Below are positions 1-64,000 of a DNA stretch of 64,000 nucleotides, piece after piece (the first letter of the stretch is position 1; the number at the start of each line of letters is the position of its first letter). The notes under the pieces were generated by a model. The model did not search any database. It worked only from the letters and a program-made list of their open reading frames with translations, and was not told the origin of the DNA. Made by a program: the position numbers and the translations under genes. This stretch comes from Oikopleura dioica (lineage: Eukaryota > Animalia > Chordata), in NCBI GenBank assembly GCA_907165135.1, contig OU015567.1, forward strand, positions 1,302,001 through 1,366,000, in the 5' to 3' direction.

Positions 1-470
1 ACTGAGGCGACAGTCAGATATTTGAAGAGCTTCATTCTTTTGTTCTTAAGATTCTTCGGATCTTTCTGTCTCTAGAATTGGTCGATACAGTCTTCTTTGA
101 CCCTTTGATGAGTGAAGTCTTCAGAGCGAGTTTCTCTGAGTCGCGCAAAAACGTAAAAACGGCTTTACAAAGATTGAGCGATTGAGTACCAAAATTGGAG
201 CCCCACGGTAGTTCTAGCCGAGGAAGGTTGCGCGGCCACTAGCGCGCCACCTCGCGGGCGCTGAGCACCAAGAAACCAGGCGGGGCACCATTGTGGCACC
301 TCTTTCGCCTCACGAGTGCAAGGCCCTTGGGCAGAATGGATCGAAACTCAGAGATCGGTAGTTGAACAAGTCAGAGTGCACGGGGACGCGCTGGCTCTAG
401 AATTCGCCCGTAAGCAATTTCGTAAACAAGCGCATTGAATTTGAAGCACCAGTTGCGCGGAAGGACACTT
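1..470 (-). mobile_element. Degenerate 3' end of a non-LTR retrotransposon ORF2 (zinc-knuckle tail)
   Basis: Minus-strand pieces with stops/frameshifts: MRLFTKLLTGEF, DPFCPR, RLVSWCSA, LCKAVFTFLRDSEKL, in the order expected for the LINE C-terminal 'LTGH...C..C...H...CP...V..FL' signature. Confidence 0.3.
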
Positions 471-831
471 CACGAAATGAAAAGTACTTTAGGCGATGAA
501 TCATCGAATGAGCAGCAAATTTTTTTGATAAAAATTAATCATAAAATAAGAAATAAGGAAAGAAATAAAAAACAGAGTGCCGTTTCAGCCGCGAGGAGGA
601 GTTTCCTTTGATCAAAGCGCGAATCGCATCCTCGTTTTCGCCTTGTTTTAAGAGTAAAACGTCGACCTTTTTTACACTTGGCGCATTTGTAACAAACGAT
701 CAGAATTACTTTAATAATGTTTGAAGGACTCCCTGTTTTCAAGCCAACGCCTCTTTCTGTATTTGCATAAAGATCATGTAAATATTATGTAGACTCGTAT
801 TATAATCTTCTTTATTTTGAAATACGAGAGA

Positions 832-3329
832 ATGGGTAAAGATCTTGCACATTACAGCTACATACAAGCTCTCAAAGGTAGCGATGAGGATGATCCTCAT
901 CAAGTGCTCTGGTTAATGAAGGAGAATACTAAGGGTACGAGTTACCTTTAACGGGGGGATTCGTCAATATGGAAAATTCTCAAAATTGAAAATTATGACT
1001 ACATTTTTGAACTCCTCGTGAAAAACTTAGAATTTTTGGTCTCGTGTTTTTTTTATTGGTTCACTTAAAACACGACAAAAATCAAGTTAAACTTTTGAAT
1101 AGAGCCAACGGGGGAATTTTTTGAAAAGGCTGATATTTCCCCAAATAACTCTCATAACTAATTTTTGCCTACAAATCATTGTTCTTTGATGGTTTCTGAA
1201 TCATATTAATTCAAAAACTTCTAGTCTTTTCGAGTTTTTAGGAAATTTCGGTCAAAAATGAGTAGAATTTTGATTTTTTGCAGAAATCGCAAATGAACAA
1301 GGAACTTTTGTTTTTGAAAAAGTGACATTTTATTTTTTGTCGCCGATTTTTCAGGGGTCCAATCTGTCAATTGATATCATTTGGTAATCGAAAAAAAATT
1401 TGGTTTTCGAAATTTGTGTTTGCAAGACACCCCTTCTTCAACTCTAATTTTTGAGAAATTTTACAAATAAATTTTTTGTTTCTTTTTGCCGATGACTTCT
1501 TCCAACCCTTTTCTTTTTAATCAGAAGATTTATTTTTTCAATTCCATCAGGGTTTCCCGCTTTTTTGTTTTTCCGTAGCCCGAATATTGACGACCCCCCT
1601 CTTAAGATTTTTTCCTCAAAAATTGATAAATTATACTTTTTCTCAGGCAAAAACTTCGTCGTAATGAAGGCTGGTATAGAAAATATATCTAAAATGAACG
1701 AGTTCTTATTGATGAAGAAATTAGAACATCAAAATATTGTAAAAGTCTACGAAATGGTTCAGTTTCCATTTAATTCATACTTCTATTACGGATTTACGAT
1801 GCAATGGGGCGATCAAGGAACATTGGCAGATTTTATAAGATTACAGGCAACATCAGTTTGGTTATGGATCGAAAGAGATGCGTTCAAATTAATTTCTCAA
1901 CTCGTCTATGGAATGTCTTTTATTCATCAGCAAAAACTTATTCACAACGATATTCGACCGAAAAATATTTTCATTAGTGGAATTGGCAATCAACTTTTGA
2001 TTGGAGATTTTAAACTTTCAGGAAAAATTTTAAACATTTTAACGCTTGAACGTACGTTTATTTAGTTAGGCTGAACGCATATCACACAAATTTCTGAGAT
2101 TTGCTTAATTTTAAAAACGAAGGCTTATACACTTGACGATAACAATTATTTGTAATTCTACAAAGTTGAAACATAATCTGCGTTATTGATGATTATTAAT
2201 CAAGCTCAAATAGTAAAACTGCGCAAAATAATATGATAATAATGATGATAAATATGATGATAATTCAATGATATGGGCCCGATTCGCGTTCAATTTTTAT
2301 TAATAAAAAAATAAGCATTAATCAAAAACTTTCTTCTTAATAATGCTATCTGATGAAAATTTACGAAAGTTGAAAGTGGAAAAACTTCAAATATTATAAA
2401 GAAAGGGAATTCAAGATTTATTCCACCTGTGTGTTTTGGTTCAATGCAAGTTTACAATTTCAGAACAGATGTTTGGGCAGTTGGTGTTGTTATTTATATG
2501 ATCAGTTATTTAAAGAATCCTTTTGAGGACGATAGTGATTTTCAAATGGTTAAGAAAATTCGCGAAGGAAAGTTCACAGCTTCCAAATAATGTTATGAGT
2601 ATCAATAAATTTGAGCTTTATAAGGACAATATGAGACACCTGCTCGAAACTTCCCTAATTGCGATTCTCTTATCAAGTATTGTCTTCAAAAAGATCCTGC
2701 AAATCGTGTCGAAGATTGTTGTTCCTTAGCTAAGAATCCTCTTATTTCAAATTTTATCTCACAACTGGAAGCAAAGATTCATCCAAATAATTTTCAATTT
2801 GAAAAACCCAAAGAAAATGAAAGGATCGCATAAAATAATAAAAATCATTTTTTCTGATAATATTTTTGATATGCTTCATCAGAGAAAATTCAATTAAAGA
2901 TTCCAGCGATTATTCAGAATCTCTAATAACAGATACCACTCCACCTGGCTTTGAAAACACCACCGAAACTTCTGGTTAAATATTGTTTAATGTTCAAATC
3001 AAAACTTTTGATTTCTAGGCATATCAGAGCAGGAAATCTGGAATATGATTAACAGAAAACTTGATCCACTTTGGGATTGTGTAAGCGATTTACAAAAGAA
3101 TAAGTACAACACAAGCGCTGCAATAAAGACTTTGCAGAAAGATGTGGAAGTTTTAAAGACCAAAACTCAAGATATAAACGAAAATGCAGCAAACCATGAT
3201 CTGACCGTTGATAATCTCGTCGATGAAAAAGAGCAATTAAAAATTGAAAATGAGACATTCAGCCGTTCAAAATATATAAGAAATCAAAATCATTACAAAA
3301 AAGAAGAAGAAATTATCTACTGGGTATAA
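832..3329 (+). CDS. Multi-exon Ser/Thr protein kinase (NEK-like fold, atypical motifs) with C-terminal coiled coil
   Basis: Exons give VVMK, HNDIRPKN, GDFKLS, FIPPV, TDVWAVG, CLQKDPANRV; GT-AG and GA-AG introns; last exon is the 3045-3329 ORF. Confidence 0.8.
948..1605. mobile_element. TTAA-flanked MITE (Kolobok-type termini) in kinase intron 1
   Basis: TTAA at both ends; imperfect TIR GGGGGG(A/-)T(T)CGTCAATAT. Confidence 0.7.
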
Positions 3330-3372
3330 ATGATATGCGAACGAATAATAATTTGATTGAATAATCAATTTA

Positions 3373-3505
3373 TTAAGGGTCATATGTGGTCAATCTTCGT
3401 GGTATTGAAAACTATTTCTCTTAACCTCTTCTCTAAGCCTTAACATTAACATTTAGCCCGTTTACGTAATTTACCCCGAAGATTGACCGCCTATGTCGTA
3501 ATTAA
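3373..3505. mobile_element. Small TTAA-flanked MITE
   Basis: IR ggtcaatcttcgtggta / taccccgaagattgacc, with TTAA outside both ends. Confidence 0.45.
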
Positions 3506-4516
3506 GCGTGTTAGATTAACCTTGTTGTTCTTGATTCAATAAATCCTGTATCTTCTTCTTTAATTCCTAGTTTCCGGACTTATGAGATACATGTTGTATA
3601 TGACTGCTCACAAAATGATTTGCGACTGTGAACAGATGTTTGTTTATTGTCCGCATCTCAAATAAAGTCTGACAAATTTGCTCAATTGAAACAAGATTAT
3701 TATGTTTGGCTTTAGATTTGACACGGTAGTCAAGCTCAAAATCTTGTGCAATTTCTACAAATTGTGGAATTATGACACGACCGCTTCATTGTTTTCTTCA
3801 TTGTGCTTCATATCGTGAAAAAGACGGTATTCTTATGTATCAGCATGGGTATAGGGCGGCTACGTTCCAAATAGTTAAAATTGTAACGGCGTTACAAAAA
3901 TTCAAAACCAAATTGAACCAGTGTGCACTTCGCTTCTGAATTGAAGGAAACTATTTTTTGGTTTACCTTTTTGCTTATTCTGTCAAAAATAATAAGAAAA
4001 ACCGAATAGAAAATAATTTTATGACAAGAAAATCTGAATGTTAAAAAATTCTAACAGCCAAAATTATGAATGACTCATGTTAAATGAGTTTTAATAATAT
4101 TTATTCAAATGCTCAAAAAACAAATTCAAATAAAGAAGCAAATTCAACCGAATATAATTGCGAAGATTTTTTTCTTTTTTGTCATTTTGCTGTTGAGTTA
4201 TCCACAAAGATTAAAGCCACAAATAATGAAAATATGCGCATTAAATAATTTATAACCGGAGCAAAATCTAATTATAAAAGCTATTGGCAGGTAAGCCATG
4301 AGTTTCTGTCTAAAAATGTACCATTAGCTTCTTCATTCAGCATTTGTCTGTTTATCCAGAGAAAGTTGTACTAAAAACGACGATGCCATTGAAAGAAGAA
4401 ACGAGAAAAATGCTCCTGATTATTTTTCTTGCTATTTCTTTTGTTGGATGGATCATTGGATTTTTAAGGGGGCAGAGATCTTGAAACCGATTTGAGATAA
4501 AATCAAAGACGATAAT

Positions 4517-4893
4517 TTAAGGGGGTGGGTCGACGAGAATCGGGATTTTCGGAACAAAATTCCGTAGAAACCTGATTGGCTGGAAAAATTTTGACTTTTC
4601 TGGTGAAAATAAAAGGGTTGAAAAAATCTATCGGCGAAAAGAAGAAAAAATTTTGACCAGAAAAAATGGTCGAAAACTAGTCTCAAAGTGGACCCCAAAT
4701 TGCCATTTTTGCAATTTTCTGATTTTTTCGTAATTTTTTTTCGGACACTTTTGGTAAAGAAGTGAACAAAATTTCTGCCAAACTCTTTGCCGACAGATTC
4801 TTAATACCCTTCTTTTTCCAACCGAAAAGTCACAATCGGGGTTCTCGGGAAATTTGTTCTAAAAATTCTTATTTTCGTCGACCTCCCCCTTAA
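4517..4893. mobile_element. TTAA MITE, GGGGG..GTCGACGA family
   Basis: ttaagggggtgggtcgacgag ... ttcgtcgacctcccccttaa; related copy at 12391-13057. Confidence 0.75.
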
Positions 4894-5566
4894 GGGTACT
4901 ATCTTCGATTTCCAGAAGGTGACCTTTCAAAAGATTTATAAGAATCGGTTATTAGAGATGGGTTCTTCATAAAATTTCATGATTATACCTTCTTGATAAC
5001 TATTCGAATTTATCAATATATCTTGAGATATGGCCACTAGAAATTTTTTCGAAAAAAAATTTTGAACTTCGATTTTCTTGATCAAGGGCTTGTTCGAAAG
5101 CTCAGAGAAAGAGCAGTATGTTAGTAGCTGTATCGATCGCTACATCAAGATATTTTCGATTCTAGAGCCAAAAATATGTCGCAAAATTTTAAAAAATGCT
5201 CAATTTTCGAAAAATCTGCGAGACAGAATCTTCAAAAAATTATTTTTGGTATTTTGAGTTTTTCAATGAAAAATTCCTTCTGTAATTTTAAAGATTAAGC
5301 TTCAAATTATATATAAAAAATATAATAAGGCCAAGTTTTCAGACTTGTTTTTGAGTTATTCAACCTTTTATATAGGCCATTTTTGCGAAGATGTCCACTT
5401 CATGCCAAAATTTAGCCGCTTTTCGGTCAAGCAATTCATAAACCCCTCTGTAATAGTTAAGATCTAGGACAGGTCTATTATATGAGCCCATATGGACTCA
5501 GCAATCATTTACAAGTTCCGAGTTATTCAAGGCTCATGTTGGGGAAATCGAAGATAGTACCCTTAA
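4890..5566. mobile_element. TTAA MITE inserted in the TSD of the previous element
   Basis: Perfect 20-bp TIR GGGTACTATCTTCGATTTCC, TTAA both sides, shares TTAA 4890-4893. Confidence 0.85.
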
Positions 5567-5934
5567 CTCAAATTGTTTGAATAAATCAGAGTTTACCCAG
5601 TCCTTTTGGTGAAAAATCGTGATTTCTCATGCCTACCCCCTTAATCTTCGCTTGCGACTACGGAAAAGCCTTGGCGCCTGGAGTTCTGTACAAAAAATTC
5701 TGCTGAGGCAATAAATCAAAATAACGAAATCGATCAAATTCATGATGTAACAAATCTCTTGATTTCGAGCTAATGATCATCCATCATAAATTCGGCAGCA
5801 ACGAACAACATAATGAAAAGCACGGGCGTACTTGGTGACGCTCCCACTTTTGTGAACCGCCCATTTTGCTTTAAAATCTCGTTGATTTTATTTTGATCTT
5901 GATTTTCGCAAATCAGAGAAAAACAAGGAAGAGA

Positions 5935-7465
5935 ATGGCAGAAGGAAAATCTTACGCCTAGGGTTCAACTCGATCAAAAATTAAAAAAAATCAGTTTTGA
6001 TGAAAAATAATAGAAAAAAAAAATTGAATCCGAAAAAAGATTCGGCCGAGTTCCAAAAATTCTTGGACGAGCAACAATACTCGCGAAATGGAATTCTCCG
6101 TTACGAAAAAATCTTTGGCGACGATTTTGTCTCAACAGGCGGGATTTCTACGACGCGCGAATTCGTCAAGATGCTGAATTTGAAGGAGGGCCAGAAGGTG
6201 CTCGATGTTGGTTGCGGAATCGGAGGCAGCGCCTTTCACATGGACATGGAATATGGAGCGCATGTTGAAGGTGACAACTTTTTGGAAAAATTTTATTAAA
6301 TGGAATTCAGGCTTTGATTTGTCCCGAAATATGATTGACATCGCCAACGAGCGCGCCACAAAATACAACTTGGAAAACGTCTCCTTCTCTGTCAAAGATG
6401 CTACTTTAGTCGAATTCCCTGACGATACTTTTGATGTGATTTACTCCCGAGACACAATTCTTCATATTGCTGACAAACTTTCTCTTTTCAAAAACTTTCT
6501 CAAATGGCTGAAACCTGGCGGAACATTGATGATCTCCGACTATTGCTGCACTCCGAATAAATGGAGCCCGAATTACAGGTGAACTATTTTACTTATTTTT
6601 ACAGTCGTTGTTGTTGTCAATTTTTATTCAGAAAAAAAACTTTACTCCGCACCTACAGGGATATTTTGAGTTAAGGACCCCCCCCCCCGTCAGCTTTTTC
6701 CTCCGAAAAATTTAAATTTTTAAAAACTTTTCGGTTCTTTATGTACCCTCAAGTTAAACTTGCTTCAAAAACTTGATAGGACGAATATTTGACCAAGAAA
6801 AATGAATGTTTTTGCCAAAATTAGGGCAAACTCGTCAATTTTCGGCGAAATTCCCAATTTTCAAATGCGATTTTAAGGGTGAAGGAGTCGAGATAGACCC
6901 CCAAAAAATGTAGCCCTAAAATCGTTTTTTGACCCGTAGAATCTATTTCCGGGGTCAAAATTTTAAAATTCCGAAATTTGATTTTTCAAAAAAAGCTGAC
7001 GGGGGTCCTTAACTTGTGATTTCAGTTTATATCAAAAACATTTTTCTAGTTATAGTCGATTTTTGATAATAACACTTTCAAGCTTAAATTAAATGCAAAA
7101 AAATTCGTGAAAGAATATCTGAACTAAATTTGGATTTTAGGGCGTATGTCGAGCAGCGAGGCTACAATCTTCTGACAGTAAAAGAATACGGTAAAACCAT
7201 TGGACGAGCAGGATTTGTCGACGTCCGCGATATTGACTACACTTCCGGCTTCATCGACATCCTCAAAGGAGAACTCGAAACTTTCGCCAAAACGAAAGAT
7301 GACTTCATCAAGGTACTCTTCCTTGATTTCATTATTGCTAAAGCCGCTTAGGAATTTAGTGAAAAGGAGTACGATGCGATCAATGGCGGATGGAGCGATA
7401 AAGTGATCAGATGCACGAACGGGGATCAAAAATGGGGATTTTTTATCGCTAGAAAACGCGCATAA
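5935..7465 (+). CDS. PMT: Phosphoethanolamine N-methyltransferase, single SAM domain (MT2/PfPMT-like)
   Basis: [74 protein letters not shown]; about five exons. Confidence 0.92.
6671..7012. mobile_element. TTAA MITE in PMT intron
   Basis: TIR GGACCCCC(n)GTCAGCTTTTT, TTAA both ends. Confidence 0.8.
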
Positions 7466-8011
7466 TCATACTATCTTTCAAAGAATAAAACATAATAATG
7501 TCCTCGTGATTTCTTTGATGATAATATTGCAGACAAACTTTTTGCTAAGAGAGACTTAAGAATTCTTGCTTCTCAGTAAAATCTTCTAACTAAGATTTGT
7601 TCAAGAAAAAGAGGTGCCTCAAAGACTGTTACGTTTACGTCGATACGGAAAGATTTTAGAGCCGCACGGCGATATATACACTTGGTTTCCAACTTTCCGG
7701 AATCCAAATTTCCGAAAATTTTCAGATTTTAAGGCAACTAAGTGGGACACTACAAAATCGACAATTGTCCGAATTTCCGGAGTTTTTTTTTCAAAATTTT
7801 ATTGACAAGCGATCAATTTCTCTAAAAGAAGAATCAATCTACGAATAAATTAATTTCTTTTTGGGCGCAATCTGAGCTTATTCGCGAGGTTGAAGAAAAG
7901 GAGTAAAACTTAGGGTCATTCAGTGGCTTTTCTTTCATAATCTTTTTGTATTGAGCCTGTACCAAGACTTTTTTAAGAATACAGTGAAACCCCAACTTAA
8001 GGCCGAGCAAC

Positions 8012-8442
8012 TTAAGGGATCACCCCCCGATTTTCTCAACTTTGACCCCTATATTTTTTTACTCGTCTTGCGTGTTGGGCTGTATATTTGCTCAAATTGA
8101 AGCCCGTTTCTTGACGAGCAAACGCATGCACGATAATCCCCTAGTTAAAAGATTCACTTATGCGTACGAAGCCGTCAAAGTAACTTAGGTTGCCAAAAAC
8201 GGCCATTTTCGGCCATTTTCAAGTCGAATCTAAATTTTTCTGGCCTCATGCATTCCTAATATTACTTCATTTTTCTGAAGTTTAGACCCTTGGCTACATT
8301 TGCATGCATGATTAGTGTGATTGATAAAGTAACAGGAAAAATTTCTTATGAACAACTTTTTGAAGCCATTATACCCTTTTTTAGATTCAAATTGCTCTCT
8401 AGCACCAATCTGCGGCCAGAAATTCTAGTGCGGATCCCTTAA
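8012..8442. mobile_element. TTAA MITE nested in the pogo-like element
   Basis: ttaagggatc ... gatcccttaa; removal restores the host motif caacttaaggcc. Confidence 0.6.
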
Positions 8443-8769
8443 GGCCACTTTTTTGAAGAATCCCCGAAATCTGTCATCGGAAAAAAATCCAACTTAAGGC
8501 CACTTTTTTTTCAATTTTTATTCACAGTGAGTAAATCGCAGATTCACTTTTTAACCGTATCTCGAGCGCGAGCACACTTTCTGAGCTCGCGATAGTTGTT
8601 GCATTACGATTTACTTCAATTTTTGAGATAGTTAAAAATTCAAAAAAACTTAGAATCTTTGGCTATTTTTACGTTAACAACAAATTTCTTCGAAACAAAT
8701 CATCAACTCCTTTACGAATAAAACGTTAAAATGTCTGTAAAATTGCGAATTTTTGTCTCTAGATGGCCT

Positions 8770-9461
8770 TTAAGGGGGTCCCTCACGATTTTTCGATTTT
8801 CCGAATTAGAATATTTTCTCTTCAGATTTGAACTTCTCATGCAAAAAGCTGCAAAAAAGGTCTCTAGCTTTTTTCGATTGTTGTAGAAAAAAATGTCTAA
8901 AATTGACGCTGAAGTAGCCAATTTTGACGAGTCTGCATAAAAATCAAAAAATAAACTCTTGTTTGCAGTTGTCTAAGGGTCTCTAAGTCATAAGTTATGA
9001 CACATTTTTAGGAAGTCTATGGGCTTATCTTTCTATTTTTGTCCGAAAATAAGTGTTTAGGTGATGCCTTGAAGGCAATTCACAGGGTTGAAATTTCCAA
9101 AATCGAACATTTTTTTGATCGTCTTTGTTACAAAATCATTTTTTGGAAATTAAAAAAACTGAGAGACGCTTCACTAAATAAGTGTTAGAACTTTCGGAAC
9201 AGGAGGAAAAAATTTTTCTAACCCAAAATTTTGGAGTAATCTCAGGTGAAAAAGTGTCGAAAAAACGCGATTTTTCGCGAGACTCTTTCCTTCTCGGCGC
9301 CGTAGCGCCAGATGTGGTTCGATTTTAAAAAAATTGAGACACGTTTTATTAGATCAAGGTTTGATAAAGGAGAAAAAATTTTTGAAAAATATATGTCCGT
9401 GTCGCCGTGAGCGCCGGTCGAAAATGGCCAATTTCAGAAAAATCGTTGGGGACCCCCTTAA
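8770..9461. mobile_element. TTAA MITE nested in the pogo-like element
   Basis: ttaagggggtccctcacgattttt ... aaaaatcgttggggacccccttaa. Confidence 0.75.
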
Positions 9462-11263
9462 TGTAACAAATTTCGTGACAAAAACTCGTTATCTTCGGCT
9501 GCTTCTTTGGCGATTTTGAAGTCGATGGCTTTTCAGCGTCGGCATCTTCTCTCACTTGAACTTGTGGTACTACGTCAACCTCCATCGGAGTTGCAGCTCG
9601 ACCGTCTTCTTGAAATTACAGAAGACCAAGTCATCACATGGTTGATGATGAACTTATTTAAATTATTGGATATTTTCTAGAATTTTTACAACTTATACTC
9701 GGTTCGTGCGAGAAATTTCTGATAAGACCCTCCGCCTTTCATTTTTGATTCCCATGATTCATTCCCTTACTCCGGAAATAGAAAAATTTTAGCGTCATCC
9801 AACTTAGTTGGAGAATCACCCAACTTAAGGCCAGTTTTCAAATAAGCTGTCATCCAAAAAGTTGGGGTTTCACTGTACTTGGTGGGACATACAATATTTA
9901 CCTGTGACCCTAATTTCCGGACATTTTTAACCAGGAGACAAAATTAGTCCGGAAATTAGGAAACCAACTGTTATAAAAAAACACGTGTTAATCATAAACG
10001 CGTAAGAACATCTGTTGATTAATTCAATATTGCCGTGGTACGGGCTGTGATGCTTTCAATCAAAATGAGATTTTAAAGATATAACTCTAAGCCATTTTTG
10101 TATCGTAGGTAATAAAAATGAGGAGTTTGATGATAATAATTAATTTTTCGTGTTATTATCAAAGAGCGATTTTCGCATAAAACAGCACAAAAAATCGCAA
10201 TAAGACTTTTTCAATTATGTCTAGTATTTTCTGTTGTCAGTCCTTCTTTTTCTCACCCTGTAGATATTCACGTTGCTGTAAATATTCAGAAAACGTACAA
10301 GATGCTCGTTGCTGGTCCTTCGTCGGCGTCTGCAGCGGCTGCTACTGGGATCTGCAAGATATTCATCCCGGATGGCATGCGAATCCCCGGCATCTGCTTA
10401 AAATTTGGTGAAGTCGCTCACAATTTTCTCTTTGTTTTCGGCATTCTCGACGAGCAAGATCGGCCTTATTTTCAGGATCACTTTGAGTTTTTTCTTGCTG
10501 CGAATAAGTCCGTTGTGCCCCGTTTGGCAAGCTTCACAATGGCAAAGACGTTTATTCATGCACTCTCGGCCCGAACGGATGGCATTCAATAAAAAACACA
10601 ACTTTGGCTTTGGAGGACCGGACAAGGAAGCTTTGGCTTATTTTAAATTAGTTATTTTTATGGTGTTGTTGGCTTACTTTATTATCCTTTCTTTCCGCGG
10701 TTTCGTGATCATCGTTCTTTTAAGCTTAATCACGATCTGCTTTTTGATATCTTACTCGTTTGATTTTCGCATTACAGTTGGTTTGGTCAAATTATTAGAT
10801 TTTTTGGCTTTATTTTGATTGTCTGTAGAATTTGTGCTCAAAAGTCATCTCTTAATGAGAATAAAGTCATTTTGACAGAGAATGAACAACAAGATAGTCG
10901 GTAAAAGGTTGAAAAACTGCTTAAAGACTCATCGCGCTAGATCTGGAACTCTGCTTGTTTAAGGAACCTACTCTTCATAACAGAATCATAGCTTCGGAAA
11001 GACAACAATAATTAAGATAAGAAGCAACACCAAAAAGCGAGTAAGAACGAACTTCATGATATCTACAAAACTCAGCATAACTGAGAAATGATTAATCAAC
11101 TTTTTTATAATTATGCTAATTGATTTAAAATGATGCTTAAATATTGTGAGCGTAAAAACGTTAAAATAACAAAGTCTATTTTGTAAACTCTTCTTCAACC
11201 ACTTTAATTTTTGACTGAACCTAACAGGCTTTAAAAGATAATGATTGAAGCTGTGTTTGACTG

Positions 11264-11469
11264 CAGGGGTTTAATATCAGCTGAAATCCTAGTGCGAAAG
11301 CGAACCGAAAACGAACCATTTTTTAAATTTTTTGCGAAGCGAAAGCGAAGCGAATTCTTGGCCAATGTACGAAGCGTAATATCATTGAAAATTGCAAAAA
11401 ACAGCGAATTCGCTTCGTTTTGCATCGCTTCGCAAAAAAACGAATTCGCACTGCGAATTAAGAGCCCTG
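11264..11469. mobile_element. hAT-type MITE with GCGAA subterminal repeats
   Basis: CAGGG...CCCTG ends; gcgaa/ttcgc arrays in opposite orientation; TSD degenerate. Confidence 0.45.
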
Positions 11470-12390
11470 ATTACTGTAATAAAACGGTTTTTTTTTCTGG
11501 AATCTATCCGGTTTTGAACTTTGAGGGCACCCTTATTCCAAAAGTTCACGTAAGAATAAATTTGAACGGGAACGATCAAACTCATCACCGAAAATTTGTG
11601 GTAACTCATTACCAAAATACTCAGAAATAAATGATCCTTTTTTAAAAACTTGATTTTTGCAAATTTAGTTCCAGCGCTCGGGTCAGCATTGGTGCTTCGA
11701 ATCATGGTCAACAGCCCTGCCCCGCCCCGTTGTTCTTTCTTCTTAAATCGGAGTCCCAAATAAGGGACTTTTTTGCTCCAAAATTGTTCAAAAAATATGT
11801 CGCTGCCAGATTTTTTCAAAGTTTATTTTTCGCGGCAAAATATGCTGAAGTCATTACTTGGGTGGCTTTTATAACATTTTTGAAAGAGGAAACTATATTC
11901 TGAAAGACATATCACTTCAGTTTGTGGCAAAACAGGTTGAAATAAAGGTTATTGATACCATTTATTGGCTCTTAGCTAACCGAAAAAACTAACTTATCTA
12001 AGAAAATCCCTTAAATTGGATTTTTTTTGCCGCTGATTTCGGCGTTTTGAGCCAAAAAGACCCTTATCTTGATGTCCCTTATTTTGGACTACGACTGAAC
12101 CAGTGATAAAAAGTCCACCAATATTCATAAAAAGAGGATTGTTTAAATTATCGAATGATGCCTGCGGTTTTTCCATTCGTAGCGATGCGAATTCGTTATA
12201 ATAGAAACAAATTCTATGTTAATAATCGTGTAAGTTTTTAGCACAGTTGCAAATATGCTGAGCTAAATGAGCTGAGCAGTCGCTCATTATGAAAAACTTA
12301 GCTCTAGTCGGCATAAACGCCGGTTAAAAATGGTTTTTTTTTTGGTAATAATAATCAATTCGGACACCCCAATGAATAAAAATCATTTGT

Positions 12391-13057
12391 AAAGGGGGAG
12401 GTTGACGAGAATCGGGATTTCTGTAACCAAAAATCCGGAAAAACCTGCTTAGATAGGCAAATTCTGACTTTTCAGGTGAAAAGAAAAGTGTTTGAAAAAT
12501 ACAGCGGCGAAAACTAGAAAAAAAATTTTTTTGGAAAAATTTTCAAAAAGTTGGGTCAAAGTGGGGGTTACTCGTAACCAAAAAATCTCGAAAATGGGAT
12601 TTTTTTTTCTTCGTCAAATAAAATAAATAGTAAGTTTAAACCCTTAAAAATACAGCGGCGACAATATAAAACGGGCTCCTTTTATTTAAAAAAAATTTTT
12701 CTGTTGACTAAAAATATGCGATTTTCCTAAAAATCGTCATTTTTACTCATTTTTTTACGGAGAATTTCACCAAAAGCGCCGAGACTCGGAATTTTTTACT
12801 GAAAATAATAATAAAACTATTTAAAATCAATATCTTGTAAAAAAAATCGGATTAAGATTGTTTTGGGTGAAATAACCAATTTTTAAAGTTTGTAAAATCT
12901 GGAATTCCAGACACAAAATCGTAAATTTTATTAAAAAAAGTAATTCAATGCCCAAAAAGCTGGAGACCAAAAAAGTTCCTTTTTTATTAAGGAATCCAAA
13001 AATACAACCAAACTTTTGAAAAAGCGAAAAAATTTTTCCCGTCGACCCCCTCCTTAA
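12391..13057. mobile_element. TTAA MITE, same family as 4517-4893
   Basis: aaagggggaggttgacgagaatcggg ... gtcgaccccctccttaa; internal similarity to the 4517 copy. Confidence 0.7.
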
Positions 13058-13225
13058 GAAGACTGCGCCAAAATCTGCGCAATATGCGTTGAGACAAACT
13101 GAGCAAACGTGCGCTCTCACGTTAGTTGATCTCAGTCAATAAAGTATTTCAAATTTAAATGTTATATTGGTAATCACAAGATACGCCTTATGTAAGCCAA
13201 GAATTTGGAAAAATGGCAAATAATA

Positions 13226-13386
13226 CAGTTGTGTGAGGAGTTTCCGCACCCCTGAAAGGCGAGTAAAAGGTGCGTAAACGCAGCACTTACTTTTGCTTCT
13301 TCTAGAAGAAAGAAATTGAAAAAGCGCGGGCTGGGGGTGCGGGAACGCAGCAATCACAAAGGGTAAGGAAACTCCTCACACCACTG
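13226..13386. mobile_element. ~160-bp Tc1/mariner MITE
   Basis: TIR CAGT(T/G)GTGTGAGGAGTTTCC, TA TSD. Confidence 0.8.
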
Positions 13387-14010
13387 TAAGGAACTCTATC
13401 AGGAAAGGATTAATGGTTTGTGATGGTTGTGTGGTTGTTTTTTGATTCTAAAAATGAAAATAAAAAGTCGTTAGATCGCCGAGCTCAAAAAGTCTGCTCA
13501 AGTCAGAGATCAAGTTCATGCAAGTGCTCGATATTGGGTTGTCTTTAAATAAATATTGATATTTCGAACAAGTTTTATTTTTATTAGCAAGCGCCACAAT
13601 GCTTAAGCAAGGTTTTTAACCTTTATTTGAACGTATAAAGATCAGGATGAACGGACGCCTGGCATAAAATCCTTCCATATTGCATGAGAATTATAGAAAG
13701 CCCACGTTTTTAAGAGCGACGTCCGCTAAGTTAATGATGAATGACATTTTAAAGATGAAATAAGGTCTTTTTAAAAAAACTTAAAAAACTCTCAATTTTA
13801 CTAATTTTAAATTTATTTTTTCTCTTGATTATCCAAAAAGATAATTTCAAAGATTTTGTTAACAATGAAATAAGCTGGATTTTACTCATAAACAAGTTAA
13901 TTATTACAAAAAAAAGCATTGCAAGAAAACATAAACCTCCAACACGGCATTGGAGGTTTTAAACGCGCACTGGTCAAGAATATAAACAAAAGCAAATTGA
14001 CAAAGAATTA

Positions 14011-14171
14011 CAGTGGTGTGTGGAGTTGCTGCACTCTTAGCGAGTGCTGCGTTGCTGCACCCCTGACCCGCTTTTTTTCTATTGTTTTCTTCTAGAAGTA
14101 GCAAAAGTGAGTGCTGCGTTACTGCACCTTTTACCCGCTGTCTAGGAGTGCAGCAACTCCACACACCACCG
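14011..14171. mobile_element. Related ~160-bp Tc1/mariner MITE in opposite orientation
   Basis: TIR C(A/G)GTGGTGTGTGGAGTTGCTGCACTC, TA TSD; interior resembles the reverse complement of the 13226 copy. Confidence 0.8.
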
Positions 14172-15138
14172 TAATTAAAAGGAGTTTTAATCGACATTTT
14201 TTTCAGTATTTAACGTTTCTAAGTTCAATGTTTGAACTTTGAGGCAGGGAGTTCCAGCTCCCCGCAAGCATGTTTATCATTGCTTTTTGTATCAACATCG
14301 AGGTCGTTGTCAAAGCCGGATTTTCTAAAGGAAGCTAATTAAGTGATAACAAGAACCCTCACGATTTCTAAACAGTTCGGGGACGCGAGTTTATTGCTTA
14401 CTTAGAATATTCAGAATTTTATGCCATTGACAGCCTGAAAATAATTGGTGATGAAATCACATATTTTCGCATTTCCGTAAAAAAGAAATATACAGATATA
14501 ATATTCGTCAGGAGGCCAGCTCCGTTATATAAAAACGACTTGTTTTCCGTGAAAAAGGTTTTTTTTAGCATGAGCCCTTCTGAAGAGTCTCTTCATAAAA
14601 ATCAAGATAACCAAGCCATTAACTTGCCATCAGCTTGCCTTGATAATTCCTTTGGCAAGACAAGGCATTTGCCTTGGCAATTACTTGCCTTCCCGAATAT
14701 AAAAAAATCAAGAAAAAATTTTGATTTTTTCATTTGAGCAAAATTGAGCCTGAGAAAACCTAGACTATCATTTTAAAAGGTCGAAAATGATCGTTTCGAG
14801 TCGAAAAAAAAGCAAGATCATAAATCCTTAAATAAAAGAATAAAAAATTAAAAAATTTAAATAAAAACCATAATAAAAGGAAAAGGTTGAATAATTTCAA
14901 TTTTCCGCTCGAATGGGTGTGGATATGGTTGAGGACATCTTTGAGATTGATCACCTCAGAGTCAAACGTCGATCTCAAGCTCCTTAAATTCATAAATCAA
15001 GGAACGGGGCTTAGACGGCCATTTTTATTCATTTTTAAAGATTATTCATTATTTTTCAAACAAAGCCGATTTTCGGCCAAAACGGAAATTTTCAAATCAG
15101 CCGCGTTTCCGTTGCCGGGCGTTACCGGACGAGATTAG

Positions 15139-15603
15139 AATGGATCTATAGAGACCATAGTCTCAGCTTTTTTTTGGTGGTCTTGGTTTGGTTGTTGGTC
15201 GTCGTTCGAGTTATTCGGGAAATGTCCCAAATCCGTGATATCATTCCGAAGAAATCGCGAGTTTACCACAAAAAATCAGAAATTTTTAGTTTAACTATTT
15301 TTTATAAAATCTTCTCCAATTAACGTTTATGGTCTCGCGGTTCGAGCGTTTTTTATAAACAAGCCGTTTTCAGCCGAAATCCAACCAGCGCAACCTAAGA
15401 CATGATTGAAGAGTTAACTATTGCCTCAATCACAAAGGATGCACAATCGGCGCAACCAACTGTAAGTTCTCTTTTTTGTTTGTGGAGAAGTAAAGATCTA
15501 TTAAGAATTAAACGGGCTTTTCAATCGTGTAGTAAAATATTCTAGAGTCAAGAAATGCACCGAAAGTGAAAAATGACGGCCAAATTAGAGACAACCCGAA
15601 ATA
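15139..15603 (+). CDS. Possible small single-pass membrane protein, exons only partly resolved
   Basis: Frame SFFLVVLVWLLVVVRVIREMSQIR; exon MIEELTIASITKDAQSAQPT followed by a gtaagt donor; 5' end unresolved. Confidence 0.3.
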
Positions 15604-17383
15604 AAAGTTAAGAATGGAATTTTAGAGCATTTTTTTCGTTCGATTTTCTCAAAAATGACCAAAAATTTGACAAAAACTTTTAAAAGAATGTCCCATCTAA
15701 ATCGCTCAAAATTTTATCAAAGAACCATCGATCGTCCTTTATTTCACTCCACATTTCGAAGACAAGAAATAATCTATTGAGAACATTAACAACCTTCTTA
15801 AGAATCATTATTAACAATTAAGAAGAATTTTTTGAAATTGAATTTTAACTTATGAAAATTCATTAATTGAAAATTATTGCGCAAAGGAAATCATAAAATT
15901 TTTAAAATGAATTTGTTAAAAGTGTCGCAAAAATAAAACCTGAAAATTGGAAATTATATTTACAAATTTAATAATAATTTTTTTTTAATTCAAAGAAATC
16001 GAAAGAATATTTTCGACCGCAGACCACAGATCATCAGACAGCAATTGACTTAAAATTTGGCAGTGTTGGTTAGACGAATATTTTTCTGAGACTCTTTTAG
16101 GTAACTTAATTTTGTGGATACTTTGACCATCTTAAGAGTTTTTGTTCTACACTTTTGCAAGGATAAATTAACAATTTTCGTGACATTTTCTTTGTCAGAA
16201 AATAATAGAAGAAGTAAAAGGGTTTTTTTTTAAATATCAGAATATTTTTTGAAAAGATCTCAAAGTTAAAACAATTTAATTGACCAAGAATGGCAATTTA
16301 TGTGGACATTTTAATGAAATTTGGGACAAAAATTTCCACAAATTGGAGAATTACTTTTACTTGCTTGATATGCATGCTGAGAGGTAGAAAAAAAAATATT
16401 TATTATAAACGTTTATTTTCCACAAAAATTTGTGAAAAACCGAGATTTCTCTGTTGAAACTTTAATAAATTCTTTTCGGAAAGAAGCCTCTTTCAGAAAC
16501 GCGTTCTCGCAACCCTAGTCTTCAATTTTCTACTTCAGTGCTTTACCAGTTTCCGAGCACAAAGTATATTAAGACCGTCTATGCAAAAAGAAAGGCCGGA
16601 TTCGAACCTCGAGCCAGGTTGTAGCATCCTTAATGCGACGCACTCGGAAACGGGTAGACTGATGCGAAAACTTCTTACACAGCTGATAACGTTATTAATA
16701 ATCTTGTAGACTTCTTATAATTTACTTTTCCCGAAATAAATAAAAAACAAGCAGCAATTTTTGTCAATATAAATTACACAAGGAAATACCGCGGTTGGCA
16801 TTTCTGACTGACTGATTTTTCAGTCAGTCAAATTCACGTTACAAATCTCCATGCTGTGGACATAGCAAATTTGTAACGTGCGCTTATTGGTCGACTGGTT
16901 TGACGGGGTTCCCACGGAGGGGTCCTCCAGCCTTGATATCTAGCCTTTACGAATAGGATACTTTTTGGGCAGTTTTTTGTCATGTGACATTCTATTTTAA
17001 AAATTTTTCAATCACGTGATCTCTCGGAGGACCCCTGGAGGACTTTTTCTACTGGAAGACATCATTTACTGGAAGACCGATGATTAAAATCATCCCTTAA
17101 ATTAATATTCATATTCGGTCTCTTCGATCACGTGGTCTCTCGGAGGACCTTCGGAGGACTTTTTCTACTGGAAGACCAATTTTACTGGAAGACCAATTAA
17201 AAAAATAAAATAATCGGGAAAATTGAAGGAATCTGATGAGCATATCAAGATGACAGTGATGATGGATTTTCTTATTTTTTTCATCCACCATTCCAACCGT
17301 CAATATCCACCGCCCACAGACAGCGGTGTGGTCAACCGATATGATCGACCAGATGTACAGAAATACTCTATGATAATCAGCTC

Positions 17384-17861
17384 TCATCGACTGAAAGCTC
17401 TGTGGTAATTATCATAGAGGAAGAGGCAGTTGAAGACCAATGGAGTTCCTAAATACATTTTATTTCATTTTTCAGTAAAAAAAAACATACCGAGAAGACT
17501 GACTTGTCTCGCATCAACAGAGACTAGCATCTCTTCCATCCTTCTTATTTTCTTGACCTTCGAACTTATCTTCGTGGTTGTTTCTTTGGTTTCTGAGCTG
17601 GAGAACGCGGAATCGACGAGGTGGCCGTTCCTAAAATTGAAAAAGTTATTTTTGGGAAGAAATGTCGAAATCATACCTGCCAGGACTTATCTCTCCGCCA
17701 TTATGCAGCCACAACCACAGCCCGCATACGCTTCTGATATGAGCCTCGCGCGTAGATCTCCAGCAGCAGAAAAGGGATACAGATAAAGAGAAACAGATGT
17801 TTGGGCAGTAGAAGAGCTGAAAAAGACGATCTGTCACAAGCATACTAGGAAGAGAAATCAT
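17384..17861 (-). CDS. Second, three-exon ORF (~129 aa) inside the transposon
   Basis: Canonical GTATG...TTTAG introns at 17631-17676 (46 nt) and 17449-17490 (42 nt) join three exons in one frame; Cys-rich hydrophobic N-terminus. Confidence 0.5.
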
Positions 17862-17870
17862 TGGGTTAGC

Positions 17871-18245
17871 AGGGCCAAACTCTCGATCTTGTTGCCATGT
17901 GTTTCTTAAATCATAATTATGTAAAATGACAGCAGATTGGCCCGAAACCGGGCAGCTCTCAGTGGCATCAGGCGGGACGAAGCTTCACAATTAAGTTATC
18001 AATTTTCGTACCGAAGCGCAGAAGTATGAAAAGCAAAAAGGGCCGCGAGTGAGATCCATGAGAACCATCGATCTACCCCTTTTTGCTTCAACAGACGACC
18101 TTGCTTTTTTTCAAATTGATAACTTAACTGCGACGCCAAGTACCGCTTAGTCCCATCGAGAGCCGCTCCGTTCTGGGCAAACCGGCTCTCATCTTACTTA
18201 TTATGATAAAAGAAACACATCGGAACAAGAGCAAGAGTTAGGCCC
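17871..18245. other. Long imperfect inverted repeat (foldback), ~135-bp arms, ~105-bp loop
   Basis: 17871-18005 aligns with the reverse complement of 18113-18245 (e.g. atgtgtttctt..atcataa, gc(a/g)gctctc, ttaagttatcaattt). Confidence 0.8.
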
Positions 18246-18563
18246 GGCCAATTCAATAATTTCTCCACCAAAAGATGCGAGACATAATTTCAAATTTGAA
18301 CTTATGGAATTTGGAAGTGGGACAAATAAGTGACGAAATAATAAATGGGCAGTGAAATTTAAATGATAAATAATTTAAAAAGACAATTTTGTAATGAAAT
18401 TATAAATGGGCAGTGAAATTTTTATTATACAGAAATAAAAATAAATTTTCAGAAATAAATTAATTCAAGTAATTGACAAATAACTGAATAGTCGAAATCT
18501 TCTTTTTCTTCTTTGAGGAATAAGGGAAAATGCTTTGAGAAAAAGAGCCAGAGGGAGGTTGAC

Positions 18564-20594
18564 TCAGGCTTGAGGATTCCGAACCGACAAAGAGCCACGG
18601 TTCGCCTTGTAGCCTTCTGTTGTTCCACCCTCTAAATGAACCACCTGTTTAGCCTTGTCAAGAAGTTTTTGACACATGTTATTGATTTTGGACTGGTCAA
18701 TCTGACTCCACACGAGATTTATGACTTCTCGCGCGTGCTCTAACGAGTCAAAATACAACTTCTTATTTCTCCCAAGCTCTTCACGAACTTTTGATTTCAA
18801 ATGTGCCCAAAGGCTGAAATCGAGGGGATTAAGGTCGGGGCTATGGGGTGGCCACTCATGCATTCTCTTCTCCCGATGTGCCTGTCCCTGTATTTCTCCG
18901 CACGCGACGCCGGTGATGCACCGATCTAACGAGAAATGGGCATCGAGGAACTCCAGACTACTTGCGGAAGTATGCGAGCGAGCTCCGTCTTGTACGTAGA
19001 CGCGACCGACGAGCTCGCTGGTTCCATCCTCACGGATATGTATGTGTCCATGGGCCGCGAGGTCCTCGTACCAAGGCTCGAGACAGATCTTCTGGTACCC
19101 AAGACTATTCTCTTTAATAGACTTGAGTTTCCCATTTGCTTGCTCCTCAACAAAAACGCGTAATGAAAGCTTTATATTGTGTCCGATACAACAAGCGATC
19201 ATTATTTTTGCGTTAAACTTTTTGCTGAAGCTCAGCAAATGTTGAGGAGGAGCCTCGTTGTCTTTTACCCACCAGCCGAGATTTCGGCCAAATTTCTCTT
19301 CACGCATCGAAATTGAGCATTCATCCGTATGCAACAACTGTTGCAGGAAATCGGGTGTTCTCTCTACCTCTTCCAGCAGCCATTTGCAGAAGGCCAGCCG
19401 CTTCTGCTTCGCTTCTTTCGAGAGTTCGGGCTTGGCTTTTCCAAAACGCTCAAATGAGTAGCCATCTTTCGCAAGAAGCCTGAATACTCGCGAATAGTTG
19501 CTCCAGCCTGGCATTCCGAGTTCGGCTAGTGCTTTCCTCAGATTATTACTCTGAGCGTAATGGGTTGGAGCCTGTTCGCGCATTTTGTCAACAACAAGCT
19601 GAACTTGCTGTTTCTCCTCATCGGTAAGAGGCTTATCATCTGGAATAGGTTCTTTTGGTCGAATAAAATTTGAAATAGCAAAAGGATTTTTTCTTATCCA
19701 TTGCTTTTCCTGATTTTTGTCAAGGGAAAATGCTTTATAGCCGTTGTTCATTGCATCGACCAAGAGAGTGTACCTTTCGATGAATAAGCCTAATATAGCC
19801 GCGTTGAACTTTTTCTCGAATGTCACCGGTCCCAGAACAAAGTACTGGCTGAGATTTGTGCATAAGATTTGGAGATAGATGTACCCAAGATCACTGGATG
19901 CAAACTGTTTCCATGTTCGTGGAGATCTGATTACTGGAAGCTCCTCGATTCGATCGACATTGATCAGCTTCACCTTATCCCGTACTGATTTTGTAATGTG
20001 TATAGGGAATCGGAAATTGAAGCTTTCCATGATTAAATCGAGGAGCCCTGCGAATTCTTCATCGTGGAGAAGATTCTCGTGGCCTACTACTACCGTTCCT
20101 CGCGGAATGAGTGGCCGATCGAGCTGATCGATCGCTTCATTCTGAGTGGCTTGTGGTTGTGATTGTAAGGCACTTTTTGCAAGCCGAACCATGCTATCTG
20201 GAGGTGTCTGTGGCGAGAGGCCGGGAACTAATTCAAGATCATAATGATCTTGATTCAGTTGGATTGTTGAGGTGGCTGGTATGGGGGTCGAGGTTGGGAC
20301 TTTTGCTGGAGCAGTGCTCGTCTTCTGCTTTTTAGGGGGAGAATGATCTTCGTCATAGCATGTCTCCTGTGAGTGCTTTTCGACAGCTTTCCCATTAGGG
20401 AAATCTTTTGAAAAAGATTTCTGAATGAATCGGGTTTGTTTGGCCTTAGGGGAAAAAATACTGTATGTTATTTTATAACCCATGTCCTGCTGTAGGTCGA
20501 TAATCTTCTTGAATGCTGTCTCTGCTTCTTTTAAGAGTTGAGCGATCATTCGGTGCTTTTGGACTCGGTTGAAAGAACTGCACATTCGTGACAT
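18564..20594 (-). CDS. 676-aa DDD transposase with a long N-terminal extension
   Basis: HTH region (..RVFRLLAKDGY..KPELSKEAKQKRLAFCKW), LHTDE, YVQDGARSH, WPPHSPDLNPLDFSLW. Confidence 0.95.
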   Translation of the reverse strand: MSRMCSSFNRVQKHRMIAQLLKEAETAFKKIIDLQQDMGYKITYSIFSPKAKQTRFIQKSFSKDFPNGKAVEKHSQETCYDEDHSPPKKQKTSTAPAKVPTSTPIPATSTIQLNQDHYDLELVPGLSPQTPPDSMVRLAKSALQSQPQATQNEAIDQLDRPLIPRGTVVVGHENLLHDEEFAGLLDLIMESFNFRFPIHITKSVRDKVKLINVDRIEELPVIRSPRTWKQFASSDLGYIYLQILCTNLSQYFVLGPVTFEKKFNAAILGLFIERYTLLVDAMNNGYKAFSLDKNQEKQWIRKNPFAISNFIRPKEPIPDDKPLTDEEKQQVQLVVDKMREQAPTHYAQSNNLRKALAELGMPGWSNYSRVFRLLAKDGYSFERFGKAKPELSKEAKQKRLAFCKWLLEEVERTPDFLQQLLHTDECSISMREEKFGRNLGWWVKDNEAPPQHLLSFSKKFNAKIMIACCIGHNIKLSLRVFVEEQANGKLKSIKENSLGYQKICLEPWYEDLAAHGHIHIREDGTSELVGRVYVQDGARSHTSASSLEFLDAHFSLDRCITGVACGEIQGQAHREKRMHEWPPHSPDLNPLDFSLWAHLKSKVREELGRNKKLYFDSLEHAREVINLVWSQIDQSKINNMCQKLLDKAKQVVHLEGGTTEGYKANRGSLSVRNPQA

Positions 20595-23027
20595 TGTACC
20601 TCGACTTCTCTCTATTCGTCTTTATGTGGATTATATAAATTTATTACTATAACTCATTTTTAGGCCCCGTGAGCTACCCAAAAATCGAAAAAAAAATTAA
20701 AATTTTTATCAAAGTTCTTCCAGTAAAATATGTTCTTCCACCAGAAAAAGTCCTCCAGGGGTCCTCCGAGGGTCACATGACATAATGAAAACCGAAAACC
20801 TCCCCCTTAAATTTTTATCATCGGTCTTCCAGTTTTGGTTCTTCTTCCACCTAAAGAGTCCTCCGGTTGGGTCCTCCATGAAGTCACGTGGAAAATAAAA
20901 TTTTAAAAATTATTCTAATATAACCTAACTATTGTTATTTCTAATGATAATAATAATAATAAAATAAAATAAGGGTGTCACTTTGCTAACTTATCTAATC
21001 CGCTCCTGAATTTCTCTGAAAAGTGAAATTTCAGGGCGGACTTAGGTAGACGTGCTCAAAAATCTAGAAGAGAAGTTAACTTTTGTAAGTTAACTTTCGA
21101 AAGTTAACTTTCGAGAACATAAGAATTGGTTTTTCTAGACATTCTCGCTCTTCCTGGTTGCGCGATTCTTCCACCAGGAGGAGGTCCTCCACTAGAGAGG
21201 TGTTATATAATTTTTACTGGCAAAAGCAAATCAGTCAGTCAGATATGCCAATCGCGGTAAATAACTTGCTTTCGTTTAAAATTTTCATTTTTAATCACAC
21301 GTTTATTGATTGAATGATTCCCTTGTTAATCCAAAAAAATGTCTGTAGAATTGATAGCTGTTATTTTAATTTATTGTGTTATTTTTCAATCAGACAAATC
21401 TTTATCACAGGAACTCTTGATTCTTCTGGGTAAGAAATTATCGTCAACGCTTTTAATTCTCTTTGAAAGATAAATAATTCTTTGTAAAATGCAAGATAGC
21501 AACAAAACTTGATGATTCTGAAGAAAAATGCAAAGCAAGGCTCGTTTGCACCGAGCACAAACCTTGCTTGCGAGCGCCCGCTCATTATCCATCATGCGGA
21601 TAATTTTTATTTTCTTTCTATAAAATACTCAGATTCGAGTAAAGAATCAAAAAAGAAAACAAAAAAAAAACGCTGTTTAAATTCTGCAAGCACAAAGAGC
21701 ATCATGAAAGTAAGTACATATCGCTTCTTTTTTTATTGGTATCTTTATGTTTCTTTTTTGAAGGTTTTTCAATCATCAAAATTTTTATAATTATTGTTAT
21801 TTATTTTTTTGACTTTTCTTCTAAAAAAATCAAAGAAATTGACAGGTTTCTTAAAAAATGGGCCAATCTCCATTCAAAAAACTCTTTCTTACTATCTATA
21901 ATTTCCCAAAATTTTGCCACGAATATCTCTGAATTTTTCAATGATTACTGAGTTTTAATGGGAAAATTCGATAGATCTGTCGTAAATTATAAATAAAAGA
22001 GGGGTTTTTATAAATTTCTCAACCGTAGAGCGGCTTAATTTTTGCTAAAAGCGCCCATTTTCGCGAAGTTTTCATGAATAACCAGTCTTATAATTCGAGA
22101 AAAAAATTTTTTACTTTCTCTTATTTAATTTATTTATTATATTTCTCTAATATCATGCAATAATTGAGACTAAGCAAATTTTTTTGGAAATTAAATTTTG
22201 AAGAAATGAATCATGAAACGATATATTTATATCAAGTTTATTTCAAAACGATTTATTTTTTTAAATTAATTTTCGAAATGGGACAAAATGGATTTTTAAA
22301 TTTTTCGCTATCCATAACTGGATGACCAATAAGGATGCCGAATAAAGCTCTTCGGCCAATCAAAGCCCTCATCGATTAAATCACTTTTGAAATAATTTCT
22401 TCCAAAATAACTCGTCTCCAAATAGCTTCATCCTCATTAATTGTGTCATAACTATCCTTTTACACTTATCGTTTCTCTACTTAGTTTTTCAAATTCGAAT
22501 TTACCAAAAATTAATTTTAGCCGAAAATATAGGTTTTTGGCAAGCGTTGGCGCCGACACTCGACCAAATCGACATTGTCGGGTATCGGTCGGGCTTTGCT
22601 CGGGTCGATTGTCGGAAACCTACGCTTTTCTCTCGTTCGAAAATGACTGTCACTCAAATTCTGCCTTCTGAATCAGCGGATCTAGCCGATTTGATTTGTT
22701 ACCAGTCTATTTAAGGACCCCTCCATTTAGTTGGAAACACTTTTACAAACAGTGATTTTAAACTGATCCCCTTAAGATTTCCGAAAAATTTTCGGCTCTT
22801 TGTATAGCTTGATAGTTGGTCTAGGGCATCAAAAGTAAGAACACGCTCGTGCATTTCTTAAGGGTATCGCAACAATACGTTTAAGTTTCAAAAAATGATT
22901 ATTGATTTCTAACGTTAAATTATGAGAACTACAAAATAAATCAAATATTCCATAATGAAAAATAAATTATGTTTATTTATAAGTAGAACCATGCTTTTCA
23001 GTTTTGAAACTACCATCAATATGTTAC

Positions 23028-23696
23028 TTAAGGACCCCCCCCCCATCAAGAATCGTGAAAAAAGGTCTCTTTAGTGAACGATTTTCTCGAAAACTATCTT
23101 AGGTAATCCCTTTATTTCAATTGCAAGCTTTAGATCGAACCCACGCCTGCAACCGTTTTCCTTATGGTGATATCTCGATATCAAACTTAAGGTTATACAG
23201 GCCCTTAAGGTTAGGTTGCTTAGTGAAGGTTTTTTTCGGCTTTTTAATTGGGGTATACTCTTAATTTTTTTCAGGATAAAATTAAGGCCCCAAGCTACGA
23301 CCGTTCCCTTTTTGAGAGTTTTTGGCCAGCGAACTTAAGGAGGAAAGCCTCTTTAAAATTAAGTCAGTCGAATCTTAGGCGAATTTCAAGACTTAAATTT
23401 TCAGTTTTTAATCCCTAAATTGCTTCGAATTATGTTTTTGTACTCGTTTTTATGATAAAAATAGTTTTTATGATGAGTATGCCCTTAATAATCACTAAAA
23501 AATTGCCAGGTCAAGATTCTTATGAAAATTTAAACGCAAATTTTCAATTTTCGGGGTAGATTACTGACACAATTTTCTAAAAGAGCAGAAAATTTTTCTG
23601 AATAAAAGTTCTTCCTCGTCGTCTTAACTACCCAAAAAAGCTAAAAAATTTTTAAAAAATTTTGACTTTTTTTATCTTGATGGGAGGGATCTTTAA
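23028..23696. mobile_element. TTAA MITE, probably with further nested fragments
   Basis: ttaaggacccccccccatcaaga ... tcttgatgggagggatctttaa. Confidence 0.6.
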
Positions 23697-24067
23697 AATC
23701 AAGTTTGAAAGGTGTAAGAGTGGAGAAAGGGCGACGGAATAATAGTTATTTCTCTTTGTTTAACTTATAACTAGGGATTCTATCGGAAAATCAAAGTTTA
23801 ATATTTTTCCTTGAAATTTTGGGTTTTAGACCAGTTTTTGGCGCTCATTGCGAATTCGCCAATTAAAAAATGATTGGAGCGGCGCTTGGTGGTGTTGGCG
23901 TGGAGCGCGCGCGCCTTAGGTGCGCTTGGAGTAAATCATAAAAATCAATGCTTTTCTCAGAAATTTCATATCTGTGGGTAATTTAACATGGAGATTAATA
24001 ATTTATTATTCATTTTATCTGTTTGACCAGTTTTTGGCAGTGAATAATGGAAAGCTGTAATGAACAT

Positions 24068-27000
24068 TTAATCAAGCCTTCTTTTCGAAAGACGAGTCGA
24101 GCGAACTGGAGTTTTTGAAACCTCGATTTTTGGCTTCTTTGCTCTTTTTTCTTCTTTGATTTTCTGACGTTCGATTTTGATCTTCTTTATTTCGTCCCTT
24201 TTCTTTAGAATTTCCTCCCTTTTCTTGCGAAATCGTTCTTTCAGCGTCTTTCGAACCTCCAGAGTAGTTTTGACTTCGTTCGAGTTGTCGATTCTATCCA
24301 AAAGCTCGTCCCGCTGTTTCTTTTTCATTCTCCTCAGGTAGTTGCCCAGCTTGTTAACTTGAACAACAGTTTGGTCGGCAATGTTTGCGAGCGCGGAACC
24401 AGTGCTCGTTTGTTCCTTGTACTTCAGGGTGGCAAAGACACTCTCGCAAAAGCGATTAGACGTCTCATATTTACCAGAAAGTCGAAGTGATTTCATCTGG
24501 TTGTAATCTTTCTGCAACTTTTTCTTTGCTTCTGTAAGGCACTGTCGAATCGTCTCATTCAGGTCGTCCCGAAGTTTAGCATCCCTTGGCATCTCTTTGA
24601 ATTCTCGAAGTTTCCTAAAGATAAAATTGAATCTTTACAAACTGATAAATTGGGGTACCCAAAAATTTATTTTTTTTTATAATTGATTAATTGGGATACC
24701 CAAAAATTAGTTTTTTTTATAAATTGATTAATTGGGGTACCCAAATATTATTTTTTTATAAATTGATTAATTGGGGTACCCAATAAATTGATCTTTAAAA
24801 TAATGGGATACCCAAAATTGTTTAATAAAAAAAACTTACAGGAAATATTCTGAGTCTTCGTAATTTTCCAGAACTCCATCAAAAAGATCGTCGTAAGGCT
24901 GTTTGGATTCGAGAATTTTCTCCAAAGCATCGAGGCAGGATTTCATTTGAATGCGGACATCTTCGATCGTGCCTTCTTCATTCTCTGATGCCCTGAGAAT
25001 AAGACCTGAGTACGAAGCCCAAATCAGAGGTGTCAGAGATGTGCTCAGAATAGCTAGTTGTTTATCTTGGAGGAGTGGGAGAAGTTCCTTTGCTCGTTTG
25101 CGGTCGGAGTATTTGCTGATGGTCTTGACAGTTGCCTCCCAGTAAAGCAAAAGGCCCTCGGCATTCTTCTTGGAAGAGCCGATTCGTGAACCCATGTCGG
25201 TGCAGTAGGCTTTCTTTGTAGATTTGTCGCCAAGTTCTACACGCACTTCGTCGAGCCTGAAAAAGAATTAATTGGGGTACCCAAAAAAGAATTTGAAAAA
25301 TTGATTGGGTTACCCAATTGGGCTACCCAAAAATGAAAACTTACTCATTCTTGAGATCTTCGCGATGATGGCCGCTGATTTTGCTTGAGCCAAAAAAGAA
25401 TTTTCAAGCAAGTGAAAATATCATTCGCTAAAGCAGAAAGTCCTTGCCGGCCGTATCGATCGATGTTCCCAGCCGTATGCAGAGCACACCAGATCCACTG
25501 CACTGGAATCTCGGAGTTCCTCTTCTTGTCGATGAATTCAATTATCTGCATGTTTGCAGCTTCTTGCGCACGGCAGGTGTCTGTGAGAATTGAGTCGGTT
25601 TTCTTCCAGATCTCATCAGAAAATGACAGTGTGTCGATAGAAAGAGTGACGGCTGTGAAGATTTCTTCAGCTGTTCCACCGAAAAGCTCAACGATCATGA
25701 ACAGCAGCTTTTCCCTTTCTTCGTTGATGAATACGACGTTCATGCATTGACGATTTGATTTTGAGGTTGTCTGAAAAAAGTATTTATTGGGGTACCCAAA
25801 TATTACAATTAAAAAAAATTATTGGGCTCCCCATAATTGGGGTACCCAAAATTTCAAAGAATAACTTACCCCGTCAGTAGCGAGTGTCAGGCGCTCGGCG
25901 TTCTTAACAAATTCTTCAAGCTGCACGAAAGTTGCTAGGAGAAGGTTTGGACGCAATTTGTAGAGGGTTGATTTGGCGACAGGTCGTCGAGTTTCGCCTT
26001 CAACTGGTTTCGAAAAGATTCTGTGCTCTTTGAATTTGTTCGTGCTGTTGAAATGAACCGAAGGAACGGACTGCGATGCAAGCTCGATCAAATGATTGAA
26101 ACGAGTCGTTGGTGGAAGTCTCGGGTTGTTTTTTCCTCTTCCAGAGACCGGTGTTGATTTTGATTTCACCAAATAGTAGTCTCTGTCTTTTCTAAAGTCG
26201 TCATCATCAATTTCTTCGCTGTAGTCGATCGTTTGTCGCTTTCTTTTCTTTCCAACAGCTGAGCATGAGGCGACATTTTCTTGTGAAGGCGTTTCTAAAG
26301 AAAAATTCAGTAAAAATAATCCGTTATTATTGGGGTCCCCAATTTGGGGACCCCAAAAAAAAACTTTTAAATGATTCGATATTATTGGGGTACCCAATTT
26401 GGGGACCCCAAAAAAAAACTATAAAATGATCCGATATTATTGGGGTACCCAATTTGGGAGCCCCAAAAAAAACTTTTAAATGATTCGATATTATTGGGGT
26501 ACCCAATTTGGGGACCCCAAAAAAAACTATAAAATGATCCGATATTATTGGGGTACCCAATTTGGGAGCCCCAAAAATACAATTGTCATGATTCTTTTTA
26601 ATTTTCTTTATTCTTACCTGTGAAATTCAGAATTGTTTCAGCCATCATTTCAGACGAATCTGGAGTTGGAATCGTTTGAGGATTCTCAAGAATCTGATCT
26701 GGCAACATTCCCTTCACTAAAAGCTTTGTTAGATTTTTTGGGATACCCAAAAATTTCTTTTATAAAAACAAGAGGCACCTTATTCAGGTGCCTTTTTATC
26801 TTGCTCGACTATTTAATTAATTCACTTGCCTGGCGATGTCTGAACTGCGCAATCATTAAGCAACATCGGGAGCTCTTCGTCTGAATCCAGGCCTTCTTCT
26901 GCCAGACATTCAAGACCGACTGTAGGATTCTCCTCGTCGAACCTTGTTTCTCCCTTTCGAAAAAGTCTCTCGGATTTGTGATGGAATGTCTGCATTTTCG

Positions 27001-27456
27001 GCTTTCTGGAAAAAAAAAGAGAGTAATCCAATTTCACTTTTTCTCGAAATCTTCTGAGGATTTTGCATGACTTCGTACCATAGGTACGATTCTCTTTGCA
27101 TTTGTTTATCTCTGCTTGACTTGCGATTTCATTCTCAACAAGTTTTTTTTCGACATCAACGAGTGTCAAAATCATTATTTACTTGATATGAATGAGATTT
27201 ATCCCGGAAATCCCTTTGTTTTTGCATCGAACCACTTGGTTTTGTCACCTTCTGCAGAAAGGTTCGAACCTAACATGGGGCGCAATGTCAACAGAGTTCG
27301 AGTGCATGGAAAGGCACTAGTTCCGGGCGCGCTCGTCGCGCGATTCCCTGCCGCGCCGTCACTTCCAGTCAAAAAACGGACAATTTCGCGAGGTTCTTGT
27401 TGCAGCATAGCCCCAAGATTTCGACAGATGCTTGAGAGATATCTGTTTCTGGACAT
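24068..27456 (-). CDS. Multi-exon DDE/CxxH transposase, one apparent frameshift, 5' exons unresolved
   Basis: LTLATDG (D1), ILTDTC (D2), WCALH (CxxH), TSNRFCESVFATLK (E); introns 24615-24839, 25257-25344, 25771-25869, 26295-26617, 26717-26829 (GC-AG). Confidence 0.8.
26326..26575. repeat. Intronic minisatellite, ~54-55-bp unit, about 4.5 copies
   Basis: Unit ttattggggtacccaatttgggg(a)ccccaaaaaaaac...; alternating variants cttttaaatgattcg / ctataaaatgatccg. Confidence 0.9.
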
Positions 27457-28164
27457 ATCAAAGAATTAGAGATTTCTAAGCTTATTTGCTACTTCAAAAG
27501 TAAGAGAAACTCATTTCTTGGCTCCGCGCCCCTCGTAATGCACTACTGCGGCGCCACCTTCACTCAGTTACAAGCAATTTCTGAAGGCTGTTCTTATTGC
27601 ATAGTCTTAAAATTTTTACAGATTCTGGCAAAAGGTCAATATTTTGACATATCAAAAAATCAGGAGTTTTGAAGCTTATTTGAGCACATAAAAAAGTACT
27701 TTTCTCCGCGTTTTGATGATTTCTATCGTTAAACGGCGAAAAAATACTTTTGAGAGTTAATTATGAATGAGAGTCATATTTTTAGTTATTTTATGATGTT
27801 TTTGACTGAAATTATGTCGAAAATAACAAAATAGCATCGGACAAGTTTGGGTGCGAAGGGCCGCGCCGCGCGCCGTTTTCCCGATAGAATCCCTACTTAT
27901 AACTTTTTTGGCATAAGGAATCCGAATCCGATGTCAATATTCGATAATTCGTAATTCTTACATTTTTTAATGTTAGATTTTTCGAGCAATAATATAAAAT
28001 GGGGAAGGAGGTTGTCTTTATGTTTAGACCATATCCTATTGTCTATAATAGGAAAAATTTTTATTTTTGATTCAAGGGCCGTTAAAAGATGGAAAAAATG
28101 ATAAATTATAATATCATAATTTATGATTGCCAAAATTGACCTCTCATGAATCGATGATAGAAAT

Positions 28165-28222
28165 TTATTTTGGAGACGCGTTTCGGCCTCAAGGGGCCTT
28201 CGTCAGCCCTAAGTATAAATTT
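28165..28222 (-). ncRNA. Minimal type I hammerhead ribozyme, intact core
   Basis: CTGACGA-aggccccttgaggcc-GAAAC-gcGTC on the minus strand. Confidence 0.8.
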
Positions 28223-28394
28223 AAATGAACGTTCAAAAAACAGGAAAAACAGTCTCTCACCTAGAGTGGACAATTTCGAATGAAGGAAAAGATTGAAAAC
28301 ATAAAAACATAACTCGCTTTCGCGGGCAGATGAAATGGAGCGCCAGAAAAAAGCGAATTATGTTTTTATGTTTTCAATCTTTGCCTTCATTCGA

Positions 28395-28896
28395 AGAGAG
28401 GAAGTTCATTCTCAATGGATATCCTCCAGGTTTGGTCGATGATAAAATAAAACTTCTTGATAAGCCGAAAAATGATAAGAAAGTGGAAGGGGAAATCATT
28501 CACAATTTTTGCGCTAGCTTTACTGGTCCCCGATGCGACATTATTGGCAGCAAAATGCGGGCTTTTCTCAAAAAAGTTACCCCAAAGTTCTTTCTAAGAC
28601 TTTGTTGGAAAATAGTTAGAATAGAACAATGTTTGCACCCAACCTGGAAGCGCCCGGTACCTGTTGAGCAGAAAAGTGGAGTCGTGTACCACTTCCAATG
28701 CCCATGTGGAAAAACGGATTACCAGGGTAAGACAAAGAGACAGCTTGGAACTAGAATTCGTGAACATTTTGAGCCACGTTATCGTAGTCCTATGTTTTTC
28801 CACTTTTTGAAGTGTCCAAAATTCAAAGGGGAATATGATAAATACCTTAGTGAGCCAGACACTCCTAAATTAAGCCTACTTCATCGAGAGCGTTAA
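28395..28896 (+). pseudogene. Penelope RT thumb plus GIY-YIG endonuclease fragment
   Basis: LNGYPPGLVD; KSGVVYHFQCPCGKTDYQGKTKRQLGTRIREH. Confidence 0.88.
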
Positions 28897-29204
28897 TCAA
28901 AACTAAATTTTGTTTCAAAAAGAACTATATTTCTGTTATCTCCAGCCAACCGTACTATAGAGACCGTGTCCTTTGTGAAGCGTTTTCGATCAAGTTAAAC
29001 GATCCTTGCTTGAATAAGCAGATCAAATTCGCAGAAGTTAAATTTCTGTAATGGAGCATTTGTAATTCGCTTTCTTCTGACGCTCCATTACATCTGCCCG
29101 TGAAAGCGAATTATGTTTTTATGTTTTCAATCTTTGCCTTCATTCGAAATTGTCCACTCTAGGTGAGAGACTGTTTTTCCTGTTTTTTGAACGTTCATTT
29201 AAAT

Positions 29205-29262
29205 CTGTACTTAGGGCTGACGAAGGCCCCTTGAGGCCTAAACGCGTCCCAAAAATAAATTT
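29205..29262 (+). ncRNA. Hammerhead ribozyme copy with mutated core
   Basis: CTGACGA-aggccccttgaggcc-TAAAC-gcGTC; GAAA changed to TAAA at 29239. Confidence 0.7.
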
Positions 29263-29629
29263 CTATCATCGATTATAATTTTTAATTTTTATATCTACGA
29301 TAAAAACAGTTTAATTGTCATTTTGATCTTTCTCGACCCTCCAAATTCTGTATTCAAAAGTTATTAAGAAAAGAGATTTCCATGTAATTTGCATATCTAA
29401 CCTTATTATTCTTTTTCAAGAATTAATGAATCTCTTGAACAAATATAAGACTTTTGTTTGGTCATAAAAATTTTAAATAGAGAATTTTTTATATCCTATA
29501 AATTTAAGAAAAATTAAATTCAATAGCCTCTTTCTTAAAGGGAAATATTTGAGCGAGAATTCTCATAAGTCGAAATCTCAAATAATTAATGTCCACTGTT
29601 TTGCATATGATCCTTAATTAAACCTTTAG

Positions 29630-32191
29630 TTGCTGTCTCTTGTCGCTTCTGCAGCGAGCCAATCATGCGGTGGATCAATCACTGGCGGATCAACCGTTGA
29701 AATCGTCACTCCTGGAGCGCCAAACCAAATGTACTATCATAATGAAAACTGTGTCTGGAATATCGCCTTTGATTATTCCGTAACGTCGTATCAGATAAGG
29801 CCAATTTGGTTTGGGCTCGAAAGTTGCTCTGATTGCAATTGCGACACGGCTGAAATAGTTGACAGATTTGGAAACGTTCAGAACTATTGCGGAAAAGCGT
29901 CACGTAAGCGTCGCGAATCAGAAAAGACAATTGAGATTGCTGTGAGACGTGATAATGCTATCACGACGGGCTTTCCAAGTTCCGGAATAACTTTGCCAGG
30001 ACGAACGGGAACAATTTCTTTCATCACAGATGGAAGTGTCTATGTCGATGGTTTCAGACTTGAGATTGTTCCCCAGCATTGCGGAGGAGTCATTGATACT
30101 GCAAGAACGATAGAATCGCCTAACTTCGGCTTGGGAAACTACTTTGACAATCTTGAATGCGTCTGGAACATCAATTTTCCGTCTGCCGCCGCTATCCAAA
30201 TTGTGTCATCATCATTCCAGCTCGAGTCCGAAAGTACATGCGGTTATGACACAGTTCAGATCATCGACAACCAAGGAATTGAACAAAATTTCTGTGGATA
30301 CTCATCTCGACGACGACGCGATTCCGACGAACAGTCTGAAAAAAATGGGCTTAGTGCACGACGAGCTAATGCTGTTTCTTCTGGATTTCCAAGTGATGGC
30401 ATTGCTCTCATCGGAAACACAGGAACAATTTCTTTCATCACCGACGGAAGTAGCGTTCATCCTGGCTTCCGTCTCGAAATTTCACCACTCGCTTCGATAC
30501 CTTGTGGTGGTACAATTGGAGAAGGCGACGTTATCGAATCACCAGGCTTTACGTCAGGCTCCTACTTCGACAATTTAAATTGTGTATGGAACATCGAACT
30601 GCCATCCTCTGCAGCTGCGTTTCAATTAATCGCATCAACGTTCGAGCTCGAATCTGAAAGCACATGCGGTTATGACACATTTCAAATCATTGACAATCGA
30701 GGGAGCGAACAGAATTTTTGCGGATATTCTTCTCGGCGACGACGAGAGTCGGATGAATTGCTAGTTAAAAATCGGCTCAATACAAGACGAGAAAATGCAT
30801 TCACAAATGGATTTCCAAGCGATGGCGTTACCGTTTTTGGAAACACAGGAACCATTTCTTTCATCACCGATGGTAGTAGCGTTCACGCTGGTTTCAGAAT
30901 CGAAGTTATACCGCTCACGTCAATCCCTTGTGGCGGAGTTGTCGGCGAAAGCGACGTTATCAAGTCACCAGGCTTTGACACAGGCTCCTATTACGATAAT
31001 TTGAGTTGTACCTGGACCGTGCAGTTGTCCGAGTCAGTTCCCGCTTTCGAAATCTTGCCTGTCTCTTTTGGACTTCAAAACTGCTCAAATTGCGAATGTG
31101 ACAATCTACACATCATAGATGAGGAAGGGTCAGAGTATCAATTCTGCGGAGATGATGGTATGCAAACATTAGGCATAAATGGAAATACGGCAACGATAAT
31201 CTTTACATCTAATGGGGACACCATTGACTCAGGCAGAGTTTATTAACAACATGAATCGTTAACTACAGCCCGCCTAAGCGCCGTCCAAAATTTTACGATC
31301 CGTTAACTTTTTTTAAGAACTAATCTCAACCAAATAAAAACAGAGCATTCTACATCTTTAAGTTGTATCATGCTTTCCCTTTACGAACATCTTTACCCGA
31401 AATTATGGCCTAAAAATCATAAATATGCATATTTTATCTGAATATTTTGTCAGGTCGTGTTCATCTAAGCGCAAATTGGCTGAATTTTGGCTCAAAAATA
31501 GCCAAAAATGGCGTTTTTTCGAATTTTTAGAATTAAGGCGTCTCCTTGAGGTAGGTTTTTCCTTGGGCCAATGATAGATCAGTACAAAATAATAGGAGAT
31601 AGGCTTTCTCAGAAAGCACATTTAAGAAGTGCTTTTGTTCGTCTTGATTCATCCAAATCGGCTGAATTTCCATTCAGAGATGGACAAAACGGGGGGTGAC
31701 TTTTACTCTTTTTGTCAAACTCAAACTAAGGTTTCGAACTGCAACTTGTTCCTTTGGATGCCCCTCTTTCTCTTTCACCAACAGCTGCATGGCAAGAACT
31801 TGATGCTGCTTATAGCAGCCTCTTTCAAGGAATTTTCAATAGCTATGAGCTAATGCCAAATATTCCTTCGATCAAGAAGGCGAATCGACTTCGAGATTTT
31901 TTCCAAAAGATATCGAACTTTCCGTCTCGCACCTCGGACTCGTGTGCTAATTACGCTGGATCAGGCGATCCAAATGATTTTATTGTCCCCTCTTACGATG
32001 AGCAAGATCTTTGCGGCTCCCTTAACACTTTCTTCATGTCCGCTAAGAGCTACCATAACGCATTCGTCTGCATGGACGGCGTCGATCTCACTGCTAACAA
32101 TAGATGGGCCGCACACAAGATGACTCGGCTTATTCAACGGCAAAGACACATTCTTTTCACCAGAAAATTGCGACGGTTAAACTGCTTCTAA
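29630..32191 (+). CDS. Secreted 4xCUB-domain protein (oikosin-like) with C-terminal Cys-containing domain; first exon not located
   Basis: Four CGG..SP..Y..N..CxW...CxxD..CG..F.TDG..GF repeats; GC-AG intron 31233-31730 completes CUB4 (DSG|FELQLVP). Confidence 0.9.
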
Positions 32192-33473
32192 AATGTGATC
32201 GAACTATTCACATCAAACTGATCTATGATTCACTATATGAAAAACGCGTTACATATTTCTGATAAATCAGTTTATCTTAAAACTGCACTTTCTTTTTGAA
32301 ATTTCGGTATTCACTTTGAACCATTTTTATAATGGTTTTTTAGATCAAAGTTTACTTTGCTTAAGCAAATCTCTCGTCATAATACCATCGGTGTTTTACC
32401 TACGTATTTATTGTGCCCTTCTCTTATACTCAATCTTACAAATAAACATATTATGGTGAAGTCTATTTATTCAAAAAGATGCAGAACAGTATGCTGCATA
32501 CTCTATCTTTCCAGGAAAGAAGAAAAAGCGATTGTCGGTGGGAGCCAATTGAAAATGACCAATTTTTGCGTATTTGTCTTCAGAAAATGAAATTTATTAC
32601 ATAATAGTCTCTTGTTCATCTAAAAAACACCAAAAATTGAAGAATTTCTGTCTCCGAGACTGTGATAACACGTCAGTCAGACCATTTCGCTCCGAAGAAG
32701 CAAAATTCTTTTAGACGGGCGGGTGAATTGATACGAGCCAATGTCAAGAAATTTTTCACTTCTAAGAGGTTTCATTTGTTTTTGACACTATAACTAGTCT
32801 ATAGATTGCGAAAATTTTAAAAACACCAAGCTCTTCTCTGAAACCCACCAGAGTTAAATAACAACCTAAAGGCAACTCAGACAAATCAGAAACAAATAAT
32901 GATACCAGATTCGAAATCAATATTACAAAATTGGTGTAAACTGAAATTTCAAGCAGATCCAATAATCCGTTTTCTTAAGTGTAGTGGAGTACAATTTCTG
33001 TCCGAGCAATGAAGGTTCCATCTGTTGCATACAGTAAAAGACTTTTTTTACAAAAATGAGAATATAAGACAAAAAATGTCTTCTGAAAGTTTGGATGAGA
33101 TCGAGAGACGCCATTTTTCTTTTTTGAACCCTAACATTGTTATAGAAGCGAAAAATTCCACCTTCCTCCTTGTTGATTTCAATCAATTTCAGATGATTCT
33201 CAAATTATAATTCCTTGAATCTCAAGTCCGTTTGGTCAATTAGGCAGGTTCTAAAAGCAAATCTCGCCAACGAATTGATCATTTTTCGGAAATCAAAATA
33301 AAAATCGAATATTTAATTCAAAAAGGATGAAAACATTGAGTTCTGAATAATTTGGCCCAAGGCTGGCCGCTTTTTTCAAAAAAATCTACTCTGAAAAAAA
33401 AGTAACAATTTTCAAGAGAAATTTAGTTTCACAAATAAAGTTTAAACCTGGTGAAAAAAAAGCATTAAAATTG

Positions 33474-36400
33474 ATGACTCAAGAAATTCCGCTCATTTTC
33501 TGGCCGTTATTGTTTATTCAAATTTTGTTGTTTTACAAAAAAGCGCCAGAAAAAGGAATTCATCAAGAAAGCTCAATTTTACGCAAGTCGCCCAGGGGTT
33601 TAAGAAAATCAGAATCAAACGAAAACGAATTCCACCATTTTTTCGGGGAAACATCGGATTACACTGGAGATTATCGGATAATCAGGGACAGCTCTCATTT
33701 ATCCTCCTTCCGGAAATGCGCGGTTTTCATTCTTTGGAAATCTAGAATCATAAAAATCTTCCATTTGATAGTCCAAGATCATAAATTATAAAAATAAATT
33801 AAAAAAATAATTGACCAAATAATAAAATTTACAAAAACAGAGTTGCAAATTTTGATTAATTTTGCTGAGCTGAGCTGAGCTGGCCTTTTTCAGAGGTCAT
33901 TGAGCGGAGCTGAGCTGAGCAGAGAGGACCCTAATTAGAGCTGAACTGAGCTGATTGAGCTGAGCTGAGCTTTTTTTACGGTTTTTGGTTGTAAATTGCA
34001 TTAAAATTATTGAGCTGAGCAAAGTGATAATTGTCTGAGCTAAGCTGAGCAGAACAGATCATGTTCGAAAATAATTGAGCTGAGCTGAGCTGAGTGATAA
34101 TTGTCTGAGCTGAGCGGATCAGATCATTTTCCAAAATCACTGAGCTGAGCTGAGCGACTGCTCAGCTCACTCAGCCAGCTCAGCTCACTCAGCTCAGCAA
34201 ATTTGCAACTCTGACAAAAAGTATTAAATATTCGTATCGCTGTTACAACTATTGAATCAAGATAGCTCAAAAAAGAGCTATTTGAAAGATACTACTTAGC
34301 TTCTGGCCTCAGCGGCGATTACGAAGATGTGACACTTGCGACCTTCGCGACGGTGCCAGAGATTCCACAGGTGCGCCCGTTTCTTTTTTTATCGCGCAGT
34401 TCAGAATCTGAAACCGCTGCCTTGACAAATTTGAATTAAACGGGAGATCACTTTTCAACCGCGAATTATTCTAGCTCTGGGACTTGGCTCGAAAGTGGCG
34501 GGGACCAATGTCGATTTGCTTGTTCGTTGATGGAGATCAGGGAAAGCGGATACACCTATTACTTGAATATCTGGACTTTGAAAAGTCAGAAAACCGCGAA
34601 AGCGGAAAAATTAAAAAACTCTAAAATGTGTATCTGCGGTAAAAAGTCTTCTCTAGCGCACATTGCAATCGAAAAATTCCGGAAATGCTCCGGACTTGAC
34701 GAAAGCATTCCACTACACTTTCATCTAGTTTATCCGACCTCGCTAGAAGGAAAGGGTTAACTACCACGTAATACTGCCTTTTCGAAAAAAAAGCAAAAAG
34801 TTCAAATTGTCTAACCGCCAATTTGAAAAGTAAAATCAAGTTTTTTTTTTGCTAAATCTTTGTGTTTAAAATATTTCCCGAGGAAAACCCCGTAAAGCTC
34901 TTACTGACGACGTCCGGCTGGCAGAATTGAAGGAAAAGCGGATTGACTTGGGCGCGCATAATTGTTAATTCGTTATTCACGAAATATAGAATTTGTGAAA
35001 GCGCCGCCGCGTTTTTTTTTCCTCAAAAAAGTATTTTTCCTGTGCTGAATTGAAGGAATTATGCCAAAAGCAACAGCGGCCGATCGACCAATTTGCTGCG
35101 AATAGACCGCCCAAAAATCTGCTCAGGAATATCGCAAAGGTAAAAGAAAAAAACGATAGATTTCGAGGGATCGTTGGCAAATTTGATTCCAGATAAAAAT
35201 GTCGCAAAATTTAAAAAAGGCATTTTTCTCTCAAATCAACACGCAAAAAACTGGTGTCTTTTGACACCTGGATGTTTTCTAGGACTTGTTTATTTTTATA
35301 AAATATATAATTGAATTTCTTCTTAAAAACTTACTCAATTATTTTTCGATTTTGTAGCGAGCCTTATTCTTTTTAAACAAAAACCTTCAACACTTGTTCT
35401 AGCCAGAATTCAGGTCTTTTGAAAGTAAGCCCTTTTAAGAATAATTTTAAGAATAAACCCAGTTATATTCACTACTAAGCCCTTTTTTTTCTCGTGAGAC
35501 CGGAAATGCCGATCCACGCAGCTGCAGAATGTTCACATGCACCTTTTTTCAAAACAAGCGATAATTTGTTTTCCCCTCTTCACCTCCTTTTTCCGTAATC
35601 TCTGTTTTGCTTATTATTTTTAAGGATTCAGCAGGGACCGATTTCGTTCTCTCGTCCGATGTTTCACTTTTGCCAAACGATGACCTCCGCCAAAATTTCC
35701 TCAAATTCGCCAAAGCAGGCGGTTTATTTGAGAGCGCGAAAAAACAAGCTTTTGTCGTTCCAGCTTTTGAGATGAAAAATGGCCATCCTTTTCCAAGCAA
35801 CGGCTTTTTCAGTTAAAAAGAAATATTTATAATTAATTCAGATAATTTATTTTTAGATAATAAATTTTGAATAATAAGAATAAAAAACAATTATTTTAGT
35901 TCTTGAAATATTTTTTCATTTCAATAATAATTCATTAAATAATTTTATATCAAATTCTTGAAGAAATTAAAAAAAAAAATTATTTATTAATAATTTTAAT
36001 TAAAATATATTTTAAATCAGGAAAAAACTTTCGATTTTAAGAAAAATTTTTTTAAAAATGATGGATCAAATTTTCAAATAAGGAAACAATCAATCATTAA
36101 GATCAAATAAATCAGAAATAAATCTATTATCTTTCATAAAGCAAAATTCTAGTCCTCAGTCTTGATCGAAAAGCCTGTCAAAGAAGCAAAATGGAATTGA
36201 TACACGAGCTCTCGAGCGGAAACGTGCAGCGACTGCACCAGCACCACTGCCCCGGTACCCCCTTAAATCGCTCGAATTTGCTTTAATTTTCCGTAGCTTG
36301 CCATTTAAACGAAGATTTTCACAGTTGGTCAATGTCCACAAGCGATACAATTGCGTCAAATTGGACGGAAAATTGGCAGCCTTTTTTAATCACGAAAAGA

Positions 36401-36652
36401 TCGGCGGTCAACTTCGACGAAAGATTCGACGATTTCGATTTCGACCGAAAAAGTCAATTTTGCGAAATGCATTTGTCCGATTACAACGTCGCGATTTTCG
36501 CCGACGGTTTTTTGGTGAAAGAAGGATTTGACGAAAACCCGCCGCCTCGCGTCTACGGCTACGCGCAGCAGAATTGGCTGCTCTTTAATTATCGCTTCAA
36601 AGACGAAATGCAGAAGAAATATAACACCACCAAGGCATGCAAGGAGGTATGA
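33474..36652 (+). CDS. B4GAT1: Beta-1,4-glucuronyltransferase 1-like (GT49) type II membrane protein
   Basis: N-terminal TM, TGDYRII, DVTLAT, KWRGPMSI, PKNLLRNIAK, AFVVPAFE, WQPF..FDERF..SQFCEMH..GFLV..GF. Confidence 0.85.
33838..34213. mobile_element. hAT-type MITE with (GCTGA)n arrays in a B4GAT1 intron
   Basis: TIR CAGAGTTGCAAA, flanking acaaaaa duplication; same family as 62964-63803. Confidence 0.8.
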
Positions 36653-37001
36653 AAATGATTGGCCAATCTTACGGGTTCTTTAAGGTCATTTTCTTTCAAT
36701 TGATTCTTTTTTCTTAAAAAAAGGCGAAACCAAGGAAAGGATTTGATTTTTAAAGAATGGGTTTTGATTGGCTGGTAGGCCAAATGCAGCAATCTTATTG
36801 GTCTTCAGAAGATTCACTTCCTTTTCTTGGTTTGTGCCCTTAAAATTGAGTGAATACTCTTTTGAAAGATGAAGGATCAATTCTTTGACCCTTCAGAGCT
36901 TATATTTTGGGCTAAAAATTCTAAAAACCTGAAAAACTCTTTTCTCGAAAACGGCATCTTTGACCTCTCAATTCTTTCTTTTCTCGTAATCCGCTTTTTT
37001 A

Positions 37002-37359
37002 GGATACCCAGTCAAGAAAGCTACTCTTTGCTTCTTCTGAAGATTTTCTCCGATCCGACATTTCCAAAGTCAAAAAAGGCCTCCCCGCGCGGCTTGAACA
37101 CGAATTAATTTACGCCGTTTCGGACGAAGAAAAAGGAACGGCTAAACTTTCATTTCTTTTTGTTTTTGGTGCGGTTTTGAATGTAGAAAGAGTGTTTAGC
37201 TGTTTTGAAGAAGCGTTTGAAGGGAGAACACGTGCGACCACAAATCGCAAGCTTGGAGTGAAGAGATACTCGCCTGCTGAGCAAAATAAACTCAACGAAG
37301 CCGCCAAATCCGACGCTTACAAGAAGTTTGACGAGGCCATTTCGTGGGAACTTGATTGA
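37002..37359 (+). CDS. Two unidentified terminal exons (extension of the GT49 gene or a downstream cistron)
   Basis: DTQSRKLLFASSEDFLRSD... joined by a GA-AG intron to ERVFSCFEEAF...SWELD*. Confidence 0.4.
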
Positions 37360-38539
37360 AGCTTTTCGAAAAAAAAACAAAAAATTAATAATAAAAAAAA
37401 AAAATAAATCGATAAATTATTCAATAAATTATTAAAAAATTAGACAAATAAAATATAATTAATTCATAATAAAATAAAAAATAAATGAGTAATAAAATCA
37501 TTTTAAAAAATGAAAATAAAATTATAAATTAACTATGAAAAAAATTAAAATTGCGACACTTTTTTTTATAAAAAATCAAGAAAAAAAATTTCTAATTGCC
37601 ACTTTTTATTTGAAGAAATCTACTGTTGAACCTGGTTAATTGTTGCGAAAAAAGATGAGAGTAATTTGGCGCTTTTAAGCTCTTGGCGTTGAAGTTTGCC
37701 ACTTTCGCCGACTCCAGATGATTATTTTTTTAGCGGGCGAAATTATCTGCCTCGATCGCGCTCTTTATCGCGCCCGTTAGTTTCAAACTTACCAAAACCA
37801 AAAAGAAAGCGTCGGAATCTCTTATCGCAACTTTTTCAAAGTGCCACTTCAAGCCGATAAAAAAAGCTACAAGCGATCTACAGTAGATTTTATCAGACTT
37901 TGTATTGACACTCTCGAAAATTGCCGATTCCACTTTTTGACAAAATCTCTAAAAAAAGTCTAAAATATTAATCATTTATTTTTTACAACAAAACTTGCTT
38001 GTTTCAAGAAAACCAGTAAATTTTTTCGAAAAAAAATTCGATAAAATATTTTTTGGCCAAAATTTGAAAAAATTTTTGGCCAGAATTTAAAAGAAATTTT
38101 TTGGCCAAAATTTGGAAAAATATTTTTTTGGCGAGATTTTATTTTTTTGACAAAAATGGCAATTTTCCTCAGAATTTTTGAAAAAAAAATTCGCCAAGGG
38201 CTAACCCTAACCCTAACCCGAATTTCGAGGCAAAGTTCAATCCGATAAAAAATTTATCAGCTTTATTTTACTTCGAAAAATTACTGTTTTCGGCGCCTCG
38301 ATAAAAAGTTGCGCGTGTAGAATGTATATACTAATTTATCACTCGACATGGTGCTTCGCTTATCAGTTACACGCGGCACAGGCGTTTTATGTACTCTCGC
38401 GGTTTCTTGAGAAATAAAAGATAAGCTCGATTCGTCCCGAAATTTTTGAAAGGATCGAACACGGATTAAGAAAATTTGTGTTCGGAAACATATGTTTTTT
38501 AGCGCTAAGGCGTCGAGAATAGTCTGCCAGACAAAAAGA

Positions 38540-38807
38540 TTAAAGGACAGATGAATTTCTGAGTCAATTTTTTTGTCGTTGAGTATTTTGTCTCAAAAAA
38601 CCGCGGATTTTTCTGTGATTGGCTGAGAGCTCCCCGATATCCAGAAATTCGGTTTTCCGATTGGTTGGAAAAGACCGAATCAACCAATCAGAAGACCGAA
38701 TCGCGAGATACCGGAAATTTCTCAGCCAATCACAGAAAAACCCACGGTTTTTTTACACAAAATATTCAGCGACAAAAAGATTGACTCAGAAAGTCACCTC
38801 TCCTTAA
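38540..38807. mobile_element. TTAA-flanked foldback MITE with CCAAT boxes
   Basis: ~100-bp imperfect inverted arms; TTAA at both ends. Confidence 0.75.
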
Positions 38808-40065
38808 ATTTTTTTGTTTGAAAAAAACAGCTGCATTGTCAACCTCCTTTAGAAAAAATTTCTGACAAGCGTAAAATGCGCTTAGGGAGAAATAATGGCG
38901 TAAGCGGTAAGAAAACGCTGTGAACTTTTGGAATTTGTACTGAGTAATCGGATTCGCCTGGCTTCGGTAAAAGGTTAATCTTTTTGGATCCCGGGCGGGG
39001 AAAAGAGAGCTGGAATAGGCGGGAAATCCGCTCTTGAATTATTTTCAACAATTTCGGCGAATTCGAGTTCGCTTCAACTCAACTGTGAAAATGTTAAAGA
39101 GCGCTAATGACGAACACGTGTGTTTAAACAGAGCTGTAACTTTGGCCAGCTTTGTTTGAAACGCTCAAAACTTTCGAGAGCGTTGCCGAAAAAAGAAGCG
39201 ATAAGGGAGCTTCTTTTAGACGCAAAAGAAGTTATTTGCCGCGAAGAAAAAACAAGAAGACTGTTGTATTTTTTGAAGTGCGAGAAATCTAGGGCAGCGG
39301 CTCTAGAAATCGAATAATAGTCACTTTTTTCACTTTTAAATGGGATGCATTTTTATTTTCTTGATTTTCGTCGATTCAGCAAATATTTTTGACGAGTTTT
39401 CTGACCAGAAAATGTGTCTCAGCCGAGGGTTAAAAGCTGAGAAATAATTTGAGCTGCAAAAAGACCCGTAAATTTATTTGTATCCGAAAGTATTTTGCAA
39501 GAAATGCAACGGCATAAAAATTAATAATCATTTCAGCAGTTTCCGTTATCAAAATAATCTGTCGAAAGGTCAATATTAACCACGATGATTTTATTTTTTG
39601 ACAGAATTTATTCACTTTCTCTGGCACTGTTTTGACTTTGAGACCGACAGCCTTATTCATTGAGCTTCATTTTTCAATAAAAAAGAGCAGAAAATTTTTT
39701 TTCATAAAAAAAGTATGCTCTAACTGAAGAATAAAAATGTTTTTAGAATTTTTATGATCGAAAATTTTTTTCTAGCGTAAAATTGCTCGATTTGAAACTT
39801 TCAAAAATGTGAGAAAAAGATTTCTCCGGCGCCTGATTTTGGCGGTTTCTGAGGTGTGAATTTGCAAGTGGCGAGGAGGACTATCTTCTGAAAAAAATTA
39901 CATTTTGACGAAATTCAAGAGCGATATTCGCCGCTCTCTGCGGCGGCGCGACTTCGATTCTTTCGATGGGGTTGGTGCGCCACCAATCATCGCAACGTGC
40001 GACTCTAGAACGCGCGCTTCTTCTCGATCGGCGCGTCTTTTTCCCTTTTTCTTCTGAACCAAAGG

Positions 40066-43000
40066 ATGAAGAAAATATGGAAGATCATACTTGCAGTTTT
40101 CAGTTTACTTGTAAAAGACAGTAGAGAAGAGAATCCGACGGAATCAGAGATTTGGCTGAATGAAGAGACGAACAAGCCTGTAGGAACTTCGGTTAACATT
40201 TCAGATATACTTTGATGTTGACGATTTTTAAAACCCTGTAGTGAATTTTAACTTCAACGGTCAAATGAGCCGAAAAATCTAAAATTTTGGCTTTTCAAAA
40301 ATCCTTTTCATTGATTGGCAAACAGGTCGTATACATGTTTTTGATTGGCTTAAAAATTTTTGAAGAAATTTTTATTCGAAAAATAGGAATTTAATTTAAT
40401 TAACCATAATTTTTAATTAAATTAATAATTTTTTTAAGTCTAACCCTAACCCTAACCCTAACTCAAACCCTAGGAAAAAATAAAGACTCAGTTAATTTTT
40501 CAACGATTTTTTTTTTATTTTTTTTTTAAAGAAACAAAAAAAAAAAGAAAATCAAAAATAAAAACAAAACAGATCCTCGCGCGAAAAAAATTTGAATGTA
40601 ACCTGCGAAAGGGTTTATTTGCACGTGGGAAGATGGCTGGTGCGACGGGTGGTATAATGTGGACCACACGAAAGAAGAAAATTATGTCCCGAACAAATTC
40701 TTTGACTTGGTTGTCAGACAAGGCAAGTACACCGCTCCCGTTTTGATTTTTGCGTAAAAATTTTCGAATTTTTCGAAGATGAGAAAAAAAATATTGAGCA
40801 ACGCCCGAGTCCCTGTTCAAGCAAGTTCAATAAAAAAAAGGATGAAAATGGAAATTTCACGCATCTTCATTCGCGGCGTTTTTTGAGTCATTTTTGCGAT
40901 AAAAAATATATAGATACAGAAAAGACGATAAAAAAATAAACTCACACCTTTATTTTTTAAAAATAATTTATTTATTTAAAAAATAAAAGATAAAGGCGTT
41001 GATTTATTCGCCATTTAATTTCTCTTTATATAATCTATAAGAAAAAAATTGTTTAGCCAATAATCCGCCGCTTTTTCAACTTCCTTTTTTGTGGAATAGT
41101 AAAATTATTTGTAAATTTTCTGTATTTTGAAAATGCGATTCAGGTGCGTCATCAAGCCCCGCAACTGGGCCCGCATTTGACAGGACGCGCAAAACGGAGG
41201 AAGGCCATTATCTGCTGCTCGAGGCCTCGCAGAAAATGTTTCTTTCTCAAGCCGAAATCGCTTCTCCCGCCTTCGATATCACTGCTTATGACGAGTATTG
41301 CCAAGGGTTCCAAACAAACTGAATTTTAGGGATTTTCGTTGTTTAAATTTCTGACAAATTAAATTTGTTGTTGACAAGGGCGGTTTCGCTAGAATTGACA
41401 GAACAAGCCGCTTTTTCAAGCTGAACACAAATTTCCAAGCAAATTTTCAAAAAAACACTTATTACCGAAGTTGTCTTTGCTAAGCGCGGTCAATCAGTTT
41501 AGATTTGAACCCTCTTAAAAGCTTCTCAATGTGGTACCTGATGTACGGCAAGCACGCTTACAGCTTGACAGCTTTCGTCTCGATTCCCGTCCCAGGCGCC
41601 TATCGAAAGCTCCTTTTCAAAAAAAGTGGCCAAGCGTCAAAAACCGCCACTCACTGGATTTATCAAGCTGTTACGATTAAGAAGCCAGATCTTGAGCCGG
41701 GCCATTTGGTCAATATTACAATCAACGCTGTAAGAGGTGAGCTCTTTCAATTTTTTTTTTATTTTTTTTTTTCGAAAATGATAGAATCTGCAGTAAATAA
41801 AAACTTCAAAACAAATCGAGAATTTGCTCAGCTGTGAATTTTCTGTCACATTTTGGGCATCGATTTTTCGTTTCGAGGACTTTTAATAGACAGGATTTTC
41901 CAAACTGATGTCCACAAATAACAATGCAAGATTGCCAGTGTTCATTTTTATCGTAAAGCTCAAGGCAAATTTCGCAAGTTGGAATGAGCTCGTTTCTATC
42001 TGTTCTTTTCTTCAGAGAATTCCTGATTCGATCATTAATCGAGTTTTTTGTCTGCTCGATTTGAAGTTGAAGGGACTTCTTTTTTTCTTGTTCTGAAGTT
42101 TTTCGCGCTCTGAGCTGGACTTTATTTCTCAACAAGACGGCCATGTTGTTTTCTTTGATGTTAAATGATCGAAATAATTGACGTCTCTTTTTGATTGCCG
42201 CATTTTTACTCGAGGAAATTTTGATAAGATCTTCATAGTAATTTATCATGGCATCAAGGGTTGAAATAGTAACATCGATTTCGCTTATTTTCGATCGTAG
42301 CTCAGAACATTCGCTTTCTATTTCGTCTTTGATATTTTGAACACGACTTCTTCTCGATTCAATATCATCCTTTATTCTTGAAAATTCAGATTGCTTAAAA
42401 ATTAAGAGTTTTATTTTACTTTTGAATTTCTTCTTCTTTTATTCTCTCGAGTATCTGTGTAATTTCGCTTTCAGAAAGCATTATCTATTTTTTGAGAGAG
42501 AAAGTGACACCATAGTTAGATCTTAATATTTGCAGGTCTGAGTTACCAATCTGACATCGGCATGGATGACATCATGGTTCGCCCGGGCCCCTGCCCAGAT
42601 CTACCTCCCAAAGACGCCACTCCTCCTCCTCCGCAAACAACAGCATCAACAAAAGCCGTCAAATCAACCATGGCAACAACCAGAGCGGTCGTCAGTACAA
42701 TGGATCCGATGGTGACTAGGGAGTTCAATCCATTTTTCACCACAAAAATCGAAAGCTGCCAAATTTCAACAGTCCTGGGGGACAAAACCGAGCAATACAT
42801 TTCGAATATGTTTATTTGTTGTGGAAATAAAATCATGTCAAGGAAAGCGGTTTTCAAAAAATTCGAAAAAATAATTTAAAAAATGAAAAATTTCCGAAAA
42901 ATTTGAAAAAGATGATTTCCAAGAAAACCCTTAAAAAAGACTGAACGGTTCAAAATGCTGCGCCGGGGTGCAATATTTTGCGCGAAAACAAGATTGCTGC

Positions 43001-44620
43001 GAAGGCGAGGTCATCGATAAGGCGGAGTTCAGTTGCTGCGGCGGCAAGGTTGGCTGAGCTAGAAAAAATAGCCGATTAAAATCTGCGTTTCAGAAAACGC
43101 CGGTCGAGCCAGATAAAATTTGCTGCAACGGAGAAATCCGGCAAAAAGAAGCCTCGCTCTCCTGCTGCGATGATAAGGAATTCTTCGATAAGGGAAGCCA
43201 AGGCTGCTGCATTGATAAACTGTACAGCAAAGCGAGCAGTTTTTGTTGTGGCGGCTCCGTCCTGGAGAAAAACGACGACACGCAAAAATGCTGTGGCAGC
43301 GGTTGGAAAGGGGAAAAATATTCTCCTGGCAGGTTCGTTATATTTTTCGCTTTTTTTTTAAGTTATAGAAAAAATCCTCCAATTCATCAGATTTTTCCGG
43401 GGAGATGCGAGGAACCGACAAAAAATATTGACAAATTTTGCGTCAAAATTTTCAACCAATCAAAAGGCTGCGAACGGCTAAGCGGCCAATCAGCAGCCGA
43501 ATGGACGCCTACGCAAAATTTATTGGCTTCTCGGGTGCTGATTGGCCGGTCTGCCGAATCCAGGCTTCCGATTGGTTAGAAATTTTCACGAAATGATTTG
43601 TCGAAATTTTTTGTCGATTCCTGAGACCTCCCCTGAAATCATGTAGAGATTTTTTGACTCTATTTTTTTCTTATTTCCATTTTCAGAGAAGCCTGCTGCA
43701 ATGGAAATCTCTACGCTGTCGCCCAGTACGGTTGCTGCGGCGAAACGTACGTCTACTCAAAGGAAAACGGTTGGAAAGAAAAAATCCCAAAATTATCTTT
43801 AAAAATTTAATCTCTCATTTTCTCAAGAGAAGATAAAGAATATTTTCGAGGGAGATTCCAGCGCTGCCAGATTGAAGGATTAAAAGTCGCGTTATCTGGC
43901 CAGGAATTTACAATTTTCCCAACCGTTCGTTTAGCTTTATGAAGAATGTCACGTGCCTGACGCGGAGGAAAATGAGAACGGCTCATTGCTCGTCAAGTTG
44001 AAGGAGAAACAAAAGTGGCGAAAACCCTCCTCGCAAGCGGGTCAATTTCTTTTCAATTACAGAAAAAGAAGGTCGCCAGAGCAAAACGGTAGCCGCCGAA
44101 ATTTTTGAATTTTTTTTGATTTTTGAACTCCAATATGGAGATTTTGTTCTTTTTTTGATGAGCTGAAAAGTAAAATTAGATTCTGTTAATAAACTACTGA
44201 TAAATCTGTGTCCACTGGAAGAATTATTTTTAATATATTTTTAATTTATTAATTAAATTAAAAAATTTTATTATCACATAAATAATATTTTTTCTATTTG
44301 TATTTTTTCTATAAATTAATTTTTATTTATTACTTTTATTATTTATTTTATTAATTTATAAACGAATTTTGATTTTGAATTCAGTTTTTATTTTTTAATT
44401 TTTTTATGAAAAATTTTCCCGATGTATTTTTGCTCCTGCAGGTGAAAGATAAAGCATCTGGGCACTTGGGAGCGCGCGTTTTTAATCCGAAAAGGAAGAA
44501 GACATTCTTGGCTGCTCAGAATCTGGAAGCGACTTTGTTCTGTATTTTCCGAAAAGTGGTAGTTTGAAAAAAGCCGCAGTGGTTGTCCGTAATCCGTTTT
44601 TATCCCCGCGCTGAAGAGTT
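40066..44620 (+). CDS. Secreted MAM-domain protein with Thr/Pro linker and galaxin-like CC repeats
   Basis: Signal peptide MKKIWKIILAVFSLLV; MAM motifs CTWEDGWCDGW, TGPAFDRT..GHYLLLEAS, MWYLMYG, DIGMDDIMVRPGPC; more than ten CC pairs; 3' end approximate. Confidence 0.82.
41806..42481 (-). CDS. Coiled-coil plus RING finger protein nested antisense in a MAM-gene intron
   Basis: CEICLELY...CGHQFGKSCL...CPKC; long heptad region; one short GA-AG intron inferred. Confidence 0.8.
43391..43640. mobile_element. Intronic foldback MITE with CCAAT boxes
   Basis: Inverted arms; shares ccgaatccaggcttc.gattggtt with 49903-50060. Confidence 0.65.
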
Positions 44621-44772
44621 GGCGTAGATTCGAGATATAAAGACGACGCGCGCCCGTTTGCCATCATAAGCGGGACTGATAAAGAATCGGAGAAATGACT
44701 GTTTTAAGCAACTCGCTTACGATAAATGAAAATACTTGAGCGAATAAAAAATAAGATGAGCAGCATAATTTA

Positions 44773-45948
44773 TTAAGTCATTTTTTCGCAAAATCTCTTC
44801 ACTCGAAAGATCCAAGTCTTGTTTGTGCATTTTTCGTCGGTAAATTCGTAAAATTTTACTGAAAATATTTAATTTATGCTTTTTCGTGATTTTTTCTACC
44901 AATTGAATTACAGAGAAGATTGATCGTTTCTTCTTCATCTGCGGCTTTATTTGCAATATTTTCGCAGCATTTGACGTTGAAAATTTTGGCAGGAATTGGA
45001 TTTCCTTTTCTGCATTTGAAATTTCGCTCCCGATGATCAATCACTTTGCGAAGGGATGTCCTTAAAATGTTAGATAAAAAACTCATAATTCTCTGATTAC
45101 GTTTTTCTTTTGGCTTTTCCTTTTCGAAGAGCTTTTTCTTGAACAGCCAAATCTGCCCAAATCAGCGCGATTTCGTGAAATTTGTTTTGCAAAAATCGCT
45201 GATTGCAGAATTTCGAGCAGTTTTCTTCACGCGCTTTTGAAATATTAAAGCTTTTTGACAAATCAAAAGCTTCCAAAAACACAAGTGGCTCCGTAATTTC
45301 TTCTGTTCTTGCTGTGGTTATTTTCGTTGTTGTTCTTGTTGTTTTTGTCGGTGTTGTCGTGGTTTGAAGTGTTTTTGTTGTGATAAAAGTCTGATTTGAT
45401 TTTGTTGGTGCTACTTGGAATGATGATTTTGGTGTTGTTGTCGAAATCATTGTTGTTTTCAGACTCGAGGTTTTCGTAATTGAATCTAATGAAGTCTTTG
45501 TTATTGGCGGTTCATTCCAATCCTCGCAAATTTTCATAAATTCTCCTCTGAACTGGAAATTAGGAACTGATTCTTTCCCATGATAGTAGTAGTAATAATC
45601 GTCTCCTGGATTTTCATAATCGTAAAAAATCGGCTCTTCATTGTGTATATCGCAGTATTTGCAGTGCGCGCATTGAGGGCATTCCTCGTCTTCGTATTTT
45701 TTTCTTTCGTCGCTGAATTCGGACTTGCAGACGATTTCGCTGGGGAAGTTATTTTCGCAAGCTTTTGTGATTCTTTCGTGGCAATCAAGGTTGTTCAAAT
45801 CTTTTGCAAAACACTAGAATTAATTTTTTTCGTGATTTTTTTTTATTTTTACCTGACAACAAGCTCTTTTGCACTGATCTCTGAAAATCTCAACCACGTG
45901 ATTTGCAAAAGAAAAGCATATAAAACAATTGAAAAACGCTGCTTTCAT
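44773..45948 (-). CDS. Secreted Cys-rich / Thr-rich mucin-like protein
   Basis: MKAAFFNCFICFSFA signal peptide, Thr-rich stalk, Cys-rich flanks; about four exons. Confidence 0.72.
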
Positions 45949-46227
45949 GATTTCGGAAAAATGAAACTGACATCTGTCACGGAAGCAACGCTGGTCTAAA
46001 AAGGGTTAAGCTGGCGGCTGACAAACGAAAGATAAACTTGTCAACTCATCGGACAAGTCCTCAAAAGCGAAATTGGATGAACTCGCGCTAAACGCTTTTT
46101 CTAGTCAAATAAATGCTGATTCGCGGTGTTTTTCGCGCATGCGTCGAAAATGATAAAAATTTATTATTGACAGCTATAGAAAAAAATAACAAATAAATGA
46201 CAGTGGTGAAAATTCTCTCAAAAGAGA

Positions 46228-46961
46228 CTATTCTTCCTTGAGTCCTCCTTGGTATTCGTCAAGGTATTCTTCGTCTTCTTCTTCGTCTTCTCCTTCCTTG
46301 ATTTCTTCTCCATTTTCATTGACGTAAATCTTTTCCCATCGATCGCTCTTTGGTCCGACAAAAAGGGATGTCAAAGCAGGAATAGGAAGCCAGAGAAGAT
46401 AGGACAATCCGATGCAGATAACTTGAAAAATCGTTAAAAGGAAAGGGTTAACGAACAACTTACTTTCTCGAACAATGGAGAAGTCTTCGTCGATCTTGAG
46501 AGTTTTGGAAAGAAATTTTCTTTCGGTGAGAATCAAACTTGTGTAGTAAAATGCAACGCAGTAGAAAGAAGCTTTTTCTCGGTTTCAAAGACTGTATTGC
46601 ATTCTAGAAATCTTGAGAAAGAAACCGTTCCTTGGACCAAACAAGCGATGAGCTGATACCACTCCATTCCCTTTTCCTTGTCAAGATCGCTACTGTCGAC
46701 GATATCTTCAAGCACCATTCGGCTGAAATTCTTGATCGCTTCGAAAGCTGAGATTTTGTGAAGCTGTTCTTCGGCTTCCTCGCTAATTTCATTTTCAATC
46801 AATTCTTCGTTGGATTCTTCTTTTGAGAATTCTTTCCTTCAGTTATAAAAAAGTTTGCTATTAAAAATTTCGAAAAAGCAAAATTTTTTTTAAACTGTGA
46901 CTTTTCTCTGGCGAAGCTCATTTTCTTCGTTGACGGTGTTTGAATCTTGAATTACAGTCAT
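46228..46961 (-). CDS. Unidentified membrane protein with acidic N- and C-termini
   Basis: MTVIQDSN..LRQRK exon; hydrophobic IICIGLSYLLWLPIPALTSLFVG; acidic tail; consistent introns. Confidence 0.65.
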
Positions 46962-47474
46962 TTTTTCGCGATTTTCGATTGAAAGAAATTTTGAGAAAAA
47001 ACAGTGATGACGCTTCTTTTCTAGAGAAAAACCGAGATTTTTAATTTTGACCGAATTATTTGTTTTGATATTTGAAAACAAAACGGGTAATTTTTTGAGA
47101 TTTTCGTCAATTTTCGGTGATATTTGGAATGTCACTTTCAATGGTTGTCAAACAAATTGGCGAAATTCTGAGACGCGAGACGCTACTTAGCCCCCAAATC
47201 GAGACTTTGAACGAGACATCTGAGTAGTTGGATTAAAAAAAGAAAAAGAAAGAGAGTCAAGTGCGCGTTTGTGCTTTTTATGAATACAGAATTTAGAAAA
47301 CAGAGAAGAAAAAAGAAAAGAAGCAAATTTCTGAAAAATCAGCAACTTCCTCGACAAAAGATATTGACCAAATCTCGACCTGCTTCACTTTCAAACAGAA
47401 AATCAGTCAAAGTCGCTCGTAAATTATTCAAAAGCAGGCTACCAGAACGCGCGTTTTTCCATTGAAGAGGAGAA

Positions 47475-48281
47475 ATGGCGACTCCGATTGCAGAGGAAAT
47501 TCAAAGGTTGAAGGCAAATGGACCGACTTGTTTGTTGAAAAGTTTGAAGAGTCAGAAAACTGCGGCGTTGAGGAAAAGAGAGAAGGTTAGTCTCATAATA
47601 ATTTCTAACAAAAAAACGCTCAATTTTCCCTAACCCTAACCCTAACTCAACCCTAACCGCTTATCGCTTCGAGCTAAATCAAGCCGCTCGAAGCGCGGCT
47701 CTTATATCAATTTTCGAAGCCGCAAGCGGCTTCTCAAATTTGATTCATTTCTACACCGAAATTTGAGCCTAGATAATTCTATTCTTCTTCAGGCGAAAGA
47801 AAACTTCCCGAAGAAATTTTCTGAAGAAGAACTTCGAAAACGCTTATCTGTTGTTGAATATGCCGTTACTCAGGTACTTCTTGCTCCTCTCGTATTTTCT
47901 TAAATCGGGTTTGAAGCTAGGTGGAACGGATACGAGCGGATCAGGAAGATATTTGAACGAAACAAGAGACGGAACTTATCATTGTGTTGTTTGTTCAAAG
48001 AAATTATTTGAATCAAGTGCAAAATTTAAGCATTGCGGCTGGCCAAGTTTTGACAGGTACAAAATCACTCGGTTCAAAGCGATTGAGAATATTCTAGAGC
48101 TCTCGAAGAAAGCATAAAAGAAACCATCGAGCGAGCGCAACACGGCGTAAAGCTCACGGAAACCAGCTGCTCAGATTGCGGCGCCCATTTGGGGCACAAG
48201 TTCAACGATGGCCCAACGGAAACAAAGCTAAGATACTGTATTAATGGCTCTGCTCTTGAATTCCGCCCTAAAACTGAATAA
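47475..48281 (+). CDS. MSRB: Methionine-R-sulfoxide reductase B (Cys type)
   Basis: [34 protein letters not shown]. Confidence 0.92.
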
Positions 48282-48534
48282 ATGATTTTTTTTTCTTGAA
48301 CATTTTTGTTGTTTTGGCATTTTTCCAGATTTTGTTCTGAACGACAGGATCATCCTCGAGCTGCTATTGGCTGAGCTGGTCCAAATACTTGTCCTTGTCT
48401 TTTTTTCATTAGATGTCGTTTCTATAGTTGAACTGGACCGTAAATTCGGGTCCGCGAGGTCGAGTTTGATTATGATGCAATAAATCTTGAAAGAGAAAAA
48501 ACTGAAAAAGAAGAATTCCAATTTTCAAAAGATT

Positions 48535-50440
48535 ATGGCGGCAAATGAAGAATTTGAGAGAAAAAGAACAGTTTGGAACAAAATTCTTCATGTACCGATT
48601 CAAGAAAATTTTCAACGAAATATTTAGAGAAAAATTTGAAGAGAACGCGAATTTTTGTGAAAACTCATGAGGCGGTAGAGAGCTGATATGGACGGCGATG
48701 GGGGCTTATGCGATTCCGTCGATGGAATTTTTCGGCATCACAGCTGATATTGGCTCAACTGTATTTTCTGCTTCCTCGCTTGCTACTGTAAGTAAACAAG
48801 GCTTTTATTTAAATTTCAACTGTTCTTTTCTTGGGTTAATAATCTTTGTTTTTTCATGAAGGCTCGATGATCAACTCAGAGCAAAACTTGAAAAATATTT
48901 TAAAACGAAATCGTGGTAGCCAGAAAATAAATTCAATCACCTCTCAAAATTGAAAACGAAAATATGGTCTTTCTCTCGAGTTAAATAAACTTATTTGACT
49001 TCTTAGATATTCACTTCCCTGATCGTCGGCGTCTTATCAGATAGATGCTCAAGTCCGATAGGAAAAAGAAGACCCTTCATCATTATTCGCGTTATTTTTG
49101 TCATAATTGCGGCGATTTTGCAATTTTTATCGCTCAAAATGACGGATGTAGGAATGGCTCAAGAAAGACTCTTATGAGCTTCTCCTTCTTGAGATTTTTG
49201 AGCCAAACCAAAGCGGCGGGAGGAATCCTCCTATACTCAGCTTTCTTTATTTACGATTTGTTTCTCTGGACCCTTCAAGTTCCCATGTACAGTTATTTGA
49301 TGGAAAGCTTCAACGAAAAAGAACAAGCGCAGGTGATGCAAAGCGTGGCTTTTGTCTGCGGCTTTGCCGGAATTGTCGGATACGTTCTTTGCGGCTACCT
49401 GCCAATTAGCGAAGATGGAGTCGTGCAATTGGACATTTTCTTTATCTCTGTCGGAGTTTTCATCATTGGCGCGGTAATGAATCTTTTCTCCATTCCAGAG
49501 TCGCCAAAAGAAGAAACTCTCAAAACAAGTGTCCTCTCCATCTTCAAGAATATTCCCCCTCAGCTTTTGAAAATGTGCCTTCTGTTCCTCTTCAATTTCT
49601 CCAAAGACTTCCCCTTCTACATCTTTTTCACCACAGTCTACGCCGAAAGCATGTTTGGCGCTCATCGACCAACAATTGAAAATTCCGGAAACAAGACGGA
49701 AGAAGAAATCGACATAATTTTCAAAGAAAGATTGACAGATGGAACTCTTGAAGCGTCAAAAGTGTTTATTGCGTTTCCCGCTGGTACGATGCTCTTCAGC
49801 TTGATTTTTGAAAAGGCAAAGATCTTCAGACGATTCGGGATCAAGCAAGGGCTCTAGAAAAAAAATTGGCAAATAACAAAATCTCCTTTCGGATCAAAAT
49901 ATCGGGATGGTGTCTAAAACCGACAAAAAAATTCGAAAAATTTTGCGTGGGCGGCTTCTCGGCTGCTTTTTGGCCAGCAAGCCGAATCCAGGCTTCTGAT
50001 TGGTTGAAAATTTCCACGCAAAATTTGTCGAAATTTTTTGTCAGTTCCAGACACCTCCCCAAAATATCGAGCCCTCTACCAAGAGAACAGTCATTTCAAG
50101 TCTCCTTTTCATGATCTTCGTTCTCGCCCTCAACATTTTCACCCACAGCAGTCTCGGCTTCTTCCTCATCGCCGTTGCAATGGCCTTCTCTTTGTGCATC
50201 CAAGTCAGTGTGCCCTACATGCTTCTGGGAATCTACCGCGAAGATCCCAGCTATCCAAAATCGAGAGGACTATCAAGCGACAATTCGATAATTTCTTCTA
50301 CTTTCTCGGTGGGACAGGCAGCGGCGATTTTGCTGAGTTTTATCGTCCAAAAAACTGGCACAACTACGGTGATCATTCCTTGGTCTCTTGGCTCTGCGAT
50401 TTTAGCACTAAGTAAGACCAAATTCGTTATACATTTTTAA
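48535..50440 (+). CDS. SLC45A: SLC45-family (sucrose/H+ symporter-like) MFS transporter
   Basis: VGVLSDRCSSPIGKRRPFI; multiple TM segments; SVPYMLLGIY..SRGLSSD; 5' splicing uncertain. Confidence 0.8.
49903..50060. mobile_element. Shorter copy of the CCAAT foldback MITE in an SLC45 intron
   Basis: Inverted arms and a core shared with 43391-43640. Confidence 0.6.
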
Positions 50441-50620
50441 TCAAATCCATAGTAACTGCGTTTTATCTTGATTATGGAAGCAATGAAGCCTCGAAAGCAA
50501 ACGAAAACAAGAAGCAAGAAGACATTCAATTAACTGATAACAGAAATGAAAATCTTTAACAACGAAAAAAACGAAATCCAGTCAAATCTACAGTTTCTCT
50601 TATTTACAGTTAAACTAAAA

Positions 50621-52941
50621 TCACAACATTGCAAACTCATGTTTTCTCATTCGCATTTCATCATACGCATCTTCCATCGTTTGCGGAGGAAATTCTAGCA
50701 GCCAGTTTGGCACTGCAACACCGCCATGGCAGGATTCGTCGGGGAGATTTCGCCACCACCAGGAAGCAGTGGAGTTGATCATCTTTTTCGGAAAATCGAG
50801 CGCTTTTCGAGTTTGAAGCTCGCCGCACATATTGCACATCATTTCTGCCAGATTTCTTCCTCCAGGGTCACTTTTTCGGGTTGAAAAGAAATGCGCATTT
50901 TACACGTCTTTTTTCTTCAAAAAAGCGGGAACGTTTTATTTACAAAATAACCCCACGTGACCGTAATTAGATCGAAAATGGAGCGGGCGGATGGAGTACT
51001 CAAGAATGTTTTCAACCAAAACAGCTTTTGGCTCCCTCTTTTTTGAACAGGAAATAATAATGATCTCGCCCGAGAAAAAATTATAGACAAAATACGTAAA
51101 TTAATCAAAACACTGCGGCTTTTTTCCAACTCAAAGTTCGCTCCAATAGCCCATTTTTCAACCATTTCTGTGTTGAATAAAATCCTTGTGTTGAAAGTCC
51201 GCTTCAACCCGCCATTTGTGATATTCAAGATAAGCAGTGTCATTCGAATCCAAAAAGTCCAAATAATCAACCAAGTCTTTCGGCGTCTCAAAATCCTCGG
51301 CAAAGATGAAGGATCCTTTCGGCGCGACTTTTTCGACGTCTTCTTTAACCGGGCCAAAAACGATGGGGACGTTCAGAGATGAAAGGGCATTACGCCAGAA
51401 TTTTTCGGAGATGTAGTCGGTACAGTGAAACGCGTTTTCAAAGGCCAGGTAAAATTTATAATGCGCTTTTCACAGCTCGATAATATTTTAAAATTTGATA
51501 TTTTTATCAGAAAAATTCGGCAACTCCGATTTTCAGTAGATATTTTCTGGACCTATTTTTCAAACCGATTTTAATGGGGTTAGAATTATAATTAAGGGTG
51601 GCTTCTTGGATCAAAAGAAAGCCCGGGTCCCGGGCCGGGTTTTCGTCAGGGTTTGAAGGGGCCGGGAGGCCCCTAACACCCTTAAAAATCGATTTGAAAA
51701 ATTGGTCCAGAAAAAAATCTACTGAAAATAGGAGCAGCCGAAAAATTCTAGATCAGAGAATTCAGAAATTTTTCGAAGCTGTTCCTAGAAAATTGTCTCC
51801 TTTCCAACTGTTGACGATTCTATTGAAGCACTTTCCGTATCCATCCAATTTTAATCCCTCGTCGATTAACCTGTTGGCGTATTCCCATCGGGTTAAGGCG
51901 GCAGAAGTTTGGTCACAATCAGAGACCATCCAAGCAGTGTGCTTTTCTTCGGTTTTTATTTTTAGAATAAAATCTATTTGAGGGTTTACTGTCTAGTAGA
52001 CATGATATAACACTAATCATATATTCGAAAATGCGAAAATAATATCATATCTTTTGAACCCTTTCCCATAAGATCCTGTCCATGCAAATCTTGCGGCTGA
52101 TCCTCCAAAACTCTATCAATAGTTCCGAACGGTCTGATCACATCCGAATCCTGGCGATATGAAACTGTTAGGTTCATACATCCGTCCCAATTGTTCTCAT
52201 CTTTGATTTCCCGAAAGATTGTCTTTCGATTCATTCCTTTAGCGGCGGATTCTCGGGGCCACCAAATCCAGTATTGGCTGTCGAGATTGCGGGAGTCGAA
52301 ATCGGGCATGTCGTGAAGTTTTCGAGCTGTAGAAGTTCTAAAGAAGGGGTTAAGTAACTAATTGTTAAAAATATTTTAACAAAATATTTTTAAAAATAAA
52401 TTTATTATTTTATTTAAATATTATTCTATAAATTATTACTAAAATATTAAAAATAATCATTTAATATTATTTAATATTTTAAATATTTATTAATATAATT
52501 TATTTAAAAATATATTTAATTATCTAATAATATTATATAAATAAAATAATAAATTATTTAAAATAGCTTTATTTTTTATTTCTTTTATTTTGAACTTATT
52601 TCATACCTTGTATTATCAAAAATTATCGCATCAGCTGCGTGCTCAAAATTTCTATCATTCGTCATCCAGCAACTACCGCAATTCTCCGACAACTGCTCCA
52701 TGTACGGATCGACAAAAGACCAATATGCAAGAATCGTGATCTTTTCATTTCTCGCGTCTTTTTCGTATTTTTCTCTGTTGACTTGATACAGCTGCAGGGA
52801 TTTTTCGTACTTTTTCTTTTGCTTGTGAGTGAGGACGTGTTTTCTGTTGTAGGATTTGGAGGGAACGGGTCTCTTGGAACTCGTCAAAAGGGGTACAAAG
52901 CTGACTTTGTTGGAAATCTCATTTATCGTTGTCGGTCTCAT
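50621..52941 (-). CDS. Alpha-1,3-fucosyltransferase (GT10)
   Basis: WIWWPRES, NLTVSYRQDSDV..PFG, AWMVSDC, FYLAFEN..CTDYISEKFWRNAL...PIVFGP, YLEYHKWR. Confidence 0.88.
51592..51685. mobile_element. Tiny TTAA MITE inside a larger intronic foldback (~51500-51770)
   Basis: ttaagggtg ... cacccttaa; flanks are mutually inverted. Confidence 0.5.
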
Positions 52942-53454
52942 TTTTCTAATTGCAAGCGACTTTTCCAATCGAATCGAGACGAGAGAATTGTGGTAGCGAA
53001 AAATGCACTGGAGCGCCCTCTGAGTGAGCGTAAAAAACGTGCGTTTATTTATGAAATTAGAATTGAATTAACAATTAACAAACGGAGACCAGGTTTTTAT
53101 GCTGATATGTTTATGCGGCGGTAAGCATTTTTCTGCTCATAGGAAATTATGAAAATTATTTTCAGATATCATAAAAATGAAGAAAAAAGACGTAGACCAA
53201 TCATAAAATTGAATAAATGAAAAATTTTTAAGGGGGAAAACTTGCTTTTCAGATGAAATAATTTGTAATTATCCCTAAAATCATTTTTTTCGAAGAATGG
53301 AATCTATATTTTTTCGACCTAAACGGTCAAGTCATATTTTGATGACAAACAAAATGTCAAAAATCACGAGAGTCAATTATTTTTGACAGGTTATTTGGAT
53401 GCGTTTTTAGAAAAAAAGTTCAACATAGCAGTTTTGCCGATTTATTTTGAGTTT

Positions 53455-55842
53455 TCAGACAAGATATCCGTAGCACTCTTCTCCCTGGCAAACATCAAAT
53501 GGTCGCATATCGGGGGTGATCATTACTTCTGTCGAGAAAGTGAGAACGCCGCGATTGTCGTTGCCTTGGAAAGCGGCTTCGATCATGACTGCGCGGAAAC
53601 CATCAGCTGGTTGCTGAAAAGAAATGAGATTTTCGGATTGTTTTGGTAAATGTAGCTACCTGAATCTCGTAATAGTAAATGTTTGTCTCGGACAAAACAG
53701 GTTGAACCATGGCACGATGCCACACAATTGGCTTTGCAAAAGTTTCGCAAGGAATAATTTTTGAACAAAATCTTTCTAATTCAAACTTTTCCTGAAATTC
53801 AATATCTTCCTTTGAAACTCGATACGGCTCCACAACATCGTCCACATCTGTCATCTCAAAATTATCACTCATCTTTGCGAAAAGATTCGCCAGCTCCGGA
53901 ATTTGCTCGGTTCGTGCGAGAGTCTTTGAATCGTCAGCAGAGTTGGTTGGCCAGTCGACTCGGTCTTGCTTGACTCGGGCCCATCGGAAATCACGTCTGA
54001 AATGATGCAAAGTGGAATTTTCGGGACAGTTCGGTCAAATTCGCTGTATACTTTTGCCCCGCCGATGAATTTTATACGTTTTTTTACCTTGTTGAATTAA
54101 GGGTATCTGCCCACCAGGCATTTACTCGGACAGGGGTCTTGCTTGTCTTTAGCGTTATCGAAGCAACTCCATTCTCATCAACCTGTCGGACAAAATCCAT
54201 CGTAGGCAACTCGTAGTCATGAGCAACAGCCTTGTAAAAGCTAAGAATTCTGCCGGGAACAGTCGCGGGAGAAAGGCCAGCGATTGGAATCATTCCATGC
54301 TCGGCATTTGGCAAGAGCCCGAGGTAAGTAGGTCCTTTCATGTCGTCGAACCAGAAGTAGCTATCATCTGGGGAGAAAAACTCGTCTCCAGTGGCGCTCA
54401 TGACGTATTTTGGCATGGTCATTCGATCTCTAGAAATGCGGTTTGACAAGGAATTTAATTAATGTTTCGAGCAAAATATGCAATCATCCTCTTTGAAGGG
54501 AAAAAAAAGCATAAATACGCCGCAGTATTTGGATAATTGCGGCGTTCAATATTCATTTATGGTTTCTTTGAGCATGTCGCTGTAACTCTTCGTTTACCTG
54601 TATTTGTAAGGATCGATAATATCCGCAAGCAGCTTGAATTCCGGCCTGTCAAAATACGCCGTCAATCCTTCATCCCAGTAGGGTGCCAGGGCAAAGCTCC
54701 AAGCGCCCATGTTTCGATACCATTCGAGGAAGATCTCTTCCATGTTCAAGCAGTCAAGGACCATTGGAATCTGCGCTTTCACTCTTTTGTCCACGACGGA
54801 AAGAGTCCAAGTCGTCCAACCCCGTTTTGAAGCGCCGGTAACGAGGAAACTATCGACTGGTTTTTGGACATCGCCGAGATTCATTGATTCCTTGTTTTTT
54901 TGGAAAACATCGTCGATTGTATCCAGCGCTAATCTGCCTGCCTTGGTCATTGGGAGACGTAAAACCCAGTCAGACTCGTCCGGGTGTTCCAAGAAATGCC
55001 GCCATGTCCATGCGATGATATCGTCTTCTTTACGGCCACTTTCGCCCATCCTTGGATCGTTTTCAAAATAAAGCGGTTGGTTTGGAACTTGTCTCAGGCA
55101 AGCTGTAATGGTTCCCGTATGCATTGATGCTGCTCGTGTTCCAACAACGGGGGCGGAATCATTTTTCAAAACATTGTCGATTCGGTTTGATCCGCCGTCG
55201 ATCAGCATCAATCCCCAGTTGGCGACTCTTCGGTCCAAGTTGTATGGAAGGGAGACGACAAGCTCATGGTACCACTCAGTTCGGGTCACGTGCTCGGTTG
55301 TCAGCCAGTGCTGCGAAGTCATGTTGATGACAAAGGTTTTGACTCCGTCGACAAAGTCAGGGTTTTCATTGAAGTCATATTCCGCGACAATTTCATATCT
55401 TATCAGTCGATTAAGATTGAAGTCGGCTTAGATTTACCTGTAGTCGTTGTTATCTCTCCAGACATACTCATCAAGCTGAGTACAGGAAACTTCGTTGCAG
55501 TCGTAACGATAAGGGCTATCTTGAAAAAAAATGAAGAAAATATCAAAATTGATATGATTTTTCGTAAAAAAATTCAGCAATAAATACCTAAGCCAGAGCG
55601 AGAATCACTTGTGCGAATCTTATTTTTGGTTCAAAATAAGCATTCTATTTTGTCATCTTATAAGCGGAAAAAAATATTTTTGAACCTAAAGACGGATCGG
55701 CAATTTCATCGTTTCCAGAGCCACCTATTCCGACACCGACGCCAACACCGATCCCGATTGCCATGCAGCAAGTGGTGATTCCGATGATCCATCCCCTCCT
55801 CGAAATCCGCTTCGCCTCTTTTGGCGGCTCTGAAATCTCCAT
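53455..55842 (-). CDS. PqaA / AprA-family alpha/beta-hydrolase-like protein with N-terminal TM anchor
   Basis: VPNQPL.F, EDDIIAWTW, LRLPMTKA, TGASKRGWTTW, IIDPY, ATGDEFF.PDD, PNAEH, TEVMITPD..CYGYLV*. Confidence 0.88.
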
Positions 55843-56007
55843 TTTCTCTTGATTTCAAAAATTATTTGCAGAACGGTCTGACCATTTTTCTGCATGTTTG
55901 TGTTTGTATTTGCTCAAGAAAATTGGAACGAGCGATTTCGATTTGTCTTGGGATTTTCAATGTATTCTTTGTGCAAGTTGTTACAGAATGGGGAACGAAA
56001 GTTTTTA

Positions 56008-57830
56008 CTATAATTTTGCGGCGTATGTTGCATCGCGAATCGATTTCAAATAGACCATAAATGGAGTTCCTCCGGTCCCGACTTCTGATAAACTATGGCT
56101 TCGGCTAAAAGGAAAAAAATCAAAAGATGAAGGGAAGAAAATGAGGAAACCTGTATTTTCTACGCTGCATTCTTCGGATTTCTTCTGGAACTTCCTCTTC
56201 TTTTTCTTTATTTTTCTCTCCTTCTGGGTCATCGTCGACGAATTGCTCTGACTGATCGTTTCTTTTTGACTTTGCTTGGGTTTTCAAGAAGTCTTCTTTT
56301 TTGCTACTCGCTAGAAATGGATCTAAAAGCGCTCTTTATCGCCGATGAACCTGGTAAAACGATAAAACTGGTGACAATCGTGATGTGGCTGGAACGAAGA
56401 TGGACGTATGCCTCGATGAAGTTGTTGAAAGCTTCGTAAATTGCCTCGTTTTCCATTTCAGAAATCATGTCAGTCAGTGTCGGGCCTTTGTCTGAAAATT
56501 TTTTTTGGTAAAAAGTGGGCTTTTTGCGTGGCAGTACCGAGATATTCCAAAAACTCGCGATGCTCCGTGGGAATGTAATGACGTAACTTCATGTTGTAGT
56601 CGACCACGGCTTGATGATGCTTGACGGGAATCATGGCATCCATGGAGGGCGTGATGGCAGTTTGAGCCGCTGAGCCGCCGATGAAACGCTTGCCTTCTTC
56701 GGAGACGCCCTCGAAGATTAGACCATTTGGAAGACCTGGGTTGTTGTAACTTCCAGCTAAAGAAAGTCAGAAATGAGATCATAAAGGAGTTAAAGTACCT
56801 AAGTAAGGACGCATTCCGTGGTAAAACTCAAGGGGGTCAAGGTGATCCCTCATTCGGAGCAGCGTTTTTGTCATTTCTCGGAGTCCGTTTTCAGCCCTCT
56901 TGAAGTGTTTGACAATGCTGTCTTCATCTCTTTCTGTCTCACTAGAATTTCAGTGAGTTTTTCAAATTTCAAGATTCTAGAGTCTTCCAGGTCCGGCTAC
57001 AAGCGATAGAATTTCCTCACCTTAGTTGTAAAATCTGCCGAATAGCCATCAAACTGCTCAAAACTGGGGCGTATTGCATCTCCATCCGAACTGGGATCAT
57101 CATGAACCACTCGTACGCGCGATTTCGGGTCAAGCTCTTAAAAATATGTGTCATTTTATCACCCCACAAATAGCTCTACCGTTATTGCTTTCAAGTTGTC
57201 CAGCTCCGCCGGCTTCGAAGAATCGTGCAAGTCCCAGTTGCAATTGGCAGCGATGTAGTCGGTCAAAGTGGGATGGATCTTCAGTCGCGAGCAGATATTG
57301 AACCAGGGGACGGCGATTTGCGCTGGAAGAACTTGGGCAGGTCCAGCGTAATTTTGATCGTTGACGTAAGCGGCTCCGAGATGAGTGAGAATGGCCGCCG
57401 CATGGAACATTTCTTCGCGGGATTGGAGGATCGAATCGTCTAAATGTCGGTTTTAAAAATGGATTTGAATCAAAACGTTTCAAAAAAATTCGAGCATTTA
57501 CCGATGATTTGAAGATCTTCTTCGATCGTTTTTCTGAAAACATTTTGTTCCAGAAGATCAACGACGTTTTTCGCCAGTTCTTCCCACTGGCCAAATTGCT
57601 CGGGAAGCTTCCGCACAGGGTTTTCAATCAAGAAACCAACCTTCTCCGAGACGCAAAATCTCTTGAAAAGCTCTTTCAATTCTGATGGTAATTCCATGAT
57701 CTCGCTGTTGATAGTCATCTCTTGCTCAGAGTCGCTAGAAAGGACGGATGTGGTGGAAGACTCGTCCTCAGAAGAAGAGGAACTTTCGAGATTCTGAGTT
57801 TCATTTTCGTTGATTGCTTGGAGTCCGGTG
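56008..57830 (-). CDS. IDO: Indoleamine 2,3-dioxygenase family protein; start codon unresolved
   Basis: VLPAQIAVP, FYHGMRPYL, GGSAAQT, LRSSH (proximal His), GTGGT. Confidence 0.92.
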
Positions 57831-59248
57831 TTGATAGGCGTGTCTGAAGGCAGATGTATTTTGATTATCGTAAATTTGATAGATTTTTAATTGGCATTTA
57901 TCAGAATCGCACCACTCTAAGCCCCTGTCAGACTGGTCCACTTATAGAGCAGAGTAAGTGAGCAATTGAAAATCTGGCGTGATCATTGATCAATTTAATT
58001 ATAAAAAAATCATATTATAAAAAAGCGGAAAACCTAAAACTGGATGATTTCTTATCAGTTTTTGCGTTTGTGACATCTTATATTATATCAAGCTCTTTTT
58101 AAATGTAATATAATCTGTATCCAAAATAGAAACTGTAACTGCAGTGAAAAATTCTAGAGAAAAGTCGGCTTTGACTTACTTCGAAGGTATTTGCCAGAAA
58201 TGAGGAGGTCTTGGGAAGGCTTCAAAAGCATTTTGATGATAAAAATGAATGCGTGAAATAAAATTATTCTTTTTCATGGCAAAAATTGACCGTATTTATG
58301 CAGAAAAAAAGATGATAGTTCCCATGGTTTTTTGTCTGGTGAACTCGCCGACGTGGAAGGAAAACTAACGTAAGCGGGTAAGACAAGGTCAAACAGGTCT
58401 TTGAACGTCACAATGTAAGGTCGAAGTCTGAGATGAGGGATTTTCTGCCTCGAAATGCCAAAACTCTGCCGCAGGATTTTCTTGTTTCCTAAAAAGTACC
58501 TGATCTTTGACTCAGACTGTAACTTCTTAAAAAAATAAATCGACTTAAGGATCCCCCCGTCGACTTTTTCAAAATCCAAAATTTTATTTTATGATTGTAG
58601 ATTTTGATTGTCAGTTAGGGATCATAACCTCTCGATCTCAAGTTCATTTTTCACTTCCGATTAAACGGACTTGAATGAACCATTAACTTAGGGTCAGGTA
58701 TGCATAGACATCTACAAACACTCGCATAATTATCAGATGCGATAATTCCCATATGAAAAAACCAGATCGTCAAGTTACCTACTGTCTAGTAACAATTCCA
58801 ATTGCAACAGTCGATCAATACATGCTCTTGCCCTGTGAAGACGCAATATTACGAGTTAACGACTGAAAAGGGACTTTCGATGAAAAAAATTTATTCTGGA
58901 AAAAGGTGAAAATTGAATGGCAGTTCATTGCTTAGTTGGAATTTACAGAGTTGAAATTATGGGGCACCAGGAATGATTCGCAGCTAGTCGAAAAAGAAAA
59001 GAAGAAAAATGTGCATTCTAGAAGGGATTTTTTAGCGGACTGCTTAATTTGCTCAAAAAGCAGCTTTTTATAAATAAGCAACTTGGTCATTTATGATTTC
59101 ATCGTCTGAATCTAGTTTTGTTATGTTCTTGGCCAGAATTAAACATTTTAGCAAGCTCGGAGTGAATCATAAAAACCGGGATTTGGAATTGAGACTGCTT
59201 GGATTTTTGTTGACTTTTGCATCGTTTTTTTTTGTGTCGGATGGTTTT

Positions 59249-61088
59249 TTATACAGTCAGATCACTGTCTCGTGAGCTCTCCTCGTTCATGACAGTGATG
59301 TTTGTCTCGTTCATGCTGGCAGGTTGTGTAGGCGTGATTGTAACTTGTTGGGTATGAATTTCTTTGTTGGCGATTTGATCAGGCTCTGTTTGATCGTGAT
59401 TTGGCTGCTCTTGCGCGCCATCTACTGAGCCGTCTTCAGTTGAACTCTCAGAAGACGCGGTGACATTTGGCTGGAGGACCAAGGAATTATCGTCGACACT
59501 CGGAAGATTGTCGCAAAGACGAGATTCGTCTTCAATCTCTGGTACGGATGTCCACTGAAAATTGTAAAAATGCCGAAAGAAAAGTTCGACAACGCACCTC
59601 TGAAAGCGATGTTTGTTGATCCCACTGCTGTGGAAGGTAAATTGCGCCTTGGAAGTCTGATGGTTTCGTAAAGTCTCCAAAGCTGTAGGGTTGCTGTACA
59701 TCTCCTGTTCGCACCTTTATTTTCAAGTTACCAATGACCGTCGCCAAGATTCTCTTACCTCTGAAGATGAAGAAGGAGAATTTTCTCTGGAAGGACTTTC
59801 ATTGCACCGAAGCTTGTACATTGTCTTGAAGAAATGATGTCTGACTCTTGCTGAATTGAACGATCTTCTTCCGCTTGGATTACCACATCGTCCGACTAGA
59901 TGAAAAAGTCTTGTCCAATATTCTCGAAGACACTCAATTTTACCTTGGCAAGGACATGGAAATCCATCACGATCAACCTGGCATGGAATTCCTCCATTCG
60001 AGCATTCGCATGTCGCTGGGTGGCAAACATCGATGCATGAGCAGCCGCAGACCTCTCTTGATGATCTGAGCACTCGGTTGTTTAAGCGATCGCTGCTGTC
60101 AACATCGTCAACGTTCTTTTTCAAGATTTTTCGACGCTTTTTCGGGGCAATAGGTTGCAGGAACCACCATTCATCGACGCCAGTAAGATCCTCTGAAAAA
60201 GCAACCAATCAAAACTGATCGCACTCAAAAAACATACCTTCTGGCGCATCCGAGTCAGAATCATTTTCACTGCTATGATCCGATGTTATCGCTTGGCCAC
60301 TTTCAGTCTGCGCGGCAATTTTCCTCTGCTTAGCGCGCCACTGACGCAGCTTTTTACGACGCTTTGAATTCAGACGCTCCCGATGAAGAGGAATAGGAAA
60401 ACTGACTGCTTCGTGGTGCTCTTCGTCCATCCCAAGAGCACATCCGCCCGTCGATGGAAGGGTGCAAAAAGACTGAATAAAGCATGAAAACGATTTAACA
60501 GTTATATCTGAAAACCTGTTTGCGCTGAAATAAAAACTCCCTGACGGAAGAAAATCTAAGTGGCCTCTTCCTCTTCATTCCGTCTTTTCGTAAAATTCCC
60601 TTTTCGGGTGAGGGAGGGAGGGCCGTTGCAGCTTTTGAACAACATGGTTCTTCTTCGATTTCTTTTTCTTCAGATGTTCTTGAGGAGCCTTGACCGGGAT
60701 CGCTAGAACCAGAATGGCAGCCAGAATCATTCAAAGTTTGCTCGGCGTCGATTTTTTCTACGACGGGAGATGAATCGCTCGATGGGAGAGTTTCTGTCGG
60801 TGCAGATTGATCGGATGATTGAGAATCGGAGATCAATTGATCATTTCTAGAAAAAAAATTGTTAGATGGCGAAGACCCTAACCCCAACCCTAGCCCAAAC
60901 CCTAGCCCTAACCCTAACCCTCCTCAAAAAAAAAAAAATTGAAAGATGCTAAAGCAAATGGTGAATTTATTTTTTGGTAAGAAATTTCAACCCTTACTTG
61001 GTTTCTTTTTCTTCTTTGATGCATTCTAGTTCCACTGGATTTTCCGCTGCTGCTTCCATTCTTTATTTTGCAAGATCTGCTCTCCCAT
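59249..61088 (-). CDS. CSRNP: Cysteine/serine-rich nuclear protein
   Basis: GILRK..LRF..V..F.RKQ, GGCALGM, FLQP..PKKRRKIL, SREVCGCSC..C.P.TCECS..GIPCQVDR..FPC. Confidence 0.92.
60877..60921 (+). repeat. Interstitial telomere-like (CCCTAA)n; also at 38201, 40441, 47629
   Basis: Three to seven degenerate hexamers per site, all CCCTAA on the plus strand. Confidence 0.75.
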
Positions 61089-62443
61089 GCAAGAATTCGC
61101 TGCTCTAGATTCTCTTGTCAATTGTTGATAATTCGTCGTCCTGGAACTTGAATAGCACCTTCTTAGCGCGCGAGTGCTAAATTTTTAATTGTGAATAGTG
61201 GGTTGTGTTTCTTATTCTGCTGATGATGAGATGGTTGGCGCGGCTTTGGCGATTTTGGATTTTCGCTCGAGTATATAACACAGCACACAAAACGGGCAGA
61301 TAGCTTACAGAGCGCGATAGTAAGCTAGTGTCCTGGCGGTGGAGGTGCCCCGCGGCGGTGCTCAGCAGAACGCGCATTGGCGATCAGACTTGATGACAAG
61401 CCCAAAAGACATGGCGTACCGCACCGACCGGTGTGGTGCTCAAGTAACTCCAGCGGTACAAACGCGCCCGCCAGCAATTTCAGATCGGAACGCAACCATT
61501 TTGCCTGAAATATGCGAAAATTTTTGTTTCAATAATTGAAAAATCATACTTTTTGAAATAAAAATCCATCTAAAAAATCAAATAAAATCGTTTATCCTCT
61601 CATGAATGACGTCCACAAAGAAGACAACAATCCTGATTAATATTACAATCTTTTCCATCCGGACAACCTTTATGCTCGAATCTAAGACATTCAAAAGAAC
61701 AGTCTTTATATGCCTGTCATTTTTGCTTTAGACACTTCCATTCAGGTCCGATTGTTTCACAATCAAACTCGCAGTCAATTGGTCGATTACACGACATTAT
61801 AAATAATCGAACAGTATAAGCAAACGGACATTTGAAACAGTGTTTATAATGTCTGGTTGTTTATAAAGTCCGTAATGGTTAAAATGTCTTGTGAGGGCTT
61901 GGCGAAATTTATTTGAAATAAATTTTATTTCTCTTTATAATGTCCGGTTTGTTTATAATGTCCAGATTGTTTATAATGTCCGTATCTTCAAAAAGTGTTC
62001 GAGGGTTATTTTTTTTCGGTTCAAATTTTTCTTACTATCGAAAAATTTCAAAATTTCTTTAAAATCGTCAACGATGCTTTGTGACCAAAATAAACCAAGA
62101 AGAGTCAGTTGAGCTGCTAGAGTCAAACTTAAGTGAGATTCATAAGATGAATTATTTTTCGGGGCAGGGATTCCCTCTTGTCCGAAAATTTTGTGTCCGT
62201 TCAGTGTACCCGAAAACAATGAACCTTTTTGTATGAATCAAATAGAACTGCCTTTTTTACGGAAAAATTTTCTGTCAACATACGATTTACATTATTCTTC
62301 CCAAAGAAATGATCAATTGAAGTTGTATTTGAAATAGTTTCGGAATAACTCTATTTTTCGTCAAAGGTAGATCATCTCTTAATCGTCGAGAAGAAAATTT
62401 TCATGGACTTGCAAATATCAAGGAGTCAAAGTCGCGCTCACAA

Positions 62444-63990
62444 ATGAAAATTGTCACTCTTAATATTAAAAAAGAGATGTGGCTTTTTGAAGAAAATCAT
62501 CAAAAGTTTTTCAACAACTCCGAATTTAAGGAACTCACGTTTTTCAAATTCAACGAAAACAATCTTCTCGAGCTAAGAGTTGCCGTTTGGACTTCAACCT
62601 TTTTTCTCTTCGTCGCTGCTGTCATTTTTCTTCTTCTCTTCGCAATTTATTGTTTGGCCATCATAAGGGGCGGAGACAATGAAATCGAATTCAATGACAA
62701 TTCTGATTCAGACTTAAAATTATTTCTCGGCACAGTACTTAATTTGTTCCTTTCCATCTTGATTTTTACTTGTGGTTTGTCCTCATGGAGTTATGAAGAC
62801 AGACTGTCAAAGCAAAAATTGGCATTTCCTATCATGCTTAGCTCAATAAGTAAGCTTTTCAGAAAAGACCAAATGATAAACTTAAGGCTTTCTTTTTTCA
62901 TCCCTCTACGTCATACAAAGAGTCAAGAAATATAAATTTTGCAGGATAAATAATACTGAAGACCAGAGTTGTAAATTTTGTGAGATGAGCTAGCCGAGCT
63001 AGCTGAGCTGCCATCTACCTCAGCTCAGCTCAGTCATTTAAGAAACACAGTAAGCTAAGCTCAGCTCAATTTTACGCCAGCTCAGCTAGCTCAGCTAAAT
63101 CTGAAATGGAATTTTGAAATGCAGCTCAGCTTAGCTTAATGTCAGACCAGCTCAACTAGCTCAGCTCCCTTTTACTTGGTCTGATTTTGGAAGCTTCAAC
63201 TCATTTACCAATTACAGTTGACTCGCACAATTCGGACCCGCACAATTCGGCCCTTTTTTCGAATTTCGCGAAAATTAATGAAAATCGCTCAATCAGCCAT
63301 ATATGTGAATTTCAGTCGAATTTACTTGCTCAAACGTATTTTGGAAGATATATTTACGACAGAAATGCTATTTCTTACTCTTTTTTTTTGATTGACACGT
63401 AGAATTTACGGGAATAATTGACAAAAATAGTGAGATTTTTACATTTTAGGGCTCCGAAATTGATCTTTTTTGATTGGACAGCAAATTAATCCGAATTTCG
63501 GACCGGCACAATTCGGCCCTCTTTCGAGAAATCTGCAAAACGAAAAATGTCCAAATTGTGCGAGTAAACTGTATAATCAGCGCTCTCAGCTCAGGTCAGC
63601 TCAGCTCAAATAATCGTCAGGTCAGCTCAGCTAGCTCAGTTTAAAAAATTGTCTGCTCAGCTCACCCCTGCTCAATTTTTTGAAAAAAGCCAGCTCAGCT
63701 CAGATCAATTGTAATCGAAAACAGCTCAGCTTAGCTCAGCTCAATTTCGACCTAAGCTCAGCTAGCTGAGGACAGAAAAATATTTCAAAAATTTGCAATT
63801 CTGCTGAAGACCTGTCAAGTCACCACAATGAAATGCCTGGTAAGAATAAAAGCCCTTTTGGGAAGACTTGTTTATTTTGAATTCTTATATTATTCAGAGT
63901 CAGAGCGAAATGGAATTTATGGTATTAATCGGACAGTTACTGAACCAACTGCTCCAACTCCTTCTTCATTGAATGACGAACCGCCAGGTA
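62444..63990 (+). CDS. Multipass membrane protein, 5' end unresolved, exon interrupted by a MITE; continues beyond the window
   Basis: TM segments in the 62444 ORF; 37-nt intron; frame ...RINNTED resumes as LSSHHNEMP after the insertion; next exon ends DEPP. Confidence 0.6.
62964..63803. mobile_element. hAT-type (GCTGA)n MITE
   Basis: TIR CAGA(G/A)TTG(T/C)AAATTTT; perfect 8-bp TSD CTGAAGAC. Confidence 0.9.
63215..63571. mobile_element. Tc1/pogo-type MITE nested in the hAT MITE
   Basis: TIR CAGTT(G/T)ACTCGCACAATT(C/T)GGAC, TA TSD. Confidence 0.85.
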
Positions 63991-64000
63991 TGTGCATGTT

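Follow-up and report, generated by a model that had tools for sequence, protein, structure and literature searches.

The window analyzed here, a 64-kb stretch of DNA from Oikopleura dioica, contains a 4,469-bp element at positions 16789-21257 that is bounded by 30-nt terminal inverted repeats (TIRs), with a TA duplication on both sides, and that encodes an intact 676-residue open reading frame (ORF) on its minus strand. A preliminary description had reported this ORF and its N-terminal sequence, both of which are confirmed at 18564-20594, and had placed a MADS-box/NRF1-like domain fused to a Tc1/mariner transposase at 20427-20594, which corresponds to codons 1-56. The features of the element, with their supporting observations, are as follows.

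16787..16788, no strand: left TA target-site duplication (sequence read; the second copy is also TA-bounded)
16789..16818, plus: left TIR, 30 nt, beginning CCGCGG (inverted pair)
17007..17206, plus: left subterminal direct repeats, two units at 17007-17090 and 17123-17206 (repeat and motif positions)
17384..17861, minus: possible second gene, three exons (predicted splicing keeps the frame)
17852..18265, no strand: fold-back (inverted-repeat) segment, 414 nt (inverted repeats; also in the second copy)
18564..20594, minus: transposase ORF, 676 residues, single exon (same 2,031 nt intact in the second copy)
18567..19442, minus: catalytic DDE/D domain, residues 385-676 (Pfam DDE_3, invariant columns, spacing)
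18819-18821, 18987-18989 and 19326-19328, minus: catalytic residues D592, D536 and D423, respectively (alignment with DD37D and DD40-41D transposases)
19443..19631, minus: second (RED-like) helix-turn-helix (HTH), residues 322-384 (HTH_Tnp_Tc3_2 and hhalign)
19632..20078, minus: conserved helical region, residues 173-321 (35-50% identity to homologue P0003)
20079..20408, minus: Pro/Ser/Thr/Gln-rich low-complexity linker, residues 63-172 (sequence; AF2)
20409..20594, minus: N-terminal module, residues 1-62 (AF2 helix; homology to P0003 and L003)
20700..20908, minus: two right subterminal direct repeat units, in inverted orientation to the left ones (repeat and motif positions)
21228..21257, minus: right TIR (inverted pair and window-wide match count)
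21258..21259, no strand: right TA target-site duplication (sequence read and comparison with the second copy)

Ends, copies and internal parts of the element

The TIRs form an inverted pair of 32 nt when the TA is included, with 94% complementarity and 2 mismatches within the 30 nt, and the TIR sequence matches the window at these two places only (0 matches expected by chance). A second copy (L006) is found in the O. dioica OKI2018_I69 assembly and is 98.3% identical over 4,508 columns. The similarity is confined to window positions 16786-21262 and the flanks are unrelated, while the second copy carries TA on both sides together with the same matching TIRs and subterminal repeats. Because L006 has other flanks and its own TA, it confirms both the boundaries of the element and its recent mobility, and a plain assembly duplication was rejected. 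The TA target-site duplication, seen at two insertions with unrelated flanks, and the TIRs, with the same ends in both copies, are those of an IS630-Tc1-mariner element. There are at least two copies, inserted at different sites, and in each of them the 2,031-nt ORF is intact over its full length. Within the ORF the two copies differ at 9 nucleotides (6 synonymous and 3 non-synonymous changes), as compared to ~68 differences plus gaps in the remaining ~2.5 kb (obtained by subtraction from the 98.3% figure), which makes the ORF ~six times less diverged than the rest of the element. The two 98%-identical copies point to past mobility, with present mobility being a separate matter; the intact ORFs and perfect TA-flanked ends suggest that its activity may persist to this day. 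With its compact genome, O. dioica serves as a chordate model, for which an endogenous transposon, if active, could be considered as a tool for transgenesis or insertional mutagenesis.

Each end of the element contains two subterminal direct repeat units of about 110 nt (on the left, 17007-17090 and 17123-17206, about 84 nt each), located 210-560 bp from the tips, and each left unit holds CACGTG, two GGAGGAC and two CTGGAAGA motifs. We infer that these repeats are candidate sites at which additional transposase would bind. Sleeping Beauty has repeated sites in its long ends, with more than one transposase bound per end. The element described here likewise has several repeated candidate sites inside long ends, as in the IR-DR ends of the Sleeping Beauty and Tc3 type, whereas Sleeping Beauty encodes a DD34E transposase of 340 residues and the Oikopleura repeats resemble none of its sites in sequence. 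Searches of the regions upstream of the homologues L002 and L003 revealed none of the element-end motifs; the leaders of these homologues contain different repeats. Between the left repeats and the ORF, the segment 17384-17861 is possibly a second gene of the element, with two predicted GT..AG mini-introns of 46 nt (17631-17676) and 42 nt (17449-17490) and a spliced frame of 128 residues whose product is identical in L006; this segment is without annotation in the public record. An Rfam search of 16000-22000 returned no match.

Catalytic core and relationship to other transposases

Several observations identify the C-terminal part of the protein as a Tc1/mariner-type catalytic domain. The Pfam DDE_3 profile matches at 24.4 bits (E 2.8e-5 to 7e-5; below the curated cut-off of 28.6), the region of the SPDLNP motif matches the Sleeping Beauty SB100X transposase (E 5e-4), and D423, D536 and D592 each occupy an invariant column in an alignment with eight transposases, as in a DDE_3-type triad. 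The nearest relatives are DD37D and DD40-41D transposases of 350-370 residues (346-369 residues), which are 24-27% identical to the window protein, and searches with the full-length protein and with the core retrieved only its own family plus distant classical transposases. The core is enlarged by several insertions as compared to these closest relatives, and it is an insertion of ~15 residues between the second and third aspartates that gives rise to a spacing of 55 residues (DD55D), found in both the window protein and P0002. Judged by its sequence, the protein is a Tc1/mariner transposase that has diverged very strongly. The earlier recognition of the protein as an enzyme of this type with about twice the normal length is supported, and the HTH and DDD core that had been called normal are both present, but DDE_3 and HTH_Tnp_Tc3_2 score below their curated cut-offs.

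The DD55D spacing fits none of the known Tc1/mariner spacings (DD34E, DD34D, DD35E, DD36E, DD37D, DD37E, DD39D, DD41D and DD82E). Neither the string DD55D nor a family with this architecture was found in the transposon literature searched, in agreement with the preliminary description, whose author knew of no such family. As the superfamily is classified largely by D-D spacing, a DD55D lineage constitutes a clearly separate branch, and we regard the element as a new long Tc1/mariner family, an undescribed lineage whose relation to named families is judged by spacing. This DD55D lineage, with its 676-residue protein and 4.5-kb element, is known to date only from O. dioica and from marine samples. 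A sister family is present in marine metatranscriptomes and is transcribed in nature, and it also occurs in part in a DNA run labelled O. dioica; a metagenome scan with the family alignment yielded only the already known contig and one fragment. A repeat protein of 1296 residues (P0005) was discarded as spurious, having matched the low-complexity linker.

Among named Tc1/mariner families, maT (DD37D) and Visitor/rosa (DD41D) (bioRxiv 10.1101/2022.10.13.512200) are represented by relatives that are assigned to them by spacing, namely P0127 and P0131 (37 residues) and P0133, P0134 and P0128 (40-41 residues). The element shares with them the TA target duplication, TIRs, an aspartate as the third catalytic residue, a RED-type HTH and an RP-rich linker; the motif W-P-P-H-S-P-D-L-N-P-L-D-[YF]-x-x-W is nearly identical and Q-D-G-A-R-S-H is common. 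It differs from them in its protein length (676 residues, about 240 of them an N-terminal addition, versus 346-369), in the spacing of 55, in further core insertions and a C-terminal tail, and in forming a 4.5-kb element whose ends are long and structured and which may contain a second gene. Sailor (DD82E) sets a precedent for a separate ITm group being defined by a large insert located between catalytic residues two and three (PMC8533490). Its third residue is glutamate at a spacing of 82, whereas that of the window protein is aspartate at 55.

A transposase-like ORF with an added N-terminal part could also be an immobile host gene that arose by domestication and owes its extension to a new role in the cell. 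The ORF is less diverged than its surroundings, with changes that are mostly synonymous, and homologues are expressed in marine metatranscriptomes, as such a gene would lead one to expect; yet the two copies, at unrelated sites, have each retained matching TIRs together with their TA duplications and subterminal repeats, the DDD triad is complete, and the homologues L002 and L003 carry frameshifts, as in decaying transposon copies. We regard domestication as extremely improbable. SETMAR, a single-copy host gene, joins a mariner-type transposase to an unrelated N-terminal part with a SET domain. In contrast, the element described here is mobile, and its added N-terminal part belongs to no recognisable family. 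In our assessment, the ORF quite probably encodes the cut-and-paste transposase of a recently active, autonomous element within the IS630-Tc1-mariner superfamily, with residues 1-62 forming a conserved family module that is not demonstrably MADS or NRF1.

The N-terminal extension

Three parts make up the ~240 extra residues that precede the paired-like DNA-binding domain: a 60-residue module with a helix and a strand, a variable linker, and a helical segment that is conserved. In the module, an amphipathic helix (residues 10-38) is followed by the motif D-M-G-Y-x-I-T-x-x-I-x-S-P and by a stretch of basic character, K-x-K-Q-x-R; AF2 assigns the predicted helix a pLDDT of 80-89 and predicts no beta hairpin. 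Its homology to the N-termini of two other marine sequences, P0003 and L003 (z of 5.6, 6.1 and 15 versus shuffles), argues that it is a true coding part, and tblastn gives a single colinear alignment of query residues 9-367 on L002. Identity to P0003 is only 27%. In an exhaustive phmmer search of 1.84 billion representatives, only family members match residues 1-330. These alignments support the earlier reading of a real N-terminal addition, and indicate that it is translated and conserved in the family. As no donor gene for residues 1-330 was found among the 1.84 billion representatives, the further proposal of a captured transcription factor module is unsupported, and the most fitting description of the module is a domain that is specific to its family and has no detectable relatives. 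With about 240 extra residues lacking relatives in a set of this size, the enzyme offers a tractable case for the roles of accessory domains in cut-and-paste transposases that act on long multi-site ends. Three other candidate relationships were rejected: weak Pfam matches of P0003 residues 1-72 to DUF728 (E 0.019) and DUF3042 (E 0.1) are absent in the window protein; a ZAP1 zinc-finger match of the module profile (E 0.75) lacks Cys/His ligands; and ESM Atlas feature searches with residues 1-70 and P0003 residues 1-72 gave scores of 0.46-0.56, including BEN-domain clusters, which are far below a meaningful level.

The public gene model starts at M16, whereas the first start codon that follows the upstream stop is that of M1. 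If translation began at M16 or further downstream, the first residues would lie outside the protein and the module would be a 5' leader that is open by chance. Residues 1-9 are indeed poorly conserved and have low pLDDT, a search of sequencing runs listed no RNA run shown to contain the stretch, and four O. dioica RNA runs (2026) gave 0 reads on 16700-21300 at 90% likeness, a result without weight since the runs may derive from another lineage. However, the homologue P0003 opens with Met-Ser at the aligned position and is similar from residue 6-8 onward, codons 1-62 contain only two synonymous changes between the two O. dioica copies, and even a protein that starts at M16 would include the complete strand motif and the greater part of the helix. 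A leader that is open by chance is thus an unlikely account of the module. As a translated part of the transposase, the module would serve protein-protein contact, either in oligomerisation of the transposase or synapsis of its two long multi-site ends, or in recruitment of a host factor.

The linker is probably disordered and non-conserved, as AF2 assigns it a pLDDT of about 24-33 with no secondary structure and it differs from that of P0003 by 55 inserted and 18 deleted residues; its PPKKQK motif is a possible nuclear localisation signal that the linker would supply to the enzyme. The ~150-residue domain that follows, previously described as unknown, is most likely a divergent paired-like DNA-binding domain plus ~70 extra residues (the conserved segment 173-242). 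Its RED-like HTH matches HTH_Tnp_Tc3_2 in Pfam (E 0.026-0.05; below the curated cut-off) and the N-termini of distant relatives in hhalign (P 7e-5, probability 63%), and residues from ~243 to 321 probably represent the first (PAI-like) HTH in a divergent form that carries an insertion. For the sequence preceding the RED part the hhalign confidence is low and the PAI part is hinted at, while the language-model and structure look-alikes of residues 172-385 are all HTH transposase domains. Since the AF2 model of residues 1-330 (four sequences) has a mean pLDDT of 35 and is unusable, the architecture of residues 173-321 rests on weak profile and language-model signals.

Comparison of the module with MADS-box and NRF1 domains

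The preliminary description had aligned the module without gaps to the MADS core. The aligned string exists, with 7 identities over 30 residues and a BLOSUM62 score of 18 against a MEF2 MADS domain, but it is within chance: this score is reached by 49 of 2000 shuffles of residues 1-62 against this one pre-chosen MEF2 target. The best Smith-Waterman alignment of residues 1-62 with the MADS domain scores 23, as compared to 22.9 +/- 4.5 for shuffles (P 0.47), and falls outside the proposed register. Neither MADS nor NRF1 was found in Pfam at E <= 10 with the whole protein, residues 1-70 alone or residues 1-72 of the homologue, which leaves the reading of the G-x8-SP spacing as an NRF1/EWG dimerisation region without a match. 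Of the 18 MADS chain sequences present in the PDB, the module profile matched none at E <= 10, and a custom HMM of 116 MEF2-type MADS domains, run with filters off, gave 0.6 and 3.8 bits, the latter equivalent to an E of ~84 across the 24,736 models of Pfam. The residues behind the proposed match of MSR/R10 to MGR/R10 vary in the homologue and precede the M16 start of the public model. The assignment of residues 1-56 to a MADS-box module is therefore not upheld by Pfam, PDB-profile, HMM, hhalign or pairwise comparisons. This negative result matters, as a convincing-looking 26-30-residue alignment by eye to a famous domain sat at chance level.

Residues 1 to ~60 could nevertheless be a very diverged alpha-beta-beta dimerisation core of the MADS type (SRF-TF, PF00319), captured or inherited, that functions in dimerising or DNA binding. 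Like a MADS domain, the module has a long N-terminal amphipathic helix and, after it, a strand in which hydrophobic residues alternate, and in our reading this periodicity fits helix alpha-I and strand beta-1. All of the weak MADS signals share the register of the original alignment: hhalign gives a P of 0.0096 over 54 columns, the Foldseek search of the AF2 model against the PDB lists MADS chains first (11 of 13), and an SRF-TF cluster is among the 99 models nearest to an ESMFold model of residues 1-70 (TM 0.56/0.55). However, none of these signals is significant after counting the choice of family, and they are not independent, as they draw on one small set of residues and the MADS chains are mutual homologues. 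The hhalign probability is 4.3% and the Foldseek hits have E 4-9 (probability about 0.1); no MADS protein appears among the AlphaFold DB Swiss-Prot matches, and VIA-align also failed to reproduce the Foldseek PDB listing. In the hhalign register only R15, K22, K29-K30 and L34 coincide, of which K29-K30 is S-Q in P0003, and the FKK, DL, G and IFS residues of the earlier alignment vary there as well. The basic, DNA-contacting N-terminal arm and the helix alpha-I motif (R-Q-V-T-F-x-K-R, Gly, K-K-A-x-E-L-S-x-L-C-D) are absent. The preliminary description had also spotted no perfect CArG box in the element ends, and none is present anywhere in 16789-21257, although CC(A/T)6GG occurs 5 times in the window (5.2 expected by chance).

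We consider descent from a MADS domain to be improbable, and a family-specific module remains our preferred description. Nonetheless, the weak signals towards MADS are incompletely explained away and provide a weak lead. In a variant of this idea that we rate slightly lower still, residues 1-60 would be a reduced alpha/beta dimerisation core of the MADS type, from which the DNA-contacting arm has been lost and which pairs subunits across the long multi-site ends; if true, it would be the first MADS-fold module in a transposase.

Element boundaries, transposase and relatives

The ends of the element were defined by a second copy, found at locus L006 of OU015568.1, a public O. dioica record; this copy is 98.3% identical to the window over a match confined to positions 16786-21262. 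The flanks of L006 are unrelated to those of the window, and TA lies immediately outside both element ends at each locus. Together, these observations fix the boundaries and show transposition with TA duplication, a hallmark of Tc1/mariner. The TIR is 30 nt long, starting with CCGCGG at 16789 and with its far end at 21257; the chance expectation for such a repeat in the window is 0 matches.

Element and transposase (window coordinates)
16789-21257: element, 4,469 bp, boundaries fixed by the second copy L006
18564-20594, minus strand: transposase ORF, 676 aa

The intact 676-aa ORF of the preliminary description is present with the start quoted there, and the segment singled out there corresponds to codons 1-56. 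The most similar protein in the databases is a 661-aa product annotated in Oikopleura dioica OKI2018_I69, whose gene model begins at M16 of our ORF. All 2,031 nt are open in both copies, which differ here at only 9 nucleotides (6 of them synonymous), whereas subtraction from the overall identity leaves ~68 differences and gaps in the remaining ~2.5 kb, indicating that the coding sequence has been kept. The two copies show a TIR element that inserts at TA, encodes a complete DDD transposase and has moved recently.

The HTH and DDD core noted previously are recognised by profiles, but weakly: the Pfam DDE_3 match (E 3e-5 to 7e-5) falls under the curated cut-off, and HTH_Tnp_Tc3_2 reaches E 0.03-0.05 in the Pfam scan. 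The SPDLNP region matches Sleeping Beauty. The catalytic triad is formed by D423, D536 and D592, with 55 residues separating the last two, as in the homologous protein P0002; the DD55D call made from the sequence was thus correct, and this term was not found in the transposon papers of the literature searched. The nearest proteins outside the family are ordinary 346-369-aa transposases (24-27% identity) that share with the window protein the motif W-P-P-H-S-P-D-L-N-P-L-D, but in which the last two catalytic aspartates are separated by 37 or 40-41 residues, as in the maT and Visitor families, respectively (family names after bioRxiv 10.1101/2022.10.13.512200). A large spacing has an earlier example in Sailor (DD82E; PMC8533490). 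Its TA duplication, TIRs and triad place the transposon in the IS630-Tc1-mariner superfamily; by spacing, its transposase falls in no named family, and no named family resembles it in length or N-terminal architecture. New Tc1/mariner families are regularly described; the orphan N-terminal module adds some interest, as does the possibility that a model chordate has an endogenous transposon that is still active.

Organization of the N-terminal region

Searched exhaustively with phmmer against 1.84 billion representatives, aa 1-330 matched only three family members and a fourth, low-complexity sequence, a spurious hit. A full-length homologue with one frameshift (query residues 9-675) is encoded by L002, a marine metatranscriptome contig, and another, also frameshifted, by L003, an NCBI assembly contig. 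The sister family was found in marine metatranscriptomes and seawater metagenomes, and part of it also in a DNA run bearing the window's species label. The N-terminus recurs in these proteins: it aligns colinearly with that of the window, and shuffle tests gave z scores of 5.6 (window versus the homologous protein P0003), 6.1 (window versus L003) and 15 (P0003 versus L003). These alignments show the N-terminal module (aa 1-62) to be real. In the AF2 model of aa 1-75, residues 10-38 are predicted to form a helix (pLDDT 80-89), and the segment after it is extended.

The linker that follows (aa 63-172) varies in length and sequence, with 55 residues inserted and 18 deleted relative to P0003. Beyond it lies the ~150-aa region previously described as an unknown domain. 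Language-model and structure look-alikes of aa 172-385 are all transposase HTH domains, and hhalign matches aa 322-384 to the relatives' second HTH (P 7e-5), so this region is most likely a divergent paired-like DNA-binding domain from ~aa 243, together with ~70 further conserved residues. The truly extra part of the transposase is aa 1-242.

Resemblance of the module to MADS domains

Residues 1-56 had been assigned a MADS-box/NRF1 identity, which sequence comparisons do not bear out. With a limit of E <= 10, neither SRF-TF nor Nrf1 was matched in Pfam by the whole protein, aa 1-70 alone or homologue aa 1-72, and a module profile searched against the PDB found 0 of 18 MADS chain sequences. A custom HMM was built from 120 MEF2-type MADS domains, retrieved with a query first verified against the PDB; with every filter disabled and the search space set to one, the window protein scored 0.6 bits (P 0.034) and P0003 3.8 bits (P 0.0034). 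Aligning the three-sequence module with the MADS alignment in hhalign gave P 0.0096 and a probability of 4.3%, while the Smith-Waterman score of aa 1-62 against MEF2 (23) sits at the shuffle mean (22.9 +/- 4.5). The ungapped alignment proposed earlier was recovered as a 30-mer (7 identities, score 18 versus MEF2), but 2.5% of shuffles reach that score. Among the 99 models nearest to the ESMFold prediction of aa 1-70 is an SRF-TF cluster (TM 0.56; unrelated families 0.44-0.54). Foldseek with the AF2 model returned 11 MADS chains among 13 from the PDB, at E 4-9 and probability ~0.1, and no MADS protein from AlphaFold DB Swiss-Prot.

True MADS ancestry of aa 1-62 would fit a resemblance that is consistent and for which hhalign keeps the originally proposed register. 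However, these weak signals are not mutually independent and remain at chance level, with nominal P values of 0.003-0.07 for a single family picked after seeing the sequence. Moreover, the DNA-binding residues that define MADS domains are absent from the module, the residues matched originally are not conserved in the homologue, and the CArG box, a perfect example of which had not been spotted earlier in the element ends, occurs nowhere in the element. We consider such ancestry improbable; in our reading, the resemblance arises because the module has an amphipathic helix and, after it, a strand in which hydrophobic residues alternate.

Subterminal repeats, proposed mechanism and other features

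Each end carries two subterminal repeat units, and each unit contains CACGTG, two copies of GGAGGAC and CTGGAAGA.

Further features of the element
Left subterminal units: 209-420 bp from tip
Right subterminal units: 352-558 bp from tip
17384-17861, minus strand: predicted three-exon ORF, 128 aa, located 3' of the transposase ORF and co-oriented with it

In the proposed mechanism, the paired-like domain would bind the TIR and the subterminal units, the disordered linker would hold a nuclear localisation signal (PPKKQK), and the helix-strand module would make subunit contacts that help to join two long ends, each of which has several binding sites; alternatively, this module might bind a host factor. 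In L002, the homologue's leader (520-700) has ~15 tandem copies of an ~11-nt unit (ACAAATGTCYAC) immediately 5' of the start codon, a repeat set that differs from that of the window element and may be an equivalent binding-site array.

The predicted three-exon ORF is interrupted by GT..AG mini-introns of 46 and 42 nt, across which the reading frame is continuous; the second copy would encode an identical product, and public annotation lacks the ORF. Both copies also contain a 414-nt fold-back (17852-18265) of two nested inverted-repeat pairs, 73-82% complementary, which might be either a MITE nested in the element or a structured segment of the element itself. At 18321-18442, 120-240 nt 3' of the transposase stop codon, there is a tandem pair of 61-nt units that are 77% similar.

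Each TIR contains an outward-facing ATG whose A is 13 nt from the tip (window 16789-16801 and 21245-21257). The annotated 967-aa neighbour gene in L006 (2273-5305, minus strand) starts at this ATG (L006 5291-5305); because this gene model begins inside the TIR, the insertion has probably either cut it short or become fused to it. In the window, a run of ORFs of 174, 136, 132, 192 and 117 aa occupies the minus strand at 24068-27200, 3 kb from the element.

Follow-up and report, generated by a model that had tools for sequence, protein, structure and literature searches.

Introduction

How can a gene come to carry the same short sequence in introns that lie at different positions? The question is raised by a transposase gene of Oikopleura dioica located in the window, the whole stretch of 64,000 nucleotides that was analysed here. 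A first-pass annotation of this DNA had noticed a palindrome in the introns of the gene and offered three explanations: binding sites for the transposase, an element that controls splicing, or descent of the introns from one another by propagation. The origin of new spliceosomal introns is a long-standing question, and clean, datable cases of one intron arising from another are rare. Here the palindrome marks a few related introns, and with it their entry into older introns and the making of at least one new intron can be followed. The introns lie in multi-copy transposons, where the copies of an element provide natural time points for intron change.

Results

A whole hAT-like element carries the transposase gene

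The transposase gene is part of a whole DNA transposon of 4,124 bp (positions 23772-27895 of the window, minus strand). Comparison with another copy, 97-99% identical and located at G000:C1:~5362991-5366612 (the C1 copy), gives it sharp limits. An 8-bp target-site duplication, CTTATAAC, flanks the window element on the left (23764-23771) and on the right (27896-27903), whereas the 8-mer around the C1 copy is AATATGGC. Short terminal inverted repeats that begin with YARNG, as in hAT elements, bound the element. The left repeat (23772-23790) starts with TAGGGATTCTATCGG and the right repeat (27877-27895) ends with CCGATAGAATCCCTA. They belong to a 29-nt repeat pair (I4), which includes 10-nt flanks with the target-site duplication and is 90% complementary to 27877-27905. 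The scaffold of the window is called chr2 in NCBI gene names.

A 5' block (27068-27494), made up of the gene start and upstream non-coding DNA, is retained by many non-autonomous derivatives and is lacking in the C1 copy. This deletion of 427 bp removes the first 37 codons of exon 1 from the C1 copy. Two single-base differences separate the copies further, each in a homopolymer. The C1 copy has one T fewer at 26129, and the window copy has an extra A at 25392 (A6, against A5 in the C1 copy), causing a frameshift where exon 4 ends. Both may be assembly errors; the Okinawa assembly of O. dioica is Nanopore-based (PMC8008620). All genome-wide counts below refer to that assembly (64.28 Mb, 19 scaffolds). 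Scans of the element for tRNAs and Rfam families gave nothing above threshold, and the sub-threshold matches were generic, hairpin-like and restricted to intron 2.

The label "hAT-like" given in the first-pass annotation is borne out by the 8-bp duplications, by the TAGGG...CCCTA ends and by the predicted fold. An AlphaFold2 model of the public protein entry P0002 (pLDDT 74.8, pTM 0.68) shows the arrangement of Hermes, in which an all-alpha domain interrupts an RNase H-like DDE core. When this model was searched against the PDB with Foldseek, Hermes transposase chains took the top nine places (E 4e-6 to 8e-5), followed by the P element, ISCth4 and RAG1. TM-scores ranged from 0.29 to 0.36, low values of the kind expected when a model has several domains. 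Sequence models gave a different picture. Pfam detected no hAT domain in any exon, neither the C-terminal dimerisation domain nor a BED finger, and its sole match in the exons of the window gene was a sub-threshold MULE (E 8.6e-4). A sequence search against solved structures returned no match. A profile of exon 4 matched only 59 proteins among 1.84 billion at E <= 0.001; the 10 of these scanned with Pfam yielded no above-threshold transposase match and one sub-threshold MULE. The window transposase represents a divergent clade. Because of this divergence and the missing Pfam and sequence matches, we call it hAT-like rather than hAT, which we regard as a fair label.

Five introns interrupt the gene

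The gene has six predicted exons and five predicted introns, all on the minus strand. Intron borders were set by frame continuity and GT-AG ends, or GC-AG ends for intron 1. Searches with the window gene were run exon by exon, unspliced, and P0002 was the sole full-length protein used. The public gene model behind this entry (OKI2018_I69.chr2.g4219) also uses introns 2 to 5. It starts in exon 2 and lacks intron 1, which we infer from frame continuity, the donor AG|GCAAGT and the conservation of exon 1 in paralogues.

Exon 1 (26830-27175) begins with an ATG at 27175 and holds an open frame; its identity to the first exon of the paralogues L013 and L014 is 35-39%. Intron 1 (26717-26829, 113 nt) has one palindrome and an unrelated 8-bp hairpin. 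Exon 2 (26618-26716), present in our model and in the public one, is followed by intron 2 (26295-26617, 323 nt), in which five units of 54 nt, each a palindrome doublet, give 10 palindromes in total. Exon 3 (25870-26294) has LATDG at its end, likely the first catalytic Asp. Intron 3 (25771-25869, 99 nt) contains one doublet and one single palindrome and is collinear with the full length of intron 4. Exon 4 (25345-25770) encodes the second Asp and a C-x-x-H motif. It carries the frameshift caused by the extra A at 25392; the shifted stretch is skipped in the public model, and the closest foreign relatives, P0003 and P0006, retain the other frame. Intron 4 (25257-25344, 88 nt) again has a doublet and a single palindrome. 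After exon 5 (24840-25256), intron 5 (24615-24839, 225 nt) has five palindromes spaced 32-41 nt apart, and exon 6 (24068-24614) ends with the stop codon at 24068-24070.

The palindrome is confined to introns

The palindrome has the form TTGGG-N3-CCCAA and mostly reads TTGGGGTACCCAA. On the transcribed (minus) strand, the pattern [AT]TGGG-N2-4-CCCA[AT] occurs 1, 10, 3, 3 and 5 times in introns 1 to 5, a total of 22 copies across 848 nt of intron sequence. These counts agree with those of the first-pass annotation, which had placed the motif in every resolved intron and had not seen it in exons, subterminal regions or host introns. The exons, both ends of the element and the other parts of the window proved free of it. 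With up to two mismatches, TTGGGGTACCCAA has 32 matches in the window, and 31 of them fall within the five introns; the exception is at 19090. Intron sequence contains 49 copies of the 5-mer TTGGG/CCCAA per kb, against 0.44 for exons and 1.2 for the remainder of the window. All 10 window occurrences of GGGTACCC fall inside these introns. A search for half-sites in the subterminal regions found one isolated TTGGGT per end, without enrichment. Both lie on the same strand, so the arrangement is not symmetric.

Chance, low complexity or misassembly can be dismissed. AT-rich, repetitive introns and an assembly built from Nanopore reads might invite such artefacts, but shuffled sequence predicts 0.74 near-matches where 32 are observed, and the arrays recur in independent copies on three scaffolds. 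The palindromes were also considered as hAT excision footprints (P-nucleotide palindromes), an idea rejected on the identical recurrence of the arms in arrays. A resemblance to what we take to be NFI-type or Rel-type host sites was set aside on the spacing, which is wrong for such sites.

A common micro-repeat, equally frequent in host introns, was the obvious threat to any special meaning of the motif. Across the genome, the exact 13-mer occurs 24 times: 10 copies are in the window element, nine in the C1 copy, four in truncated relatives on C3 and one elsewhere. With 23 of the 24 in one element family, the 13-mer is therefore no genome-wide micro-repeat. The broader class TTGGG-N3-CCCAA is not unique to this family and fills introns in at least two other transposase gene families of the genome. 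The doublet TTGGGNNNCCCAA-N-TTGGGNNNCCCAA was found genome-wide only in the window element family and in one further transposase gene, L019, and never in the control. Throughout three transposase families the TTGGG and CCCAA arms are invariant, and the central triplet drifts. With respect to transcription, the exact copies of the family all point the same way (10/10 for the window, 9/9 for the C1 copy and 4/4 for the C3 fragments).

Arrays differ between copies of the element

The arrays change in length between close copies. In comparison with the window copy, the C1 copy has a 31-bp insertion in intron 5, roughly one more unit, and its intron 2 is two units (108 bp) shorter. Introns 3 and 4 of the window gene can be aligned over their full lengths and have a common layout of doublet, spacer and single palindrome; the alignment scores 79, whereas shuffled sequences average 3.8 and reach at most 18. 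The spacers alone show a marginal likeness, with 17 of 500 shuffles reaching the observed score.

Older relationships are recorded by the truncated C3 copies, which consist of exons 5 and 6 only. Their proteins are 62-68% identical to that of the window gene, with dS of 2.2-2.7 and dN/dS of about 0.1. Their intron 5 retains the identical 13-mer and the same tandem layout as the window, with diverged spacers. Intron 4 of a C3 fragment is reduced to a 29-nt remnant that lacks the palindrome. Copying alone does not account for palindromes that stay exact at saturated dS, nor for arms that are invariant across families; a constraint or biased maintenance is required.

More distant relatives bear on the age of the introns, which the first-pass annotation had proposed to compare in position. 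Subfamily B (L013 and L014, 32-39% identical) has introns at positions 3, 4 and 5 in common with the window gene and none at positions 1 and 2. Introns 1 and 2 of the window gene are thus lineage-specific in position relative to subfamily B; the other three positions are common to relatives. In subfamily B, introns 3 and 5 carry GGCT...AGCC, another palindrome, in tandem copies, whereas the intron at position 4 is plain and 46 nt long. The subterminal regions of subfamily B lack GGCT...AGCC. A metagenome scan gave one locus, the marine relative L018, with plain introns of 77 nt at position 3 and 46 nt at position 4. Since positions 3 to 5 are common to relatives, and some of the introns there are plain, these introns predate the lineage-specific palindrome arrays. 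The module has therefore also entered pre-existing introns.

An intron gained by copying in another transposase gene

A genome scan with intron 2 of the window gene led to L019 (C1:12.12 Mb), whose exon-intron borders were anchored by hand. In this gene a BED-like finger can be recognised by eye, as can a hAT-like motif at the C-terminus; in Pfam it is blank. TTGGG-N3-CCCAA occurs 28 times across seven of its eight introns, frequently in the doublet form seen in the window. In a profile comparison of the catalytic exons of the window type and the L019 type, no similarity was found except the C-x-x-H motif. The palindrome is also present in introns of L021 and of a further BED-type gene, L022. 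Pfam found no family above threshold in the exons of L019, L021 or L022. The module was seen only in hAT-type transposase genes.

Intron 4 of L019 resembles intron 6 of the same gene from donor to acceptor, with 98 of 110 aligned positions identical plus one 30-nt unit. It is precisely missing in the sister copy L020 (86-88% identical), where the spliced length is equal and no target duplication is found. The outgroup L021 lacks it too, and a single open frame crosses the junction there. Intron 4 of L019 is thus a polarised intron gain by copying of a sibling intron. The polarised gain is established for this intron and not for the window gene's own introns.

Discussion

Copying between introns as the likeliest explanation

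We suggest, with a probability of roughly 55%, that a hairpin-forming repeat module, copied between introns and multiplied in place, is the best explanation of the palindrome. The palindrome would be the core of this short module, resident in the introns of O. dioica hAT-type transposase genes. The module would be copied from an intron to a further site within that transcript unit, keeping a single orientation throughout, and there it would either enter an existing intron or create a new one. It would then multiply in place through tandem duplication. In the window element, the outcome would be a gene with five of five introns bearing the module. Of the three explanations offered at the outset, the relation of the introns by propagation is the one best supported, through the collinear introns 3 and 4 and through the gain in L019. 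It does not hold in its simple form, as the module has also entered older introns.

The evidence takes two forms that are expected of intron propagation. Two introns of one gene are similar over their whole length, both in the window gene (introns 3 and 4) and in L019 (introns 4 and 6). In addition, presence and absence can be polarised, with no target duplication, for intron 4 of L019. The route of copying may be intron transposition, in which an excised intron is reverse-spliced into a transcript, reverse transcribed and returned to the genome by recombination. This is the simplest account of the copying, and the RNA route in it is our inference; the uniform orientation is consistent with an RNA intermediate and is no proof of it. 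DNA-level copying, by template switching during repair, would be expected to leave the same traces. The invariant TTGGG and CCCAA arms may be kept either for the persistence of the module or for harmless splicing of the enlarged introns.

Alternative explanations

The hairpins could instead be retained for what they do in the transcript. Hairpins, or pairing between palindromes near the splice sites, may have been selected as a cis element for splicing of the transposase pre-mRNA, either by compacting enlarged introns for a spliceosome tuned to short ones or by allowing regulated removal, for example restricted to the germline. We regard this account as doubtful, though several features of the introns speak for it. 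All five are predicted to fold more stably than shuffled sequence (z -2.3 to -7.0, with intron 2 at -7.0). The palindromes lie close to both splice sites, the first 14-43 nt past the donor and the last 15-35 nt ahead of the acceptor. They remain exact at dS > 2 although the spacers diverge, and in subfamily B a palindrome of different sequence occupies the same two introns, as if the hairpin property recurs. Selection on pairing, however, should leave compensatory changes in the arms, and none were seen: degenerate copies lose pairing, and the arms never co-vary. The same sites in relatives have plain introns of 46-77 nt. Strong canonical GTAAG...AG ends are present in four introns, and the remaining one has a consensus GC-AG donor, so no help in splicing is expected to be needed. 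If several transposon families did share a splicing control element of this kind, DNA transposons would have a new mode of transposase regulation.

A bolder form of the copying hypothesis gives the hairpin an active part. TTGGG-N3-CCCAA would then be the determinant of a self-propagating lineage of spliceosomal introns in an animal. Introns with the hairpin would survive excision and reverse-splice into their own transcript and into those of other co-expressed hAT transposase genes. The invariant arms, the single orientation and the presence in several unrelated transposase families would all follow from propagation driven by the hairpin. We offer this only as a speculation that will probably prove wrong. 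If true, it would provide a sequence-defined and recently active system for experiments on intron gain, and a hairpin necessary for copying would be a pointer to the mechanism.

The palindrome also looks like a DNA site. A perfect inverted repeat with 5-bp half-sites and a free 3-bp centre is the typical layout of a site for a dimeric protein, its arms are invariant across families, and the sites are arranged in arrays. The protein could be the element's own transposase, acting in autoregulation or at a transposition enhancer, or a host factor used by several transposons. This is improbable, and intronic transposase-binding sites, as the first-pass annotation had proposed, are unlikely. The motif is missing from both subterminal regions, where such repeats would be placed. 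It is missing from the non-autonomous derivatives, which should retain it: more than 10 loci keep both ends and the 5' block, and genome-wide searches for the 13-mer and the doublet found no copy in them. Three transposase families have the motif, and the one pair compared (window type and L019) had dissimilar profiles, so that a specific transposase site is not expected. A symmetric DNA site, moreover, should not be uniform in strand orientation, nor should it be strictly intronic and missing from the other non-coding parts of the element.

It is highly improbable that the module is a tiny DNA transposon, of the MITE or introner type, with palindromic ends, whose insertions occur at the DNA level and persist nowhere but in introns. 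Introns derived from MITEs are known in Fritillaria borealis, a related larvacean, as described in PMC11282704, and the broad class ATTGGGNNNCCCAAW is over-represented in the O. dioica genome (106 copies against 8 in the control), in part within other repeats. Yet the sole datable insertion, intron 4 of L019, lacks a target-site duplication, and all exact copies have one orientation. The doublet has no copy in host introns, in intergenic DNA or in the element's own non-coding ends.

Relation to known systems

The copying of a module between introns, which we prefer, can be set against several known systems. The AAACGG motifs of Ac and the subterminal repeats of Hermes are located near the ends of these hAT elements and are retained by non-autonomous derivatives. 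The O. dioica palindrome is likewise a short motif repeated many times inside a hAT element, but it is missing from the subterminal regions and from the derivatives. Intron 3 of the Drosophila P element offers another parallel, as a transposase intron that is a possible point of regulation, and the likeness is an analogy only. Control of the P element depends on exonic pseudo-splice sites that are bound by host proteins, and it concerns one intron. The O. dioica palindrome is found in every intron of the transposase gene.

Introners and introner-like elements of Micromonas, fungi and Amoebophrya (PMC3609843, PMC7789003, PMC9860276) are likewise related spliceosomal introns with stable predicted structure or inverted repeats. 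Their families run to hundreds or thousands of copies spread over unrelated host genes, and many have direct repeats at the borders. The O. dioica module occupies few transposase genes, its doublet being restricted to two transposase gene families, and direct border repeats are lacking where intron 4 of L019 is compared with the intronless L020. In Fritillaria borealis, too, a larvacean host has introns with inverted repeats that are linked to transposable elements (Henriet et al. 2019, as presented in PMC11282704). Those introns are described as non-canonical (AG-AC, AG-AT), as insertions of whole MITEs and as spread over host genes. The palindrome introns of O. dioica differ in having GT-AG or GC-AG ends and a repeat that is internal, not terminal.

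The closest system is in the same species. Evidence of intron transposition is recorded for Oikopleura in two reviews (PMC3443670 Table 1; PMC4122922), which credit the proposal of reverse splicing to Denoeud et al. 2010. As summarised there, the near-identical introns of O. dioica include similar introns within one gene. They agree with the introns studied here in their precise boundaries, the lack of target duplication and the kept orientation, and intron 4 of L019 copies a sibling in the same manner. In the reviews through which Denoeud et al. 2010 is known to us, we found no description of a palindrome core with invariant arms, of a restriction to transposase genes or of sharing between families. 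The present introns differ from those reviewed in their location in transposase genes of mobile elements, and in a short palindrome module that is arranged in tandem, enters old introns and occurs in several transposase families. As far as these reviews describe it, the palindrome-bearing introns belong with the intron propagation already reported for O. dioica, as a local case of it and not a new kind of system (PMC3443670, PMC4122922).

A second palindrome in the paralogous transposase genes

A different palindrome occupies the introns of the subfamily B paralogues of the window transposase. In this subfamily, introns 3 and 5 only contain tandem repeats of GGCTAGTCTGAGAACAGCC, which in one paralogue (L014) takes the form of a perfect GGCTGTTCTCAGAACAGCC. 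The arrays lie at L013:3030-3225 and 4105-4370 and at L014:3037-3182 and 4066-4131, and a genome-wide search returned no copies elsewhere in the genome. Exon 3 of L013 is split by an insertion of ~0.5 kb (L013:~4395-4905) with inverted ends of ~30 bp (GGACAGAAGGTGTATTCCACTGCACTTAAG), apparently a MITE. Within intron 1 of the window gene there is, in addition, a hairpin that pairs perfectly over 8 bp, AGGCACCT / AGGTGCCT, with a run of T after it (window 26770-26797). This hairpin bears no relation to the TTGGG-N3-CCCAA palindrome.

The TTGGG-N3-CCCAA palindrome in other genes and repeats

The second palindrome-bearing transposase gene, L019, has CGCACGCGCA-type repeats on both flanks (L019:3219-3370 and 6783-6849), which are probably the subterminal repeats of the element carrying it. 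Its more distant homologue, L021, is flanked by repeats of the same type. A third BED-finger, hAT-like gene is found at L022:2800-3960 (G000:C5:~5003800-5004960) and at L033. At L022 it carries one palindrome copy in intron 1 and five in intron 2, and is truncated by a GGCGAAAGCGA-type repeat array (L022:3960-4250). A 767-bp portion is found again on scaffold C2 at 98% identity. A short dispersed repeat (L027:~1860-2020 and L028:~2020-2190) has TTGGGGTCCCCAA close to its centre; lone palindromes of the TTGGG-N3-CCCAA class are thus found in other repeats too. Repeats of another kind, short interstitial telomere-like arrays with units CTAACC, CCCTAA and ACCCTA, occur in the window at 40440-40472, 47628-47658 and 60875-60921.

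A conserved block upstream of the start codon

Directly upstream of the transposase start codon lies a conserved non-coding block (window 27204-27339). Compared with the truncated, diverged relatives on scaffold C3, the block is 86% identical while the exons reach 67-70%, so that its conservation exceeds that of the exons. It is still discernible in subfamily B, and many non-autonomous derivatives, which keep the ends of the window element, retain it. The block contains GGTTCGAACC-like boxes, and tRNA and Rfam scans of it gave no match. It may be a region required in cis or a promoter region.

Rarity of the transposase clade

A profile of exon 4 gave 59 matches at E <= 0.001 among 1.84 billion representative proteins. 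None of the 10 matches scanned had a Pfam domain above threshold. Those looked up were O. dioica proteins and marine metagenome ORFs. Judged by these sequence matches, public data contain very few members of this transposase clade.
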